From: Candidatus Acutalibacter stercorigallinarum
GTDB lineage: Bacteria > Bacillota > Clostridia > Oscillospirales > Acutalibacteraceae
Assembly (NCBI GenBank): GCA_019112625.1
Contig: DXIW01000029.1
Coordinates: forward strand, 2,494 to 66,493
Length of the DNA stretch: 64,000 bases
Reading direction: 5' to 3'
The first letter of the stretch is position 1. Every line of letters starts with the position of its first letter. Shown here in pieces: positions 1 through 64,000 of this stretch. A model generated the notes under the pieces. It did no database searches. It was not told the DNA's origin and saw nothing but the letters and a program-made list of their open reading frames with translations. The translations under genes were made by a program, and so were the position numbers.

Positions 1-2
1 GT

Positions 3-95
3 ACTATGTGGCAAAGTGGCGAGTATGGCAACTCCATTGGAATGATTGTAGAAGCCACAACCGACCCTATGTACATCATAATAAAAATTGACTGA
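3..95 (+). CDS. Probable 3' end of a gene entering the window (partial, unknown product)
   Basis: Open frame TMWQSGEYGNSIGMIVEATTDPMYIIIKID* in lower-GC sequence, followed by a terminator-like hairpin; too short to confirm the frame. Confidence 0.35.
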   Translation, partial: TMWQSGEYGNSIGMIVEATTDPMYIIIKID

Positions 96-105
96 TAGGT
101 ATGGA

Positions 106-133
106 AAAGGAGCTGCCGGGAGGCAGCTCCTTT
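106..133. terminator. Bidirectional intrinsic terminator
   Basis: aaaggagctgcc-ggga-ggcagctccttt perfect inverted repeat between convergent genes. Confidence 0.75.
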
Positions 134-158
134 GTCGCCTTGTGATATGCGCTTTGGC

Positions 159-998
159 TTACTCTTTGGCGGGGAGGGATTCCACCAGATCGGCGGCGGC
201 GTCCAGCCAGGGGCCGTCGAAGAGCTCGATGATGCCGCGGTCGCAGGCGGAGGCCAGCAGGGGGTCCATGGGCAGCTTGCCCAGGACTTTCAGGTCGTAC
301 TTGGCGGCCACCTCGTCGATGTGGCTCTCGCCAAAGACGCGGATCTCTTTTCCGCAGTCGGGACATTTGACGTAGCTCATGTTCTCGATGAGGCCCAGCA
401 CAGGGACGTTCATCAGCTTGGCCATCTCCACGGCCTTAGAGACGATCATGCCCACCAGCTCCTGGGGGGAGGTGACGATGAGGATGCCGTCCACGGGCAG
501 GGACTGGAACACGGTGAGGGGCACGTCGCCGGTGCCGGGAGGCATGTCCACGAACATGTAGTCCACATTACCCCAGTTCACGTCGGTCCAGAACTGCTTG
601 ATGGCCCCGGCGATGACGGGCCCGCGCCACACCACGGGGGAGGTCTCCTCCTCCAGGAGGAGGTTGATGCTCATGACCTGGATGCCGGTTTTGGTGGCCA
701 CGGGGAAGATGCCGGTGTCGTCGGACAGGGCGCGCTGGTGCAGGCCGAAGCACTTGGGGATGGAGGGGCCGGTGATGTCGGCGTCCAGGATGCCCACGGT
801 GTTGCCGCGCCGGCGCAGCAGGGTGGCCAGCATGGAGGTGACCAGGGACTTGCCTACGCCGCCCTTGCCGCTGACCACGCCGATGACCCGCTTGACGTGG
901 CTCATGTCGTTGGTTTTTTCCAAAAAGCTCTGGGGCTGCTGCCGGGAGGGGCAGTCCACCCCGCAGCTGGAACAATCATGGGTGCAGTTTTCGCTCAT
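159..998 (-). CDS. mrp: Mrp/NBP35 (ApbC) Fe-S cluster carrier ATPase
   Basis: SGKGGVGKS Walker A, DADITGPS, WRGP, DMPPGTGD, ENMS..CPDC; N-terminal Cys cluster. Confidence 0.93.
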   Translation of the reverse strand: MSENCTHDCSSCGVDCPSRQQPQSFLEKTNDMSHVKRVIGVVSGKGGVGKSLVTSMLATLLRRRGNTVGILDADITGPSIPKCFGLHQRALSDDTGIFPVATKTGIQVMSINLLLEEETSPVVWRGPVIAGAIKQFWTDVNWGNVDYMFVDMPPGTGDVPLTVFQSLPVDGILIVTSPQELVGMIVSKAVEMAKLMNVPVLGLIENMSYVKCPDCGKEIRVFGESHIDEVAAKYDLKVLGKLPMDPLLASACDRGIIELFDGPWLDAAADLVESLPAKE

Positions 999-1166
999 AG
1001 CTGTTTCCTCTCCTTACGGTGAAGTCTCGTACTCTTTATTGTACCTCTTTTTTTGAAAAAGTAAAGGGAAAAAGGCAGTGAAGGGGGAAAAGTGAAAAGT
1101 GAATAAGGAGGGGGGGAACCCCCTCAGTCACGCCGGGGGTGAGAGGGGGGCGGGAAAAGAAGGGCG

Positions 1167-1313
1167 ACTCCCCCAGTCGCCAAAGGCGACAGCCCCCTCA
1201 GGGAGGGGGGTGAGCGAGCGCCGGTGGCGCTCTGCCGCGAACCGACCGAGCCGGCAGGCGAGACCCCGCCTCCCTCGTTGAGGGAGGTGCCGCCAAGGGC
1301 GGCGGAGGGAGTT
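1167..1313. repeat. REP-like family A: inverted pair of double-hairpin units around a family E core
   Basis: actcccccagtcgcc-aaa-ggcgacagccccctc ... gagggaggtgccgcc-aag-ggcggcggagggagt; core accgagccggcaggcgagac recurs near 5230 and 25563. Confidence 0.75.
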
Positions 1314-1350
1314 TTCTTACGCTGGCGAATTATGCCGAAGCTCACTCTTG

Positions 1351-1455
1351 CCCCCCTCAGTCACGACGGTGTCGTGACAGCTCCCCCATGGGGGGAGCCA
1401 AGACTTGCCTCCCCCTATGGGGGAGGTGTCATCGCGGGGCGATGACGGAGGGGGT
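1351..1455. repeat. REP-like family A inverted pair
   Basis: ccctcagtcacgac..gtcgtgacagctccccc..gggggagcc / gcctccccc..gggggaggtgtcatcgc..gcgatgacggaggggg; closely resembles 19130-19233. Confidence 0.8.
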
Positions 1456-1549
1456 CCGTGTGGGGAGACCGAGTAGAGGCGACAAAATTCCGGCGGGCAC
1501 TGCCCAGAGGAATTTTCCCGTCCCGCGCGGTCACGCGCCCCTCCCCCTG

Positions 1550-1605
1550 CCCCCTCCCGTTGTTATAGTTTGTGTGGGAGAGGGCCTTACTGCAACGGGA
1601 GGGGG
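1550..1605. repeat. Dispersed hairpin repeat family C, copy 1
   Basis: ccctcccgttgttata..tttg..gggccttactgcaacgggagggg; near-identical copy at 18958-19013. Confidence 0.8.
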
Positions 1606-1625
1606 AGAATATTCTATACATCTCA

Positions 1626-1787
1626 TTTCAAAGGGGCTGCGCCCCTTTGAAACCCCTTTTGTGGGAGGCCGGGGGTAAGCGTACCCTTACGGGGGGTGCG
1701 AGGGGGGCGGAGCCCCGCCTCGTAGAGGGGTTGCAAGGGGATTCTTCCCCTTGCGGGGGGATACAAAGGGGGGCCTGTCCCCCTTTG
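1626..1787. repeat. Family B short palindromes (GGGG..AGGGG-loop-CCCCT type): one inverted plus three tandem units
   Basis: caaaggggctgcgcccctttgaaacccc, then ggggtgcgagggggg..ccgcctcg, ggggttgcaagggga..tccccttgc and ggggatacaaagggg..cccctttg; another unit near 19045-19071. Confidence 0.6.
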
Positions 1788-1866
1788 AAGAATGACGAAA
1801 AGGAAAAAAAGGAGGAGAAAGCGAATAAGGAAAAGGGGTCACTCCCCGGTGAGGGGGAGGATGGAG

Positions 1867-1945
1867 GGGCAACGCCGGGCGTGGGCGGAGCCCAGGCGGC
1901 CCCCCGCAGGGGGGCGGGCCGCCGGAGGCGGGCACGGCGTTGCCC
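1867..1945. repeat. Four-way-junction (cloverleaf) element, copy 1
   Basis: Closing stem gggcaacgccg/cggcgttgccc enclosing tgggc-GGA-gccca, gcccccc-GCA-ggggggc and ccgcc-GGA-ggcgg; 6 nt past the kinase stop codon. Confidence 0.7.
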
Positions 1946-1951
1946 GGGGGG

Positions 1952-3400
1952 TCACTCGCCGGTGAGGGGGAGGGCGAACCAGAAGGTGCTGCCCACGCCC
2001 AGCTGGCTCTCCACGCCGTAGCGGCCGCCGTGGAGGTCCATGACGTTTTTCACGATGGAGAGCCCCAGGCCAGTGCCGATCTGGGCCCGCTTGTGGGATT
2101 TATCCACCTTGTAGTAGCGCTGCCAGATGTCCCGGAGCTTATCGGCGGGGATGCCCTCGCCGGTATCGGTGACGGAGATGCGCACCATGCCGTCGCCCAC
2201 GGTCTGGCGCAGGGTGATGGTCTTGTCCGCGCCGGCGTAGGTGATGGCGTTGTTCACCAGGTTATAGACCACCTGGGAGATGCGCAGCTCGTCGGCGGTG
2301 ACGAACACGTCCCGGTCGGCGTAGAAGGGGAAGCGGTAGTCCGCCAGCTTGTCGTAGCGCTGGAGGGTCCGGCGGATGCTGTCTGTGAGATTGAAGCGGG
2401 TCTTGTCCAGGGGGACCACGCCGGCCTCCAGCTTGGACAGGTCCAGCAGGTCGTTGACCAGGTTCGTCAGGCGCTGGGTCTCGTCGATGATGATCTGGAC
2501 GTTTTCGGGGGTGTTCTCCCCGGGCAGGTCCCGCATGACCTCGGCGTAGCCCTCGATCATGGTGAGGGGGGTGCGCAAATCGTGGGAGACGTTGGCCAGG
2601 AGCTCCCGGCGGAGCTCGTCCACCTTGGAGAGCTCGCCGGCGGCGTAGTTGAGGGTCTGGGCCAGCTCGGCGGCCTCCCGGGTGCCGGCGCCCTCGAAGC
2701 GGATGGCGTAGTCCCCCTCCCCCAGCTTTTTGGCGGACTGGTTGATGGCCGCCAGGGGCTTGGCGATGCGCCGGGCGATGAACAGGGCCAGGCCCAGGCC
2801 CAGCACCGCCATGACCAGGGTGAGGCAGAACAGCTGGACCTTCAGGGTGTCCACGGTGGAGTCCACCGGGGTGATTTCGGTCTCGAGAAGGACCATGAGG
2901 GCCTCGCCGCCGGCGTTGCGCTGGATGCGGCCATAGATCACCACCTGGGGGGTGGAGTCCCCCTGGCCCAGGGGGAATTTCTCCTCCAGGCGGCCGCCCT
3001 GGAGGTTGACCTCGTTATAGAGCTGGGCCAGGATCGTCTGGGCGGGGAGGCCGCCCTGGGCCAGGGTCATGCGCAGGGGGCTCTGCTTCTGGGAGGCGTA
3101 GGAGTCCGCCAGGAGGCGGCCGTTCTCGTCGATGACCAGGATGTTGATGTCCGTGTCATAGCACAGGTCCTCCACGGTCTGGCGCAGGGTGTCCTGGGGC
3201 TCGTCCAGCTGGCGGAGGACGGCCTCGGCGGTGTTCTCCACCTGGTCGGTCTTGATGAGCTGGTAGAAGGGGCCCAGGAGGAAGATCTGGAACACCCAGA
3301 GCAGGGCGGCGATGACCAGGGTGAAGGCCCCGAAGCCCAGGAGGATCTGGCCGTAGACCCCCAGGGGCCGGGGGCTGGGACCCCGGTTTTTCCCTTCCAT
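1952..3400 (-). CDS. Membrane sensor histidine kinase (HAMP-HisKA-HATPase_c)
   Basis: Two TM segments, H-box NVSHDLRTPLT, N-box NLVNNAI, DTGEGI, GTGLGLSIV; TGATG overlap with the regulator. Confidence 0.95.
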   Translation of the reverse strand: MEGKNRGPSPRPLGVYGQILLGFGAFTLVIAALLWVFQIFLLGPFYQLIKTDQVENTAEAVLRQLDEPQDTLRQTVEDLCYDTDINILVIDENGRLLADSYASQKQSPLRMTLAQGGLPAQTILAQLYNEVNLQGGRLEEKFPLGQGDSTPQVVIYGRIQRNAGGEALMVLLETEITPVDSTVDTLKVQLFCLTLVMAVLGLGLALFIARRIAKPLAAINQSAKKLGEGDYAIRFEGAGTREAAELAQTLNYAAGELSKVDELRRELLANVSHDLRTPLTMIEGYAEVMRDLPGENTPENVQIIIDETQRLTNLVNDLLDLSKLEAGVVPLDKTRFNLTDSIRRTLQRYDKLADYRFPFYADRDVFVTADELRISQVVYNLVNNAITYAGADKTITLRQTVGDGMVRISVTDTGEGIPADKLRDIWQRYYKVDKSHKRAQIGTGLGLSIVKNVMDLHGGRYGVESQLGVGSTFWFALPLTGE

Positions 3401-4083
3401 CACAGCACCTCGAAGCGGTAGCCCACGCCCCGGAGGGTCACGATAAACTTACTGTAGGGGCCCAGGGACTTGCGCAGCAGCTTGATGTGGGTATCCAGGG
3501 TGCGGTCGTCGCCGTAGAAGTCGTAGCCCCAGACGTTGGTGATGAGCATCTCCCGGGTGAGGGCGATGTTCTTGTTCTGCACCAGGTACACCAGCAGGTC
3601 GTACTCCTTGGGGGAGAGCTCGGCGCGCTGGCCGTCTACGGTGACGATGCGGGCGTCGAAGTCGATGGTGAGGCCCTGAAAGCTCACCGTGTTCCGGTGC
3701 TGGTCCTCCTCCTGGGGGCGCACCCGGTTCATAATGGCGTTTACCCGCATCATCAGCTCTTTGGGGGAGAAGGGTTTGACCACGTAGTCGTCCACCCCCA
3801 GCTCGAAGCCGTGGATGCGGTCGTACTCCTCCCCCCGGGCGGAGAGCATGAGCACCGGGGCCTGGCTCACCTTGCGGATCTCCGCCACGGCGGAGAAGCC
3901 GTCCAGCTCCGGCATCATCACGTCCATGATGATCAGGTCGAATTGTTTGGGGTCTTTCCGGCAGAGCTCCACGGCCTCCATGCCGTTCTCCGCCTCGGTG
4001 ACCGTGTGGCCCTCAAATTCCGCGTACTTGCGGATGAGCATGCGGATCTTGGCCTCGTCGTCTACCACCAGCAAATGGTACAT
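3400..4083 (-). CDS. OmpR/PhoB-family response regulator
   Basis: LVVDDE, DVMMPELDG, KPFS, winged helix RTLDTHIKLLR and TLRGVGYRF; start set at MYHLL after an aaggagg RBS. Confidence 0.95.
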   Translation of the reverse strand: MYHLLVVDDEAKIRMLIRKYAEFEGHTVTEAENGMEAVELCRKDPKQFDLIIMDVMMPELDGFSAVAEIRKVSQAPVLMLSARGEEYDRIHGFELGVDDYVVKPFSPKELMMRVNAIMNRVRPQEEDQHRNTVSFQGLTIDFDARIVTVDGQRAELSPKEYDLLVYLVQNKNIALTREMLITNVWGYDFYGDDRTLDTHIKLLRKSLGPYSKFIVTLRGVGYRFEVL

Positions 4084-4134
4084 ACCGTCTGTCCTCCTTG
4101 GGGGGCGGGTCTCCCCCGCTGTTTTTCTGCTTTT

Positions 4135-4166
4135 AGTGTACCCTCCCTGTGTGAAGGCCAGGTGAA
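4135..4166 (-). promoter_or_regulatory. Candidate OmpR-type autoregulatory box and -10
   Basis: Minus strand TTCAC-N6-TTCAC direct repeat (11-bp period) followed after 10 nt by TACACT. Confidence 0.5.
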
Positions 4167-4197
4167 AGGGAGGGGATTTCTTTTCCTCTTTATGGCA

Positions 4198-4226
4198 AGT
4201 ATAGCGGAAACGAAAAAAAAGCGCAA
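4198..4226 (-). promoter_or_regulatory. Sigma-A-like promoter for the two-component operon
   Basis: TTGCGC-17-TATACT on the minus strand. Confidence 0.5.
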
Positions 4227-4244
4227 GACTGTGGGCTTTCCCTG

Positions 4245-4298
4245 TTGACATTTCGGCAAAAAGGGGGTATGATTAATCTAGAGAAAGTATATAGATTA
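4245..4298 (+). promoter_or_regulatory. Sigma-A promoter with downstream inverted repeat
   Basis: TTGACA-17-TATGAT, then TAATCTA-N11-TAGATTA at 4274-4298. Confidence 0.65.
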
Positions 4299-4349
4299 TC
4301 GTGGGGCGCTACAAAAATAGTTAGAATTTTTATACAAGGAGGAGTCTCT

Positions 4350-4967
4350 ATGCTGCCTGTCATCACCATCGCACGCCAATATGGGAGCGGGGGCCACGAA
4401 GTGGGGGAAAAACTGGCCCAGAAATTGGGTATTCCCTACTACGACAAGGCCCTCATCGCCATGGCCGCCAAGAAGAGCGGCCTGTCGGAGGAGGTGTTTG
4501 CCGACGCCGACGAGAAAGCCACCAGCAGCCTGCTGTACTCTATGGTCATGGGCAGCTATGCCTTTGGGGCCCGGGTGCCGGGCATCAACGAGATGCCCAT
4601 CAACGACAAGCTGTTCATCATCCAGTCGGACATCATCAAAAAGGCCGCGGCGGAGGGGCCCTGCGTCATCGTGGGGCGGTGCGCGGACTACATTTTGCGG
4701 GAGTACGACAACTGCATGAACGTGTTCGTCCACGCGGACAAGGCCGCCCGCATCAAGCGCATTGTGGGCAAGGGCCTGTGTGAGGAGAAGAAGGCCCCGG
4801 ACTTTGTGACGAAGAAAGACAAGCAGCGGGCCAACTACTACAACTTCTACTCCAACAAGCGGTGGGACGACCTGCTGAATTACGACATCACCATCGACAC
4901 CTCCCGGTTCACCATCGAACAGGCGGTGGACCTGCTCATCGACGCGGCCCAAAAGCTGGATAAGTAA
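4350..4967 (+). CDS. Cytidylate kinase-like family protein
   Basis: ITIARQYGSGG P-loop variant, VIVGRCADYIL, DKQRANYYNFY; aaggagg RBS. Confidence 0.88.
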   Translation: MLPVITIARQYGSGGHEVGEKLAQKLGIPYYDKALIAMAAKKSGLSEEVFADADEKATSSLLYSMVMGSYAFGARVPGINEMPINDKLFIIQSDIIKKAAAEGPCVIVGRCADYILREYDNCMNVFVHADKAARIKRIVGKGLCEEKKAPDFVTKKDKQRANYYNFYSNKRWDDLLNYDITIDTSRFTIEQAVDLLIDAAQKLDK

Positions 4968-4984
4968 ACGGGAAGCTATTTCTG

Positions 4985-5018
4985 CCAGGAGCCGGTGTGA
5001 CCGGCTCCTGGTTTTTTT
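4985..5018 (+). terminator. Intrinsic terminator
   Basis: ccaggagccggt-gtg-accggctcctgg followed by a T run. Confidence 0.85.
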
Positions 5019-5026
5019 GTGGGGGT

Positions 5027-5068
5027 TTGGCTCGTGCGCAAAAAGCCCGCCAGGGATTTTTGACCGAG
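5027..5068. repeat. Dispersed repeat family D, copy 1
   Basis: ttggctcgtgcgcaaaaagcccgccagggatttttgaccgag; similar to 18874-18914. Confidence 0.65.
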
Positions 5069-5129
5069 TAAGGTGAGTGTGAGCGAGGATAACTCGGCAA
5101 GGGGTGCTTGCATCTATCCTTCTGGAAAA

Positions 5130-5254
5130 ACTCCCTCCGTCACGCCGGGGGGCGTGACACCTCCCTCATGGAGGGAGGCTGCCTCCCCCATGGGGGGCGC
5201 AGGTGCCCTGTGGGCACCGTTCTGCGCCGACCGAGCCGGCAGGCGAGACGGTGG
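5130..5254. repeat. REP-like family A/E composite
   Basis: actccctccgtcacgcc..ggcgtgacacctccctc..gcaggtgccc.gtgggcaccgttctgcgccg; about 100 nt nearly identical to 25411-25509. Confidence 0.85.
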
Positions 5255-5371
5255 CCCGGCAGGGCCGGGCCGGAAGGGGGCACACCGCAAAGGGGTTTTG
5301 ACGTTACCCCTTGCCCCGGCGGGGAAAATGGAGTACAATGGAGGGGAATCCATTTTACCGAGGGTATTACC

Positions 5372-6430
5372 ATGAAAGTGTTAGACCGCATCTCCCCCCG
5401 GGCGGCCAAGGGGGCCACCCTGGCGCTGCTGGTCCTGGGACTGGGGCTGGTGGCGGCGGCGCTGTACCTCACCTTTGGGGTGGACCGGGGCACCACGGTG
5501 ACCACCTACTCCATGGGCTCGTATGTGCAGCAGACCGTGTACGGCAAAAACCAGGAGGAGGCCGCCCAGCAGGCCGCCAGCGCTGTGACCCAGCTGGAGG
5601 AGCTGATCTCCTGGCGGAAAGAGGACAGCGACGCGGCCCGGCTGAACCAGGCGGCGGGGGAGGATTTTCTGGAGATCGACGGACGGACCTATGAGATTTT
5701 GGAGACCTCGCTGGCGGTGTGTGAGGCAAGCGGCGGGGCCTTTGACGTGACCATCGCGCCGCTGAGCCGGCTGTGGGACTTTGACGGCACCCCCTCCCTG
5801 CCAGAGGACAGCCAGATCCAAGAGATGAAAAGCCGGGTGGACTACACCAGCCTGTCCCTGCTGGAGGACGGCACCGCCGCCCTGCGGAAAAAAGGCACGG
5901 CCCTGGACCTGGGGGCGGTGGGCAAGGGCGCGGCCTGCGACGCCGCGGTGGACGCCTACGCCGCGGCCGATGTGAGCGGCATCGTCTCCGTGGGGGGCAG
6001 CGTGGGGGTCTTCGGGGACAAGCCCGACGGCAGCCTCTGGCGCATCGCCCTGCGGGACCCGGAGAGCCAGGGCTCCCTGGGCACCCTGTCCATCGGGGAG
6101 GGATTTGTGTCCACCTCGGGGAGCTATGAGAAGCAATTCACCCAGGACGGGGTGACCTACCACCACCTGCTGGACCCGGCCATCGGCTACCCCGCGGAGA
6201 GCGGGCTGGTGTCTGTCACGGTGTGGAGCCAGAGCGGGACCCTGAGCGACGCATTGTCCACCGCCTGCTTTGTGCTGGGGAGGGAGGACAGCCTGCCCCT
6301 GCTGGAGCAGTTTGAGGCGGAGGCCATCTTCATCGACGAGGAGCACCACATCACCGCCACGGCGGGATTTGAAAATAGCTTCCAGCTGGAGGGCGGGGAG
6401 TACACCTTAGACATTCTGCCGGCCGCCTGA
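5372..6430 (+). CDS. apbE: FAD:protein FMN transferase (ApbE/FmnB family)
   Basis: N-terminal TM, GAFDVTI, LDLGAVGKG, STSGSYE, YHHLLDP..GYP, DALSTA. Confidence 0.92.
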   Translation: MKVLDRISPRAAKGATLALLVLGLGLVAAALYLTFGVDRGTTVTTYSMGSYVQQTVYGKNQEEAAQQAASAVTQLEELISWRKEDSDAARLNQAAGEDFLEIDGRTYEILETSLAVCEASGGAFDVTIAPLSRLWDFDGTPSLPEDSQIQEMKSRVDYTSLSLLEDGTAALRKKGTALDLGAVGKGAACDAAVDAYAAADVSGIVSVGGSVGVFGDKPDGSLWRIALRDPESQGSLGTLSIGEGFVSTSGSYEKQFTQDGVTYHHLLDPAIGYPAESGLVSVTVWSQSGTLSDALSTACFVLGREDSLPLLEQFEAEAIFIDEEHHITATAGFENSFQLEGGEYTLDILPAA

Positions 6431-6447
6431 CCGGGGAAAGGAGCGCC

Positions 6448-6831
6448 ATGGAACAGCGGAGATTCTTCACCCGCCGGGACCTGCCCTTTTTCGCGGTGCT
6501 GCTGGCCCTGGGAGGGCTGTGCGCGGTACTGCTGGCCCTCTCCCCTGCCGGGACCACCGCCGTGGTGGAGGTGGACGGCCAGGTGGTGCTCACCCGGGAG
6601 CTGTCGCAGCTTGCCGGGACGGAGGAGGTGGCTGTCACCGGGGCGGGGGGCATCGCGTTGACGGTGGAGCTGTCGCCAAAAGGGGCGGCCATCACCAGCG
6701 CCGGATGCCCGGACCAGGTGTGCGTGCGCACGGGGATGCTCACCCGGGCGGGGGAAGCGGCCCTGTGCCTGCCCGCCAGAGTCTCCCTGCGGCTGACTGG
6801 GGACGGCGGCGTGGACGGCGCCACCTACTAG
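6448..6831 (+). CDS. NusG domain II-containing membrane-anchored protein (EetA-like)
   Basis: N-terminal TM and CPDQVCVRTG...LCLP Cys pattern typical of NusG_II/DUF1312. Confidence 0.82.
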   Translation: MEQRRFFTRRDLPFFAVLLALGGLCAVLLALSPAGTTAVVEVDGQVVLTRELSQLAGTEEVAVTGAGGIALTVELSPKGAAITSAGCPDQVCVRTGMLTRAGEAALCLPARVSLRLTGDGGVDGATY

Positions 6832-6844
6832 GAAAGGAGCCTGT

Positions 6845-7354
6845 ATGAAGCGTGTTTCCGCTACCGTGGCCCTGACGGGGCTGCTGGCCGCCCTGGCCCT
6901 GGCCCTCTCCTTTCTGGAGGGGCTGCTGCCCCCTCTCCCCTTTTTGCCGCCGGGGGCCAAGCTGGGGCTTTCCAACATCGTCACCATGTACGCCGCCGGG
7001 ACGCTGGGCCTGCCTTATGCCGTTTTTCTGGCGCTGCTCAAGGGCGGGTTTGCCCTGTTGACCCGGGGAGCGGCGGCGGGCTGTATGAGCCTGGCGGGGG
7101 GGCTGTTCAGCACGGTGTGCATGTGGCTGCTGCTGAAAAAGGCGGGGGCCTCCCTCTCGGTGGTGGGGGTGTGCGGGGCTTTGGCCCACAACGCCGCCCA
7201 GCTCTGCGTGGCATATATCATCACCGCCACGCCGGTGGTGGTCTACCTGCCTTTTTTGCTGGTGTTCGGGGTGCTCTCGGGCTTACTCACCGGGCTGGTG
7301 CTGAAGCTCACCCTGCCGCCCCTCTCCAAGCTGCGAAAATACCTGGGCCTGTAA
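6845..7354 (+). CDS. Gx transporter / heptaprenyl diphosphate synthase component I family membrane protein (EetB-like)
   Basis: PGAKLGLSN, SLAGG and GALAHNAAQL motifs; hydrophobic throughout. Confidence 0.85.
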   Translation: MKRVSATVALTGLLAALALALSFLEGLLPPLPFLPPGAKLGLSNIVTMYAAGTLGLPYAVFLALLKGGFALLTRGAAAGCMSLAGGLFSTVCMWLLLKKAGASLSVVGVCGALAHNAAQLCVAYIITATPVVVYLPFLLVFGVLSGLLTGLVLKLTLPPLSKLRKYLGL

Positions 7355-7381
7355 GGCCTCTTATAGAAAGGACGCGACCTT

Positions 7382-7783
7382 ATGTTCAACCAGATTCCCC
7401 GGAAAAGCTATCAGTTTTTGTTTTTGGTACTGGCCCTGGCCATGATGATCCTCCCCTTTGGGGTGGCCATGCCCTTCTCCGATGGGCCGGACAGCACGGT
7501 GGTGACTGTCTTTCCCTATTTTGACCTGACCCCCTGGGGCTACGGCAACTGGTTCCCCCTGCTGGCGGGGGTGCTCACCCTGGCGGCGCTGGTGCTGCTG
7601 TTCCTCCAAGACAGGAAGGTGAAGGGGAAGCTCCCCATGGCGGTGTGCCTGGGGCTTGCCATGGTGTGCTCGGTGCTGTCCTGGCTGGTGTTTTCCACCT
7701 ATACCGGGGGCAGCCTGGTGATTGTGGTGTTCCAGGGGCTGTGCCTTCTGTTCCAGCTGCTGCCCAAATTGGGGAACTGGTGA
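7382..7783 (+). CDS. Hypothetical membrane protein (about 4 TM)
   Basis: RBS gaaagga, hydrophobic segments, YFDLTPWGYGNWFP; last gene before a terminator. Confidence 0.7.
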   Translation: MFNQIPRKSYQFLFLVLALAMMILPFGVAMPFSDGPDSTVVTVFPYFDLTPWGYGNWFPLLAGVLTLAALVLLFLQDRKVKGKLPMAVCLGLAMVCSVLSWLVFSTYTGGSLVIVVFQGLCLLFQLLPKLGNW

Positions 7784-7791
7784 GACGGGAA

Positions 7792-7838
7792 GAGCCCGCG
7801 CTGGCCGGCGGACGCCGGGGCGCGGGCTCATTTTTTTG
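7792..7838. terminator. Intrinsic terminator between convergent genes
   Basis: gagcccgcg...cgcgggctc followed by a T run. Confidence 0.65.
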
Positions 7839-7840
7839 TG

Positions 7841-8752
7841 TTAGTGGGCCAGGAGCCACTGGAGGAGGTCCTGGTAGACCTGGCCTTTGCAGTGCTCGTT
7901 GAGGAGCTCGTGGCGCAGGCCGGGGTAGAGCTTCAGGTCCACCTCTGTGCAGCCAGCGGACCGGAGCCAGGCCGCCACCTGCGTGGGCCCCTTGCCGTAG
8001 GCCCCCACCGGGTCGGCGTCCCCGGCGGCCAGGAGGATGGGCAGGTCTTTGGGGACCTTTCGCGCCCACTGGGGGCCAGTGATCTCCGTAAGGCCGGTGA
8101 ACAGGTCCCGGTAGCCCCCGGCGGTAAAAGGGAAGCCGCACAGGGGGTCGGCTTTGTAGTCCCGGCAGACCTGGTCCACGGTGGAGAGCCAGGCAAATTC
8201 GTTGACGGGGTGGTTGATCTTCCCGTTGTACCCGGCGAAGGCCAGCACCGACAGGAGCTTGCCCTGGGAGCGGGGGCCCTTTACCTTGCACTGGAGCCGG
8301 GCCAGGGCCAGGCCCAGGGGCACCCCGGGGTTCTTCCCCATGGTGCCGCAGAGGATACAGCCGGAGAGGGACGCCCCGTACCGGGTGAGATAGGACCGGG
8401 ACAGGAAAGAGCCCATGCTGTGGCCCAGAAGGTACAGGGGCTTGCCCGGGTGCTGCCCGGCGGCCTGCCCCACCAGGGCGTGGAGGTCCTCCACGGTGGA
8501 GGACCAGCCGTTTTCGTCCTGGAAATGGCCCTGGGGCTGGGTGGAGCGGCCGTGGCCCGGGTGGTCGTTGAGGTACACGGCGAAGCCCCGGTCCGCCAAA
8601 AAACGGGCGAAATCGTCGTAGCGGGCGCTGTGCTCCGCCATGCCGTGGGCGATGACCAGCACGCGCTCTGTCCTGTCCCCGGTCCAGCCGCAGGAGTAGA
8701 CCTCCCCCTGGCCCCCGGACGCGGGGCGCATCCATTCTTGTTTTGCTGCCAT
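7841..8752 (-). CDS. Alpha/beta hydrolase, lysophospholipase-like
   Basis: HGMAEH, DHPGHG, GHSMG nucleophile elbow, DPVG, RHELLNE. Confidence 0.9.
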   Translation of the reverse strand: MAAKQEWMRPASGGQGEVYSCGWTGDRTERVLVIAHGMAEHSARYDDFARFLADRGFAVYLNDHPGHGRSTQPQGHFQDENGWSSTVEDLHALVGQAAGQHPGKPLYLLGHSMGSFLSRSYLTRYGASLSGCILCGTMGKNPGVPLGLALARLQCKVKGPRSQGKLLSVLAFAGYNGKINHPVNEFAWLSTVDQVCRDYKADPLCGFPFTAGGYRDLFTGLTEITGPQWARKVPKDLPILLAAGDADPVGAYGKGPTQVAAWLRSAGCTEVDLKLYPGLRHELLNEHCKGQVYQDLLQWLLAH

Positions 8753-8765
8753 AGCGGCGCCTCCT

Positions 8766-9362
8766 TTACAGTTGGATGCCCAGATGGGCCAGGGCCGCCC
8801 GGTCCAGCTGGGGGAAGGGGATCACCGGCTGGGGGGCGCCCTCCCCCGCCGCCAGCCATTTCTCCATCCAGACCATGTCGTACCAGCGGCCGAATTTATA
8901 GCCGCAGGTTTGGAACTCCCCGACCTGGCGGTAGCCCAGGTGGGCGTGGAACTGCCGGCTGTTGTCGGTGAGGTAGGGGTCCGCGCCCCGGGGCACGCCG
9001 ATGCAGGCGTAGAGGCAGCGGATGTGCTGGGATTTGGCCACGGCCTCCAGGGCGGTGTAGAGGGCTTTGCCCACCCCCTGGCCCAGGCTGTCCCGGCGCA
9101 GGTAGATGGTGGTCTCCGCCCCCCAGGCGTAGGCGGCCCGGGTGTGGAAGGGGCTGAGATAGGCGTAGCCCAGCAGCTCCCCGGCCTGCTCCAGGACCAG
9201 GTAGGGGTACTTTGTTAGGGTGCGCCGGATGCGGGCGGCAAATTCCTCCAGGGTGGGGGTCTCCCACTCGAAGGAGATGGCGGTCTCCTCCACGTAGGGG
9301 CGGTAGAGGGCCAGAAGCTCCGCCGCGTCCCCGGGGGCGGCCACCCGGATGGTTCTCTCCAT
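8766..9362 (-). CDS. GNAT acetyltransferase, phosphinothricin acetyltransferase-like
   Basis: YVEETAISFE, GQGVGKALY, GYKFGRWYDMVWMEK. Confidence 0.9.
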   Translation of the reverse strand: MERTIRVAAPGDAAELLALYRPYVEETAISFEWETPTLEEFAARIRRTLTKYPYLVLEQAGELLGYAYLSPFHTRAAYAWGAETTIYLRRDSLGQGVGKALYTALEAVAKSQHIRCLYACIGVPRGADPYLTDNSRQFHAHLGYRQVGEFQTCGYKFGRWYDMVWMEKWLAAGEGAPQPVIPFPQLDRAALAHLGIQL

Positions 9363-9397
9363 GACTGCTGTTCCTCCCTGTTCCCGTTGTTACCTGT

Positions 9398-9470
9398 ATT
9401 ATAGCACAGGGGGCGTTTTCTGGCAACATCACGATAAAACTTGACAGAGGCGGGGAGCTTCCTGTATAAT
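9398..9470. promoter_or_regulatory. Divergent sigma-A promoters
   Basis: Minus TTGCCA-17-TATAAT (9426-9398); plus TTGACA-18-TATAAT (9441-9470). Confidence 0.65.
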
Positions 9471-9505
9471 TACCCTAAATAACCTGGGAAAAGGAGGGCG
9501 CGGCC

Positions 9506-9961
9506 ATGGGAGTTTCCTTCCGACCGGCCCGGCCGGAGGACGCAGCGGAGCTGTGGCGGCTGAATACTGCCTTCAACGGCCCTGGGGACAAGGCACCGGC
9601 GGAGATGGCGGCGGACATGGCCGCCCCCGGCGGGGAGCTGACCTTTGTGGCCCAGGGGGACCGGGGCCTGGTGGGGTTTTGCTGCTGCCAGGTGAAGCGT
9701 TCCTGGTGCTACCGGGAGCCGGCGGCGGAGCTGACGGAGCTGTATGTGGAGCCGGGCTTCCGCCGGATGGGGGTGGCAAAGGGGCTTCTGACTTTGGCGG
9801 AGGAGGCCTGCGCCAGGCTGGGGGCGGAAGCCCTCACCCTGCTGACTGGGGACGACAACGGCCCCGCCCGGGGATTTTATGAGAGCCAGGGCTTCTCCCC
9901 CAGCGGGGAAGTCCACTACGAGAAAGAACTTTTTGGAGAACGGGAGGTAGATGGCCTATGA
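9506..9961 (+). CDS. GNAT family N-acetyltransferase
   Basis: ELYVEPGFRRMGVA acetyl-CoA motif, N.PARGFYESQGF. Confidence 0.88.
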   Translation: MGVSFRPARPEDAAELWRLNTAFNGPGDKAPAEMAADMAAPGGELTFVAQGDRGLVGFCCCQVKRSWCYREPAAELTELYVEPGFRRMGVAKGLLTLAEEACARLGAEALTLLTGDDNGPARGFYESQGFSPSGEVHYEKELFGEREVDGL

Positions 9962-10329
9962 AACGGCAGTGGATCGCCCCGATACTGGGCGTTGGCATTG
10001 GCGCGGTGCTGTGGGGGATCTGGTGGGTGCTGGCTGTCACCGGCCTGGTGCCGGTCCTGTTTGTGGACGGCACCTTCTTCACCGGCATTGTCCTGCTGGT
10101 GCTGGCGTTGATGACCCTCACCAAGCCCAGCCCCACCCGGGACACCACGGTGGGGGCATATCAATCCAGAAACTTTGGGGTCCACGCGGTGTTCGGGCTC
10201 AAATTGAAGGTGGAGAAGGGCAAGGAGCAGCGGGAGCGCCGGGGGCCGACCTCGAAAGAGGTGGGCACGGTATTTTTGCTGAGCGGGCTGATGTGCTTTG
10301 GGCCCTTTGTGGTGTCGCTGTTTCTATAG
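9958..10329 (+). CDS. Small membrane protein, TFFTG paralog 1 (possibly DUF3899-like)
   Basis: ATGA overlap with the GNAT gene; three hydrophobic segments; FVDGTFFTG. Confidence 0.72.
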   Translation: MKRQWIAPILGVGIGAVLWGIWWVLAVTGLVPVLFVDGTFFTGIVLLVLALMTLTKPSPTRDTTVGAYQSRNFGVHAVFGLKLKVEKGKEQRERRGPTSKEVGTVFLLSGLMCFGPFVVSLFL

Positions 10330-10348
10330 TGCCGGAAGGAGGTCTCCT

Positions 10349-10735
10349 ATGAACCGGAGGATACTGCTGCGGCTGTTGATCTTAGTGCTGGCGGGCGCCG
10401 CCCTGGGCGGGGCCATTCTCTTCGCCTGGTGGCAGGCCGGTGAGACGCGGCCCGCCTCTTACGGCGACTGCACCTTTTTTACCGGGTGGGGGCTGCTGCT
10501 TTTTGGCCTGCTGTTCCTCACCGGGGGCGGGGCCACCTCGGTGAACCTGACCAGCACCCCGGGCACCGGCGGCGGGCCGCTGCAGTTTTTCAGCAGTGAC
10601 AAGCGGCTGGCCAAGGACGTGGTGCGGGCCAACACCCGCCGGGCGGAACTGCCCGGCACCACCCAGGTTTGTGTGATGATGGGGGCTGGGGCAGTCACTT
10701 GTTTTGTCCCGACTGTTTTGACACTGGTGTTTTAG
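10349..10735 (+). CDS. Small membrane protein, TFFTG paralog 2
   Basis: aaggagg RBS; MNRRILLRLLIL; YGDCTFFTG. Confidence 0.72.
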   Translation: MNRRILLRLLILVLAGAALGGAILFAWWQAGETRPASYGDCTFFTGWGLLLFGLLFLTGGGATSVNLTSTPGTGGGPLQFFSSDKRLAKDVVRANTRRAELPGTTQVCVMMGAGAVTCFVPTVLTLVF

Positions 10736-10753
10736 AAAAGAGAGGAGAAAAGT

Positions 10754-11143
10754 ATGAACAAGCGCTGGCTGCTCCGGTTTTTGCTGCTGGCCCTGCTGGG
10801 CGGGGCTGTGGGCGGGGGAATCACCTATGCCTGGTGGATGGCCGCCGAGCGGTATGGCATCGCCCCGGGGCCTTTTGTGGAGTGCACCTTTTTTACGGGC
10901 TTCGCGCTGATGCTCATCGGGCTGCTGTGCCTGACCAGCGGCGGGGGCATTACCAAGCAGGGGCCCGCTACCCTGGAGGACAAGAAGGGCCCCCTGCGCA
11001 TTGTGGAGGACAGCCGGTCCGCGGCCCAGAAAGCCGCGGGGAAAAAGACGGTGCCCCTGGGGTTCCAGGCCTGCGTGGCGCTGCTGGTGGCCTCGCTGGT
11101 GCTGCTCATCGCGGCGGCGGTGAATTTGTTCTCCGGCATGTAA
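10754..11143 (+). CDS. Small membrane protein, TFFTG paralog 3
   Basis: aggag RBS; MNKRWLLRFLLL; FVECTFFTG. Confidence 0.72.
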   Translation: MNKRWLLRFLLLALLGGAVGGGITYAWWMAAERYGIAPGPFVECTFFTGFALMLIGLLCLTSGGGITKQGPATLEDKKGPLRIVEDSRSAAQKAAGKKTVPLGFQACVALLVASLVLLIAAAVNLFSGM

Positions 11144-11154
11144 AAAGGTATGGG

Positions 11155-11190
11155 AAAGCCCTCCCGGCGGGAAGCTGGGAGGGCTTTTTT
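11155..11190. terminator. Bidirectional terminator
   Basis: aaagccctcccggc-ggga..gctgggagggcttttt. Confidence 0.75.
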
Positions 11191-11198
11191 CGCGGGTA

Positions 11199-13466
11199 TT
11201 ACGGGGTGAGGGTGAAGGGGTCGCCGATGCTGCCGCTGCCGGAAATAGGCTGGGCGGCCTCCAGATAGATCACCGGGCGGACGCCGTAGGTGTCCTTGGC
11301 GTCCCGCATGAGGAAGCTGCCGTCGGTCCACAGCATCCGGACCATGCAGCCGTTGTTGTAGTAGGGGGTCTCCATCCAGCAGGCGGGGCCGGTGAGGCGG
11401 TTTTCCCGGCTCAATTCCGCCAGGAGGGTGATGTCCGGCAGGGACACGGTGTCCGTGAGGGTGTGGGCCCAGGCGTCCGCCGCGCCCCGGTCGCTGTAAG
11501 CCGGGATGTGGAAGGCGAAGAAGTCGTTATGGCCGCTGTTGGCCTTGCCGATGTCGTCGATGGAGAGGAGGACACGGTGGTCCTGTTTTACCAGCAGGGC
11601 CTGTTCCTCCGGGGCAAAGGCCTGGCGGAGGAACTCGCCGCCCAGCCACTGGCGCAGGGAGCTGGTCTCCCACAGGTTGTCGCCGTAGGCGCTGCCGGAG
11701 GTCTCGAAGGGCAGGTCCGCCACGGTGTCCGCCGCCAGGAGGGTGTACACGCCGCCGGACTCGGAGACCACCTGCCACACCAGGGGCTTTCCCTGGTAGG
11801 TGCCAAGCTGGACGTAGGCGTCCTCCTCCAGCTGGGTGTGGGAGGCGTGGGCGCGGAGCTCCCGGGCGGCCACGGGCAGGCCCCAGGAGAGGCCCAGACT
11901 CACCAGGAGCACCGCCGCGGCCACAGGGGCGGCCAGGCGCTTTATCCAGGCTTTTTTCGACAGGGGCCGGGAGGGGCGGGCCAACCGCTGGGGCAGCTGG
12001 CACAGGAGCCTGCCGAAGCAGGCGGCCAGCAGGAGCAGGAGCAAGTCGATGAGCTGGACGAAGGCGAACATGTGCTTGGCCAGGTCGCCTTCCCCGTTGG
12101 TAACCAGGGGGATGACGAACTGGTAGCCCAGGCTGCCCAGCAGGGACAGGAGCACCAGGGCGGCGGCAGCTTTCCGCTTTTTACCGCCGGGGGCCAGGAG
12201 CCGCCACAAACACAGGCACCCCGCCCCCACCGCCAGGAGGGTGAAGGCCCAGGTGTTCACCGGCAGCTGGCCGCGCAGCCAGGACCAGCCCCCGAACCGC
12301 CCGGCAAAGCTGAGGCGGGGGTGGGAGTCGTCCAGGTTGGAGAGGTAGAAGGGCCGCACCCAGCCGCTGTGGGCCATGGACACGTCCAGCTTCTGGAGGA
12401 AGTAGAGGGGGTGGCGCAGGTAGAACAGGAGCACGTCCACCTTGCCCACCTGGGGGAAGCTCTGCTGGTACACCGGGTCCTCCCGGGCCTGGCCGGCCAG
12501 GGCGGTGTAGTAGTTGGAATCGGCGTACTGGGCCAGCTCCTGGGGCAGGCCCAGGTCCTCTAAAAAGGCGGCCTCCTGCTGGGGGGTGGTGTCCTTGAGC
12601 ACCCCGTAGAACACGGCGTTGTAGTTGGTGGCCTCGTCCATCCAGCTGGGGACGGCGAAGTACACGGCGGCTAAAATCACCGCGCAGAGGGCGGCGCCGC
12701 CCAGGGCCCACTTCCGGCGTTTGCGGGGCCACAGCAGGGCCAGGGCCCCGCCCAGGCAGAGGGCACACAGGGCCCCCACCGGCAGGTTGGCCAGCTTGCC
12801 CCAGCCGTAGAAGAGGCATCCGGCCAAAAACCACAGGCCGTTGAGCCACCAGCGGCCCCGGCCGGTGAGGCACCGCAAGGCGAACACGGCCATGGCCAGG
12901 AGGCCCACCATCTGGACGGGCTCGCTGTAGAGGGAGTTGAAGTAGGCGGTGTAGCCCTCGTCGCAGAGGACAAAGAGGGTGAAGAGCTTGACCGGCAGGT
13001 CGGCCCACCAGCGCTTGAGCTGGAAGGAACGGAACAAGAGGAACAGCAGCCCCGCCCAGCACAGGGTGTAGATGGCCCCCAGCACCTGGACGTGGTACAC
13101 CGCCAGCTCTTGGCCGGTGAGGAAATTGAGGGCCAGGTTGCCCAGCAGGGACAGGCGCATGAACACCAGGTGGATGGAGGGGTAGGTGCCGATGCCGTCT
13201 AAGCCGAAAAGGAGGTTCGTGAGCTTCTCCAGGGGGGAGTCCCCCTGGAACACCATGCGGAAGGTGTCCTGGTAGACGAACCGGGGGTCGTCCACCGCCC
13301 AGGCCAGGGAGTTGGTGGTCATCACCCGGCCGTAGTCGCCGTTGTCGGACAGGCCGACGCCACCCCCGGAAAAGAGGGTGAGGGAGATCACCGCCAGGGC
13401 CAGCAGCGCCAGCACCCAGGGGTTGTGGCGGCGGTAGCGCTCCTCCCAGGAAACTGCCTTACACAT
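11199..13466 (-). CDS. Multi-TM GT-C-like membrane protein (WsfD-like) fused to a C-terminal DUF6273-like domain
   Basis: GLSDNGDYGRVM, YFNSLYSE and GEGDLAKHMF in the TM part; W.VV, NLWETSSLRQWL and GVRPVI in the tail; family names recalled, not searched. Confidence 0.65.
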   Translation of the reverse strand: MCKAVSWEERYRRHNPWVLALLALAVISLTLFSGGGVGLSDNGDYGRVMTTNSLAWAVDDPRFVYQDTFRMVFQGDSPLEKLTNLLFGLDGIGTYPSIHLVFMRLSLLGNLALNFLTGQELAVYHVQVLGAIYTLCWAGLLFLLFRSFQLKRWWADLPVKLFTLFVLCDEGYTAYFNSLYSEPVQMVGLLAMAVFALRCLTGRGRWWLNGLWFLAGCLFYGWGKLANLPVGALCALCLGGALALLWPRKRRKWALGGAALCAVILAAVYFAVPSWMDEATNYNAVFYGVLKDTTPQQEAAFLEDLGLPQELAQYADSNYYTALAGQAREDPVYQQSFPQVGKVDVLLFYLRHPLYFLQKLDVSMAHSGWVRPFYLSNLDDSHPRLSFAGRFGGWSWLRGQLPVNTWAFTLLAVGAGCLCLWRLLAPGGKKRKAAAALVLLSLLGSLGYQFVIPLVTNGEGDLAKHMFAFVQLIDLLLLLLAACFGRLLCQLPQRLARPSRPLSKKAWIKRLAAPVAAAVLLVSLGLSWGLPVAARELRAHASHTQLEEDAYVQLGTYQGKPLVWQVVSESGGVYTLLAADTVADLPFETSGSAYGDNLWETSSLRQWLGGEFLRQAFAPEEQALLVKQDHRVLLSIDDIGKANSGHNDFFAFHIPAYSDRGAADAWAHTLTDTVSLPDITLLAELSRENRLTGPACWMETPYYNNGCMVRMLWTDGSFLMRDAKDTYGVRPVIYLEAAQPISGSGSIGDPFTLTP

Positions 13467-14565
13467 TGAACCGGAACAAGACGATGTCGCCGTCCTGCAT
13501 CACGTAGTCCTTGCCCTCCGAACGGACCAGGCCCTTCTCCTTGGCGGCGGCCATGGTGCCGCACTCCATGAGCTCGTCGAAACCGATGACCTCGGCCCGG
13601 ATGAAGCCCCGCTCGAAGTCGGAGTGGATTTTCCCCGCGGCCTGGGGGGCCTTGGTACCCTTTTTGATGGTCCAGGCCCGGACCTCCGGCTTACCGGCGG
13701 TGAGGTAGGAGATGAGGCCCAACAGGCTGTAGCAGGCCTGGATGAGGCGGTCCAGGCCGGACTCCTCCAGGCCCATGTCGCTGAGGAAGAGCTCCTTCTC
13801 TTCGGGCTCCAGGCCGGAGATCTCCGCCTCGATCTCGGCGCAGATGGGCAGCACGGCGGCGTGCTCGGCCTTGGCGAAGTCCGCCACCACCTGGAAATAC
13901 TTGTTCTGCTCCACCCCGGCCTTGAAGTCGTCCTCGCTCATATTGGCGGCGAAGATGATGGGCTTGTTGGTGAGGAGGCTGACGGTGGAGAGAAGCTCCG
14001 CCTCCTCCTCGGTGCACTCCACGCTGCGGGCGGACTGGCCCGCCTCCAGGGCGGCGTAGACACGCTCAAAAAAGTCCAGCTCGGCCTGGAATTTCTTATC
14101 GGCCTTGAGCATTTTTTTGGTCTTGTCGATGCGGCGCTCCAGCACCTCCATATCGGAGAGGATGAGCTCCAGGTCGATGGTCTCGATGTCCCGCTTGGGG
14201 TCGATGCTGCCCTCCACGTGGACGATGTCGTCGTTTTCGAAGCAGCGGACCACGTGGACGATGGCGTCCACCTCCCGGATATTGGAGAGGAATTTGTTGC
14301 CCAGGCCCTCGCCCTTGGAGGCGCCCTTGACCAGGCCGGCGATGTCCACGAATTCGATGGTGGCGGGGGTGTACTTCTCCGGCTGGTACATCTCGGCCAG
14401 CTTGTCCAGGCGCTTGTCCGGCACGGCGACCATGCCCACGTTGGGCTCTATGGTGCAAAACGGGTAGTTGGCCGACTGGGCCCCCGCGTTGGTGATGGCG
14501 TTGAACAGGGTGCTCTTCCCCACGTTGGGAAGGCCTACGATTCCTAATTTCATGGATTGCTGCAT
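13459..14565 (-). CDS. ychF: Redox-regulated ribosome-binding ATPase YchF
   Basis: GIVGLPNVGKST, ANYPFCTIEPN, DIAGLV, C-terminal TGS domain ending FRFNV. Confidence 0.97.
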   Translation of the reverse strand: MQQSMKLGIVGLPNVGKSTLFNAITNAGAQSANYPFCTIEPNVGMVAVPDKRLDKLAEMYQPEKYTPATIEFVDIAGLVKGASKGEGLGNKFLSNIREVDAIVHVVRCFENDDIVHVEGSIDPKRDIETIDLELILSDMEVLERRIDKTKKMLKADKKFQAELDFFERVYAALEAGQSARSVECTEEEAELLSTVSLLTNKPIIFAANMSEDDFKAGVEQNKYFQVVADFAKAEHAAVLPICAEIEAEISGLEPEEKELFLSDMGLEESGLDRLIQACYSLLGLISYLTAGKPEVRAWTIKKGTKAPQAAGKIHSDFERGFIRAEVIGFDELMECGTMAAAKEKGLVRSEGKDYVMQDGDIVLFRFNV

Positions 14566-14609
14566 CTCCTTACATAGGCTGGGGCCAGAGGCGCGGCCCG
14601 TATCGTATT

Positions 14610-14638
14610 ATTATACCAGAAAGGGCCAGGGGGCTCAA
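14610..14638 (-). promoter_or_regulatory. ychF promoter
   Basis: TTGAGC-17-TATAAT with extended TG. Confidence 0.6.
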
Positions 14639-14697
14639 GGGCTAATTTGATTGGACAGGAACGCCCGTCCTGCGGGACAGGGCGGCCGTTTGCCGGT

Positions 14698-15402
14698 TCA
14701 GCCGGTCTCCCCTTCCCGGAAGCGGCGGACCCACTCCTGGGCCAGGAGCCAGTGGCCTGCCGGGGTGGGGTGCACCCCGTCCGCCGTGTACACGGCAGGG
14801 GAGCTCTGGGCGGCGGCAGCGTCCAGCAGGGACTGGGTGTCGATGCAGGTGACAGGGCGGCCGGTGCGCCGCTCCATGTGGGCGGCCAGGTCCCGGACGG
14901 CGGCGCGGCGCAGGTCCACCTCCCGCCGGAAATCGTCCCACTGGGCCTGGGTGCTGGGGCCGGGGAGCACGTAGGGCTCCAGCAGGATGAGGCGCAGGCC
15001 GGGCAGGGCGGCGGCGATTTCCTCCAGCATGGCCTGGTACACCCGGCGGAATTTCTCGGCGTCCACCCCGTTTCGCTCCATGAGCTCGTGCCAGACATCG
15101 TTGACGCCGATCATAATGCTGAGGACCTGGGGCTTGAGGTTGATACAGTCCCGCTTGACCCGGGCGTCGAGATCGACTACACGGTTGCCGGAGATGCCCC
15201 GGTTGAGGAATTCGTAGCGGCCGGGCTCCTGGGCGGAGAGCTGAGCGGCGGCCAGCAGGGGGTAGCCCATGCCCAGCAGGCTGTCGGTGGCGGCCTGGCG
15301 CTCCTGGGCGGTGGCCAGCCAGCCCTCCACCACCCGGGCCGCGTCGGTACGGTACACATCGGTGATGGAATCCCCGGTGAACAGCACGCGGATCTTTTCC
15401 AT
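14698..15402 (-). CDS. SGNH/GDSL hydrolase
   Basis: GDSITD, NRGISG, IGVND and DGVHP blocks. Confidence 0.92.
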   Translation of the reverse strand: MEKIRVLFTGDSITDVYRTDAARVVEGWLATAQERQAATDSLLGMGYPLLAAAQLSAQEPGRYEFLNRGISGNRVVDLDARVKRDCINLKPQVLSIMIGVNDVWHELMERNGVDAEKFRRVYQAMLEEIAAALPGLRLILLEPYVLPGPSTQAQWDDFRREVDLRRAAVRDLAAHMERRTGRPVTCIDTQSLLDAAAAQSSPAVYTADGVHPTPAGHWLLAQEWVRRFREGETG

Positions 15403-15528
15403 GATACATCCTCCACTTCTGGGAAAAAAGTAGCCGGAAGGCTCTTGGATTTATGGTAGCACACCCGGGTGGGGATGGCAAGGGCGGTGGGAGGGAAAAC
15501 TTTTTTGGGGGAAATTTTCAGATCCCCC

Positions 15529-15585
15529 TTGCAAAATACCCTGTGGGGGTATATAATAAGGGCAGAAAATACCCCGTGGGGGTAT
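15529..15585 (+). promoter_or_regulatory. csoR-copA promoter with two CsoR operators
   Basis: TTGCAA-17-TATAAT; ATACCCTGTGGGGGTAT (15536-15552) and ATACCCCGTGGGGGTAT (15569-15585) match the C-tract/G-tract CsoR operator. Confidence 0.85.
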
Positions 15586-15600
15586 GAAGGGAGTGAGCCC

Positions 15601-15915
15601 ATGGAACAGAATTGCTGCGGGGCCTGCGGGGGCTGCCGCCACAAGCATACCCCGCGCAGCGAGCAGGAGCTGCGGCAGCTGCAGAACCGGCTGAACCGCA
15701 TGGTGGGCCAGCTGGGGGGCATCGCAAAGATGCTGGAGGAGAACCGGTACTGCGGGGACATCCTCACCCAGGTGGCGGCGGTGGAGAGCGCGCTGCAGAG
15801 CTTCGGCTACCTGGTGCTGAAGGAGCACATGGAGACCTGCGTGGTGGAGAATATCCAGGCGGGGAACACACAGATTGTGGACGAGGCTGTGGAGCTCATC
15901 AAGAAACTGAAGTGA
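15601..15915 (+). CDS. csoR: CsoR copper-sensing repressor
   Basis: NRLNRMVGQ..C.DILTQ..EHMETCV with Cys/His/Cys ligands. Confidence 0.92.
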   Translation: MEQNCCGACGGCRHKHTPRSEQELRQLQNRLNRMVGQLGGIAKMLEENRYCGDILTQVAAVESALQSFGYLVLKEHMETCVVENIQAGNTQIVDEAVELIKKLK

Positions 15916-15943
15916 CCTTTTTGAGGAAAGCTGGTGACCGCAG

Positions 15944-18685
15944 ATGAAAACAGAGAAATTCCAGGTGACGGGCATGACCTGCGCCGCCTGCCAGGCCAAC
16001 GTGACCAAGTGCGTGGCGAAGCTCCCCGGGGTGGAGCAGGTGGACGTGAGCTTGCTGGCCAACGCCATGACCGTCACATACGATGACGGGGCCCTGACCG
16101 AGGAGGCCATCGTGACCGCGGTGGAGGACATCGGCTACGGGGCGGAGCCGTCCCGGCCGGCCGGGACAGGAAAAGCCGGGGAGCAGGGCTTCCGGGGGGA
16201 GTGGAAAAAGCGCCAGGCCGCGGCGGAGCAGGAGCGGAAGTCCATGAAGCGGCGGCTGGTGGCGTCTATTATCCTCCTCATCCCCCTGATGTACGTGGCC
16301 ATGGGGGCCATGATGGGGCTGCCGGTGCCCGGCTTCCTCACGGGAGAGGAGAACGCGCTGATCTCCGCCATGACCCAGCTGCTCATTGCGACGCCCATTT
16401 TGCTGCTGAACCGGAAGTTCTACACCGTGGGGCTGCGGGCGCTGTGGAAGCGGATGCCCAACATGGACTCCCTGGTGGCGGTGGGGTCGGGGGCCTCCCT
16501 GCTCTACGGCATTTTCGCCATGTACCGCATGGCCTGGGGCTTTGGCCATGGGGATATGGCCCTGGTGCACCAGTACTCCCACGACCTGTACTTTGAGTCC
16601 TCGGCCATGATCGTCACCCTGGTGACGGTGGGGAAATACCTGGAGAGCCGCTCCAAGGCAAAGACCTCCAGCGCCCTGGACAAGCTGGTGGACCTGGCCC
16701 CCAAGACCGCCGTGGTGCTGAAAAACGGCGTGGAGGAGACCATCCCCGCGGAACAGGTGAAGGCCGGGGACATCGTGGTCATCCGGCCCGGGGAGAGCAT
16801 CCCCGTGGACGGGGAGGTCACACAGGGCCAGGGGTATGTGGACCAGGCGGCCATCACCGGGGAGAGCATCCCCGTGGAGAAGGGGCCTGGGGACCCGGTG
16901 CTCTCCGCCACCATCAACAAAAACGGCAGCTTCCAGTTTAGGGCCTCCAAGGTGGGGGACGACACCACCCTGGCCCAGATCATCCGGCTGGTGGACGAGG
17001 CCGGGAGCAGCAAGGCCCCCATCGCCCGGCTGGCGGACAAGATCAGCGGGGTATTCGTGCCGGTGGTCATGGCCATCGCCCTGGTGACCACTATCGTGTG
17101 GCTTTTGCTGGGCTATGGGTTTGAGTTCGCCCTGTCCTGCGGCATCGCCGTGCTGGTGATCTCCTGCCCCTGCGCGCTGGGGCTGGCCACGCCGGTGGCC
17201 ATTATGGTGGGCACGGGCAAGGCGGCGGAGTACGGCATCCTTATCAAGTCGGCGGAGAGCTTGGAGAACCTGCACCACATGGACACGGTGGTGCTGGACA
17301 AGACCGGCACCCTCACCAGCGGCCACCCGGCGGTGACGGACGTGCTGGTACTGGAGCCGGGGCTGAGCCAGGAGGGATTTCTGGCCGCTGCCGCCGCGGT
17401 GGAGCGGGGCAGCGAGCACCCCCTGGCCCAGGCGGTGGTGGAGGCGGCCCAGGCCGCCGGGATCGCCCCGCCCGCCGCGGAGCGGTTTGAGGCGGTGGCG
17501 GGCCGGGGGGTCCGGGCCTTGGTAGACGGCCGGGAGTACCTGGCGGGGAACCTGGCGTTCCTCGCGGAGAATGGGCTGGGGGCCGGGGAGGCCCGGGTCG
17601 CGGCAGAGCGCCTGGCGGCCGAGGGCAAGACCCCCCTGCTCTTTGCCCGGGAGGGGCGGCTTTTGGGGATCATCGCCGTGGCGGACACCCTGCGGGCGGA
17701 CAGCCTGCAGGCGGTAGAGCGGTTCCACCAGCTGGGGCTGAAGGTGGTGATGCTCACCGGGGACAACAAAGCCACCGCCGAGGCCATCCGCCGCCAGGCA
17801 GGCATTGAGGAGGCTGTGGCCGACGTGCTCCCCGCGGAAAAGGAGGCGGCGGTGCGCAGGCTCCAGGAGCAGGGGCGGAAGGTCATTATGGTGGGGGACG
17901 GCATCAACGACGCCCCGGCCCTCACCCGGGCGGACGTGGGTGTGGCCATCGGCGCGGGGACGGACATCGCCATCGACTCCGCCGACGTGGTGCTGATGAA
18001 GAGCTCGCTAAACGACGTGGCCACGGCCATCCAGCTGAGCCGGGCGGTGATCCGGAACATCCGCATGAACCTGTTCTGGGCGTTCTTCTACAACGTGCTG
18101 GGCATCCCCATCGCCGCGGGGGTGCTGTTCCTGCCCTTCGCCATCAAGCTGAGCCCCATGCTGGGCTCCGCCGCCATGAGCATGAGCTCGGTGTGCGTGT
18201 GCCTGAACGCGCTGAGGCTGCGATTCTTCCGAGATAAGCACGCGCCTGCGAAAGCCGGCGATGCCCAGGTGAGGCCGGCATATCTCGCGTCGGAGGCAGA
18301 TGAATCGCGGCGATTTTTCCGGGATAAGCACGCGCCTGCGAAAGCTGACGGCGGCCAGGCGGAAACGATCGCGCCTGCGCAGAAGGAAACGGCCTGCCCC
18401 CTTCCGGCGGCAGCCGGTCCCATAGAAAAAGTGGAGACACAAGAAAATCAAACCAAAGGAGAGATTGTGATGACCAAAGTATTGACCGTAGAGGGCATGA
18501 TGTGCGCTCACTGCCAGGCCCACGTACAGAAAGCCCTGGCCGGGGTGCCCGGCGTGGCCAGCGCCGTGGTGGACCTGGACGCCAAAAAGGCCACCGTGGA
18601 GCTGACCGCCGACGTGGCCGACAGCGTCCTGATGGACGCGGTGAAGGACGCGGGCTATGACCCGGTGGACTGCGCTGTGCTGTAA
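15944..18685 (+). CDS. copA: Cu(I)-translocating P1B-type ATPase with N- and C-terminal HMA domains
   Basis: GMTCAAC, TGES, CPCALGLATP, DKTGT, GDGINDAP, YN and MSMSS, C-terminal GMMCAHC. Confidence 0.96.
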   Translation: MKTEKFQVTGMTCAACQANVTKCVAKLPGVEQVDVSLLANAMTVTYDDGALTEEAIVTAVEDIGYGAEPSRPAGTGKAGEQGFRGEWKKRQAAAEQERKSMKRRLVASIILLIPLMYVAMGAMMGLPVPGFLTGEENALISAMTQLLIATPILLLNRKFYTVGLRALWKRMPNMDSLVAVGSGASLLYGIFAMYRMAWGFGHGDMALVHQYSHDLYFESSAMIVTLVTVGKYLESRSKAKTSSALDKLVDLAPKTAVVLKNGVEETIPAEQVKAGDIVVIRPGESIPVDGEVTQGQGYVDQAAITGESIPVEKGPGDPVLSATINKNGSFQFRASKVGDDTTLAQIIRLVDEAGSSKAPIARLADKISGVFVPVVMAIALVTTIVWLLLGYGFEFALSCGIAVLVISCPCALGLATPVAIMVGTGKAAEYGILIKSAESLENLHHMDTVVLDKTGTLTSGHPAVTDVLVLEPGLSQEGFLAAAAAVERGSEHPLAQAVVEAAQAAGIAPPAAERFEAVAGRGVRALVDGREYLAGNLAFLAENGLGAGEARVAAERLAAEGKTPLLFAREGRLLGIIAVADTLRADSLQAVERFHQLGLKVVMLTGDNKATAEAIRRQAGIEEAVADVLPAEKEAAVRRLQEQGRKVIMVGDGINDAPALTRADVGVAIGAGTDIAIDSADVVLMKSSLNDVATAIQLSRAVIRNIRMNLFWAFFYNVLGIPIAAGVLFLPFAIKLSPMLGSAAMSMSSVCVCLNALRLRFFRDKHAPAKAGDAQVRPAYLASEADESRRFFRDKHAPAKADGGQAETIAPAQKETACPLPAAAGPIEKVETQENQTKGEIVMTKVLTVEGMMCAHCQAHVQKALAGVPGVASAVVDLDAKKATVELTADVADSVLMDAVKDAGYDPVDCAVL
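18221..18345 (+). repeat. In-frame direct repeat in the copA linker (90-bp period)
   Basis: cgatt(c/t)ttccg(a/g)gataagcacgcgcctgcgaaagc at 18221 and 18311, encoding RFFRDKHAPAKA twice. Confidence 0.9.
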
Positions 18686-18700
18686 TTTGTTTCAAGGGAC

Positions 18701-18745
18701 AAGAGAAAATCCCCCTGGCAAATGCCAAGGGGATTTTTCTCTTCT
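18701..18745 (+). terminator. Terminator-like hairpin after copA
   Basis: aagagaaaatcccc..ggca-aa-tgcc..ggggatttttctctt. Confidence 0.65.
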
Positions 18746-18868
18746 TTCTTGAAAGAAAGAAGCAAAGAACTTTTAAGTGGCAACGAACGAGCCTTTGGAA
18801 AAAAGGTGGAGATGGTGGCTCGTCCGAGGCTTCTTTTTGAAAGAGAGAAGCGGGGGACTTTTGGGTGA

Positions 18869-18946
18869 GAGACTTGGCTCGTGCACCAAAAGCTCGCCAG
18901 GGTTTTTGACCGAGCAAGTCGAACGGCAGTGAGACTTGGCTCGTGC
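18869..18946. repeat. Dispersed repeat family D, copy 2, with local direct repeat
   Basis: gagacttggctcgtgc at 18869 and 18931; body matches 5027-5068. Confidence 0.65.
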
Positions 18947-18957
18947 CCACCCCCCTA

Positions 18958-19013
18958 CCCCCTCCCGTTGTTATACTTTGCGTGGAAGGGGGCCTTACTG
19001 CAACGGGAGGGGG
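18958..19013. repeat. Dispersed hairpin repeat family C, copy 2
   Basis: Matches 1550-1605; like copy 1, it is followed by an AT-rich spacer and a family B palindrome. Confidence 0.8.
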
Positions 19014-19129
19014 ATTTCTATTTTCAAAATAATATAAAGTTTTTCCAGGGGGCTCTGCCCCCTGGCACCCCCAAGAGAGGGGAATGAGAGAAGAAATTCA
19101 CCTTTTTGATGCTGAGTTTTATGAGAGAT

Positions 19130-19233
19130 ACCCCCTCAGGCACGATGAAATCGTGCCAGCTCCCCCAAAGGGGGAGCCGAGTCTTGCCTCCCTCTTGAGG
19201 GGGCTGTCAACGCAAAGCGTTGACTGGGGGAGT
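19130..19233. repeat. REP-like family A inverted pair
   Basis: accccctcaggcacgat-gaa-atcgtgccagctccccc..gggggagcc / gcctccctc..gagggggctgtcaacgc-aaa-gcgttgactgggggagt. Confidence 0.8.
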
Positions 19234-19273
19234 TTTTAGCTCGTGCCTCCCTTTGAAACCCCTGCGGGAGGCG

Positions 19274-20629
19274 TTACTTCTCCAGCTGCTCCGCGACGGC
19301 CTGGAGGGAGAGGGAGTGTTCTTTCGCGATGCGGGAGAGGTCGTCGTACTCGGGCTTTTGGCGGGTGACGCCCCAGCCGGAGGCGGTTTTTACCCGCACC
19401 GGGCCCCAGGGGGTCTGGCGCTCCTGCTGGGAGCGGGCCAGGGTGTACCGCTGGCACAGGTGCTCCCGCACCCCCAGGGTGGTGGTGTGGCGGAACATGG
19501 CCCGCACCAGGGGCTCGCGGTCCTCCAGGCGGCAGAGGACGGTGAGCATCACCCCGGGGCGGCTCTTCTTCATGCCGATGGGGGTGGTGAAAACGTCCAG
19601 GGCGCCGGCGGCCAGCAGCTGCTCCATGGCGAAGCCCAGGGCTTCGGGGGTCATATCGTCCAGGTTGCAGGAGAGCTCGGCCACCTGGTCCCCGGGAGCG
19701 TCCTCAGTCTGGCCCCACAGGGCGCGGACGCCGTTCATGGCCTCGAAATCCTTGGTGCCCATGCCGCAGCCTGTCTTTTCCACCCGCATCACCGGGGAGG
19801 GGCCGAAGGCGGTGACAAAATGCTTGAGGAGCGCCGCGCCGGTGGGGGTGCACAGCTCCCCCTGGACCGCGCCGCCGTAGGTGGGCACGCCCTGGAGGAT
19901 ATAAGCGGTGGCGGGGGCGGGCACCGGCAGGATGCCGTGGGCACACCGCACCTGGCCGCTGCCCACGTGCACCGGGGAGCACAGCACCTGGTCCGGGGCC
20001 AGCTCGTGGAGGAGCAGGCACACCGCGGTGATGTCGGCTACGGCGTCCAGGGCGCCCACCTCGTGGAAGTGGACCTGCTCCACGGGCACGCCGTGGGCGT
20101 GGCTCTCCGCCTCACCGATGAGCTGATATACAGCCAGCACGTCCTCTCTCACGGTGTCGGGCAGGTCTAGGTGGGAGAGGATGTGGCGGATTTCCCCCAT
20201 CCCCGCGTGGTGATGATGGCCGTGGCTGTGGTCGTGATCGTGGGTGTGGTCGTGGTCATGGGGGTGGTCGTGGTCGTGGGGATGGTCGTGGTCGTGGGGA
20301 TGGTCGTGGTCGTGGGGATGGTCATGGTCATGAGGGTGGTCATGGTCGTGAGGGTGGTCATGGTCGTGGGGATGGTCATGATGGTGGTGGCCCGCCAGGG
20401 CGAAGGGCACGTCATGGCTTGCCTCCTCCTCCCCGTGGACGGTGACGGAGAAGTGGGTGCCGGTGATGCCGCACTTTACCGAGGGGGCGGTGGTGGCCTC
20501 CACCCCGGGAATGCCCAGGGCGTTGAAGCGCCGGAGGAAGCCCTGGGGGTCCGGGTGGAGCTCCAGCAGGGCCCCGGCCAGCATGTCCCCGGCCGCGCCC
20601 ATATTGCATTGGAAATAGAGTGTTTTCAT
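19274..20629 (-). CDS. larC: Nickel pincer nucleotide cofactor biosynthesis protein LarC (nickel insertase)
   Basis: GAAGDMLAGAL, His-rich insert, VHFHEVGALD, HGILPVPAPAT, GELCTPTG, NLDDMTPE, MKKSRPG, KPEYDD; single uninterrupted frame. Confidence 0.95.
   Translation of the reverse strand: MKTLYFQCNMGAAGDMLAGALLELHPDPQGFLRRFNALGIPGVEATTAPSVKCGITGTHFSVTVHGEEEASHDVPFALAGHHHHDHPHDHDHPHDHDHPHDHDHPHDHDHPHDHDHPHDHDHPHDHDHTHDHDHSHGHHHHAGMGEIRHILSHLDLPDTVREDVLAVYQLIGEAESHAHGVPVEQVHFHEVGALDAVADITAVCLLLHELAPDQVLCSPVHVGSGQVRCAHGILPVPAPATAYILQGVPTYGGAVQGELCTPTGAALLKHFVTAFGPSPVMRVEKTGCGMGTKDFEAMNGVRALWGQTEDAPGDQVAELSCNLDDMTPEALGFAMEQLLAAGALDVFTTPIGMKKSRPGVMLTVLCRLEDREPLVRAMFRHTTTLGVREHLCQRYTLARSQQERQTPWGPVRVKTASGWGVTRQKPEYDDLSRIAKEHSLSLQAVAEQLEK
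20208..20390 (-). repeat. 18-bp tandem repeat encoding (HDHDHP)n in larC
   Basis: Six HDHDHP units plus HDHDHT and HDHDHS, flanked by poly-His. Confidence 0.95.
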
Positions 20630-20667
20630 GGATGATGCTCCTTTGGAACGCACAACGGCTGGCGCCG

Positions 20668-20695
20668 TTGACATTTTTTGGGGGTGTGATATAAT
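20668..20695 (+). promoter_or_regulatory. Near-consensus sigma-A promoter of the putative antitoxin RNA
   Basis: TTGACA-16-TATAAT with extended TGn; no credible plus-strand gene follows. Confidence 0.8.
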
Positions 20696-20700
20696 AGACA

Positions 20701-20791
20701 TAGAAAGAGAGCTTGCCGTCAGAAGGTCAGCCCTCAGATGTTGTCAAGAAGATGACCGCACACCGTGGCTGGGGGGCGGTCATTTTCTTTT
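20701..20791 (+). ncRNA. Putative type I antitoxin antisense RNA (about 90 nt)
   Basis: Own promoter; ends in aagaagatgaccgc/gcggtcattttctt hairpin plus U-run that overlaps the peptide stop codon. Confidence 0.7.
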
Positions 20792-20881
20792 GTTCCAGTA
20801 GGTCCACAGGCTCCAGAGGAACCCGGCGAACGCCACGAGCATGAGCATGATCTGACAGAAGTCATTCAGCGTCATGTACAT
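20780..20881 (-). CDS. Putative type I toxin, 33-aa single-TM peptide
   Basis: MYMTLNDFCQIMLMLVAFAGFLWSLWTYWNKRK*; hydrophobic core, basic C-terminus, SD held in a GAAA-capped hairpin. Confidence 0.75.
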   Translation of the reverse strand: MYMTLNDFCQIMLMLVAFAGFLWSLWTYWNKRK

Positions 20882-21056
20882 TTGGAATCCCCCCTTTCGG
20901 AGGGGCGCTGGCCGAGGCCAGCCAAAAGAATTTCGTACTCTCCTGAGGGAGGACGACCCCTCCGCTTTTTCGTGGAGGGCGGACCGCTGGGGCCGCTTTT
21001 ACAGCCCCGTACCCGACTTATGTGGCAAGCTCCCGCAGGGTCTCCCCTGCGGGTCT

Positions 21057-21085
21057 ATTGTAACAGAAAGAGACGGGAAAGGCAA
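21057..21085 (-). promoter_or_regulatory. Promoter of the putative toxin mRNA
   Basis: TTGCCT-17-TACAAT with extended TG on the minus strand, just past the larB stop. Confidence 0.7.
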
Positions 21086-21096
21086 GAAATCGCGGG

Positions 21097-21843
21097 TCAC
21101 AGGTGGTTGATCATGCTGGCCAGGTAGCCGGCGCCGAAGCCGTTGTCGATGTTCACCACGCTGACGCCGCTGGCGCAGGAGTTGAGCATGGACAGCAGCG
21201 CCGCCAGGCCCCCGAAGGCGGCCCCGTAGCCCACGCTGGTGGGCACGGCGATAACGGGGCAGTCGGAAAGTCCCCCGATGACGCTGGCCAGGGCGCCCTC
21301 CATGCCGGCGATGGCGATGATGGCCCGGGCGCTCATAATGTCCTCCAGATGGGACAGGGTGCGGTGGAGGCCCGCCACCCCCACGTCGTACAAACGGGTG
21401 ACGTGGTTGCCCAGCACCTCTGCGGTGAGGGCGGCCTCCTCGGCCACGGGCATGTCGCTGGTGCCGCCGGTGGCCACCACGATGGTGCCCTTGCCGGTGA
21501 CAGGGGGCATGTCCCCCACGATGCCCACCCGACCCATCTCGTAGTAGGTGAGGGGCAGGGCCTCCCCCACCACTTGGGCGGCCTCGGGGCTCATGCGGGT
21601 GATGAGGACGGCCTTCTCCCCCTGCTGGCGCAGGGAGGCGGCGATGTCCCGGATCTGCGAGGGTGTCTTGCCCGCGCCGTAGATCACCTCGGCGGCGCCC
21701 TGGCGCAGGCCCCGGTGGTTATCCACCTTGGCGAAGCCCAGGTCCTGGAAGGGCTCCATTTTCAGCCGCAGAATGGCCTGGTCCACCGGGCACTTGCCGG
21801 CGGCCACCTGCTCTAACAGGGCGCGTATCTCTTGCTGGTCCAT
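21097..21843 (-). CDS. larB: Nickel pincer cofactor biosynthesis protein LarB (PurE-like carboxylase/hydrolase)
   Basis: EVIYGAGKT, GTSDMPVAEEA, DVGVAGLHR, AGMEGAL, PTSVGYG, NIDNGFGA. Confidence 0.96.
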   Translation of the reverse strand: MDQQEIRALLEQVAAGKCPVDQAILRLKMEPFQDLGFAKVDNHRGLRQGAAEVIYGAGKTPSQIRDIAASLRQQGEKAVLITRMSPEAAQVVGEALPLTYYEMGRVGIVGDMPPVTGKGTIVVATGGTSDMPVAEEAALTAEVLGNHVTRLYDVGVAGLHRTLSHLEDIMSARAIIAIAGMEGALASVIGGLSDCPVIAVPTSVGYGAAFGGLAALLSMLNSCASGVSVVNIDNGFGAGYLASMINHL

Positions 21844-21891
21844 CTGGTCCAGCTCCTTTCGTTATGGGTGTAGGGTGGTGCGGTGTGTGGG

Positions 21892-21977
21892 GCCCGCCCG
21901 CTCCGGCCTTGGCCTTGGGGCAAGGCCGGGCCCCCGCGGAGCGGGGGCGCCGCCGGGAGGCGGCGGAGCGGGCGGGC
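21892..21977. repeat. Four-way-junction element, copy 2 (larE-larB spacer)
   Basis: Closing stem gcccgcccgctccg/cggagcgggcgggc enclosing gccttg..caaggc, gcccccgc-GGA-gcgggggc and ccgcc-GGGA-ggcgg. Confidence 0.7.
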
Positions 21978-21987
21978 GGGTGGCGGT

Positions 21988-22731
21988 CTAGCGGGGGTCC
22001 AGGTCCAGCAGGACGGCGGCGAACCAGGGGGACAGGGCCTGGCGGATGGCCTCCCGCTCCTGGGCGGCGCGGGCCAGCTGGGCGGCGGGGAGCTGGAGCC
22101 GGGCGGCCCCGTGGAACACCCGCACCCGGAGGTCGGAGAAGCCCAGGGCGAACAGGGCGTCCTCGGCGCGTTCCACCTTTTCCAGGACCTGCGGGGTGAG
22201 GGGCTCCCCGGTGGGGACCCGGGTGGCCAGGCAGGCGTAGGCCGGCTTGTTCCAGGTGAAGAGGCCCAGGTCTTTGGAGCGTTTGCGCACCTCCGTTTTG
22301 GTGATGCCGCACTCCCGCAGGGGGGAGCGGACGGAGAGCTCTTTGAGGGCCCGCATGCCGGGGCGGTCCCCGGCATCGTCGGAGGCGTTGGTGCCGTCGA
22401 TGAGCAGGGAGTAGCCGTCGGCCAGGGCCTGGTCCCGCAGGGCGGTGAAGAGGGCGGCCTTGCAGTGGTAGCACCGGTCCGGGCCGTTTTGCCGCACCTG
22501 GGAAAGGGCCAGCACGTCCAGCTCGATGAGTTTCAGCTCCGCGCCCAGCTGCTGGCAGAGGCGTTTCGCGTCCGCCAGCTCGAAGGCGGGCTGGAAGGGG
22601 GTTTTGACGAAATAGGGCTGCACCTGGGCCCCCAGCTGCAGGCCTGCCGCCAGCAGGTAGGCGGAATCCACGCCGCCGGAAAAGCCCAGGGCGGCTTTGG
22701 GGTGGCGGCGGAAAAAGTCCCGCAGGTCCAT
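21988..22731 (-). CDS. larE: ATP-dependent sulfur transferase LarE
   Basis: PP-loop FSGGVDS, RCYHCK, DGTNASD..DRPG, CLATR, LRVR. Confidence 0.94.
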   Translation of the reverse strand: MDLRDFFRRHPKAALGFSGGVDSAYLLAAGLQLGAQVQPYFVKTPFQPAFELADAKRLCQQLGAELKLIELDVLALSQVRQNGPDRCYHCKAALFTALRDQALADGYSLLIDGTNASDDAGDRPGMRALKELSVRSPLRECGITKTEVRKRSKDLGLFTWNKPAYACLATRVPTGEPLTPQVLEKVERAEDALFALGFSDLRVRVFHGAARLQLPAAQLARAAQEREAIRQALSPWFAAVLLDLDPR

Positions 22732-22880
22732 GGCGGTCCCTCCTTTCTCCTCAAAGAGGCAGCGGGAAGCGGGCCGGTGGGGACGCTTCGGCGCCCCGCC
22801 TGCCTGCCTCCCGCTTCCTGCGAGGATGGTGGTGGTGGAAAAATGGGTGGGAAACGGCCCTTCCTGGGCCGGTTTGTTTT

Positions 22881-22911
22881 AGTGTACACCCTAAAGCCCA
22901 CTTCAAGTCAA
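22881..22911 (-). promoter_or_regulatory. MerR-type promoter facing larE
   Basis: TTGACT-19-TACACT with imperfect dyad CTTGAAGT-GG-GCTTTAGG. Confidence 0.55.
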
Positions 22912-22937
22912 GAGGGAAGAATTTTTTCCGGCAGGGC

Positions 22938-22968
22938 TTGACTTAGAGTACACTCTAAGTGTTACACT
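22938..22968 (+). promoter_or_regulatory. MerR-type (NmlR/AdhR-like) promoter-operator
   Basis: TTGACT-19-TACACT with perfect dyad ACTTAGAGT-AC-ACTCTAAGT. Confidence 0.85.
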
Positions 22969-23007
22969 GGCAATACGAGAAAAAAAGTTGGGAGGAACGA
23001 CTGACCC

Positions 23008-23859
23008 ATGGAACGGACTTTATACGAAAACCTCACCTTAGACCAGGAGCGGGCGCTGTATGGCGCGCGGGGGGCGCTGGTGCGGCGGTGCCGCTTTGAG
23101 GGACCGGCAGACGGGGAATCGGCCCTGAAGGAGTGCCGGGACGTGGTGGTGGAGGACTGCGACTTTCTGCTGCGCTACCCCTTCTGGCACGCCCAGGACA
23201 CCCGGATCACCCACAGCCGCATGACGGAGACCTGCCGGGCCGCCCTGTGGTACGACAGGGACATCCGGCTGGAGGACTGCCAGCTGGGGGGCATCAAGGC
23301 GGTACGGGAGTGCGACAGCGTCACCCTGGAGGACTGCCGGATCGTCTCCCCGGAGTTTGGGTGGTTCTGCCGGGGGCTGAGCCTCTCCCGGTGCGATCTG
23401 ACGGCGGAGTACCCCTTTTTGCAGACCAGGGACCTGACCATCGACCACCTGGAGATGACGGGGAAATACTCCTTCCAGTATGTGGAGAACGGGGTCATCC
23501 GGGATTCGCATTTGGACACCAAGGACGCCTTTTGGCACACCAAGAACTTCACGGTGTACGACAGCGTGGTGAAGGGGGAGTACCTGGGGTGGTACTCGGA
23601 GAACCTGAAGCTGGTGCGGTGCAAGATCATCGGCACCCAGCCCCTGTGCTACTGCAAGGGCCTGGTGCTGGAGGACTGCGAGATGGTGGACTGCGACCTG
23701 GCCTTTGAGAACAGCGAGGTGGTGGCCACGGTGAAGGGGCGCATCGACAGCGTGAAAAACCCGGTGCACGGCAGCATCACCGCGGACGCCATTGGGGAGG
23801 TCATTCTGGACGAGAACCTGTGGCCCGGGGCGGACTGCGCCATCCATACCAACGAGTAA
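23008..23859 (+). CDS. DUF3737 family protein (predicted beta-helix)
   Basis: ERALY, GESALKE, LRYPFWH, GKYSFQY, TKDAFW, GEYLGW, QPLCY. Confidence 0.85.
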   Translation: MERTLYENLTLDQERALYGARGALVRRCRFEGPADGESALKECRDVVVEDCDFLLRYPFWHAQDTRITHSRMTETCRAALWYDRDIRLEDCQLGGIKAVRECDSVTLEDCRIVSPEFGWFCRGLSLSRCDLTAEYPFLQTRDLTIDHLEMTGKYSFQYVENGVIRDSHLDTKDAFWHTKNFTVYDSVVKGEYLGWYSENLKLVRCKIIGTQPLCYCKGLVLEDCEMVDCDLAFENSEVVATVKGRIDSVKNPVHGSITADAIGEVILDENLWPGADCAIHTNE

Positions 23860-24002
23860 GACGACATCACATACACAGCAAGGGCGAGGGGGGCTCCGGA
23901 GACGGGGCCCCTCTCCCCCTTTTCTGCGGGTTGGGGGCGGGGTGGACAGAAAAAGGCCCCCGGTGACCGGGGGCCGTGGTGACGTATGTTTGAAGGGCGC
24001 TG

Positions 24003-24479
24003 TTACGCGGACTTCTTCTCTTCCTCCTCCAGCAGGGAGGTGCAATGGGGGCAGCGGGTGGCCTCGATGGAGATCTCGCTCTTGCAGAAGGGGCACACCT
24101 TGGTGGTGGGGGCGGCGGGGGCCTCCTCCTTCTTCCGGTGGAGCTTGCTCATCACTTTGATGACCAGGAACAGCACCAGGGCCACCAGCAGGAAGTTGAT
24201 GACGGCGGTGATGAAGGAGCCGTACATGAACTGGGCGTCCCCGAAGCCAAAGGACAGGGTGCTGAAATCCGTGCCGCCGGTGATGAGGCCCAGCAGGGGA
24301 TTGAAGATGTCGTTGACCAGGGAGTTGACGATGGCGGTGAACGCACCGCCGATGATAACACCGACGGCCATATCTACCACGTTGCCGCGGGAGATAAATT
24401 CCTTGAATTCCTTGATGAAGCCTTTGGAGCCTTTGACCAGGCCCATGGCGGCCTCTTTTGCAGTTTCTTTGGTATCCAT
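24003..24479 (-). CDS. mscL: Large-conductance mechanosensitive channel with C-terminal zinc-ribbon-like tail
   Basis: FKEFISRGNVVDMAVGVIIGGAF; tail CPFC..CPHC. Confidence 0.94.
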   Translation of the reverse strand: MDTKETAKEAAMGLVKGSKGFIKEFKEFISRGNVVDMAVGVIIGGAFTAIVNSLVNDIFNPLLGLITGGTDFSTLSFGFGDAQFMYGSFITAVINFLLVALVLFLVIKVMSKLHRKKEEAPAAPTTKVCPFCKSEISIEATRCPHCTSLLEEEEKKSA

Positions 24480-24638
24480 GTTTGGGGACCTCCTCAATAT
24501 CTTGTGGTATTCTGTTCTAACCGCTCTATTGTTGCATAGGCTGGGGAGAAAGTCAATAGAAGCACGAAAAATGTCGGAATATGCGCAAACCCCACCGGGG
24601 CCAGGGGCCCGGGCGGGGTTTGGGGCTGGTGTGTTAAC

Positions 24639-25307
24639 TCAACGGAGCTGCTCCAGCTCCTCGGGGGAGTAGGCGGTGTAGCCGGGGGCGATGTCGGTCT
24701 TGAGGGCCATGGAGTCCTCCTCGGTGATCGCCCGAATGACCCGGCAGGGGTTGCCGGCGGCGAAGGAGCGGGGCGGGATGTCCCGGGTGACCACGCTGCC
24801 CGCGCCAATGACGCAGCCGTCGCCGATGGTGACGCCGGGGCAGATAACCACGTTGGCGCCCAGCCACACGTCGTTGCCCACCACCACGGGCTTAGCGTAG
24901 CACACCCGCTGGGGGGTGCCGTCGGGGGCCTTGAGGCGGTAGCGCTCCTCGGGAATCATGGGGTGGATGGGGGTGACGATGGTGCAGTTGGGGCCGAAGT
25001 TGCAGTCGTCGCCGATGGTGACCAGGCCGTCGTCCTGGATCATCAGGTTGAAGTTGCCGAAGAAGCGCTTGCCGATTTTGGTGTGGACGCCGTAGTGGAA
25101 CTGGACCGGCCCCTGGATGAAGCTGCCCTCCCCCCAGGCACCCACGATCTGGCGGATGATGCGGTCCCGGGCCTCGGTCTCGTTCTCGTACAGGCGGTTA
25201 TAGTCCTGGCACAGGTTGTGGCTGCGCAGCTTGATGGCCCGGAGCTCCGGGTCGCCGGGGCAGTAGACCACGCCGGCGAAAATTATTTCTTCCTCTGGTA
25301 CGGGCAT
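24639..25307 (-). CDS. Sugar O-acetyltransferase (maltose/galactoside hexapeptide family)
   Basis: Hexapeptide repeats, VWLGANVVICPGVTIG, AAGNPCRVIR; aggagg RBS before MPVPEE. Confidence 0.9.
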   Translation of the reverse strand: MPVPEEEIIFAGVVYCPGDPELRAIKLRSHNLCQDYNRLYENETEARDRIIRQIVGAWGEGSFIQGPVQFHYGVHTKIGKRFFGNFNLMIQDDGLVTIGDDCNFGPNCTIVTPIHPMIPEERYRLKAPDGTPQRVCYAKPVVVGNDVWLGANVVICPGVTIGDGCVIGAGSVVTRDIPPRSFAAGNPCRVIRAITEEDSMALKTDIAPGYTAYSPEELEQLR

Positions 25308-25410
25308 GAAAACTCCTCCTTTTTGGGTTCTGCCCTTATGATAGCACAAAATAAAAAATTGAAAAGGGGGTGTTGGGGGTTGGGGGATAATTTATGTTTT
25401 TCAAAGGGAT

Positions 25411-25612
25411 ACTCCCTCCGTCACGCCGGAGGCGTGACACCTCCCTCTCGGAGGGAGGCAGCCTCCCCCTTTGGGGGCGCAGGTGCCCAGTGGGCACCGT
25501 TCTGCGCCGGTCTCCGCTCCCGCTCCGGTCGGTCCTAGGCGGTGCCCACCGGGCACCAGGACCCGAGCCGGCAGGCGAGACGGTGTCATCGCAAAGCGAT
25601 GACGGAGGGAGT
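25411..25612. repeat. REP-like family A/E composite, longest copy
   Basis: Bounded by actccctccgtca...tgacggagggagt inverted ends; internal ggtgccc-NNN-gggcacc hairpins and ccgagccggcaggcgagac core. Confidence 0.85.
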
Positions 25613-25633
25613 CACTACCAGGCAGGTGGCGGG

Positions 25634-26848
25634 CTAGACCACCTGGAAGATGTAGAATTTCAGGTAGTCTGTCTCGGGGACGGTCCAGAGGACGGGGTGG
25701 TCCGGGGCCTGGGCCCGGGCCTCTACCAGGCGGAGCTCCACCTGGGCGTCGCGGGCGGCGGCGTGGAGCATCTTCCGGAACAGGGCGTCCGTCATAAAGT
25801 GGGAGCAGGAGCAGGTGGCCAGGTACCCGCCCCGGGGCAGGGCCTTCATGGCCCGGTAGTTGATCTCCTTGTAGCCCCGCTGGGCGCTGTCCACGGTCTT
25901 GCCGGATTTGGTGAAGGCCGGGGGGTCCAGGATGATGTAGTCGAACTGGCCGGGGGTGAGGGTGGGCAGCAGGTCGAACACATTGGCGGTCTGGTACTCC
26001 ACGGAGAGGCCGTTGAGGGCGGCGTTCTCTCTGGCCTGGGCGATGGCGGTGTCGGAGACATCCACGCTGACCACCTGGGCGGCCCCGGCCTTTTTGCAGT
26101 TGAGGCCGAAGGAGCCAGTGTGGGTGAAGCAGTCCAGCACCCGCCGGCCCGGGGCGATTTTGGCCGCCGCCGCCCGGTTGTACTTCTGGTCTAAAAAGAA
26201 GCCGGTCTTTTGGCCGTTTTCGAAGTCCACCCGGTAGCGGATGCCGTTCTCCACGATCTCTGTCACGGTGGACTCCGGGGTGGGGCGGCCCTCCAGGGGG
26301 AACCAGCCCTTGCCCTGCTCCAGGCCCTCCAGCTCCCGGAGCTTGCCGTCGTTGCGCTCGTAGATGCCCCGGATGGGCTGGCCGTCCTTTTCGATGGCCT
26401 GGACCAGCAGGGGGAACACCAGGGGTTTTACTTTCTCCAGGCCCAGGCTCATGGTCTGGGTGACCAGGATGTCGCCGAATTTGTCCACGGTGAGGCCGGG
26501 GAAGTGGTCCGCCTCCCCGAAGATCACCCGGCAGCAGGCGGTGTCTGGGCCCATGACGGCTTTGCGGTAGTCCCAGGCGTACTGCACCCGGCGGGCGAAG
26601 AAGGGCGCGCCGAAGGCGTCGTTGGCGTTGCGGGAGATGATGCGCACCCGGATTTTGGACCGGCTGTTGTAAAAGCCCGTGCCCAGGTACCGGCCCTTGG
26701 GGCTGAGCACATCGCAGAGGGCGCCGTCCGCCGGGGCGCCGGACTCGCTGGTGATCTCGTTATCGAACACCCAGGGGTGGCCCCCCTGGATCCGCTCTGC
26801 CCCCCGCCGGTGCACCGTAACGGCGGGATAGCTCCGTTCTGTTTTCAT
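25634..26848 (-). CDS. RlmI-like class I SAM-dependent rRNA methyltransferase
   Basis: PUA-like GHPWVF, GQKTGFFLDQ, LDCFTHTGSF, ILDPPAF, TCSCS, DHP, YLK. Confidence 0.9.
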   Translation of the reverse strand: MKTERSYPAVTVHRRGAERIQGGHPWVFDNEITSESGAPADGALCDVLSPKGRYLGTGFYNSRSKIRVRIISRNANDAFGAPFFARRVQYAWDYRKAVMGPDTACCRVIFGEADHFPGLTVDKFGDILVTQTMSLGLEKVKPLVFPLLVQAIEKDGQPIRGIYERNDGKLRELEGLEQGKGWFPLEGRPTPESTVTEIVENGIRYRVDFENGQKTGFFLDQKYNRAAAAKIAPGRRVLDCFTHTGSFGLNCKKAGAAQVVSVDVSDTAIAQARENAALNGLSVEYQTANVFDLLPTLTPGQFDYIILDPPAFTKSGKTVDSAQRGYKEINYRAMKALPRGGYLATCSCSHFMTDALFRKMLHAAARDAQVELRLVEARAQAPDHPVLWTVPETDYLKFYIFQVV

Positions 26849-26864
26849 GGAGGATCCCTCTTTC

Positions 26865-28223
26865 TTAAAGGATGGCTACGCCCAGCTTGTCCAGCACCGA
26901 GGAGATGAGGACCAGCAGGATGCAGATAGGGGCCACATAGCGGATGACCACCACGAACAGCTTTTCCCTGGGGAAGCGGGAAGAGCGTTTGACCTCGTCT
27001 ACCACCAGCTTGGGCTTTACCACCCAGCCCACAAACAGGCAGGTGAGCAGCGCCACAATGGGCATGAGCACGCTGTTGCTGATGAAATCGAAGAAGTCCA
27101 GGAGGGAGAAGCCCAGGGGGGCGATCCAATCCAGGAGGCCGTAGCCCAGGGAGGAGGGCAGGGCCAGCACCAGGCAGGCCACCATCACCAGGGTACAGGT
27201 GAATTTCCGGCTCCAGTGGAAGGTGTCCTGGAAGATGGACACCACCGTCTCCATCAGGGAGACCGAGGAGGTGAGGGCTGCGAAAAGCACCAGCAGGAAG
27301 AACAGCCCCCCGAACACCAGGCCCAGGGCGCCGGCGTCGGCGAACACCTTGGGCAGGGTGACGAACATGAGGCCGGCCCCCTGGTTCAGGGCGGCCTCGT
27401 CCCCGCCGGAGAAGGCGAACACCGCCGGGATGACCATGAGCCCGGCCAGGAAAGCGATGCCTGTGTCGAAGATCTCGATTTGGGAAACGGACTTCTCCAG
27501 GTCGTCCTCCCGCTTCATATAGGAGCCGTAGGTGACCATGATGCCCATGGCCAGGGACATGGAGTAGAACATCTGCCCCATGGCGCCCAGCACCGTGTTG
27601 ACGGAGAAACGGCTGAAATCGGGGATAAGGTAATAGGCCACGCCCTCCAAGGCCCCGGGCCGGGTGACGGAGTAGATGGCCACCCCGATAGTGAGCACCA
27701 CCAGGGCGGGCATCATGATGCGGCTGGCCTTTTCGATGCCCTTCTGCACCCCGAAGAACACGATTACCGCCGTGAGGCCGATGTACACCGCCAGCCACAG
27801 GATAGGCTCGGCAGGCTGTGCGATGTAGTCGTTAAAATAGGTGTCGCCGGCGGCCTCCATGCCGCCGCCGGTGGCGTAGACCAGCAGGTACTTGACCACC
27901 CAGCCCCCGATGACGCAGTAGTAGGGGAAGATGATGATGGGCACCACCGAGGCCAGGTACCCCAGGAATTTCCACTTCTCGCTGAGTTTGCGGAAGGCCC
28001 CGATGGCGCTGAGCTTTGTCTTGCGGCCGATGGCCACCTCGGCGATCATCAGGGAGAAGCCCAGGCTCACCACCAAAACCAAATAGACCAGCAGGAAAAT
28101 GCCCCCGCCGTACTTTGCCGCCAGATAGGGGAAACGCCAGATGTTGCCCAGCCCTACGGCAGACCCTGCCGCCGCCAGCACGAACCCCAGCTTTCCCGAA
28201 AACATGCTTCTTTTCTCTTTCAC
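26865..28223 (-). CDS. Sodium-dependent transporter, SNF/NSS family
   Basis: AAGSAVGLGNIWRFPY, GIEK, QMFYSMSL. Confidence 0.94.
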   Translation of the reverse strand: MKEKRSMFSGKLGFVLAAAGSAVGLGNIWRFPYLAAKYGGGIFLLVYLVLVVSLGFSLMIAEVAIGRKTKLSAIGAFRKLSEKWKFLGYLASVVPIIIFPYYCVIGGWVVKYLLVYATGGGMEAAGDTYFNDYIAQPAEPILWLAVYIGLTAVIVFFGVQKGIEKASRIMMPALVVLTIGVAIYSVTRPGALEGVAYYLIPDFSRFSVNTVLGAMGQMFYSMSLAMGIMVTYGSYMKREDDLEKSVSQIEIFDTGIAFLAGLMVIPAVFAFSGGDEAALNQGAGLMFVTLPKVFADAGALGLVFGGLFFLLVLFAALTSSVSLMETVVSIFQDTFHWSRKFTCTLVMVACLVLALPSSLGYGLLDWIAPLGFSLLDFFDFISNSVLMPIVALLTCLFVGWVVKPKLVVDEVKRSSRFPREKLFVVVIRYVAPICILLVLISSVLDKLGVAIL

Positions 28224-28298
28224 GATTTTCCCACCTCAACATTGGTTTGCAAACACTGATTATAGCATAGAAGAAGAAAAAAGGGGAGGGGGAAAATA

Positions 28299-28331
28299 AA
28301 AAAAGAGAGGAGGGGACTCCTCTCTCTTTTT
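28299..28331. terminator. Terminator after the MFS-VOC operon
   Basis: aaaaagagaggag-ggga-ctcctctctcttttt. Confidence 0.6.
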
Positions 28332-28335
28332 GGTG

Positions 28336-28680
28336 TCAGAGCTTCTGGACAAAGTCGATGCAGTTGCCGTCCGGGTCTTTGATGGCGAAATAGCGGTAGC
28401 CCCAGGGCAGGTCGGCGGGCTCGCCCTGGGGGGAAAGGCCCAGGCCGGTGATACGGCGGTACTGGGCCAGGGCGTCCTCCACGGCGAATTCCAGCAGGCA
28501 GTTCTCCGGGTCCGGCGGCGGGACGTTCTCCCCCTGGACCAGGGCCAGGCAGACCTCCCCCACCTGGACCTCCCACCGGCCGGGGACGCGCTCCTGACAG
28601 GGGAGGCCCAGCAGGTCCCGGTAGAAGGAGACCATCTCCGGGAGCCGGGCGGTGCGCAGGTTGACGGCGCTGAGCTTCAT
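28336..28680 (-). CDS. VOC/glyoxalase family protein
   Basis: FYRDLLGL, PWGYRYFAIKDPDGN. Confidence 0.88.
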   Translation of the reverse strand: MKLSAVNLRTARLPEMVSFYRDLLGLPCQERVPGRWEVQVGEVCLALVQGENVPPPDPENCLLEFAVEDALAQYRRITGLGLSPQGEPADLPWGYRYFAIKDPDGNCIDFVQKL

Positions 28681-28695
28681 AAAAGAAGGCTCCTT

Positions 28696-29868
28696 TCAGG
28701 CGAACACCGTTTCCCGGTTGCCCACTTTCAGCAGCAGGGTGAGCAGGAACCCCGCCGCGGCCAGGCCGCAGAGGACCAGGTACAGGGTGTGGATGTCGCT
28801 GTGGTCCACCAGCATCCCGGCGGCATTCTGCATGAGGATGGTGGCCAGGTTGTTTACGGAGTTCACCACAGAGAGCCCTGTGGTGGTGATCTCTGCCCCC
28901 AACAGGTTGCGCACGATCTTCAGGGTGATCATCACATAGAGGGTGGAGGCGATGGCCTTGATGGCGATCATCACCGCCACCACCACGGCCAGGGAGCGGG
29001 TGAGGCCGTAAAAGGCGCACTGCACCCCGATGATGGCCAGGGCCGCGGCCATGAGGAATTTCCCGGAGAGGCGGTCCATATACCGGTGGGAGAAGAGGAT
29101 GAGGGGGATCTCCACCAGGGTGGAGAAGAACAGCACCGTGCCCACCGCCCCGGTGGACAGGCCCATGTCCGCCAGGAGCACGGGGGCGTAGTTCATATTG
29201 ACGCCGGAGCAGGCGGAGAACAGGAAGGCCACCACCAAAAACAGGAAAAACTGCCGGTTCTTCAAGAGGGAGGAGAGCCGGGGCTTCTCCAGGGGGGCGG
29301 CGTCCCCGGCGTGGGGGGCGTCGAAGTCCTCGGTGCCCGCAAAGCCCAGGATGGTGACCAGGCAGGCCAGAAGCAGCAGGGCGAACAGCACCAGGGGCGG
29401 GAAGCGCTCCACCACCACCCCGGCGCACTGGGCCCCGACGGCGTAGCCCAGGGTACCCCACACCCGCAGGCTGCCATAGCGGAACCGGCTGGCCCCGGCC
29501 ATGCGCTCGCAGATGGGCATGAGGGAGTTGATGAAGGACATGATGAAGCCGTCCAGCAGGAAGAGGACGATGACGCTGCGGCTGAGGGCGAACAGCAGGC
29601 CCAGCAGCCCCGAGGCCACCAGCAGCAGGCCGCTGATGAGCTTGGGCCGGCGGGTGCGGTCGTTCAGGTACCCGATGACCGGGATGACCACAAAGGAGAA
29701 CAGGCCCCCGGCAGAGACGATGAACGACATCTCTGTGGCGGATTTCCCGATGCCCGTCAGGTACACCGAGAGCACCGAGCTGAACAGGGCCATGGCCAGG
29801 AAATAGAAGAAAAAGGTGATGACGTAGCTGAGATAACTTCCCTTGTACCGTTTCGCAAAAAGAACCAA
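28696..29868 (-). CDS. MFS transporter (MFS_1-like)
   Basis: About 12 TM, YGSLRVWGTLGY, VEIP; TTG start after ggagg. Confidence 0.88.
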   Translation of the reverse strand: MVLFAKRYKGSYLSYVITFFFYFLAMALFSSVLSVYLTGIGKSATEMSFIVSAGGLFSFVVIPVIGYLNDRTRRPKLISGLLLVASGLLGLLFALSRSVIVLFLLDGFIMSFINSLMPICERMAGASRFRYGSLRVWGTLGYAVGAQCAGVVVERFPPLVLFALLLLACLVTILGFAGTEDFDAPHAGDAAPLEKPRLSSLLKNRQFFLFLVVAFLFSACSGVNMNYAPVLLADMGLSTGAVGTVLFFSTLVEIPLILFSHRYMDRLSGKFLMAAALAIIGVQCAFYGLTRSLAVVVAVMIAIKAIASTLYVMITLKIVRNLLGAEITTTGLSVVNSVNNLATILMQNAAGMLVDHSDIHTLYLVLCGLAAAGFLLTLLLKVGNRETVFA

Positions 29869-30030
29869 TGGAACGCTCCTCCCCTCTTATCATCTGTACC
29901 TTACAGCGAAAGCGGCCCGGCGTCAAGAGGGTTTTATGAAAAAATCCTATAAATTTTTTGGGAGACGGCGTAGAATTGTGGGGTTATCTATGGTACAATG
30001 GTACTCTACCCAAGGGAAAGGAGTGGGACC

Positions 30031-30648
30031 ATGGAGTGGGAGATCCCTGAAGAGCTGCGGCGCTACGTGGAGGAGGAGGTCCTCCCCCAGTACGGCCAAA
30101 GCGACCCGGCCCACGGGCTGGGGCATATCCGGGCCGTGCTGGAGAACAGCCGGGAGCTGCTGGAGGGCCTGGAGGCGGACCCCAGGCTGGCGTATGTGGT
30201 GGCCGCCTACCACGACCTGGGGGCGGCCCGGTTCGGCCGGGAGGACCACGAAAAGACCTCGGCCCGGCTGCTGCGGGAGGACCCGGCCCTGGAGCGGTGG
30301 TTCACCCCGGAGGAGCGGGAGACCATGGCCCAGGCGGTGGAGGACCACCGGGCCTCGGGGGGACGGGAGCCCCGGAGTATTTACGGGAAGATTGTCAGCG
30401 AGGCGGACCGGGACATCGACCCGGAGCGCATCGTGCAGCGGGTGATGGCCTACGGCAGATTCCGCTACCCCCAGCTGGGGGAGGAGGGCCAGGTACAGCG
30501 GGCGGTGGAACACATCCGGGAGAAGTACGGGGAGGGGGGCTACCTGAAGCTGTGGCTGCACAGTCCCCGGAACCAGGCGGGGCTGGACACCCTGCGGAAA
30601 TGGCTCGCCGCCGGGGAGCTGGAGGAGGTGTGCAGGCGGTATGGGTAA
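30031..30648 (+). CDS. HD domain phosphohydrolase
   Basis: AHGLGH, YHDLG, H..SA, EDHRAS, EADR. Confidence 0.87.
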   Translation: MEWEIPEELRRYVEEEVLPQYGQSDPAHGLGHIRAVLENSRELLEGLEADPRLAYVVAAYHDLGAARFGREDHEKTSARLLREDPALERWFTPEERETMAQAVEDHRASGGREPRSIYGKIVSEADRDIDPERIVQRVMAYGRFRYPQLGEEGQVQRAVEHIREKYGEGGYLKLWLHSPRNQAGLDTLRKWLAAGELEEVCRRYG

Positions 30649-31966
30649 GACCTTATATGTGTCCGACCTGGACGGCACGCTGCTGGACGGGCAGGAGCGG
30701 GTGCCGGCGTTTACCCGGCGGGTGATCAACCGGCTGGCGGAACGGGGGGTGGCCTTTACCTATGCCACCGCCCGCAGCCAGCACTCGGCGGACAGGGTGA
30801 CCCAGGGGCTTACGAAAAGCCTGCCGGTGATCGTGTACAACGGGACGTTTATCCGCCGGGGGGAGCGGCGGGAGACCCTGCTGGGCCGGGACATCCCCCC
30901 AAAGGCCCGGCGGCGGGTGGGGGAGGCGCTGGCGGAAGCGGGGCTCTCCCCCCTGGTGTACACCATGGTGCAGGGCGCGGAGCGGGTGCTGTGGCGGCCG
31001 GACCGGGAGACGCCGGGGGTGGCCCATTACGTCTCCACCCGGAAGGGCGATGAGCGCCTGCGGCCGGTGGAGGACGAGGAAAGCCTGTACCAGGGGGACA
31101 TCTTCTACTACACCTGCATCGGGGAGAGGGAGGAGCTGCTGCCCGCCTATGAGGCGCTGCGGCAGGACCCGGCGCTCTCGGTGCTGCTCCAGGAGGAGAT
31201 CTACCGGCCGGGGGAGTTCTGGCTGGAGATCGCCCACAGGGACGCCACCAAGGCCCACGCCGCCGCCTGGCTGAAGGAATACCTGGGCTGCGGCGAGATG
31301 GTGGCCTTTGGGGACGGGCTCAACGACCTGCCCCTGCTGGCGGCGGCGGACCGGCGCTGCGCGGTGGCCAACGCCGTGTCCGTATTGCGGGAGGCGGCGG
31401 ACCTGGTGATCCCCTCCAACGAGGAGGGCGGGGTGGCCCGGTTTTTGCTGGCGGACACGGCCCCCGCTTTGGCGCTGGGGGAGGGGGCCGGGGCGTTCAC
31501 CCTGGGGCTGTACCGGCCCGGGGACCTGGAGGAGCTCATCCGGCTGTTTTACGAGACAGTGCACACCGTGAACCCCCGGGACTACACCCGGGAGCAGGTG
31601 GACGCCTGGGTGCCATCCCCGGAGAGCGTGGACCGGGAGGCCTGGGGCCAAAGCCTGTTGGCCCACTACACCGTGGTGGCCTGGCGGGGCGGGGAAATCG
31701 TGGGCTTTGGGGATATGGACGGCACCGGCTACCTGGACAGGCTGTACGTCCACAAGGACTTCCAGGGGCGGGGGGCGGCCTCCGCCATCGCAGAGGCCCT
31801 GGAGGGCTACGCCTGGGGGCTGGGGGCGGCGGAAGTCACCGTGCACGCCAGCCGCACGGCCAGGCCCTTTTTCGAGAGGCGGGGCTACCGGGTGGTGAAG
31901 GCCCAGCAGGTGGAGCGCCGGGGCGTGCTGCTGGAGAACTTCGCCATGGCAAAGAAATGGGAGTAG
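30641..31966 (+). CDS. Cof-type HAD hydrolase fused to a C-terminal GNAT domain
   Basis: SDLDGTLL, ATAR and FGDGLND, then LDRLYVHKDFQGRG and ASRTARPFFERRGY. Confidence 0.88.
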   Translation: MGKTLYVSDLDGTLLDGQERVPAFTRRVINRLAERGVAFTYATARSQHSADRVTQGLTKSLPVIVYNGTFIRRGERRETLLGRDIPPKARRRVGEALAEAGLSPLVYTMVQGAERVLWRPDRETPGVAHYVSTRKGDERLRPVEDEESLYQGDIFYYTCIGEREELLPAYEALRQDPALSVLLQEEIYRPGEFWLEIAHRDATKAHAAAWLKEYLGCGEMVAFGDGLNDLPLLAAADRRCAVANAVSVLREAADLVIPSNEEGGVARFLLADTAPALALGEGAGAFTLGLYRPGDLEELIRLFYETVHTVNPRDYTREQVDAWVPSPESVDREAWGQSLLAHYTVVAWRGGEIVGFGDMDGTGYLDRLYVHKDFQGRGAASAIAEALEGYAWGLGAAEVTVHASRTARPFFERRGYRVVKAQQVERRGVLLENFAMAKKWE

Positions 31967-31978
31967 GGGGGACAGGGA

Positions 31979-32497
31979 ATGCGGATACTCATCCAGCTGC
32001 TGCGGGGGGTGCTGGCCCTGGTGATCGGGGCGGCCCTGCTGGCCAGCGCCTGGCTGGCGCTGGGGCGGATCCTGTGGGGGGAGGACCTGCCCAGCCTGTT
32101 TGGCTACGGGGTGATGAAGGTGCCAGACAGCGCCATGGCCCCCACCCTCGCGGCGGGGGACGGGGCTGTATTGCGGGTGGGGGCGGAGAGCGCCCCCGGG
32201 GACATAGTGGTGTTCCGGGACCAGGCCGGGGAGCTGGTGCTGCGGCGGATTGTAGGCACCAGCGAGGGGCGGTACATCACCCAGGGGGACGGGGCGGACC
32301 AGCTCGACCCCCAGCTGCTCTCCCCGGAGTATGTGGAGGCGGTGTGCGTCACCTACTTGCCCGGGGCCGGGGCGGCGTTTGCCTTCCTTACCTCCCCCTG
32401 GGGGGTGCTGTTCTGGGCGGCGCTGTGGCTTTTGGTGGTGCTGCTGCCCCTGGGGCTCGCCCGGCGGCAGCCCGCGGGGAAACGGTACGCCCCGTAG
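31979..32497 (+). CDS. SipW-like (S26B) signal peptidase homolog with degenerate active site
   Basis: LPSLFGY, M.PTL..GD, GDIVVF, RIV and TQGD layout, but DSAM instead of SGSM and LRRI instead of THRI. Confidence 0.7.
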   Translation: MRILIQLLRGVLALVIGAALLASAWLALGRILWGEDLPSLFGYGVMKVPDSAMAPTLAAGDGAVLRVGAESAPGDIVVFRDQAGELVLRRIVGTSEGRYITQGDGADQLDPQLLSPEYVEAVCVTYLPGAGAAFAFLTSPWGVLFWAALWLLVVLLPLGLARRQPAGKRYAP

Positions 32498-32623
32498 GCA
32501 TGTGAGAGATATGCTATTTTTTGTGCGGGATGACAGGCCCTGCTGGTATTTTGCCGGGGGCTATGCTATACTGATTTTTGAGTTCATTTGGCAAAAATTG
32601 AGGGTTTAAGGAGGATCTTCCCA

Positions 32624-33214
32624 ATGTTGCTCACTGCGAATCCCGCCATCAGCACCCTGGAGGCTGTGGTGACGGGAGCCGGGCAGGTGCTGTTGGCGTT
32701 CAGCGTTGTGTTTGCCCTGCTCAACTGCTTTTTCGGCTATAAGCTCATCAAGGTTTGGGCCGCCATCGCCGGCTTTCTGCTGGGGTGGGTGATCGGCTTT
32801 TTCGCCGCCCTGTACTTTTTGGAGAACGTGGGGGCCTGCGCCCTCATCGGCGTGGTCGTGGGCGTGCTCTGCGGCCTGGCGGCGTTCTTCGTCTACCGGG
32901 TGGGCGTGTTCCTGTTCTGCTTCTTCCAGGGGCTGTCTTTGTGCCTGGCGCTGATCCCCAACTGGCCCGGGGCCGTGGTGGGCCTGATCGTGGGCATCGC
33001 CCTGGGGGTGCTGGCCATGAAGTTCCTGCGGGAGGTGCTCATCCTCTCCAGCGCTGTGGGCGGCGGCATGAACGCCTCCACCGGGCTGTTCAGCCTGTTT
33101 GGCTACCTGGGGAACCCGCTGCTCATGTGGGTGGTGGGCGTCGCCCTGGCGGCGGCCGGGGCCTTCGTCCAGTGGAAAACCACCGGGGAGAAGAAAGACG
33201 GCACCAGCCTGTAA
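32624..33214 (+). CDS. DUF4203/TMEM198-like membrane protein
   Basis: CFFGYKL motif and Gly-rich TM segments; aaggagg RBS. Confidence 0.75.
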   Translation: MLLTANPAISTLEAVVTGAGQVLLAFSVVFALLNCFFGYKLIKVWAAIAGFLLGWVIGFFAALYFLENVGACALIGVVVGVLCGLAAFFVYRVGVFLFCFFQGLSLCLALIPNWPGAVVGLIVGIALGVLAMKFLREVLILSSAVGGGMNASTGLFSLFGYLGNPLLMWVVGVALAAAGAFVQWKTTGEKKDGTSL

Positions 33215-33290
33215 GGGGCGGGGCACGTCACAGAGAGACAGGGGCTGCCATGGGGCGGCCCCTTTTTGCAGAGGAAAGGAGGCGGGCGTT

Positions 33291-34238
33291 ATGTGGGGCT
33301 GGGTTCTGGCTGCTGTGGCGCTAGTGCTGGCGGCGGTGGCCGGGGCGGTGTGGTTTTTCTTCCGGTTCGCCTTTGTGCGCCGGGAGGAGGAGCGGACCGG
33401 CCAGGAGTTTGCGGAGGATGGGTCCATCTGGACACCCTTCGGCCGGCGGATGGAGGAGGCCCAGGCCTGGCTGGCGGCCCACACGGCGGAGCACGTGGGC
33501 CTCACCTCTTACGATGGGCTGGGGCTCTCGGCCCTGTACGTGCCCGCGGCGGCAGAGCGGCCCAAAGGGGTCTGCGTGCTGTTCCACGGGTACCGCTCCC
33601 TGGCCACGGTGGACTTCGCTTTGGAGGTGGAGTTCCTCCACAATCTGGGGTACCGGCTGCTGGTGCCCTACCAGCGCTCCCACGGGGAGAGCCAGGGAAG
33701 GTACATCACCTTTGGGGCCAAGGAGCGCTTTGACTGCCGGGACTGGGCCAAGTACGCGGCGGCACGGTTCCCCGGGGAGGACATCTTCCTCATGGGCATC
33801 TCCATGGGGGCGGCCACGGTGCTGCTGTCCCTGGGGACGGACCTGCCGGAGAACGTAAGGGGCGTGGTGGCGGACTGCGGCTTTACCAGCCCCTGGGAGA
33901 TTGTCCGCCACGTGGCCAAGCGGGATTTCCACCTGCCGGCCTTCCCCCTTTTGCACCTGCTGGACCTGGTCTGCCGGGGGATCGCCGGGTTTTCCCTGAA
34001 GGAGGCGGACACCCGGAAGGCTTTGGCGGGGAGCCGGCTGCCGGTGCTGTTCCTCCACGGGGCGGCGGACGACTTTGTGCCGGTCTCCATGAGTGAGGAG
34101 AATTACCGGGCCTGCCGGGGGGAGAAGTCGCTGTACCTGGTGCCCGGGGCGGGCCACGCCCAGAGCTACGCCATGGACACCCCGGGCTGCCAGGAGAGGA
34201 TCGGGGCGTTTCTCCGGGCCCATGGGCAGGGGGGATGA
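33291..34238 (+). CDS. Membrane-anchored alpha/beta hydrolase
   Basis: FHGY, HGESQG, GISMG, ADCGF, HGAADDFVP, GAGH. Confidence 0.9.
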   Translation: MWGWVLAAVALVLAAVAGAVWFFFRFAFVRREEERTGQEFAEDGSIWTPFGRRMEEAQAWLAAHTAEHVGLTSYDGLGLSALYVPAAAERPKGVCVLFHGYRSLATVDFALEVEFLHNLGYRLLVPYQRSHGESQGRYITFGAKERFDCRDWAKYAAARFPGEDIFLMGISMGAATVLLSLGTDLPENVRGVVADCGFTSPWEIVRHVAKRDFHLPAFPLLHLLDLVCRGIAGFSLKEADTRKALAGSRLPVLFLHGAADDFVPVSMSEENYRACRGEKSLYLVPGAGHAQSYAMDTPGCQERIGAFLRAHGQGG

Positions 34239-34244
34239 GGGAGG

Positions 34245-34330
34245 CCGGGGCCCTCTCCGCCAGCGCGGGGCGCTGGCGCTCCCCCGGCGGGGGAGCTGCC
34301 CCGGCGGAGCCGGGGCGGAGAGGGCCCCGG
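34245..34330. repeat. Four-way-junction element, copy 3 (most regular)
   Basis: 14-bp closing stem ccggggccctctcc/ggagagggccccgg and three perfect 8-bp arms with 3-nt loops GGG, GGC and GGA. Confidence 0.8.
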
Positions 34331-34550
34331 GGCGCGGGCCTGATGGCGGGAAAATTATTTTTTGGGACATCTTGCAAAGGGCTTCCGGTGGTGATAAGAT
34401 AGGGTCAATGCGACATTTGGACAGCACTGCCGGGCAAGGAACCAGGCGGCGAGAGAACGGGGCGAAGGCGGCCCCGGCCCCCCGCCGTCCTTTTATGCCC
34501 AAAGCCCGGCGGCAGGAGAGGAAAATACGGGAAAAACAAGGAGGATGGTT

Positions 34551-35951
34551 ATGGCGCAGCAGAGAATCCACAGCATGACCCAGGGGCACCCCACCCGGCT
34601 TTTGCTGATGTTCGCCCTGCCCCTGATGGTGGGCAACGTGTTCCAGCAGCTGTACACCGTGGTGGACACCGCGGTGGTGGGGCAGTTTGTGGGGGTGGGG
34701 GCGCTGGCCTCCCTGGGGGCGGCGGACGCCCCCAACTGGGGGGTGCTGGGCATCATCCAGGGGTTGACCCAGGGCTTCTCCATTTTGATGGCACAGCACT
34801 TCGGGGCCAAGGACTACCGGGAGCTCTCCCGGGCGGTGAGCGGCTCCATCACCCTGTGCGTGGTGTTCGGGGTGCTGCTGGCCGTGGGAGGCCAGCTGTG
34901 GGCGCTGCCCATTCTGCAGCTTTTGAACACCCCCTCTGACGTGCTGGGGGGCGCGGTGCTGTATTTGCGCATCGTCTACGGGGGCATCCCCGCCATTATG
35001 GCCTATAACTTTTTGGCGGCCATCCTGCGGGCCCTGGGGGACGCCAAGACCCCCCTGTACGCCATTGTGGTGGCGGCCTTGATGAACGTGGTGCTGGACC
35101 TGCTGTTCGTGGTGGGGTTCCACTGGGGTATTGCCGGGGCGGCCATCGCCACGGTGATCTCCCAGGTGGCGTCGGCGGTGTACTGCTACTTCAATGTGCG
35201 GCGCATCCACTTCATCCAGGTGCGCCGGGAGGACCTGCGGCCCGGGCGGCAGCTCTCCTGGGAGCTGCTGAAGCTGGGGTTCCCCATCGCCCTGCAGAAC
35301 GCCATCATCGCCGTGGGCAGCATGGTGGTGCAGTTTGTCATCAACGGCTTCGGGATGCTGTTCTTGGCCGGGTTCACCGCCACCAACAAGCTCTACGGCC
35401 TGCTGGAGATCGCCGCCTCCTCCTACGGCTTCGCGGTCACCTCCTATGTAGGGCAGAACCTGGGGGCCCGGCTGGTGGACCGGATCAAGAAGGGGATGCG
35501 GTCGGCGCTGGCCATCGCCGTCATCACCTCGGTGATTATCGGCGCGGCCATGCTGGTGTTCGGGCGGCTGATTCTGAGCCTGTTCATCTCCGGGGACCCG
35601 GGGGAGGTGGAGGCCTCGCTGCAGATCGCCTTCCACTACCTGTCCATTATGGCGGTGTGCCTGCCCATCCTGTATTTGCTGTACATCTACCGCTCTGGGC
35701 TGATGGGCCTGGGGGACACGGTGGTGCCCATGCTCTCCGGCTTTGCGGAGATGGTGGTGCGCATGGGCGTGGTGCTGCTGCTGCCCATCTGGATGGGCCA
35801 GGAGGGCGTGTACTACGCGGAAGTGGGCGCCTGGACCGCCGCGGCGGTGATTCTGGCGGCGGCCTACTACGTGCGCATTGGGAATATCGCCCGGCGCAAG
35901 GGCTTTGCCCGCCAGGAGGGCGAATCATCGGAACAGGAAGAGAGGGGATAA
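34551..35951 (+). CDS. MATE family efflux transporter 1
   Basis: GNVFQQLYTVVD, LRALGDAKTP, GQNLGA. Confidence 0.93.
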   Translation: MAQQRIHSMTQGHPTRLLLMFALPLMVGNVFQQLYTVVDTAVVGQFVGVGALASLGAADAPNWGVLGIIQGLTQGFSILMAQHFGAKDYRELSRAVSGSITLCVVFGVLLAVGGQLWALPILQLLNTPSDVLGGAVLYLRIVYGGIPAIMAYNFLAAILRALGDAKTPLYAIVVAALMNVVLDLLFVVGFHWGIAGAAIATVISQVASAVYCYFNVRRIHFIQVRREDLRPGRQLSWELLKLGFPIALQNAIIAVGSMVVQFVINGFGMLFLAGFTATNKLYGLLEIAASSYGFAVTSYVGQNLGARLVDRIKKGMRSALAIAVITSVIIGAAMLVFGRLILSLFISGDPGEVEASLQIAFHYLSIMAVCLPILYLLYIYRSGLMGLGDTVVPMLSGFAEMVVRMGVVLLLPIWMGQEGVYYAEVGAWTAAAVILAAAYYVRIGNIARRKGFARQEGESSEQEERG

Positions 35952-35955
35952 GGGT

Positions 35956-37344
35956 ATGAGCGAGAACGCGTTGAAAACAAAGGAAAACGGCATTACCGAG
36001 GGCGTGATCTGGAAGCAGCTGCTCATCTTTTTCTTCCCCATTCTCATCGGGACCTTTTTCCAGCAGCTGTACAACACGGTGGACACCATCGTGGTGGGAC
36101 AGTACGTGGGCACCCAGGCCCTGGCCGCCGTGGGCACCACGGGCAACATCATCAACCTGCTGGTGGGCTTTTTCGTGGGTGTGTCCTCCGGCGCCACGGT
36201 GATCATCTCCCAGTTCTTCGGGGCGGGGGATTCGCAGAACGTCTCCAAGGCGGTGCACACCTCCATGGCCCTGGCGTTGGTGGGCGGGCTTATCATCATG
36301 GCCTTCGGCCTGCTGACCGCCCGGCCCTCCCTGGAGATGCTGGGCGTGCCCGAGGAGATCATGGAGGACGCCATGACCTACCTGAACGTGTACTACTGCG
36401 GCATTATCGCCAGCATGATTTACAACGTGGGCACCGGCGTGCTGCGGGCCATCGGGGACAGCCGCATGCCCCTGTACGTGCTCATCGTGTGCTGCCTGGT
36501 GAACATCGTGCTGGACCTGCTGTTCGTGCTGGCCTTCCACTGGGATGTGTTCGGCGTGGCCTTTGCCACGGTGCTGTCCCAGGTGGTCAGCGCGGTGCTC
36601 ATTTTGCTGCGGCTCATGCTCACCCGGGAGTCCTACCGGGTGGAGCTGAAGAAGATCCGCTTTGACCGGAGTATTTTGAAGAACGTGATCCGCATCGGCC
36701 TGCCGGCGGGCCTGCAGTCGGTGCTGTACTCGGTGTCGAACCTGGTGGTGCAGGCTTCCATCAACTCCTTTGGCACCGACGCCATCGCCTCCTGGGCGGC
36801 CATCGGCAAGATTGACGGCTTTATCTGGATGGTGATGAGCGCCTATGGCATCGCCATCACCACCTTTGTGGGGCAGAATTTCGGGGCCCAGAAGTACGGG
36901 CGGGTGAAGCGGAGCATCAAGGTGTGCCTGGGGATGGCCCTGGGCACCACCATCGCCCTGTCCGTTCTGCTGCTGGTGTTTATGGAGCCCCTGCTGCGGT
37001 TCTTCACCGGGGACGAGGCGGTCATCGAGATCGGCCAGCGTTTTTTCTGGGTGCTGGCCCCCAGCTATTTCACCTATGTGTTCATCGAGATCCTCTCCGG
37101 CGCCATCCGGGGGGCGGGGGAGGCCTTCCAGCCCATGGTCATCACCTGCTTTGGGGTGTGCGGGCTGCGCATTCTGTGGCTGACCGTGGTGGTGAGCATC
37201 TGGCACACCATGGAGATGGTGGCCATGAATTACCCGGTGACCTGGGTTATCGCGGCCATTGTGTTTGTCATCTACTACTGCCGCATGAATTGGCTGCGCA
37301 GGTGCATCAAGCGCAGCGGCTTCCCCATGCCGGAGAAGCTGTAG
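35956..37344 (+). CDS. MATE family efflux transporter 2
   Basis: FFQQLYNTVD, LRAIGDSRMP, GQNFGA. Confidence 0.93.
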   Translation: MSENALKTKENGITEGVIWKQLLIFFFPILIGTFFQQLYNTVDTIVVGQYVGTQALAAVGTTGNIINLLVGFFVGVSSGATVIISQFFGAGDSQNVSKAVHTSMALALVGGLIIMAFGLLTARPSLEMLGVPEEIMEDAMTYLNVYYCGIIASMIYNVGTGVLRAIGDSRMPLYVLIVCCLVNIVLDLLFVLAFHWDVFGVAFATVLSQVVSAVLILLRLMLTRESYRVELKKIRFDRSILKNVIRIGLPAGLQSVLYSVSNLVVQASINSFGTDAIASWAAIGKIDGFIWMVMSAYGIAITTFVGQNFGAQKYGRVKRSIKVCLGMALGTTIALSVLLLVFMEPLLRFFTGDEAVIEIGQRFFWVLAPSYFTYVFIEILSGAIRGAGEAFQPMVITCFGVCGLRILWLTVVVSIWHTMEMVAMNYPVTWVIAAIVFVIYYCRMNWLRRCIKRSGFPMPEKL

Positions 37345-37376
37345 GAGAGAACGAGGGGCCGCCCTTCATGGGCGCA

Positions 37377-37410
37377 GGAGCCGTCCGGAGGACGGCTCCC
37401 GTTGTTTTTT
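37377..37410 (+). terminator. Intrinsic terminator
   Basis: ggagccgtcc-gga-ggacggctcc followed by a T-rich tail. Confidence 0.7.
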
Positions 37411-37528
37411 GAGGGTTTCTAAAGATTTGGCAGTGATTTTGCAACAAATGCCTGTTGCGCTTTTCCCGTTTTTGGGATATGATGAAGGTAACGCCAGAAC
37501 GGAATTTCAGAAATGGGAGGAGATCGAG

Positions 37529-39019
37529 ATGAACAATATTCCAGAAGTAAAGCTGGGCGTGGTGGCCGTAAGCCGGGACTGCTTCCCCATCACCCTGTCC
37601 CAGAGCCGCCGGGCCGCGGTGTGCAAAGCCTGCGGAGAGAAGGGCCTGGAGGTGTACGAGGCCCAGACCACCGTGGAGAACGAGCAGGACATGCTGAAGG
37701 CCGTGGAGGAAGTGAAGGCCGCGGGCTGCAACGCCCTCACCGTGTTTTTGGGCAACTTCGGCCCCGAGACCCCCGAGACCCTCATCGCCAAGTATTTTGA
37801 TGGGCCCTGCATGTTCGTGGCCGCCGCCGAGGGCGACGGGGACCTGATCAACGGCCGGGGCGACGCCTACTGCGGCATGCTCAACTGCTCCTACAACCTG
37901 GGGCTGCGGAAGCTCACCGGCTACATCCCCGAGTACCCTGTGGGCACTGCGGAGGAGCTGGCCCAGAAGATCGTGGAGTTCGCGCCCATCGCCCGGGCCA
38001 TCCTCGGCGTGAAGAACCTGAAGATCATCACCTTCGGCCCCCGGCCCCAGGACTTCTTCGCCTGCAACGCCCCCATCCAGGGCCTGTACGACCTGGGGGT
38101 GGAGATCGAGGAGAACAGCGAGCTGGACCTGCTGGTCTCCTACAAAGAGCATGCCGGTGATCCCCGGATCCCGGAGGTCTGCGAGGATATGGCCAAGGAG
38201 ATGGGCGAGGGCCGGTACTATCCCGACCTGCTGGCCCGGATGGCTCAGTTTGAGCTGACCCTGCTGGATTGGGCGGAAAATCACAAGGGCGCGCGGAAGT
38301 ACGTGGCCTTCGCCGACAAGTGCTGGCCCGCCTTCCCCAGCCAGTTCGGGTTCGAGCCCTGCTATGTCAACTCCCGGCTGGCCACCCGGGGCATCCCGGT
38401 GTCCTGCGAGGTGGACATCTACGGCGCCCTGTCGGAGTACATCGGCATGTGCGTCTCCGGCGACACGGTGACGCTGCTGGACATCAACAACTCCGTGCCT
38501 GCCTCCATGTACGAGGAGCAGATCAAGGGCAAGTTCGGCTATGACTACAAGCTGACCGATACCTTTATGGGCTTCCACTGCGGCAACACCCCCAGCTGCA
38601 AGCTGTGTGCCGACCGGGCCGTGAAGTACCAGCTCATCCAGCACAGGCTCTTAGAGCCCGCCGGTTCTGACCCCGACTTTACCCGGGGCACCCTGGAGGG
38701 CGACATCGCCCCCGGGGACATCACCTTCTACCGGCTGCAGAGCACTTCCGACGGGAAGCTGCGCTCCTATGTGGCAGAGGGTGAGGTGCTGCCGGTGGCT
38801 ACCGGCTCCTTCGGCGGCATTGGCGTGTTCGCCATTCCCGAGATGGGCCGGTTCTACCGCCACGTGCTGGTGGAGAAGCGCTACCCCCACCACGGGGCCG
38901 TGGCCTTTGGCCATTACGGCAAGGCGCTGTTCGAGGTGTTCAAGCTCCTGGGCGTGGAGGATATCGGCTACAATCAGCCGGCTTCGGTCCGCTACCCCAC
39001 TGAGAATCCGTTCGCCTAA
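37529..39019 (+). CDS. L-fucose/L-arabinose isomerase family protein
   Basis: GNFGPE, RGDAYCG, KCWP, CEVDIYG, FHCGN, PHH; substrate not determinable. Confidence 0.82.
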   Translation: MNNIPEVKLGVVAVSRDCFPITLSQSRRAAVCKACGEKGLEVYEAQTTVENEQDMLKAVEEVKAAGCNALTVFLGNFGPETPETLIAKYFDGPCMFVAAAEGDGDLINGRGDAYCGMLNCSYNLGLRKLTGYIPEYPVGTAEELAQKIVEFAPIARAILGVKNLKIITFGPRPQDFFACNAPIQGLYDLGVEIEENSELDLLVSYKEHAGDPRIPEVCEDMAKEMGEGRYYPDLLARMAQFELTLLDWAENHKGARKYVAFADKCWPAFPSQFGFEPCYVNSRLATRGIPVSCEVDIYGALSEYIGMCVSGDTVTLLDINNSVPASMYEEQIKGKFGYDYKLTDTFMGFHCGNTPSCKLCADRAVKYQLIQHRLLEPAGSDPDFTRGTLEGDIAPGDITFYRLQSTSDGKLRSYVAEGEVLPVATGSFGGIGVFAIPEMGRFYRHVLVEKRYPHHGAVAFGHYGKALFEVFKLLGVEDIGYNQPASVRYPTENPFA

Positions 39020-39037
39020 AAAGGATAAGCACGATAC

Positions 39038-39073
39038 AAAAAGGAGGCACCCCCCGGGGGATGCCTCCTTTTT
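39038..39073. terminator. Bidirectional terminator
   Basis: aaaaaggaggca-cccccc..ggggga-tgcctccttttt. Confidence 0.8.
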
Positions 39074-39083
39074 GCTGTTGTTT

Positions 39084-39809
39084 TCAGGCCCGGTCGCAGT
39101 ACAGTTCTATGGCCCGCTGGCAAAACGCCGCAGTGCCGGGGCCGCCTGCGCTGTCGATGGTCTGCTGGAACCGGGGGTCGCCAGTGTACATCTGCCCTAA
39201 CGCCCGGAATACCTCCACGGAACAGGTGTAGAAGCTGCGGGAAATGTGCTCCCGCAGCGTGGCGGTTTTTTCCTGCACCTCCGGGTCGGAGGGCGCAAGG
39301 TGCCGCAGGGCCCCCAGCTGGGCGAACAGCCCCAGCAGCTGGGACACTGCCTCGCCCTGGGCTTGCCCGTGTTTTTCTCTCTCCAGGGACTCCCGGTACT
39401 CTGGGGTGTGGCCCCAGCGCTCTTTGGCTTCGGTTTTATACTGTTCGATGTCGCTGTTATCGAAGGCGTGAAAATCCAAAATACTCTCTCCTTTTTTCTG
39501 CATTTCACGGGCAAAGGCGAGCAGTTCCCCCATGCGCTGGTATTGCAGCTCCAGCAAGGCGATCTGCTGTTCCAGGGCCTGGGACCGGTCGAAGCCAGGG
39601 CTGTCCAGGATCGCCTTGATCTCCTTGAGGGGGAATTGCAGCTCGCGGAACAGCAGGATGGTTTGCAGGCGGCCCAGGGCCGCGTCGTCATACAGCCGGT
39701 AGCCCGCCTGGGTCACCGCGGTGGGCTTTAAGAGGCCGATGGCGTCGTAATGGTGCAGCGTGCGCACGCTGACCCCCGTTAGTTTACTGACTTCCTTCAC
39801 TGTCCGCAT
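39084..39809 (-). CDS. MerR-family regulator with TipAS domain (Mta-like)
   Basis: VSVRTLHHYDAIGLL, GYRLY, EAKERWG, LGQMY..DPRF. Confidence 0.92.
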   Translation of the reverse strand: MRTVKEVSKLTGVSVRTLHHYDAIGLLKPTAVTQAGYRLYDDAALGRLQTILLFRELQFPLKEIKAILDSPGFDRSQALEQQIALLELQYQRMGELLAFAREMQKKGESILDFHAFDNSDIEQYKTEAKERWGHTPEYRESLEREKHGQAQGEAVSQLLGLFAQLGALRHLAPSDPEVQEKTATLREHISRSFYTCSVEVFRALGQMYTGDPRFQQTIDSAGGPGTAAFCQRAIELYCDRA

Positions 39810-39832
39810 ATACATCCCTCCCGTGTAAGGAC

Positions 39833-39863
39833 AGTATAGCCTATGACGCAGCGTCAGGGTCAA
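39833..39863 (-). promoter_or_regulatory. Autoregulatory Mta/TipA-type promoter-operator
   Basis: TTGACC-19-TATACT with dyad TGACGC-T-GCGTCA in the spacer. Confidence 0.85.
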
Positions 39864-40047
39864 GGGCTTTTTTGAAAAAGATTGCCGGATTTTCGGTGGG
39901 TGCGCAAGAAGGGGGTGGGTCGGGCCTTACTGGCTGAAAAGGGGGGATTTCTGTATAGGCTGCGCATGGACAGCGGCCCGGGGGTGTGCTATAGTAAAAC
40001 TGGAAGATTACGGGAAATCGGCTGTTGCCGCGAGAGGAGGCAGTGCT

Positions 40048-40515
40048 GTGAAGGAGAGAGGCTATCGCCGGGGTTTGGCGGCGTTTTTGATTCCCCTGGG
40101 CGTTCTGGTGGGCGCGGGGGCGCTGCTGCTCCTGTTTTGGGGGGCGACCAGCCTGTGGAGCTTTTTCCACACCGACAGCCAGGTCTACCGGGAAAACTGG
40201 GGACTGGCCCTGCCCCAGAAGGTAGAGCAGGAGTACAGCGCCCTCTCCCCGGACCGGGCCATGGGGGACGGCTGGCGCTACACCGTGTTCCAGGCCGGGG
40301 AGGCCGCCCCCTATTTTGAGGACCTGTGCCAGGGGAGGGACTTCCCAGAGGAGGAGCTGCGGGACTGGGCGGCGCGTTCGGAGGCGGCGGAGGAATGGCT
40401 CCCCGATTTTGACGCCTGCCGGGCCTGGTCCCAAAGCCAGGAGGACGGCAGCACCCTGTGGGTGCTCTACGACCCTGGGGTGGGGAGAGCCTATTTTTTC
40501 TGCATGACCATGTAA
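40048..40515 (+). CDS. Hypothetical membrane-anchored protein
   Basis: aggagg RBS, GTG start, N-terminal TM, NWGLALP and GDGWRYTVF; followed by a terminator. Confidence 0.65.
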   Translation: MKERGYRRGLAAFLIPLGVLVGAGALLLLFWGATSLWSFFHTDSQVYRENWGLALPQKVEQEYSALSPDRAMGDGWRYTVFQAGEAAPYFEDLCQGRDFPEEELRDWAARSEAAEEWLPDFDACRAWSQSQEDGSTLWVLYDPGVGRAYFFCMTM

Positions 40516-40527
40516 GACAGGGAACAG

Positions 40528-40564
40528 AACAGCATCCCCCGGTTTTGGCCGGGGGATGCTGTTG
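40528..40564. terminator. Hairpin between convergent genes
   Basis: aacagcatcccccgg...ccgggggatgctgtt. Confidence 0.7.
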
Positions 40565-40568
40565 CGTA

Positions 40569-41135
40569 TTATGGGGCGGGCTTTTGGGCACCCTTCCTGG
40601 CGGCCAGGCGGAGCACCCGGGGCCGGTTGTAGCGCTGGGCGGCGGCGAAGGCCAGGTCCAGCCCGGCGGCGAGGAGCCCGGTGAGCAGGAACACGGGGAA
40701 GGCCCCGAAGGGGAGGGCGAACAGCAGGGACAGGAGGCTCAGCAGGGCGATAGCCTCGTGGACCAGCTCGGACCGGCACATGTGGTCCGCCACCTGCAGA
40801 GGGGAAAAGTGCCGGAGGGAGAGGCTGGCCGGGTCGTAGGTGGGCAGGCGATTTTTCCACCTGCGCACCCCCAGGGCCCGGTAGAGGGGGGCCTCCCAGG
40901 CCCGGGGGCGGAACCAGGGGCCCATGGGGTCGAAGGGGGCCTTGGGGGACAGGGCCCGCACCGCCAGGGGGCCGATGACCCGGATGGCCAGGTGGTACAG
41001 GAACATCCCGCAGGTGATGGCGCAGGTTTTGGCACAGGCCGCGCCGGTGGCCGCCCAGAGGGCGGCGAACAGGCCGCAGCCCGCCCCAGAGGCCAGCGTC
41101 CCCACGAAGGCGGCGCGGGCCAGCGTTTTCTTCAT
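40569..41135 (-). CDS. Membrane protein resembling the CrtO acyltransferase family
   Basis: LGVRRWK..LP, E..H and QRYNRPR motifs. Confidence 0.6.
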   Translation of the reverse strand: MKKTLARAAFVGTLASGAGCGLFAALWAATGAACAKTCAITCGMFLYHLAIRVIGPLAVRALSPKAPFDPMGPWFRPRAWEAPLYRALGVRRWKNRLPTYDPASLSLRHFSPLQVADHMCRSELVHEAIALLSLLSLLFALPFGAFPVFLLTGLLAAGLDLAFAAAQRYNRPRVLRLAARKGAQKPAP

Positions 41136-41159
41136 AGGCGTCTCCTTGGGGGAGGGCTG

Positions 41160-43475
41160 TTACAGGGTGAAGGTCACGCTGTCCAGGGCGGCGTTTACGG
41201 TGAGCTTCAGGCCCAGCGGGGTATCCTGGGCTTCGGCGCCGGTGAGGTCCTTGACCTGGTGGACGTTGCGCAGCACCAGGGAGAGGTTCTGGGCGCGGCC
41301 CTCGAAGGTGAGGGTGACGCTGCCGCCCTCGTTCTTGGCACAGGCGGTGAGCATGGGGTTGCCGTACATGTCCACAACGTCGGCGCGGGCCTGGTCTTTT
41401 AGGGCGAAGAGGTGGAGGGTCAGGTCCTTGCCGTAGTCGTACTCCACGTTCTGGTCGTCGGCGCCGATGGGCAGCAGGGTGTTTTCCCGCACCATCAGGG
41501 GCAGGCTCATAAAGTCGTGGACCTCGTGGAGCCAGCGGCCACCCTCCACCACCCGGTTGTCCAACAGGTTGGTCCAGGTGCCGGCGGGCAGGTAGTAGTC
41601 CACGTCCCTCTCTTTGGTGAACACCGGGGCCACCAGCAGGCGCTCGCCCAGCATGTACTGGCGGTCCAGGTCCTGGCAGGGGATGTCCTGGGGGAACTCC
41701 AGCAGCATGGCCCGCATGGCGGGCACGCCGGTCTGGTGGGCCTCCACCGCGGCGGAGTACAGGTAGGGCATGAGGGTGCACTTCAGGTTGGTGAATTTCC
41801 GCAGCACGTCCACAGCCTCCTCCCCGAAGAGCCAGGGCACCCGGTAGGAGTTGGAGCCGTGGAGGCGGCTGTGGGTGGACAGCAGGCCGAAGGCGGCCCA
41901 GCGCTTGTACACATCGGCGGGGGCGGTGCCCTCGAAGCCGGAGATGTCGTGGCTCCAGAAGCCGAAGCCGGAGAGGCACAGGGACAGCCCGGCCCGGAGG
42001 GACTCGGCCATGGACAGGTAGTTGGAGGAGCAGTCGCCGCCCCAGTGGACGGGGAATTTCTGGCCGCCCACGGTGGCGCTGCGGGCGAAGAGGCAGGCCT
42101 GGCCCCGGCCCTTGTAGGCCTCCAGCAGGTCGAACACGCACTTGTTGTACAGGTAGGGGTAGTAGTTGTGCATCAGCTCGGGGTCGGAGCCGTCGTAGTA
42201 CACCACGTCGGTGGGGATGCGCTCGCCGAAGTCGGTCTTGAAGCAGTCCACCCCCTGGTCCAGGAGGGCCCGGAGCTTCTCCTGGTACCAGGCCCAGGCG
42301 GCGGGGTTGGTAAAGTCTACGATGCCCATGCCGGCCTGCCACAGGTCCCACTGCCACACGTCGCCATTGGGACGCTTGAGCAGGTAGCCGTTCTTCATCC
42401 CCTCCTTGAACAGGGGGGACTTCTGGCCGATGTAGGGGTTGATCCACACGCAGATGTGGAGGTTCCGCTCCTCCTTCATCCGGCGGAGCATGGCGGGGGC
42501 GTCGTCGAACATGGCCTCGTCCCAGGTGAAGTTGCACCACTCGTTCTCCTTCATCCAGAAGCAGTCGAAGTGGAACACGTGCAGGGGGATGTTCCGCTGG
42601 GCCATGCCGTCCACAAAGGAGCGGACGGTCTTTTCGTCGTAGTCGGTGGTGAAGCTGGTGGTGAGCCACAGGCCGAAGCTCCAGGCCGGGGGCAGGGCGG
42701 GGCGGCCGGTGAGGGCGGTGTAGTTTTGCAGCACAGACTTGCCGTCGCCGCCGCCGATGACCATGAAGTCCAGTTTCTCCCCGGGCAGGGAGAATTGGGC
42801 CCGGGTGACCACCTCGGAGCAGAGCTCGTAAGAGACCTTGCCGCTGGAGTTTACCAGCAGGCCGTAGCCCTTGCTGCTGAGGTAGAAGGGGATGTTCTTA
42901 TAGGCGATCTCCGAGCAGGTGCCGCCGTCCTCGTTCCACATGTCCACCACCTGGCCGTTCTTGACGAAGGGGGTGAAGCGCTCCCCCAGGCCGTAGAGCT
43001 TCTCGCCGATGTCCACGTCGAACTGGCAGCGCATAAAAGGGCCCTGGGGGGTCTGCATGGTGCTTACCATGGCGTGGCCGAAGCGGTCGCCGATGTTGGT
43101 GATTTTTTTGCCGTCGTAGTAGTAGGTGAAGGAGGCGGGGGCCTTGGTGATCTTCAGCTCCAGCCGGCCGCTTTTCACGGTGAGGCCGCCCTCAAATTCG
43201 GCGACCTCCAGGGGGAGGTCCTCCATGGCCAGGTCGAACTGGGGCTCCTTTTTCGCGCTGCCCATGTAGTGATACACCTGGGTGCGGAGGATGTCCGCCC
43301 GGGGGGCGGAGAGGAAGAACTCCAGCACCGGGCCCCCTGCCCGGCGTTCGTCGTCGATATAGGGCACGGTGTACAGGTAGACCTGCTTTTCGGTAATCTT
43401 GACTTCCCGGATCTGCACGCAGTCGGCGTTTTTCACCCCGGGGAGGTTGAGCCAGTAGCCTTTGGTAAATTTCAT
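41160..43475 (-). CDS. yicI: Alpha-xylosidase, GH31
   Basis: YGLGERF, WSFGLWLTTSF, HFDCFW, CFKTDFGE, HWGGD, WSHDI. Confidence 0.93.
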   Translation of the reverse strand: MKFTKGYWLNLPGVKNADCVQIREVKITEKQVYLYTVPYIDDERRAGGPVLEFFLSAPRADILRTQVYHYMGSAKKEPQFDLAMEDLPLEVAEFEGGLTVKSGRLELKITKAPASFTYYYDGKKITNIGDRFGHAMVSTMQTPQGPFMRCQFDVDIGEKLYGLGERFTPFVKNGQVVDMWNEDGGTCSEIAYKNIPFYLSSKGYGLLVNSSGKVSYELCSEVVTRAQFSLPGEKLDFMVIGGGDGKSVLQNYTALTGRPALPPAWSFGLWLTTSFTTDYDEKTVRSFVDGMAQRNIPLHVFHFDCFWMKENEWCNFTWDEAMFDDAPAMLRRMKEERNLHICVWINPYIGQKSPLFKEGMKNGYLLKRPNGDVWQWDLWQAGMGIVDFTNPAAWAWYQEKLRALLDQGVDCFKTDFGERIPTDVVYYDGSDPELMHNYYPYLYNKCVFDLLEAYKGRGQACLFARSATVGGQKFPVHWGGDCSSNYLSMAESLRAGLSLCLSGFGFWSHDISGFEGTAPADVYKRWAAFGLLSTHSRLHGSNSYRVPWLFGEEAVDVLRKFTNLKCTLMPYLYSAAVEAHQTGVPAMRAMLLEFPQDIPCQDLDRQYMLGERLLVAPVFTKERDVDYYLPAGTWTNLLDNRVVEGGRWLHEVHDFMSLPLMVRENTLLPIGADDQNVEYDYGKDLTLHLFALKDQARADVVDMYGNPMLTACAKNEGGSVTLTFEGRAQNLSLVLRNVHQVKDLTGAEAQDTPLGLKLTVNAALDSVTFTL

Positions 43476-43621
43476 GGTATTACATCCTTTCGTAAGGCCG
43501 GCAGATTTTGCGGGCTGCCGGTTGAAAAAATCCCGGAACTATTATATAGTATAAGCAGCGCAAAACGCAAGCAGAGAAAATCGGCGGGCTTTGCCCGCGA
43601 AAGATCGGGGAGGAAATTGGC

Positions 43622-44539
43622 ATGACCGTGCTGGTGGTTCTTTTGATTTCGGTGGTCGCCTGTGTGGCGCTGTGGCTGTGGGCCATCGCCCCCCAGCTGC
43701 CCCGGGCGGACTTTTCCGCCTTTGCGAAATATGACTATGCCCACCGTGGCCTGCACGACAAGGACAACGGGGTGCCGGAGAACTCCTTGAAGGCCTTTGC
43801 CCTGGCGGCCCAGTGCGGCTTCGGCATGGAGCTGGACCTGCAGCTGACCAAGGACAACCGGGTGGTGGTCCACCACGACCACAGCATCCAGCGGACCTGC
43901 GGGGTGGACAAGCTCATCTCGGACATGACCCTGGAGGAGCTGTGGGGCTACCGGCTGTTGGGCACTGAGGAGAAGGTGCCCCTGTTCTCCCAGGTGCTGG
44001 AGACGGTAGGGGGCCGCACGCCCCTGATCATCGAGCTGAAGGACTACAACGACAACGACACCCTGTGCCGCCTGGCCATGGAGGAGCTGGCGGGCTACCA
44101 GGGCCTGTACTGCGTGGAGAGCTTTGACCCCCGGATCGTCTGGTGGTTCCGGCAGAACCGGCCGGAGATCGTGCGGGGGCAGCTGATGGAGCGGCTGGAG
44201 AAGGGCCAGAACGGCCTGACGGCCTCCCAGGCGTTTTTTGGCCGGAACATGATGACCAACTTCCACACCCGGCCCCAGTTTGAGGCCTACGACTTCCACG
44301 CCAGGAACGTGCCCTCCCTGAAAGCGGCCCGGCGGGTGTTCGGCATGCAGGAGGTGAGCTGGACCCTGCGCACCCTGGAGGAGTACCAGGAGGCCAAGGC
44401 CCTGGGCAACCTGTGCATCTTCGAGCACTTTTTGCCCCCAGAGAACGCCTGCCAGGAGAAGAAGGGCTTTGGGGACATCCTCGCCGCCGCGGGGCAGGGG
44501 AAGGGCGCCGTGTGCAGCAGCGCGGTGGAGAAGAAATAA
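43622..44539 (+). CDS. Glycerophosphodiester phosphodiesterase family protein
   Basis: AHRG, PENS, ELD, HD, IIELK, ESFDP, WT; N-terminal TM. Confidence 0.9.
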   Translation: MTVLVVLLISVVACVALWLWAIAPQLPRADFSAFAKYDYAHRGLHDKDNGVPENSLKAFALAAQCGFGMELDLQLTKDNRVVVHHDHSIQRTCGVDKLISDMTLEELWGYRLLGTEEKVPLFSQVLETVGGRTPLIIELKDYNDNDTLCRLAMEELAGYQGLYCVESFDPRIVWWFRQNRPEIVRGQLMERLEKGQNGLTASQAFFGRNMMTNFHTRPQFEAYDFHARNVPSLKAARRVFGMQEVSWTLRTLEEYQEAKALGNLCIFEHFLPPENACQEKKGFGDILAAAGQGKGAVCSSAVEKK

Positions 44540-44558
44540 CAGGGAAGAGGGAAGCCCC

Positions 44559-44645
44559 CCCGCCCTCTCCCTTCGCCTGTGGCGAAGCCAGCCCCGCCGG
44601 TGCCCGGCGGGGCTGGCGCGGCTTTGCCGCGCCGGAGAGGGCGGG
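44559..44645. repeat. Four-way-junction element, copy 4
   Basis: Closing stem cccgccctctcc/ggagagggcggg enclosing cttcgcc-TGT-ggcgaag, ccagccccgccgg-TGC-ccggcggggctgg and cgcggc-TTT-gccgcg. Confidence 0.78.
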
Positions 44646-44654
44646 TGCGGGGCG

Positions 44655-44905
44655 GTGAAGAGTGAATAGGGAAGAGTGAATAGTGGAAGGGCGGAGTAGG
44701 GCAGTGAATAGGTAAGAGGTAAGAGGTAATAGGTAATAGGGAAGAAGTAATAAGGGAAAGGGATTTTCTCTGTGATTGATAGCACCCGGCCACTTGTCAC
44801 CCCCCCATGAAGAGGGCAGCGAATAGTGAAGAGTGAATAGTGAATAGGGCGGGGGAAGGGTAGGGAATAAGTAAGTGGTAATAGGGAAGAAGTGAAGGGG
44901 AAGTG
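44655..44905 (+). repeat. Degenerate purine-rich heptamer tandem repeats
   Basis: gtgaaga gtgaata gggaaga gtgaata; ggtaaga ggtaaga ggtaata ggtaata gggaaga agtaata; gcgaata gtgaaga gtgaata gtgaata. Confidence 0.8.
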
Positions 44906-45000
44906 ATTGTGAAAGTTGGCTAGAATTCGGCAAATTAAATTGTGCGATAGGGAGAAAATGGGAGAAGGTGGTAAAATCCTGGAAAAATCGGGAAAAAGGC

Positions 45001-45029
45001 TTGCAAAGCCGGGAGGGCTGTGGTATTAT
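45001..45029 (+). promoter_or_regulatory. S10 operon promoter
   Basis: TTGCAA-17-TATTAT with extended TG and an A-rich upstream region. Confidence 0.7.
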
Positions 45030-45069
45030 AATCAAGCGTGACTGCACAGGCGCTGTTTTAGGCGCCAGA

Positions 45070-45320
45070 TATGCGATGAAGCGGGAGGTTGCGGCCCTTG
45101 CGGCCGGTTTTTCCGTGGAGTATGTCCGATTTGAAACCGGGCGAAAGAATTTGGACGGCTGGAACCACCGGGTCTTCCCGGAAGGCCGATTTTATGCCGG
45201 ACAAAGGATGTTATGGGTTTTGACTCTATCCCCGGGGTCCGCTGCGCGGATCGCCGGTTTTTCTATGTCGAGGGTGGGAACACCCGGAACAGTGTTGAGA
45301 AACCCAGCCCGCCGAATGAA
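45070..45320 (+). ncRNA. Putative structured S10 (rpsJ) leader
   Basis: About 300-nt non-coding leader; gcgatgaagcgggaggttgc...ttccgtggagtatgtc resembles, from memory, Firmicutes rpsJ leaders. Confidence 0.55.
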
Positions 45321-45340
45321 ATTTAAGGAGGCGATTTTTC

Positions 45341-45652
45341 GTGGCAGTCAAGGAAAAAATCAGGATCAGGATCAAGGGGTACGACCATCAGCTGGTGGAC
45401 CAGTCCAGCGAGAAGATCGTGGCTACCGCCAAGCGCACGGGCGCCCGGGTTTCCGGCCCGGTGCCGCTGCCCACCGAGAAGCAGATCATCACCATCCTGC
45501 GCGCTGTTCATAAGTACAAGGACAGCCGGGAGCAGTTTGAGATGCGCACCCACAAGAGACTGATCGACATTCTCCGGCCCAGCAACAAGACCGTGGAGGC
45601 CTTGATGGGTCTGGAGCTCCCCGCCGGCGTAGAGATCGAGATCAAGCTGTAA
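45341..45652 (+). CDS. rpsJ: 30S ribosomal protein S10
   Basis: [28 protein letters not shown]. Confidence 0.98.
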
Positions 45653-45732
45653 GGCCTGTTCTTAAGCTACTCTGGACTCGGAGGGTCATGTTGGAGCGAT
45701 CCAACCAATAACTCTACAGGAGGAAAACGAAA

Positions 45733-46365
45733 ATGAAAAAAGGAATCATCGGTAAGAAGGTCGGCATGACGCAGATCTTCGACGAAAAGGGCAAGGTCAT
45801 CCCCGTTACCGTGGTAGAGGCCGGCCCCTGCGTGGTCACCCAGAAGAAGACCCTGGAGAACGACGGCTACGAGGCCGTGCAGGTGGGCTTCGGCGACCAG
45901 AAGCCCCAGCGGGTGAAGAAGCCCCTGACCGGGCACTTCAAGAAGGGCGATGTGGCCCCCAAGAAGGTGCTGAAGGAGCTGCGGCTGGAGGACATCACCG
46001 CCCTGAACGTGGGCGACCTGATCAAGGCTGACACCTTCGCCACCGGCGAGCGGGTAGACGTGACCGGCACCAGCAAGGGCAAGGGCTACGCCGGCGTGAT
46101 CAAGCGCTGGAACTTCCGCCGCCTGAAGGAGACCCACGGCACCGGCCCTGTGGCCCGCCATGGCGGCTCCAACGGCGCGTGCTCCACCCCCTCCCGCGTG
46201 TGGAAGGGCCTGAAGATGGCCGGCCACCTGGGCGCCGAGACCGTGACCGTGCAGAATCTTACCGTTGCGAAAGTAGACGCGGAGAACAACCTCATCGCCA
46301 TCAAGGGCGCCATCCCCGGCCCCAACGGCGGCATCGTGGTCATCCGCGACAGCGTGAAAGCGTAA
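45733..46365 (+). CDS. rplC: 50S ribosomal protein L3
   Basis: [15 protein letters not shown]; position in the S10 operon. Confidence 0.98.
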
Positions 46366-46382
46366 GGGAAGGAGGAAGTAGA

Positions 46383-47006
46383 ATGCCTACAGTAGCAGTT
46401 TTGAACATGCAGGGCCAGGAAGTGGGCCAGCAGCAGCTGTCCGACGCCGTGTTCGGCATCGAGCCCAATGTCTCTGTAATGAACGATATGGTGAAGAATT
46501 ACCTCGCCAACCAGCGCCAGGGCACTCAGTCCGCCCTCACCCGTTCCGAGGTCTCCGGCGGCGGCAAGAAGCCGTGGCGCCAGAAGGGCACCGGCCACGC
46601 CCGCCAGGGCAGCACCCGGGCTCCCCAGTGGACCCACGGCGGCGTGGTGTTCGCGCCCAAGCCCCGGTGCTACCGGTACACCCTGAACAAGAAGGTGAAG
46701 CGGCTGGCTATGAAGTCTGCCCTCTCCTCTAAGGTGCGGGACAACGAGATGATCGTCATCGACCAGATCTCTACCGACGCCTACAAGACCAAGACCATCG
46801 CCGAGATGCTGAAGGCCGTGGGCAGCGAGAAGAAGGCCCTCATCGTGCTGGATACCGTGGACGAGAAGGTCATCGCCTCCGCCCGGAACATCCCCGGCGT
46901 AAAGACCGCGCAGGTCAACACCCTGAACGTATACGACATCCTGGGCGCCGACAAGTTCATCGTCGTCAAGGATGCGGTAGCCAAGATCGAGGAGGTGTAT
47001 GCGTAA
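46383..47006 (+). CDS. rplD: 50S ribosomal protein L4
   Basis: [14 protein letters not shown]; start at MPTV after aggagg. Confidence 0.98.
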
Positions 47007-47296
47007 TGGCAGCACAGGATATCATCATCCGCCCCATCATCACCGAGAAAACGATGGACGGCACCAGCCAGAAGAAGTACACCTTTGAGGTAGACAAGAA
47101 CTCCACCAAGGTCGACATCAAGCGGGCTGTGGAAGAGCTCTTCGGCGTGAAGGTCAGCAAGGTGAACACCCTCCATGTCCGCGGCCGCCTGCGCCGCCAG
47201 GGCCGGTACGAGGGCTATACCAGAAGCTGGAAGAAGGCCGTCGTCACCCTGACTGAGGACAGCAAGACCATCGAATTCTTTGAAAGTATGGTTTAA
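47006..47296 (+). CDS. rplW: 50S ribosomal protein L23
   Basis: [19 protein letters not shown]. Confidence 0.98.
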
Positions 47297-47401
47297 GGCT
47301 AGGCCGCCATACTCACGAGCGAAACATCGCCCAAGGAAGAACGGGCACGAATGGGGCGAAGCCGCGCCCCGCAAAGCCAAAACTAGGAGAGTGAAAACCA
47401 C

Positions 47402-48235
47402 ATGGCAATCAAGAATTACAAGCCGACCACCGCGGCGAGGCGGAACATGTCCGTAACGGACTACACCAGCCTCTCCAAGAATGGTCCCGAGAAGAGCCTG
47501 CTGGCTCCTCTGGATAAAAAAGCCGGCCGCAACAGCTACGGCCGCATCACCGTCCGCCACCGCGGCGGCGGCAACCGCAAGAAGTACCGCATCATCGACT
47601 TCAAGCGCCAGAAGAACGACATGGAGGTCACCGTGCTGTCCATCGAGTACGACCCCAACCGTTCCGCCTTCATCGCCCTGGTCCAGTATGAGGACGGGGA
47701 GAAGCGCTATATCCTGGCCCCCCACGGCCTGAAGGCCGGGGATAAGGTGATCTCCGGCGCTGCCGCCGACATCAAGCCCGGCAACGCCCTGCCCCTGAAG
47801 AACATCCCTGTGGGTACCTTTATCCACAACGTGGAGCTGTACCCCGGCAAGGGCGCCCAGCTGGCCCGGGCCGCCGGCATTATGGCCCAGCTGATGGCCA
47901 AGGAGAACGGCATGGCCCTGCTGCGCCTGCCCTCTGGCGAGCTGCGCAACGTGCCCGAAGGCTGCATGGCCTCTATCGGCCAGGTGTCCAACATCGACCA
48001 TGAGAACGTGAAGATCGGCAAAGCCGGCCGCAAGCGCCACATGGGTTGGCGGCCTACCGTGCGCGGTTCTGTAATGAACCCCAACGACCACCCCCACGGC
48101 GGCGGCGAGGGCAAGAGCCCTGTGGGCCGTCCCGGCCCTGTGACCCCCTGGGGCAAGCCCGCCCTGGGTTACAAGACCCGCAAGACCCACAACCGCAGCG
48201 ACAAGTTTATCGTGAAGCGCAGAAACGGCAAGTAA
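47402..48235 (+). CDS. rplB: 50S ribosomal protein L2
   Basis: [21 protein letters not shown]. Confidence 0.99.
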
Positions 48236-48262
48236 GGCGCACGGGAAAGGAGCGAAACGAAT

Positions 48263-48535
48263 ATGAGCAGAAGTCTGAAAAAAGGACCTTTCGTGCAGCC
48301 CGTGCTGCTGAAAAGGATCCAGGCTATGAACGAGGCCGGCGAGAAGAAGATCGTGAAGACCTGGAGCAGGGCCTCTATGATCTTCCCGGATTTCGTGGGC
48401 CATACCATCGCGGTGCACGACGGCCGCAAGCATGTGCCGGTGTACATCACCGAGGACATGGTGGGCCACAAGCTGGGCGAGTTCGCCCCCACGCGTACCT
48501 TTAAGGGCCACGCAGGCGCGAAGACGACCAAGTAA
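48263..48535 (+). CDS. rpsS: 30S ribosomal protein S19
   Basis: [22 protein letters not shown]. Confidence 0.99.
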
Positions 48536-48555
48536 AGAAAGGAGAAGAGAGCAAC

Positions 48556-48891
48556 ATGGAAGCGAAAGCGACACTGAACTATACCCGCATCTCTCCCCGC
48601 AAGGTCGGCCTCGTGCTGGATCTCATCCGTAATAAGCCGGTGGACCTTGCCGCCGCTATTTTGAAGCATACCCCCAAGGCTGCCTGCGAGGACCTGGAGA
48701 AGCTCCTGAAGTCCGCCGTAGCCAATGCTGAGAACAACTTCAACATGGACAAGAGCAGCCTGTACGTCTCCAAGTGCTATGTGACGCCCGGCCCCATCCT
48801 GAAGCGGATTCGGCCCAGCGACCACGGCAGAGCGTTCCGGGTACTGAAGAGGACTTCCCACATCACCATCGTGGTGGCGGAAAAAGAGTAA
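48556..48891 (+). CDS. rplV: 50S ribosomal protein L22
   Basis: [25 protein letters not shown]. Confidence 0.98.
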
Positions 48892-48912
48892 GCGGTAGAG
48901 GAGGCAAACTAA

Positions 48913-49644
48913 ATGGGTCAGAAAGTAAATCCCCACGGCCTTCGTGTGGGTGTTATCAAAGACTGGGATTCCCGCTGGTTCGCCAAGGACAACGTATTTG
49001 GCGACACGCTGGTAGAGGACTACAACCTGCGCAAGACGCTGAAGAAGCAGCTCTACTCCGCCGGGGTCCCCAAGATCGAGATTGAGCGCGACGCCTCGAA
49101 GGTGCGCATCCATATCCACTGCGCCAAGCCGGGCATGGTCATCGGCAAGGGCGGCACCGAGATCGAGAAGCTGCGCCAGCAGTGTGAGAAAATGCTTGGC
49201 AAGCCCGTGGTCATCAACATTGTGGAGGTCCGCCAGCCCGACCTGAACGCCCAGCTGGTGGCCGAGAACATCGCCTCTCAGCTGGAGCGGCGTATCTCCT
49301 TCCGCCGGGCCATGAAGGGCTGCATCGGCCGCAGCATGCGCCTGGGCGCCAAGGGCATCAAGACCAAGGTTTCCGGCCGTTTGGGCGGCGCCGAAATCGC
49401 CCGCAGCGAGGAGTACCACGACGGCACCATCCCGCTGCAGACCCTGCGGGCCGACATCGACTATGGCTTTGCCGAGGCCGCTACCACCTATGGCCGCATC
49501 GGCGTGAAAGTTTGGCTGTACAAGGGCGAGGTGCTCAACGACAACCGGGACCAGCGTCCCGAGCGCCCGGAGCGCCCCCGCCGTGACCGGCAGGACCGCC
49601 GCGACCGCGGCCCCGCTGAGAAAAGGGAAGGAGGCCGCAGATAA
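48913..49644 (+). CDS. rpsC: 30S ribosomal protein S3
   Basis: [32 protein letters not shown]. Confidence 0.99.
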
Positions 49645-50060
49645 TGTTATTACCCAAGCGCGTGAAATACCGCCGCGTGCAGAGAGGCCGGCTGAAGGGC
49701 AAGGCCATGCGCGGCAACAAGGTCACCTACGGTGAGTTCGGCCTTCAGGCCCTGGAGCCCGCCTGGATCACCTCGAACCAGATCGAGGCCGCCCGTGTGG
49801 CCATGACCCGTTACTGCAAGCGTTTCGGTAAGGTCTGGATCAAGATCTTCCCCGACAAGCCCGTTACCCAGAAGCCTGCCGAGACCCGAATGGGTTCTGG
49901 TAAAGGCGCCCCCGAGTACTGGGTGGCCGTGGTGAAGCCCGGCCGGGTGATGTTCGAGCTGGGCGGCGTAAACGAGGCCACCGCGAAGGAAGCCCTCCGC
50001 CTTGCGGCAAACAAACTCCCCATCAAGTGCAAATTCGTTACGAAAGAAACGGAGGCGTAA
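49644..50060 (+). CDS. rplP: 50S ribosomal protein L16
   Basis: [17 protein letters not shown]. Confidence 0.99.
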
Positions 50061-50062
50061 GT

Positions 50063-50266
50063 ATGAAAGCTGCAGAAATCAGAGAATTGACCGCTGACGA
50101 GCTGAACAGCAAACTGGCCGACCTTAAGGCTGAGCTTTTTAACCTGCGCTTCCAGCTGGCGATCAATCAGCTCGATAATCCCATGCGCATCTCGGCCGTA
50201 AAGAAGGACATCGCCCGGGTAAAGACCGTCATCCGGGAGAACGAGCTCCACGCCGAGAACGCCTAA
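50063..50266 (+). CDS. rpmC: 50S ribosomal protein L29
   Basis: [17 protein letters not shown]. Confidence 0.97.
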
Positions 50267-50285
50267 GGAAAGGGAGGGTTAAGAA

Positions 50286-50546
50286 GTGAGCGAAGCTAGG
50301 AATATGAGAAAGACCGCTGTGGGCCGCGTGGTAAGCGACAAGATGGACAAGACCGTGGTCGTGGCCATTCAGGACAGCGTGAAGCACCCCATTTACGACA
50401 AGGTCATCAAGCGCACGGTGCGCTACAAGGCCCACGACGAGAAGAACGAGTGCGGCGTAGGCGACCGGGTGCGCATTATGGAGACCCGCCCCCTCTCGAA
50501 GGATAAGAGATGGCGCCTGGTGGAGATCATCGAGAAAGCCAAATAA
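50286..50546 (+). CDS. rpsQ: 30S ribosomal protein S17
   Basis: [20 protein letters not shown]. Confidence 0.98.
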
Positions 50547-50614
50547 AAATGTTTGGCAGAAAGTGCTCGAGAACAATTTTCGTATTTGGCTTTTAAGCAA
50601 AGGAGGAACGCACT

Positions 50615-50983
50615 GTGATTCAACAGCAGTCTTACCTCAAGGTGGCCGACAACACCGGCGCGAAGGAGCTTATGTGCATCCGCGTGCTGGGCGGCACCGG
50701 CAGGAGGTATGCCAATATCGGCGACGTGGTGGTCGCTTCTGTTAAAAAAGCAGCACCCGGCGGCGTGGTCAAAAAAGGCGATGTGGTCAAGGCGGTAATC
50801 GTCCGTTCCGCTTCCGGCGTGCGCCGGGAGGACGGCACCTACATCCGCTTCGACGAGAACGCGGCTGTAATCATCCGCGATGACAAGAACCCCAGGGGCA
50901 CCCGTATTTTTGGGCCCGTGGCCCGCGAGCTGAGAGACAAGGAGTACCTGAAGATCCTGTCCCTGGCCCCGGAAGTGCTTTGA
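50615..50983 (+). CDS. rplN: 50S ribosomal protein L14
   Basis: [23 protein letters not shown]. Confidence 0.99.
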
Positions 50984-50998
50984 TGGAGGTGCACTGTA

Positions 50999-51319
50999 AT
51001 GAGCAATAAGATCCATGTAAAAAGCGGTGACACCGTGATGATCATCAGCGGCAAGGACCGCGGCAAGAAGGGCAAGGTCATGGAAGTGAGCCCCAAGGAG
51101 GGCAAGGTCATCGTAGAGAACGCCAATTTCGTGCAGAAGCACGTAAAGCCCCGCAGAATGGGGGAGGCCGGCGGCATCATCAAGGCCGAGTCCGCCATTT
51201 ACGCCTGCAAGGTGCAGGTCGTCTGCCCCCGCTGCGGCAAGCCCACCCGCGTCGGCCACAAGATCTTGGCGGACGGCACGAAAGAGCGCATTTGCAAGAA
51301 GTGCGGCGAGTCGCTGTAA
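50999..51319 (+). CDS. rplX: 50S ribosomal protein L24
   Basis: KOW motif [15 protein letters not shown]. Confidence 0.98.
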
Positions 51320-51335
51320 GGGAGGAGTAAGTGCT

Positions 51336-51875
51336 ATGGCAAGAATGAAAGATTTCTACAAAGAGGAAGCGGCTCCCGCTTTGATGAAGAAGTTCGGCTA
51401 CAAGAGCGTGATGCAGATCCCGAAGATCGACAAGATCGTGCTGAACGTGGGCGCCGGCGAGGCCAAGGACAACGCCAAGGCCATCGACGCCATCAGCGGC
51501 GACCTGGCGAAGATCACCGGCCAGAAGCCCGTGGTGTGCAAGGCCAAGAAGAGCGTGGCCAACTTTAAGCTGCGCGAGGGCATGCCCATCGGCGTGAAGG
51601 TGACCCTGCGGGGCGAGCGGATGTACGAGTTTTTGGACCGCCTGTTCAACGTGGCCCTGCCCCGTGTCCGCGACTTCCGCGGCATTAACCCCAACAGCTT
51701 TGACGGCCGGGGCAACTACAACATGGGCATCCGCGAGCAGCTGATCTTCCCCGAGATCGACTACGACAAGGTAGACAAGGTACGGGGTATGGACATCTGC
51801 TTCGTCACCACCGCCAAGACCGACGAGGAGGCCCGGGAGCTGCTGTCTCTTATGGGCGCCCCGTTTACCAGATAA
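51336..51875 (+). CDS. rplE: 50S ribosomal protein L5
   Basis: [21 protein letters not shown]. Confidence 0.99.
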
Positions 51876-51887
51876 GGAGGGATCATT

Positions 51888-52073
51888 GTGGCCAAAATGT
51901 CTATGAAAGTTAAGCAGTCTCGGCCCCAGAAGTACTCCACCCGGGAGTACAACCGCTGCAAGATCTGCGGCCGGCCGCATGCCTACCTTCGGAAATTCGG
52001 CATTTGCCGCATCTGCTTCCGGGAGCTGGCCTATAAGGGCGAGATCCCCGGGGTGAAGAAGGCAAGCTGGTAA
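51888..52073 (+). CDS. rpsN: 30S ribosomal protein S14, zinc-binding short type
   Basis: RCKICGR..CRICFRE, 61 aa. Confidence 0.98.
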
Positions 52074-52098
52074 GCCAAGTGATTAGGAGGTAAATGTC

Positions 52099-52497
52099 AT
52101 GCAAGTTACAGATACTATCGCCGATCTGCTGACCCGTATCCGCAACGCGCAGGCCGCGAAGCACGCCACCGTGGAGGTGCCCGCTTCGAACCTGAAGAAG
52201 TCCATCTGCCAGATTCTGGTGGACGAGGGGTACGTGAAGAACTTCTCGGTAAAAGAGGACGGGAAGCAGGGCATGATCACCATCACCCTGAAGTATGTGG
52301 ACGGCAAGACCCCGGTGATCAAGGGGCTCAAGCGCGTCTCCAAGCCGGGCCTGCGCATCTATTCCAGCGCAGAGGAGCTGCCCCGGGTGATGAAGGGTCT
52401 GGGCGTCGCCATCATCTCCACCTCCAAGGGGATTATGACCGACCGGGCCGCTAGAAAAGAAAACGTCGGCGGCGAAGTGCTGGCGTTCATTTGGTAA
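52099..52497 (+). CDS. rpsH: 30S ribosomal protein S8
   Basis: [24 protein letters not shown]. Confidence 0.99.
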
Positions 52498-52518
52498 GAA
52501 AAGGGGGATACGGCAGAA

Positions 52519-53064
52519 ATGTCGAGAATTGGAAGAAAACCCATAAATATTCCCGCTGGCGTTGAGGTTAAGGTAAACGGCAGCGAAGTAAGCGTAAAGG
52601 GCCCCAAGGGCGCCCTGTCCCAGACCTTCAACCCCAAGATGAATATTGCGGTGGAAGGCAGCGAGATCGTAGTGACCCGGCCTGACGACGAGAAGGAGTC
52701 CCGCTCCCTCCATGGCCTTACCCGCACCCTGGTGCACAACATGGTGGTAGGCGTTACCGACGGCTTCTCCAAGACCCTGGAGGTGCAGGGCGTTGGCTAC
52801 CGTGTGCAGAAGCAGGGCAAAGACCTGGTGATGAACCTGGGCTTTTCCCACCAGGTGATCGTGTCGGAGAACGAGGACATCAAGATTGATGCCCCCAACC
52901 CCAACACCATCGTGATCTCTGGCATCGACAAGCAGAAGGTCGGCCAGTTTGCCGCCGAAGTCCGCGAGAAGCGGCCGCCGGAACCCTATAAGGGCAAGGG
53001 CATCCGCTACGCCGGCGAGTATGTGCGCCGCAAGGAAGGCAAGGCCGGCAAGGGCTCGAAGTAA
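52519..53064 (+). CDS. rplF: 50S ribosomal protein L6
   Basis: MSRIGRKPI, PEPYKGKGIRY. Confidence 0.99.
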   Translation: MSRIGRKPINIPAGVEVKVNGSEVSVKGPKGALSQTFNPKMNIAVEGSEIVVTRPDDEKESRSLHGLTRTLVHNMVVGVTDGFSKTLEVQGVGYRVQKQGKDLVMNLGFSHQVIVSENEDIKIDAPNPNTIVISGIDKQKVGQFAAEVREKRPPEPYKGKGIRYAGEYVRRKEGKAGKGSK

Positions 53065-53083
53065 AGGTAAGGAGTGAGAAGAA

Positions 53084-53443
53084 ATGGTCAATAAGGCAGA
53101 TACCAACAAAGCACGCTTGCGCCGCCACAAGAGAGTGCGCGGCAAGATCTCCGGCACGGCCGAGTGCCCCCGCCTGAACGTGTTCCGCTCCAGCGCCAAC
53201 ATCTACGCCCAGATCATTGACGATGTGGCGGGCAAGACCCTGTGCGCCGCGTCCACCCTGGACAAGAGCTTTACCGGCAACGGCGGCAACAAAGAGGCCG
53301 CCCGCGAGGTGGGCAAGATGATCGCCAAGAGAGCAGCGGAGAAGGGGATCACCAATGTGGTCTTCGACCGCGGTGGCTATATTTTCCACGGCCGCGTCAA
53401 AGAGCTGGCCGAAGGCGCCCGTGAGGGCGGCCTCAACTTCTAA
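53084..53443 (+). CDS. rplR: 50S ribosomal protein L18
   Basis: [20 protein letters not shown]. Confidence 0.99.
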
Positions 53444-53458
53444 GAGGGAGGAATCGTT

Positions 53459-53959
53459 TTGGCTAGAAACATTGACGCATCCACCATGGATATGCAAGAG
53501 CGCGTCGTCGCCATCAACCGGGTTTCGAAGACGGTAAAGGGCGGCCGCGTAATGAAGTTCTCCGCCCTGGTCGTGGTCGGCGACGGCAACGGCACTGTGG
53601 GCTTCGGCATCGGCAAGGCTGCCGAGGTGCCCGACGCCATCCGCAAGGGCATTGAAGATGCCAAGAAGAACCTGGTGAAGATCGCCCTGCGGGGCTCTAC
53701 CATCCCCCACGAGATCGTGGGCGAGTTCGGCGCCGGCCGCGTGCTGCTTAAGCCCGCCGCCCCTGGTACCGGCGTTATCGCCGGCGGCCCCGTGCGTGCC
53801 GTGGTAGAGAGCGCTGGCATCAAGGACATCCGCACCAAGGCGCTGCGCTCTAACAACCCCTGCAACGTGGTGCGCGCCACCCTGGCCGGCCTTACCCAGC
53901 TGCGCACCGCAGAAGAGGTGGCCGCCGTGCGCGGAAAGTCCACCAAGGAAATTCTGTAA
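53459..53959 (+). CDS. rpsE: 30S ribosomal protein S5
   Basis: [21 protein letters not shown]; TTG start. Confidence 0.99.
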
Positions 53960-53974
53960 GGGAGGGCGTTTGCT

Positions 53975-54145
53975 GTGAAAATCACTTTGAAAAAGAGCCT
54001 GATCGGCTCGAAGAAGGACCAGATCGCCACCGCCCTGTCCCTGGGCCTGAAGAAGGTGGGCGACTGCACAGAGCAGCCTGACAATGCCCAGACCCAGGGC
54101 AAGATCAAGAAGATCGGCCATCTGATCGAGGTAAGCAAGGACTAA
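53975..54145 (+). CDS. rpmD: 50S ribosomal protein L30 (missing from ORF track)
   Basis: GTG start; [23 protein letters not shown], 56 aa, between rpsE and rplO. Confidence 0.93.
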
Positions 54146-54159
54146 GGAGGTGCGTGAGA

Positions 54160-54600
54160 ATGAAGCTCAATCAGCTGACAGCTACGCCCGGCTCTACCAA
54201 AGAGCGGAAGCGTATTGGCAGAGGCTACGGCGCCGGCACCGGTAAGACCGCCGGCAAGGGCCACAAGGGCCAGAAGGCCCGGGCGGGCCACGGCCAGCGC
54301 CCCGGTTTTGAGGGCGGCCAGATGCCCATGCAGAGACGAATCCCCAAGCGGGGCTTCAACAATATCTTTGCCAAAGAGATCGTCGCCATCAACGTGGGAA
54401 GCCTGAACAAGTTTGAGGACGGCGCTGAGGTGGATACCGCGGCGCTGGTAGAGGCCGGCATCCTGAACAAGGGCTGCGACGGCGTGAAGATCCTTTCCAA
54501 CGGCGAACTGAAGAAGAAGCTGACGGTGAAGGCCAACGCTTTTTCCGAGGCTGCGAAAGCCAAGATCGAGGCAGCTGGTGGGAAGGCCGAGGTGATCTAA
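54160..54600 (+). CDS. rplO: 50S ribosomal protein L15
   Basis: [26 protein letters not shown]. Confidence 0.98.
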
Positions 54601-54601
54601 A

Positions 54602-55912
54602 TTGTTTAACACAATTCGGAATGCCTGGCGAATCCCGGACCTGCGCAAGAAGATCCTGTTTACGCTGCTCATCATCGTGGCGTTCCGGTTCGGCTCGGTA
54701 ATCCCCGCGCCCTTCCTGGACGTTACCGCCCTGTCGACGCTGATGGACAGCGCCGGGCAGAACGCGGCCCTGGGGTATATCAATATGCTCACCGGCGGCG
54801 CGTTCGCCTACGCTTCCCTGTTCGCCATGGGCATTACCCCCTATATCAACAGCTCCATCATCATGCAGCTCCTCACCATCGCCATTCCCGCCCTGGAGCG
54901 GATGGCGAAAGAGGGCGAGGGCGGCCGCAAGAAGATCGCCACCATCACCCGGTACGTCACCGTGCTCCTGGGGCTCATCCAGGGCGTGGCCTACTACTTC
55001 TACCTGCGCAATAACGGCATCGTAGAGTATTCCAGCGGCTTTGCCGGGGTGTTCTCCGCCATTGTCATCGTGTTCACCTTTACGGCGGGCACCGCCCTGA
55101 TTATGTGGATGGGCGAGCAGATCAACGACAAGGGCATTGGCAACGGTATTTCCATCATCCTGTTCGCCGGCATTGTGGCCCGGCTGCCCGTGACCATGGG
55201 CATGGTGTGGGAGTACATGAAGCTGGGCATCGACAGCCCCTCTACCAGCGCCCACTACCTGGTGCTGGCACCCCTGTTCATCCTGCTGTTCCTGGTGGTC
55301 ATCTGGGTCATCGTGTTCATGAACGAGGCCGAGCGGCGCATCCCGGTGCAGTACGCCAAGAAGGTGGTTGGCCGGAAGATGTACGGCGGGCAGAGCACTT
55401 TCCTGCCCATCAAGGTCTCGATGAGCGGCGTGATGCCCGTGATCTTCGCCAGCGTCATCCTGTCCATCCCTCAGATGATCCAGATCTTCGTGAACCCCAC
55501 CGAGGGCTTCTGGAAGGGCTTCTTCGATGCCTTTAACCAGACGGGCTGGCTGTATATCGTGATCTACTTCTTCCTGATCCTCATGTTCGCTTACTTCTAT
55601 ATGACCATCCAGTATAATCCCCTGGAAATGGCCAATAATCTCCGCCAGAACAACGGGACCATCCCGGGCATCCGCCCCGGCAAGCCCACGGCGGACTTCA
55701 TCGCAAAGATCCTTTCCAAGGTAACGCTCATCGGCGCCTTGTTCCTGGCTTTTGTGGCGCTGATCCCCATCATCTACACCAGCGTTACCGGCATGACGGG
55801 GCTGTCCCTGGGGGGCACCTCCATCATCATTATCGTAGGCGTAGCCCTGGAGACTGTAAAGCAGCTGGAATCTCAGATGATGATGCGGCATTACAAGGGC
55901 TTCTTAGATTGA
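54602..55912 (+). CDS. secY: Preprotein translocase subunit SecY
   Basis: GITPYINSSII, GIGNGIS, IPGIRPG, GGTSIII; TTG start. Confidence 0.98.
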   Translation: MFNTIRNAWRIPDLRKKILFTLLIIVAFRFGSVIPAPFLDVTALSTLMDSAGQNAALGYINMLTGGAFAYASLFAMGITPYINSSIIMQLLTIAIPALERMAKEGEGGRKKIATITRYVTVLLGLIQGVAYYFYLRNNGIVEYSSGFAGVFSAIVIVFTFTAGTALIMWMGEQINDKGIGNGISIILFAGIVARLPVTMGMVWEYMKLGIDSPSTSAHYLVLAPLFILLFLVVIWVIVFMNEAERRIPVQYAKKVVGRKMYGGQSTFLPIKVSMSGVMPVIFASVILSIPQMIQIFVNPTEGFWKGFFDAFNQTGWLYIVIYFFLILMFAYFYMTIQYNPLEMANNLRQNNGTIPGIRPGKPTADFIAKILSKVTLIGALFLAFVALIPIIYTSVTGMTGLSLGGTSIIIIVGVALETVKQLESQMMMRHYKGFLD

Positions 55913-56003
55913 TGAAACGGCACATGGCCGGCTGCTGCCCCGCCGGGCCCGGCTGAAAGGCCGGCGCCGGGGGCGGGCCGCCCACCGAAACGAGAAAGGA
56001 ACG

Positions 56004-56648
56004 ATGGATATGAAGCTGATCCTGTTAGGAGCCCCGGGAGCCGGGAAAGGCACCCAGGCAGAGATCATCTGCAAAACTCACAACATCCCCACCATCTCGA
56101 CGGGGAACATGTTACGCGAAGCGCTGAAGAACGGCACTGAGATGGGCCAAAAGGCCAAATCCTATATGGAGAGCGGCCAGCTGGTGCCCGATGAGATCCT
56201 CATCGGCATCATTAAGGACCGGCTGCAGGAGGAAGACTGCAAAAACGGCTTCATCCTGGACGGGTTCCCCCGGACCATCCCCCAGGCCGAGGCTCTGGAC
56301 AACATGGGCGTGGAGATCGACGCGGTCCTCGACATCGAGGTAGCCGACGACGCCATCGTGGCCCGGATGTCCGGACGCCGTGTCTGCGAGGCTTGCGGCG
56401 CCTCTTACCATCTGGAGTACAAGAAGCCCCAGGTGGAGGGTAAGTGCGACGCCTGCGGCGGCACCCTCGTCCAGCGCAAGGATGACCATCCCGACACCGT
56501 GAAAGAGCGGTTGGAGGTGTACCACACCCAGACCGAGCCCCTGAAAGAGTATTACAGCAAGCAGGGCAAGCTCCTTGTGGTCCACGGCCAGGAGGATATT
56601 AAAGACACCACCCGCCTGGTACTGGAGGCCCTGGAGGACTTTGCATGA
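56004..56648 (+). CDS. adk: Adenylate kinase with zinc-binding lid
   Basis: GAPGAGKGTQ, LDGFPRT, CEAC..CDAC lid. Confidence 0.98.
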   Translation: MDMKLILLGAPGAGKGTQAEIICKTHNIPTISTGNMLREALKNGTEMGQKAKSYMESGQLVPDEILIGIIKDRLQEEDCKNGFILDGFPRTIPQAEALDNMGVEIDAVLDIEVADDAIVARMSGRRVCEACGASYHLEYKKPQVEGKCDACGGTLVQRKDDHPDTVKERLEVYHTQTEPLKEYYSKQGKLLVVHGQEDIKDTTRLVLEALEDFA

Positions 56649-57397
56649 TCGTGCTGAAGACGAGCCGCGAGCTTTCCATTATGCGGAAGGCCGGGCAGAT
56701 CTCGCAAAAGGCACTGCGCTTGGCAGGGGAAGCAGTGGAGCCCGGGGTTTCCACCTGGGAGCTGGATAAGATCGTTCGCCAGTATATCGAGAGCATGGGG
56801 GCCACCCCCAGCTTCCTCCACTACAACGGCTTCCCGGCCAGCGCCTGTATCTCGGTAAACAATGTGGTCATCCACGGCATACCCTCCAAGAGCACCATTC
56901 TCAAGCGGGGCGACATCGTAGGCATCGACGTGGGCGCCTGCTACCAGGGCTTTCACGGCGACAACGCCTGGACCTTCCCCTGCGGCGAGGTGAGCGAGGA
57001 AGCCAAAGCGCTTTTGGAGGCCACAGAACAAGGACTGTACCGCGGCATCGAACAGGCCCGCCCGGGCAACCGCCTGGGGGACATCGGCCACGCGGTGCAG
57101 GAGTATGTCGAAGCTCGCAATTACTCGGTGGTACGAGAATTTGTCGGCCACGGAGTAGGTGCGAAGCTGCACGAAGATCCCAGCGTACCCAATTACGGCA
57201 CGCCCGGCAGGGGCGTGAGACTGTTGCCAGGCATGACCATCGCCATCGAACCCATGGTGAACCAGGGCAAAGCCCCGGTGCGCATTTTGGACGATGGCTG
57301 GACCACGGTGACCCAGGACGGGAGCCTTTCCGCCCACTTTGAGCACACGGTGGCCATCACCCCAGACGGGCCGGTCCTGTTGACCCAGCTGGACTGA
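56645..57397 (+). CDS. map: Methionine aminopeptidase type I
   Basis: HGIP, DVG..HGD, GHGVG..HEDP, AIEPM, AHFEHT. Confidence 0.98.
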   Translation: MIVLKTSRELSIMRKAGQISQKALRLAGEAVEPGVSTWELDKIVRQYIESMGATPSFLHYNGFPASACISVNNVVIHGIPSKSTILKRGDIVGIDVGACYQGFHGDNAWTFPCGEVSEEAKALLEATEQGLYRGIEQARPGNRLGDIGHAVQEYVEARNYSVVREFVGHGVGAKLHEDPSVPNYGTPGRGVRLLPGMTIAIEPMVNQGKAPVRILDDGWTTVTQDGSLSAHFEHTVAITPDGPVLLTQLD

Positions 57398-57405
57398 GGT
57401 GGGCC

Positions 57406-57660
57406 ATGGAAGTGCAGAAAGGCCAGGTGGTCCGGTCCCTTGCCGGCCATGATAAGGGCGGCTTTCTGGCAGTGGTGCAGGTGGCGCCCCCCTTCGCCTT
57501 TGTGTGCGACGGGAAACGCCGCCCCCTGGAGCGGCCCAAGCGGAAAAAGCTGTTCCACTTGGCCCCCACGGCCACGGTGCTGCCAGAGGAAGCCCTGAGA
57601 ACCAATCGACAAATACGGTCCGCCCTGCGCCGGTTCGCGGGCAGCGCGGAGAACGCGTAA
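57406..57660 (+). CDS. KOW-domain RNA-binding protein (L14E-like)
   Basis: GQVVRSLAGHD..DGKRR..PKRK; usual map-infA position in Firmicutes. Confidence 0.85.
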   Translation: MEVQKGQVVRSLAGHDKGGFLAVVQVAPPFAFVCDGKRRPLERPKRKKLFHLAPTATVLPEEALRTNRQIRSALRRFAGSAENA

Positions 57661-57675
57661 GCGGAGGTTTTTCCT

Positions 57676-57894
57676 ATGTCAAAACAGGACGTAATTGAAG
57701 TACAGGGAGTGGTGAAGGAAGCCCTCCCCAACGCCACGTTCCAGGTAGAGCTGCCAAACGGGCACATGGTACTGGCCCATATCTCCGGCAAGCTGCGGAT
57801 GAACTTCATCCGCATCCTCCCCGGCGACAAGGTCACCATGGAGATGTCGCCCTACGACCTGACCAAGGGGCGCATCACCTGGCGCTCGAAATAA
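57676..57894 (+). CDS. infA: Translation initiation factor IF-1
   Basis: [23 protein letters not shown]. Confidence 0.99.
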
Positions 57895-57937
57895 ACGAAA
57901 CACGAACTGCTGTCCCGCTTAAAGGAGGATACACACA

Positions 57938-58051
57938 ATGAAAGTAAGACCTTCTGTTAAGAAGATGTGCGAGAAATGCAAGATCATCAAGCGCAAGGGC
58001 AAGGTCATGGTCATCTGTGACAACCCCAAGCACAAGCAGCGCCAGGGCTGA
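57938..58051 (+). CDS. rpmJ: 50S ribosomal protein L36 (missing from ORF track)
   Basis: [37 protein letters not shown]. Confidence 0.98.
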
Positions 58052-58079
58052 GCCCCGGCCAATTCATGGAGGTGTAAGA

Positions 58080-58448
58080 ATGGCTCGTATTTCCGGTATC
58101 GACCTACCCAGAGATAAGCGTATCGAGATCGCGCTCACCTATATCTTCGGCATCGGCCGCAAGACCGCTTCCAACATCTGCGCCGCCACCGGCGTAGACC
58201 CCGACATCCGCGTGCGCGACCTGTCGGAGGATGACACTGCCAAGCTGCGCGAGTATATCGACCACAACTGCCATGTAGAGGGCGACCTGCGCCGCGACCT
58301 GGCCTTCGACGTGAAGCGCCTCATCGAGATCGGCTGCTACCGGGGCGTGCGCCACCGCAAGGGCCTGCCCGTGCGTGGCCAGCGCACCAAGACCAACGCC
58401 CGGACCCGCAAGGGCCCCCGCAAGACCATGGCTAACAAGAAGAAGTAA
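58080..58448 (+). CDS. rpsM: 30S ribosomal protein S13
   Basis: [26 protein letters not shown]. Confidence 0.99.
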
Positions 58449-58462
58449 GGAGGGGTTTATCC

Positions 58463-58861
58463 ATGCCAGCACAGAAAGGCAAGCAGGTTGTGCGCCGCCG
58501 CCGCGAGCGCAAGAATATCGAGCGCGGCGCCGCCCACATCCAGTCTACGTTCAACAACACCATCGTGACCATTACCGATACCCAGGGCAACGCGGTATCT
58601 TGGGCCAGCTCTGGCGAGCTGGGCTTCCGCGGCTCCCGGAAATCCACTCCTTTCGCCGCCCAGACTGCCGCTGAGACCGCCGCCCGCCTGGCGATGGAGC
58701 ACGGCATGAAGTCTGTAGAGGTGTACGTAAAGGGCCCCGGCGCCGGCCGCGAGGCTGCCATCCGTGCCCTGCAGGCCGCCGGCCTGGACGTTAGCATGAT
58801 CAAGGACGTGACTCCTATCCCCCACAACGGATGCCGTCCTCCCAAGAGAAGACGCGTGTAA
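58463..58861 (+). CDS. rpsK: 30S ribosomal protein S11
   Basis: [27 protein letters not shown]. Confidence 0.99.
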
Positions 58862-58890
58862 AAAACCGATATTAGGAGGTACCTGAGAAA

Positions 58891-59517
58891 ATGGCAAGAT
58901 ATACAGAAGCTGTGTGCAAGCTGTGCCGCCGCGAGGGCCAGAAGCTGTTCCTGAAGGGCGAGCGGTGCTACACAGATAAGTGCGCCCTGTCCCGCAGGGC
59001 TTATGCGCCTGGCCAGCACGGCCAGGGCCGCAAAAAGACTTCCGAGTACGGTTTGCAGCTGCGCGCCAAGCAGATGGCCCGCCGTTTTTACGGCGTGCTG
59101 GAGGGCCAGTTCCGCCACTATTACGAGCTGGCCACCAAGATGCCCGGCAAGGCCGGCGACAACCTCCTCATCCTGCTGGAGACCCGCCTGGACAACGTGG
59201 TGTACCGCTGCGGCTGGGCCAGCTCCCGCGCGGAGGCCCGCCAGCTGGTGGTGCACGGCCACTACACCGTAAACGGCCGGAAGGTGGACATCCCCTCCTA
59301 CCTGGTAAAGCCCGGCGACATGGTCGCCATTAAAGACGGCAGCCGCTCCAGCGAGAAGTTTAAGGCTGTGCTGGAGTCCAACGCCTCCCGTCCCGTGCCC
59401 AAGTGGCTGGATGTGGACGCCGCCAATGCCCAGGCCAAGATCGTCGAGCTGCCCACCCGGGAAGAGATCGACCTGGAAGTGGACGAGACCCTGATCGTCG
59501 AGTTGTACTCCAAGTGA
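58891..59517 (+). CDS. rpsD: 30S ribosomal protein S4
   Basis: [29 protein letters not shown]. Confidence 0.99.
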
Positions 59518-59573
59518 TCCCTGGCTAAATCGGGCTAGGGCACACCCGTACCTGGTACAAAGGAGGATCGCGG

Positions 59574-60527
59574 ATGATTGAGATTGAGAGACCCAAAATT
59601 GAGATCGCGGAGATTTCTGACAACGGCACCTACGGCAAGTTCGTGGTAGAGCCCCTGGAGCGGGGCTTTGGCACCACCCTGGGCAACAGCCTGCGGCGGG
59701 TGCTGCTCTCCAGCCTGCCGGGCGTTGCGGTAAAATCCATCAAGATCGACGGCGTGCTCCACGAGTTTTCCACCATCCCCGGGGTGAAGGAGGACGTGAC
59801 GGAGATCGTCCTGAACATCAAGGGCCTGGTGGCCAAGCTCCACTGCGACGGCCCCAAGACCGTGGAGATCTCTGCCGAGGGGCCCTGCGTGGTCACGGCA
59901 GATTCCATCAAGAGCGACAGCGAGGTGGAAATCTTAAACCCCGAGCTGCACATCGCCACCCTGGGTGAGGGGGCCAAGCTGTACATGGAGCTGACCCTGG
60001 ACAAGGGCCGGGGCTATGTCTCTAACGAGCGGAACAAGCAGAACATGCAGGACGCCGTGATCGGCGAGATCGCGGTAGACTCCATCTACACCCCCGTGCT
60101 CAAGGTCAACTTCAACGTGGAGAGCACCCGCGTGGGCCAGAGCATCGACTATGATAAGCTGACGCTGGAGGTTTGGACCAACGGCGTCATCAACGCCCAG
60201 GAGGCGGTCTCCCTGGCGGCCAAGGTCCTCACCGACCACCTGAACCTGTTCGTGGATCTGTCCGACAAGGGCAAGAGCACCGAGATCATGGTGGAGAAGG
60301 ACGAGGGCGGCAAGGAGAAGGTCCTGGAGATGACCATTGAGGAGCTGGACCTGTCGGTCCGTTCCTTCAACTGCCTCAAGCGCGCTGGCATCAATACTGT
60401 GGAAGACCTGATCAACCGGTCGGAAGAGGACATGATGAAGGTGCGCAACCTGGGGCGCAAGTCGCTGGAAGAGGTCATTTGGAAGCTGGCTTCCCTGGGC
60501 CTCAGCCTGCGGAAGGAAGACGAATAA
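59574..60527 (+). CDS. rpoA: RNA polymerase subunit alpha
   Basis: [40 protein letters not shown]. Confidence 0.99.
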
Positions 60528-60558
60528 CCTGACATTTTACGGATAGGAGTGAATATCG

Positions 60559-60900
60559 ATGCCGGGAACCAGAAAACTGGGCAGGAGCACCGCCCACCGC
60601 ACCGCCATGCTGCGGGGCTTGGTGACTTTCTTCCTTGAGAACGGCAAGATCGAGACCACCGCCACCCGTGCCAAAGAGGTGCGCTCGCTGGCGGAAAAGA
60701 TGATCACCATTGCCAAAGACAACAGCCTGCAGAACAAGCGCCTGGTGATGAGCTTCATCACCAAGGAGAGCGTGACCAACAAGCTGTTCACCGAGATCGC
60801 CCCCAAGTATGCGGACCGCAACGGCGGCTACACCCGCATTACCAAGCTGGGGCCCCGCCGCGGCGACGCGGCCGAGATGGCCATTCTGGAGCTGCTGTAA
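60559..60900 (+). CDS. rplQ: 50S ribosomal protein L17
   Basis: RKLGR..HR, GGYTRI, RRGDAA. Confidence 0.99.
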
Positions 60901-60927
60901 GCGCCGGAAGGAAAGCAGATCATACAA

Positions 60928-60953
60928 AAAGCCCCCGGGAGACCGGGGGCTTT
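60928..60953 (+). terminator. Terminator of the alpha operon
   Basis: aaagcccccgg-gaga-ccgggggcttt. Confidence 0.75.
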
Positions 60954-60966
60954 GTCATAGGGAGGA

Positions 60967-62040
60967 ATGACCGTGAAAACATGGATGTATGTGTCCGGCG
61001 CCCTCTCCGCCGGAGAGTTGGCCGCCCTGAAAGAGGCGGGCATCACCGGGGTAATGGGGCCAAAGGAGATTGCCGCCCCGGCCCAGGCCCAGGGGCTGCA
61101 GGTGCTGCTGTGCGGCGGGGCCTTTCCCGCTGGCGGGTTTGCGGGGGAGGACCATCTGGCCCTGGACATCCGGGGCAGGCGGCGGGTGTGGTTTTACTCC
61201 TGCTGCCCCAACCACGGCCCCACCCGCCAGGCCAACCTGGCCATGTACCGGGAGCTGGCCGCCACCCCGGGGATCGCGGGGCTGGTGATCGACGGGGCCA
61301 GGTTTGCCTCGCCGGCCTCCTCCTTCCAGCCGGAGGCCTTCTTCACCTGCTTCTGCCCCCGGTGTTTGGAGAAGATGGCAGAGCTGGGCTTTGACCCGGA
61401 GCGGGTACGGACGGGCGTCTCCGCCCTGTACGCCTGGCTGCGGGAGGGCGGCCCCCGGCCCGGGGACTGGTCCGGGGTGGGGGACTGGCTCACCTTTCGC
61501 AGGATGTGCGCGACGGAGCACTTAAAAGACTTCGCCGCCCTGGCCCACCAGGCCGGGGTGGAGGCGGGGGCGTTCTTCTTCGCGCCCTCCCTGGCGGGGC
61601 TGGTGGGGCAGAGCTACCGGGACATGGCCGGGGTGATGGACTTTCTCTCGCCCATGCTGTACCCCGCCTATCCCCAACAGGAGGGCGACCCGGGCACCGC
61701 CTGCCTCAACTGGGAGCTGTACGCCCTGGGCAGGCTTTTGGCCGGGGCCATGGGGGAGGAGGCCGCCCGGCGGGAGCTGTCCCGGCAGATGGGGTATGCG
61801 CTGCCGCTCCTGGAAGAGCTGAAGCGGGAGACGCCCCGGGGCCTTATCGCCGCCGAGACCGCCAGAGCCAGGGAGGAGGCCGGCCCGGCCAGGGTGACGC
61901 CTATTTTGCAGCTGGACGACCCCGGGCTCCCCGAGAGCGTGGCCCAGGCCCAGAAGGGCGGGGCGGGGGAGCTGGCCTTCTTCGCCTACCGGAAAGAGCT
62001 GCTGCCTGCCCTGCGAGAGGCCCTGCAGGGACGGGGATAA
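60967..62040 (+). CDS. Hypothetical protein, possible glycoside-hydrolase-like TIM barrel with Cys cluster
   Basis: ggagg RBS; CCPN, GLVIDGARF, CFCPRC, DWLTFR, DFLSPMLY. Confidence 0.65.
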   Translation: MTVKTWMYVSGALSAGELAALKEAGITGVMGPKEIAAPAQAQGLQVLLCGGAFPAGGFAGEDHLALDIRGRRRVWFYSCCPNHGPTRQANLAMYRELAATPGIAGLVIDGARFASPASSFQPEAFFTCFCPRCLEKMAELGFDPERVRTGVSALYAWLREGGPRPGDWSGVGDWLTFRRMCATEHLKDFAALAHQAGVEAGAFFFAPSLAGLVGQSYRDMAGVMDFLSPMLYPAYPQQEGDPGTACLNWELYALGRLLAGAMGEEAARRELSRQMGYALPLLEELKRETPRGLIAAETARAREEAGPARVTPILQLDDPGLPESVAQAQKGGAGELAFFAYRKELLPALREALQGRG

Positions 62041-62044
62041 AAGA

Positions 62045-62078
62045 AAAGGGACGCGCGAAGGCGCGTCCCAAATTTTTT
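62045..62078. terminator. Terminator between convergent genes
   Basis: gggacgcgc-gaag-gcgcgtccc with flanking A/T runs. Confidence 0.65.
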
Positions 62079-63603
62079 AGCCGTTGACTTCCCAGTACAT
62101 CCGGGTGTGGGTGGTGACCTCCCCCTCCTGGAGGGTGAAGGTGAGGGTGGGGGGCAGGGGGTCCGCCAGGCCGCCGATCTCGGGGATGGTGGAGTCGGCG
62201 GTGAGGGTCAGCTTGTCCCCTGCGAACTGGAACACAAAGCGCTTGCCCCCGGCCATGCGGGCGTTGCGCAGCTCGATCTCCAGCTTGTCCTTGGCCCGCC
62301 AGCGGCCGTTGGCGCCGTAGGTGGTGCCGCCGATCTCGGTGGCGGCGAAGTGGCCGGTCATGCCCACGGCGATGTCGTAGCTGCCGTTATCCTGCACGCA
62401 GCGCAGCCGCACATCGTCCCCCTGGCAGACAAAGCCCAGGGACTGGAGCTGGCCCCCGTCGGGGGTGAATTTGCCGATGCCGCCGATCAGGTCGGTCATG
62501 GCGGGGGTGGGGGCGTCGGGGGTGTAGGCCGCGCCGTTTAGGGAGGCCTCGGCACCGGGGTTGCGCATGCCAAGCATGGGGTTGAGTTCCAAGTTTTCCA
62601 GCCGGTGGACCAGTACGTGATACAGGGGACTCTCGGGCAGGGGGGCGTCGGACACCTGGGGCAGCAGCTTGTCCCAGATGGCGGTGAGCACCGCCTGGAG
62701 CCGCATGGAGGCGGACTGGATGACGATGACCATATCCTGCTTGGTCATCACTACGCCGTACTGGCCGAAGGCCCCGTCGCCCCGGAACACGCCCTCCGGC
62801 TCGCACCGCCAGAACTGGAAGCCGTAGCCCTGCTGCCAGTCCGGATCGCCGCCCCAGCCGGCCCCCCGGTTTTCGATCTGCTTGGAGGTGGCCTGCTGGA
62901 ACCACTCCGGCTTTAAGAGCTGGCGGCCCTCCCACTGGCCCTGGTTAGCTACGAACTGCACGAACCGGGCCATGTCCTCCAGGGTGAGGGAGTAGCCGTA
63001 GCCCCCGGCCTCGGTGCCGTCGGGCAGGGGCTGGCAGCGGATGTCCGACATGCCCAGGGGCTGGATGAGCCGGGGCCGGAGGAACTGGGTGAGGGTCTGG
63101 CCGGTCTTTTTCGTTAAAATGGCGGAGAGCAGGTTGGTGCCCGCCGTGTTGTACAGGAAATGGGTGCCGGGCTCGTACACGAAGGGGTGGTGGAGGAAGG
63201 TGTAGATCCAGTCCGGGTCGCCCCGGCCCAGGTCGTTGATCTCCGTCTCGTGGCCGCAGCCCATCATCAGCAGGTGGCGGATGCAGGCCTTTTTCAGGTT
63301 CTCGCTGGGGTGTTCCGGGGCCTTGTCCGGGAAGATGTCGATAAGGCGCTCGTCTAAGGAGAGGATGCCCTCCTGCCAGGCGAAGCCGATGGCGGTGGAG
63401 GTCAAACTCTTGCTGAAGGAGAACATGATGTGGGGGGTCTTGGGCTCGTAGGGCTTCCACCAGCCCTGGGCGCAGACTTTCCCGTGGCGGAGCACCATGA
63501 TGCCGTGCATCTCGATGCCGTAGCGGTACAGCTCGTCCAAAAGGTCTAAAATGGCCTGGGAGGGGATGCCCAGGCTCTCGGGGGCAACACGGGGAAATTC
63601 CAT
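62077..63603 (-). CDS. Serine hydrolase, class C beta-lactamase-like family
   Basis: SFSK (SxxK), HLLMM, PGTHFLYN, GYGFQFW, RGDGAFGQ; alternative start at 63624; no signal peptide. Confidence 0.88.
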   Translation of the reverse strand: MEFPRVAPESLGIPSQAILDLLDELYRYGIEMHGIMVLRHGKVCAQGWWKPYEPKTPHIMFSFSKSLTSTAIGFAWQEGILSLDERLIDIFPDKAPEHPSENLKKACIRHLLMMGCGHETEINDLGRGDPDWIYTFLHHPFVYEPGTHFLYNTAGTNLLSAILTKKTGQTLTQFLRPRLIQPLGMSDIRCQPLPDGTEAGGYGYSLTLEDMARFVQFVANQGQWEGRQLLKPEWFQQATSKQIENRGAGWGGDPDWQQGYGFQFWRCEPEGVFRGDGAFGQYGVVMTKQDMVIVIQSASMRLQAVLTAIWDKLLPQVSDAPLPESPLYHVLVHRLENLELNPMLGMRNPGAEASLNGAAYTPDAPTPAMTDLIGGIGKFTPDGGQLQSLGFVCQGDDVRLRCVQDNGSYDIAVGMTGHFAATEIGGTTYGANGRWRAKDKLEIELRNARMAGGKRFVFQFAGDKLTLTADSTIPEIGGLADPLPPTLTFTLQEGEVTTHTRMYWEVNG

Positions 63604-63723
63604 AGAAAACACTCTCTTCCTCATAAAATATAGGGGCTGTTTTTAGTCTATCACAGATTAAAACGCCGCACAACTCCGAATACTAGAAACGAGCTCTATT
63701 TTTTTCGGAAAGGCGGGACGTAT

Positions 63724-64000
63724 ATGGTGACGATCCAAAAAGTGATAGGATACGAGGTGCTGGACTCCCGGGGGAACCCCACGGTGGGGGCCACGGTGCA
63801 GCTCTCCGACGGGAGCCTGGGCACGGCGGCGGCCCCCTCCGGGGCCTCTACCGGGACCTTTGAAGCGGTGGAGCTGCGGGACGGGGACGCCAGGCGCTAT
63901 GGGGGCAAGGGGGTGAAGAAGGCCGCCCGGAACGTGACCGAGGTCATCTCCCCGGCGCTGGAGAAGCTCCACAGCCTGACGGTGCGGGAGGTGGACACGG
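63724..64000 (+). CDS. eno: Enolase, 5' part (runs off the window)
   Basis: [21 protein letters not shown]...[24 protein letters not shown]. Confidence 0.93.

What the first reader, a model, noticed from the sequence alone, without database searches (positions are those of the whole stretch)
20668..21085. Unannotated type I toxin-antitoxin-like module inserted between larB and larC
Seen: (a) minus-strand promoter TTGCCT-17-TACAAT; (b) ~170-nt leader with the SD in a ccctcc-GAAA-gggggg hairpin; (c) 33-aa peptide MYMTLNDFCQIMLMLVAFAGFLWSLWTYWNKRK; (d) convergent near-consensus promoter for a ~90-nt RNA whose terminator overlaps the peptide stop; (e) complementary 5' and 3' mRNA segments (21024-21032 with 20709-20717; 20943-20949 with 20731-20737). 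Known: this is the architecture of Firmicutes type I systems such as txpA/RatA, bsrG/SR4 and Fst. Inference: it sits inside a biosynthetic operon with no mobile genes, so lar transcripts must cross it, the antisense RNA could target larC mRNA, and the toxin promoter could drive larC.
Basis: partly seen in the sequence, partly recalled or inferred. Interest (0 to 1): 0.8.

Follow-up and report, generated by a model that had tools for sequence, protein, structure and literature searches.

The report
Clostridial toxin-antitoxin cassette with end-locked mRNA
A small cassette that likely works as a toxin-antitoxin pair (a conserved membrane-type peptide gene facing a short antisense RNA gene) has landed between two nickel-cofactor genes by chance; it is one of five copies in this genome and belongs to a widespread, apparently uncatalogued family in Clostridia whose messenger RNA is predicted to pair its two ends and may thereby loosen its own block on translation.

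Summary
The cassette is real; the lar link is incidental. Both promoters, the 33-codon ORF, the SD hairpin and the antisense terminator are present. The ORF is under purifying selection (pN/pS 0.05-0.23). Near-identical RNA contigs cover the cassette in 5 of 6 metatranscriptome runs (unstranded). The genome holds five such cassettes beside unrelated genes; 0 of 22 relatives carry one between larB and larC. A model of the antisense gene hits 40 of 58 genus genomes and 34 of 151 class genomes. All share one RNA scaffold but carry very different 20-40-residue peptides; 3 of 37 pass Pfam Hol_Tox, this one does not. No Rfam match. The layout is txpA/RatA-like. What is new is a covarying 5'-3' helix. 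Folding predicts it makes the ribosome site about 2 kcal/mol easier to open (43 of 52), the reverse of hok and aapA. The anti-SD pairings of that model show no covariation, and toxicity is untested. My four look-ups found no earlier scan report of it.

The parts
21057..21085 (-). Predicted promoter of the peptide gene (TTGCCT-17-TACAAT, extended -10)
   Evidence: similar promoters at the same place in relatives
21035..21050 (-). Hairpin at the predicted 5' end of the mRNA
   Evidence: fold; present with changed sequence in relatives; coordinates
21024..21034 (-). 5' arm of long-range helix P1
   Evidence: in the sibling alignment 6 of 9 pairs show two-sided change
20975..20987 (-). 5' arm of long-range helix P2 (segment 1); otherwise pairs with segment 2
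   Evidence: covariation in siblings
20957..20964 (-). Segment 2 (CGGAGGGG), exact complement of the anti-SD; predicted anti-anti-SD once P2 has formed
   Evidence: constrained folds, (prediction)
20889..20905 (-). Hairpin that hides the Shine-Dalgarno sequence (anti-SD 20899-20905, SD 20889-20894)
   Evidence: kept in 6 of 6 copies of this subfamily
20780..20881 (-). 33-aa hydrophobic peptide ORF, basic C-terminus; candidate toxin
   Evidence: pN/pS 0.05-0.23 and 19-residue hydropathy 1.88; exact sequence on 387 contigs, no name shown
20749..20793 (+). Terminator of the antisense RNA, overlapping the peptide stop codon
20701..20793 (+). Predicted antisense RNA of about 90 nt; candidate antitoxin
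   Evidence: promoter and terminator; own model R1 scores 95.9 bits here by construction and finds relatives; strand not shown by the RNA data
20707..20735 (-). 3' arms of P2 (20725-20735) and P1 (20707-20717), followed by a U-rich tract; predicted mRNA end
   Evidence: RNA contigs end at 20712-20733 in four runs and 20681 in one
20668..20695 (+). Promoter of the antisense RNA (TTGACA-16-TATAAT)
   Evidence: TATAAT invariant in 14 of 14 aligned copies (these were picked with that motif)
21097..21843 (-). larB (flank, not part of the cassette)
   Evidence: NF033503 above cut-off
19274..20629 (-). larC (flank, intact, His-rich linker; not part of the cassette)
   Evidence: TIGR00299 and NF052512 above cut-off

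Best explanation
This is likely a type I toxin-antitoxin cassette of the txpA/RatA layout, one of five related cassettes in this genome, that inserted into the larB-larC spacer without evidence of a role in nickel-cofactor control. Shown: two facing promoters, a conserved hydrophobic ORF, a covarying antisense terminator, covarying 5'-3' helices in relatives, and RNA over the cassette. Inferred: the mRNA of about 345 nt is held quiet by a local SD hairpin; the antisense RNA pairs with its last 90 nt or so and sends the duplex to RNase III, as RatA and SR4 do; the peptide inserts in the membrane and arrests growth when the antisense RNA runs out. Predicted, weaker (about 0.35): pairing of the 3' end with the 5' leader frees a G-rich segment that competes for the anti-SD, so the full-length mRNA is the more translatable form and antisense binding also refolds it shut. 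Read-through to larC is a side effect of the position.
For: Anatomy. Selection on the ORF: (14 informative pairs of 6 copies, not independent). Paralogs in the same genome with other peptides and neighbours. Family range; up to 32 hits in one genome and tandem arrays. Covariation: terminator, 5'-3' helices 97% paired with 10 of 25 pairs changed on both sides, 0 of 500 shuffles, leader hairpin B 5 of 7 pairs. Own 5' arm binds own 3' arm better than the mean foreign arm in 51 of 52. Each of the five antisense RNAs binds its own mRNA best. RNA contigs with 0-4 differences over the cassette in 5 of 6 runs from 4 studies. Sibling peptides pass Hol_Tox (3 of 37) and by eye resemble the C. bolteae entry of the TxpA alignment in the supplement of PMC2887945. 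RBS opening cheaper in the full-length fold than with a shuffled 3' end: 43 of 52 (3 opposite) and 15 of 17 in other families.
Against: No toxicity or translation data. This peptide has no Pfam, NCBIfam or PHROGs family, only a weak profile match to its siblings (probability 16.9%) and Atlas neighbours at 0.88, below the reliable range. RNA contigs are unstranded, could include DNA, came from runs chosen for holding this stretch, and one run (X17) showed no cover at 97% likeness. For the activation step: the anti-SD pairings show no covariation, hairpin A only weak covariation, the SD hairpin stays closed in the best fold of both states in this subfamily, opening still costs 8-10 kcal/mol here, and one of six subfamily copies goes the other way. 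No match in phage or plasmid collections.
Confidence: 0.8

Rival explanations
1. Antisense-controlled small membrane protein that is not toxic at natural levels (for example a modulator of a membrane complex or a phage-exclusion peptide); the RNA control is as described.
For: The scaffold carries very unlike cargoes, including short MP.TLT.HI-type peptides. PMC2887945 reports a candidate (YhzE-2) that was not toxic on overexpression (passage).
Against: Tight SD sequestration, a consensus-perfect antisense promoter, copy-number expansion and Hol_Tox-positive siblings are what toxins need and harmless peptides seldom do (inference).
Confidence: 0.12
2. Within the toxin-antitoxin reading: the 5'-3' helix only stabilises and stores the mRNA (as recalled for Fst RNA I, and shown for aapA and hok), and 3' trimming, not full length, activates it.
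For: This is the described rule for 5'-3' pairing (PMC6733600 passages; PMC13000454 introduction). The predicted shift is only about 2 kcal/mol.
Against: Here the 3' arm pairs far upstream of the SD and contains no anti-SD; removing it is predicted to tighten, not free, the RBS in 42 of 52 cassettes (6 opposite).
Confidence: 0.35
3. The cassette has been co-opted to control larC (toxin promoter drives larC, or the antisense RNA cuts the lar transcript).
For: No other promoter-like site before larC; no canonical terminator after the cassette on the lar strand, whereas five related copies with a similar flank have one; two RNA contigs reach upstream of the predicted start, to 21092 and 21109.
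Against: 0 of 22 relatives have it here; the spacer takes unrelated inserts; the degV-adjacent paralog has the same geometry; no near-identical RNA contig joins it to larC.
Confidence: 0.06
4. A chance ORF inside a structured repeat (MITE or REP-like) or a purely non-coding RNA.
For: 30 model hits got no ORF from my parser; the spacer holds repeat-like inserts in relatives.
Against: Purifying selection on the ORF; SD plus hydrophobic ORF ending at the hairpin in 59 parsed copies.
Confidence: 0.02

Closest known systems
[quoted passage not shown]
   Same: Convergent genes overlapping at their 3' ends, small hydrophobic peptide with charged tail, SD held in a short GC helix. SR4 is reported to tighten the RBS by refolding bsrG mRNA.
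   Different: No sequence match to their Rfam models; overlap about 90 nt against 100-140; txpA has its own terminator hairpin, while 28 of 34 scaffold copies have none downstream; a covarying helix of about 25 bp joins the extreme 5' and 3' ends.
Pfam Hol_Tox PF16935 and the predicted TxpA-like peptides of Clostridiales (PMC2887945, passages and one supplement search)
   Same: 3 of 37 peptides on the same scaffold pass the cut-off; MS[TA]YE.L-type siblings look like the listed C. bolteae peptide.
   Different: This Trp-rich peptide does not match at E up to 1; only 2 full-length representatives among 1.84 billion proteins.
C. difficile type I systems RCd8-RCd15 (PMC6563280, PMC7699646, passages)
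   Same: Clostridial, multi-copy, convergent, long 5' UTR, often on mobile DNA.
   Different: I did not align their sequences; no Rfam match; no CRISPR or riboswitch link seen here.
aapA/IsoA, hok/Sok and timP/TimR (PMC6733600 passages; PMC13000454 abstract and introduction)
   Same: Long-range RNA pairing gates toxin translation; timP is activated by structure alone.
   Different: In aapA and hok the 5'-3' pairing inactivates and the antitoxin binds the 5' region; timP's switch is described in the 5' UTR. Here the antitoxin covers the 3' arm, and the pairing is predicted to favour translation.
Fst/RNAII of the par locus (PMC8167048, passages)
   Same: 33-residue membrane peptide, convergent genes.
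   Different: par RNAs share a bidirectional terminator and pair through direct repeats; here the overlap is one long continuous stretch and there is no Fst match.

Membership tests
Type I toxin-antitoxin system | Small (20-60 aa) hydrophobic protein encoded on a 150-400 nt mRNA | tested here: met
   33 aa, hydropathy 1.88, pN/pS 0.05-0.23; predicted mRNA about 345 nt; size ranges from PMC8594479
Type I toxin-antitoxin system | Cis-encoded antisense RNA gene of 60-200 nt with own promoter and terminator | tested here: met
   (sequence and covariation)
Type I toxin-antitoxin system | Both RNAs are made | tested here: inconclusive
   RNA contigs over the cassette in 5 of 6 runs, but unstranded
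Type I toxin-antitoxin system | SD sequestered in the toxin mRNA | tested here: met
   predicted fold, conserved in 6 of 6 subfamily copies; not probed
Type I toxin-antitoxin system | Peptide is toxic and the antisense RNA neutralises it | not testable with these tools
   needs induction and rescue assays
TxpA/RatA-type (BsrG, BsrE) | Convergent 3'-3' overlap of about 100 nt or more | tested here: met
   about 90 nt from the stop codon region to the mRNA end; slightly shorter than the 100-140 bp quoted in PMC6562991
TxpA/RatA-type (BsrG, BsrE) | Peptide homology (Hol_Tox PF16935) | tested here: not met
   no hit for this peptide; met for 3 of 37 relatives on the same scaffold
TxpA/RatA-type (BsrG, BsrE) | Antitoxin matches a curated Rfam family | tested here: not met
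   no match at gathering score in the window or 40 related loci; best weak hit ctRNA_pT181, 27 bits against 56
TxpA/RatA-type (BsrG, BsrE) | RNase III cleaves the duplex | not testable with these tools
   inferred from the literature
Fst/RNAII (par) | Overlap limited to a shared terminator plus direct repeats; Fst peptide match | tested here: not met
   continuous overlap; no Fst hit in Pfam
lar operon regulator | Conserved link to larB-larC | tested here: not met
   0 of 22 relatives

The most novel reading that the evidence does not exclude
This is the window onto a class-wide Clostridial type I toxin-antitoxin superfamily defined by one RNA chassis with swappable peptide cargo, in which the mRNA is switched ON by its own 3' end: the 5'-3' helix forms only when transcription finishes, may act as the terminator stem itself (it is followed directly by a U-rich tract), releases the anti-SD, and is exactly what the antitoxin seizes. 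That would invert the hok/aapA rule.
Probability: 0.3. Interest if true: 0.75.

Novelty: new variant of a known kind. Interest (0 to 1): 0.47.

Why it matters
Type I systems in Clostridia are described almost only for C. difficile, and they are usually found by peptide similarity. Here one RNA model finds them in about two thirds of the genus sample and over a fifth of a class-wide sample, with cargoes that peptide searches would never join. That gives an annotation handle on many unnamed gut-bacterial small proteins and a ready set of natural variants for testing how a long toxin mRNA avoids being translated while it is being made. The lar insertion itself matters little.

Tried and rejected
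Lar-specific role: rejected (two weak model hits of 18-20 bits in L008 and L013 lie outside the spacer). Word-index protein search and the search for related loci do not take 33 residues. Exact DNA patterns were too strict: 1 hit in genome contigs, 0 in viral contigs; the pattern had the spacer wrong and says nothing about range. Blastn against phages and plasmids: no match. PHROGs: nothing convincing. Covariation for segment 3-SD and segment 1-SD: not above shuffles. Lack of near-identical RNA cover over larC is no proof of silence; both piece tables were cut. In DNA run X4 the cassette contig has depth 8 against 28-36 for lar flanks, in X8 26.9 against 25.4, and one RNA contig skips 20617-21115 at 90% likeness: hints of a cassette-free allele or relative, not shown. 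L090 was fetched on the wrong side and not used. No structure or complex prediction was run. Literature: searches found no paper on this scaffold; most subscription papers, the T1TAdb contents and one supplement file of PMC2887945 were not seen, and candidate-RNA catalogues outside Rfam may hold it.

Full report
Observation. The two promoters exceed chance (2 against 0.3 in shuffles) and the predicted mRNA folds end to end at z = -8.1. The flanks are larB and larC, with larE upstream. The insert is 56% G+C against 68-69% in the flanking genes. One detail changes: the 3' arm at 20725-20735 pairs with 20975-20987, not 20943-20949, in the best fold and in relatives.

The peptide is a real gene. 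Six copies of this Trp-rich subfamily show pN/pS of 0.05-0.23 (pairs are not independent). It has no Pfam, NCBIfam or PHROGs family. A full HMMER scan gave 6 hits, 2 of them full length. The exact sequence is on 387 contigs.

It is one of many. The genome holds four more cassettes: one with an 82%-identical peptide between a DUF2229 gene and degV, and three with an MSDFE-type peptide. A covariance model of the antisense gene, built from 14 copies, hits 40 of 58 genomes of the genus and 34 of 151 drawn across the class, with up to 32 hits per genome and tandem arrays (only part of the candidates were scored, so these are floors; E-values are rough). From the genus loci I held, my parser called an ORF for 59 distinct hits and none for 30, which I did not resolve one by one; from 24 class loci it called 18. 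The peptides differ widely. 3 of 37 scanned pass Pfam Hol_Tox, and some resemble by eye the C. bolteae entry of the TxpA alignment in PMC2887945. Rfam gave no match in the cassette or in 40 related loci. Some copies lie beside DUF3991/Toprim, DUF7659 and DUF1281 genes, which I recall as typical of conjugative elements; the recombinase label I gave neighbouring ORFs is recalled and Pfam did not confirm it. The window copy shares a short downstream flank with those copies, a hint at its origin. The one named record with a same-subfamily cassette is Ca. Acutalibacter pullistercoris, and most holders with a habitat on record are gut or chicken-gut metagenomes.

The lar position is incidental. In 22 relatives with adjacent larB and larC, the spacer is 19-88 bp in 16 and holds unrelated inserts of 215-661 bp in 6; none has the cassette. 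larC is intact and keeps a ribosome site like that of close relatives. There is no other promoter-like site before it, so it presumably depends on read-through, as degV does behind the paralog; no near-identical RNA contig showed this.

Expression. RNA runs hold 0.41-0.53 of the words of an 801-bp query, the DNA and unclassified holders 0.78-0.99. Laid out, 5 of 6 RNA runs from 4 studies gave contigs with 0-4 differences that span the cassette, from 20681-20733 to 21035-21109; X17 gave none at 97% likeness. Two DNA runs covered the flanks too. Contigs carry no strand and may include DNA, so this supports transcription of the cassette but not the antisense RNA as such.

RNA mechanism. In 25 aligned siblings the 5'-3' helices are 97% paired with 10 of 25 pairs changed on both sides, and a leader hairpin compatible with them covaries too. 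The antisense RNA covers the whole 3' arm. With that arm blocked, the ribosome site costs on average 2.2 kcal/mol more to open (42 of 52, 6 opposite); shuffling the last 40 bases gives the same shift (43 of 52, 3 opposite), and 15 of 17 distant copies agree. Seven of the 59 were dropped first: five for a weak duplex (two cut by contig ends), two for a broken or inserted layout; one of 18 class copies was dropped likewise. Kin are not independent. In the window copy the freed segment 20957-20964 is the exact complement of the anti-SD. Against this model: the anti-SD pairings show no covariation, hairpin A only weak, and the SD hairpin of this subfamily stays shut in the best fold either way. 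28 of 34 copies with enough flank have no canonical terminator downstream; in most the helix is followed directly by a U-rich tract, which could be a terminator or just the A-rich start of the antisense RNA.

Comparison. It works like txpA/RatA and bsrG/SR4 (PMC6562991, PMC3531473; passages read), and SR4 is a precedent for refolding the RBS from the 3' end. It is not a member by peptide or Rfam test, and it is not Fst-like (PMC8167048, passages). In aapA and hok the 5'-3' pairing silences the mRNA (PMC6733600, passages); timP shows activation by structure alone (PMC13000454, abstract and introduction). PMC6563280 (passages) notes that homology searches found known toxin families in few Clostridia. 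Of PMC8594479 I read parts 1-3 of 6; of PMC10730256, PMC7699646 and PMC13524815, passages. Eight literature searches found no description of this scaffold, within the limits given under Tried and rejected.

Verdict. A real, probably functional type I toxin-antitoxin-like cassette; a new variant of a known kind. The lar link that drove the first score is not supported. The value lies in the class-wide RNA chassis and the testable prediction that the 3' end activates.

Noticed in passing
window 19274-22731; G000 and genus: larE-larB-larC is present but no LarA domain (PF09861) was found in this genome (86% complete), and only 11 of 58 genus genomes have one above cut-off, although larB/larC matched 19 of 24. 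PMC13524815 shows non-LarA users of this cofactor exist, so the user here is unknown.
   Followed up: partly
larB-larC spacer in L002, L003, L004, L009, L011, L047: Six relatives carry unrelated structured, repeat-like inserts of 215-661 bp at the same spot; several share a GCCTTTT..CAAAAGGC-type motif. Possibly miniature mobile repeats; the spacer looks like an insertion hot spot.
   Followed up: no
L116-L119 (G064), L113 (G060): Antisense-like genes occur in same-strand pairs about 430 or 140 bp apart; in L113, L116 and L117 my parser called a peptide ORF for only one of the pair. Possibly one toxin with two antitoxins.
   Followed up: no
L088:1582-1662, L123:311-391, L113:262-342: The same scaffold carries MP.TLT.HI-type peptides of 25-27 residues with a basic tail that overlaps the hairpin, unlike the helix-type cargoes.
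   Followed up: no
L029:1-423: A HicA toxin gene and a likely HicB partner lie about 1.1 kb from the paralogous cassette.
   Followed up: no
run X20, around 20774-20914: A short contig of a related copy has depth 518 in this RNA run, suggesting a very abundant paralog transcript; depth of contigs is a poor measure.
   Followed up: no
window about 20200-20340: larC has a long His-Asp-Pro repeat linker whose length varies between strains (66-bp skip in run X8).
   Followed up: no
window 45068-45144: S10-Clostridia ribosomal protein leader, the only Rfam match in the window.
   Followed up: no
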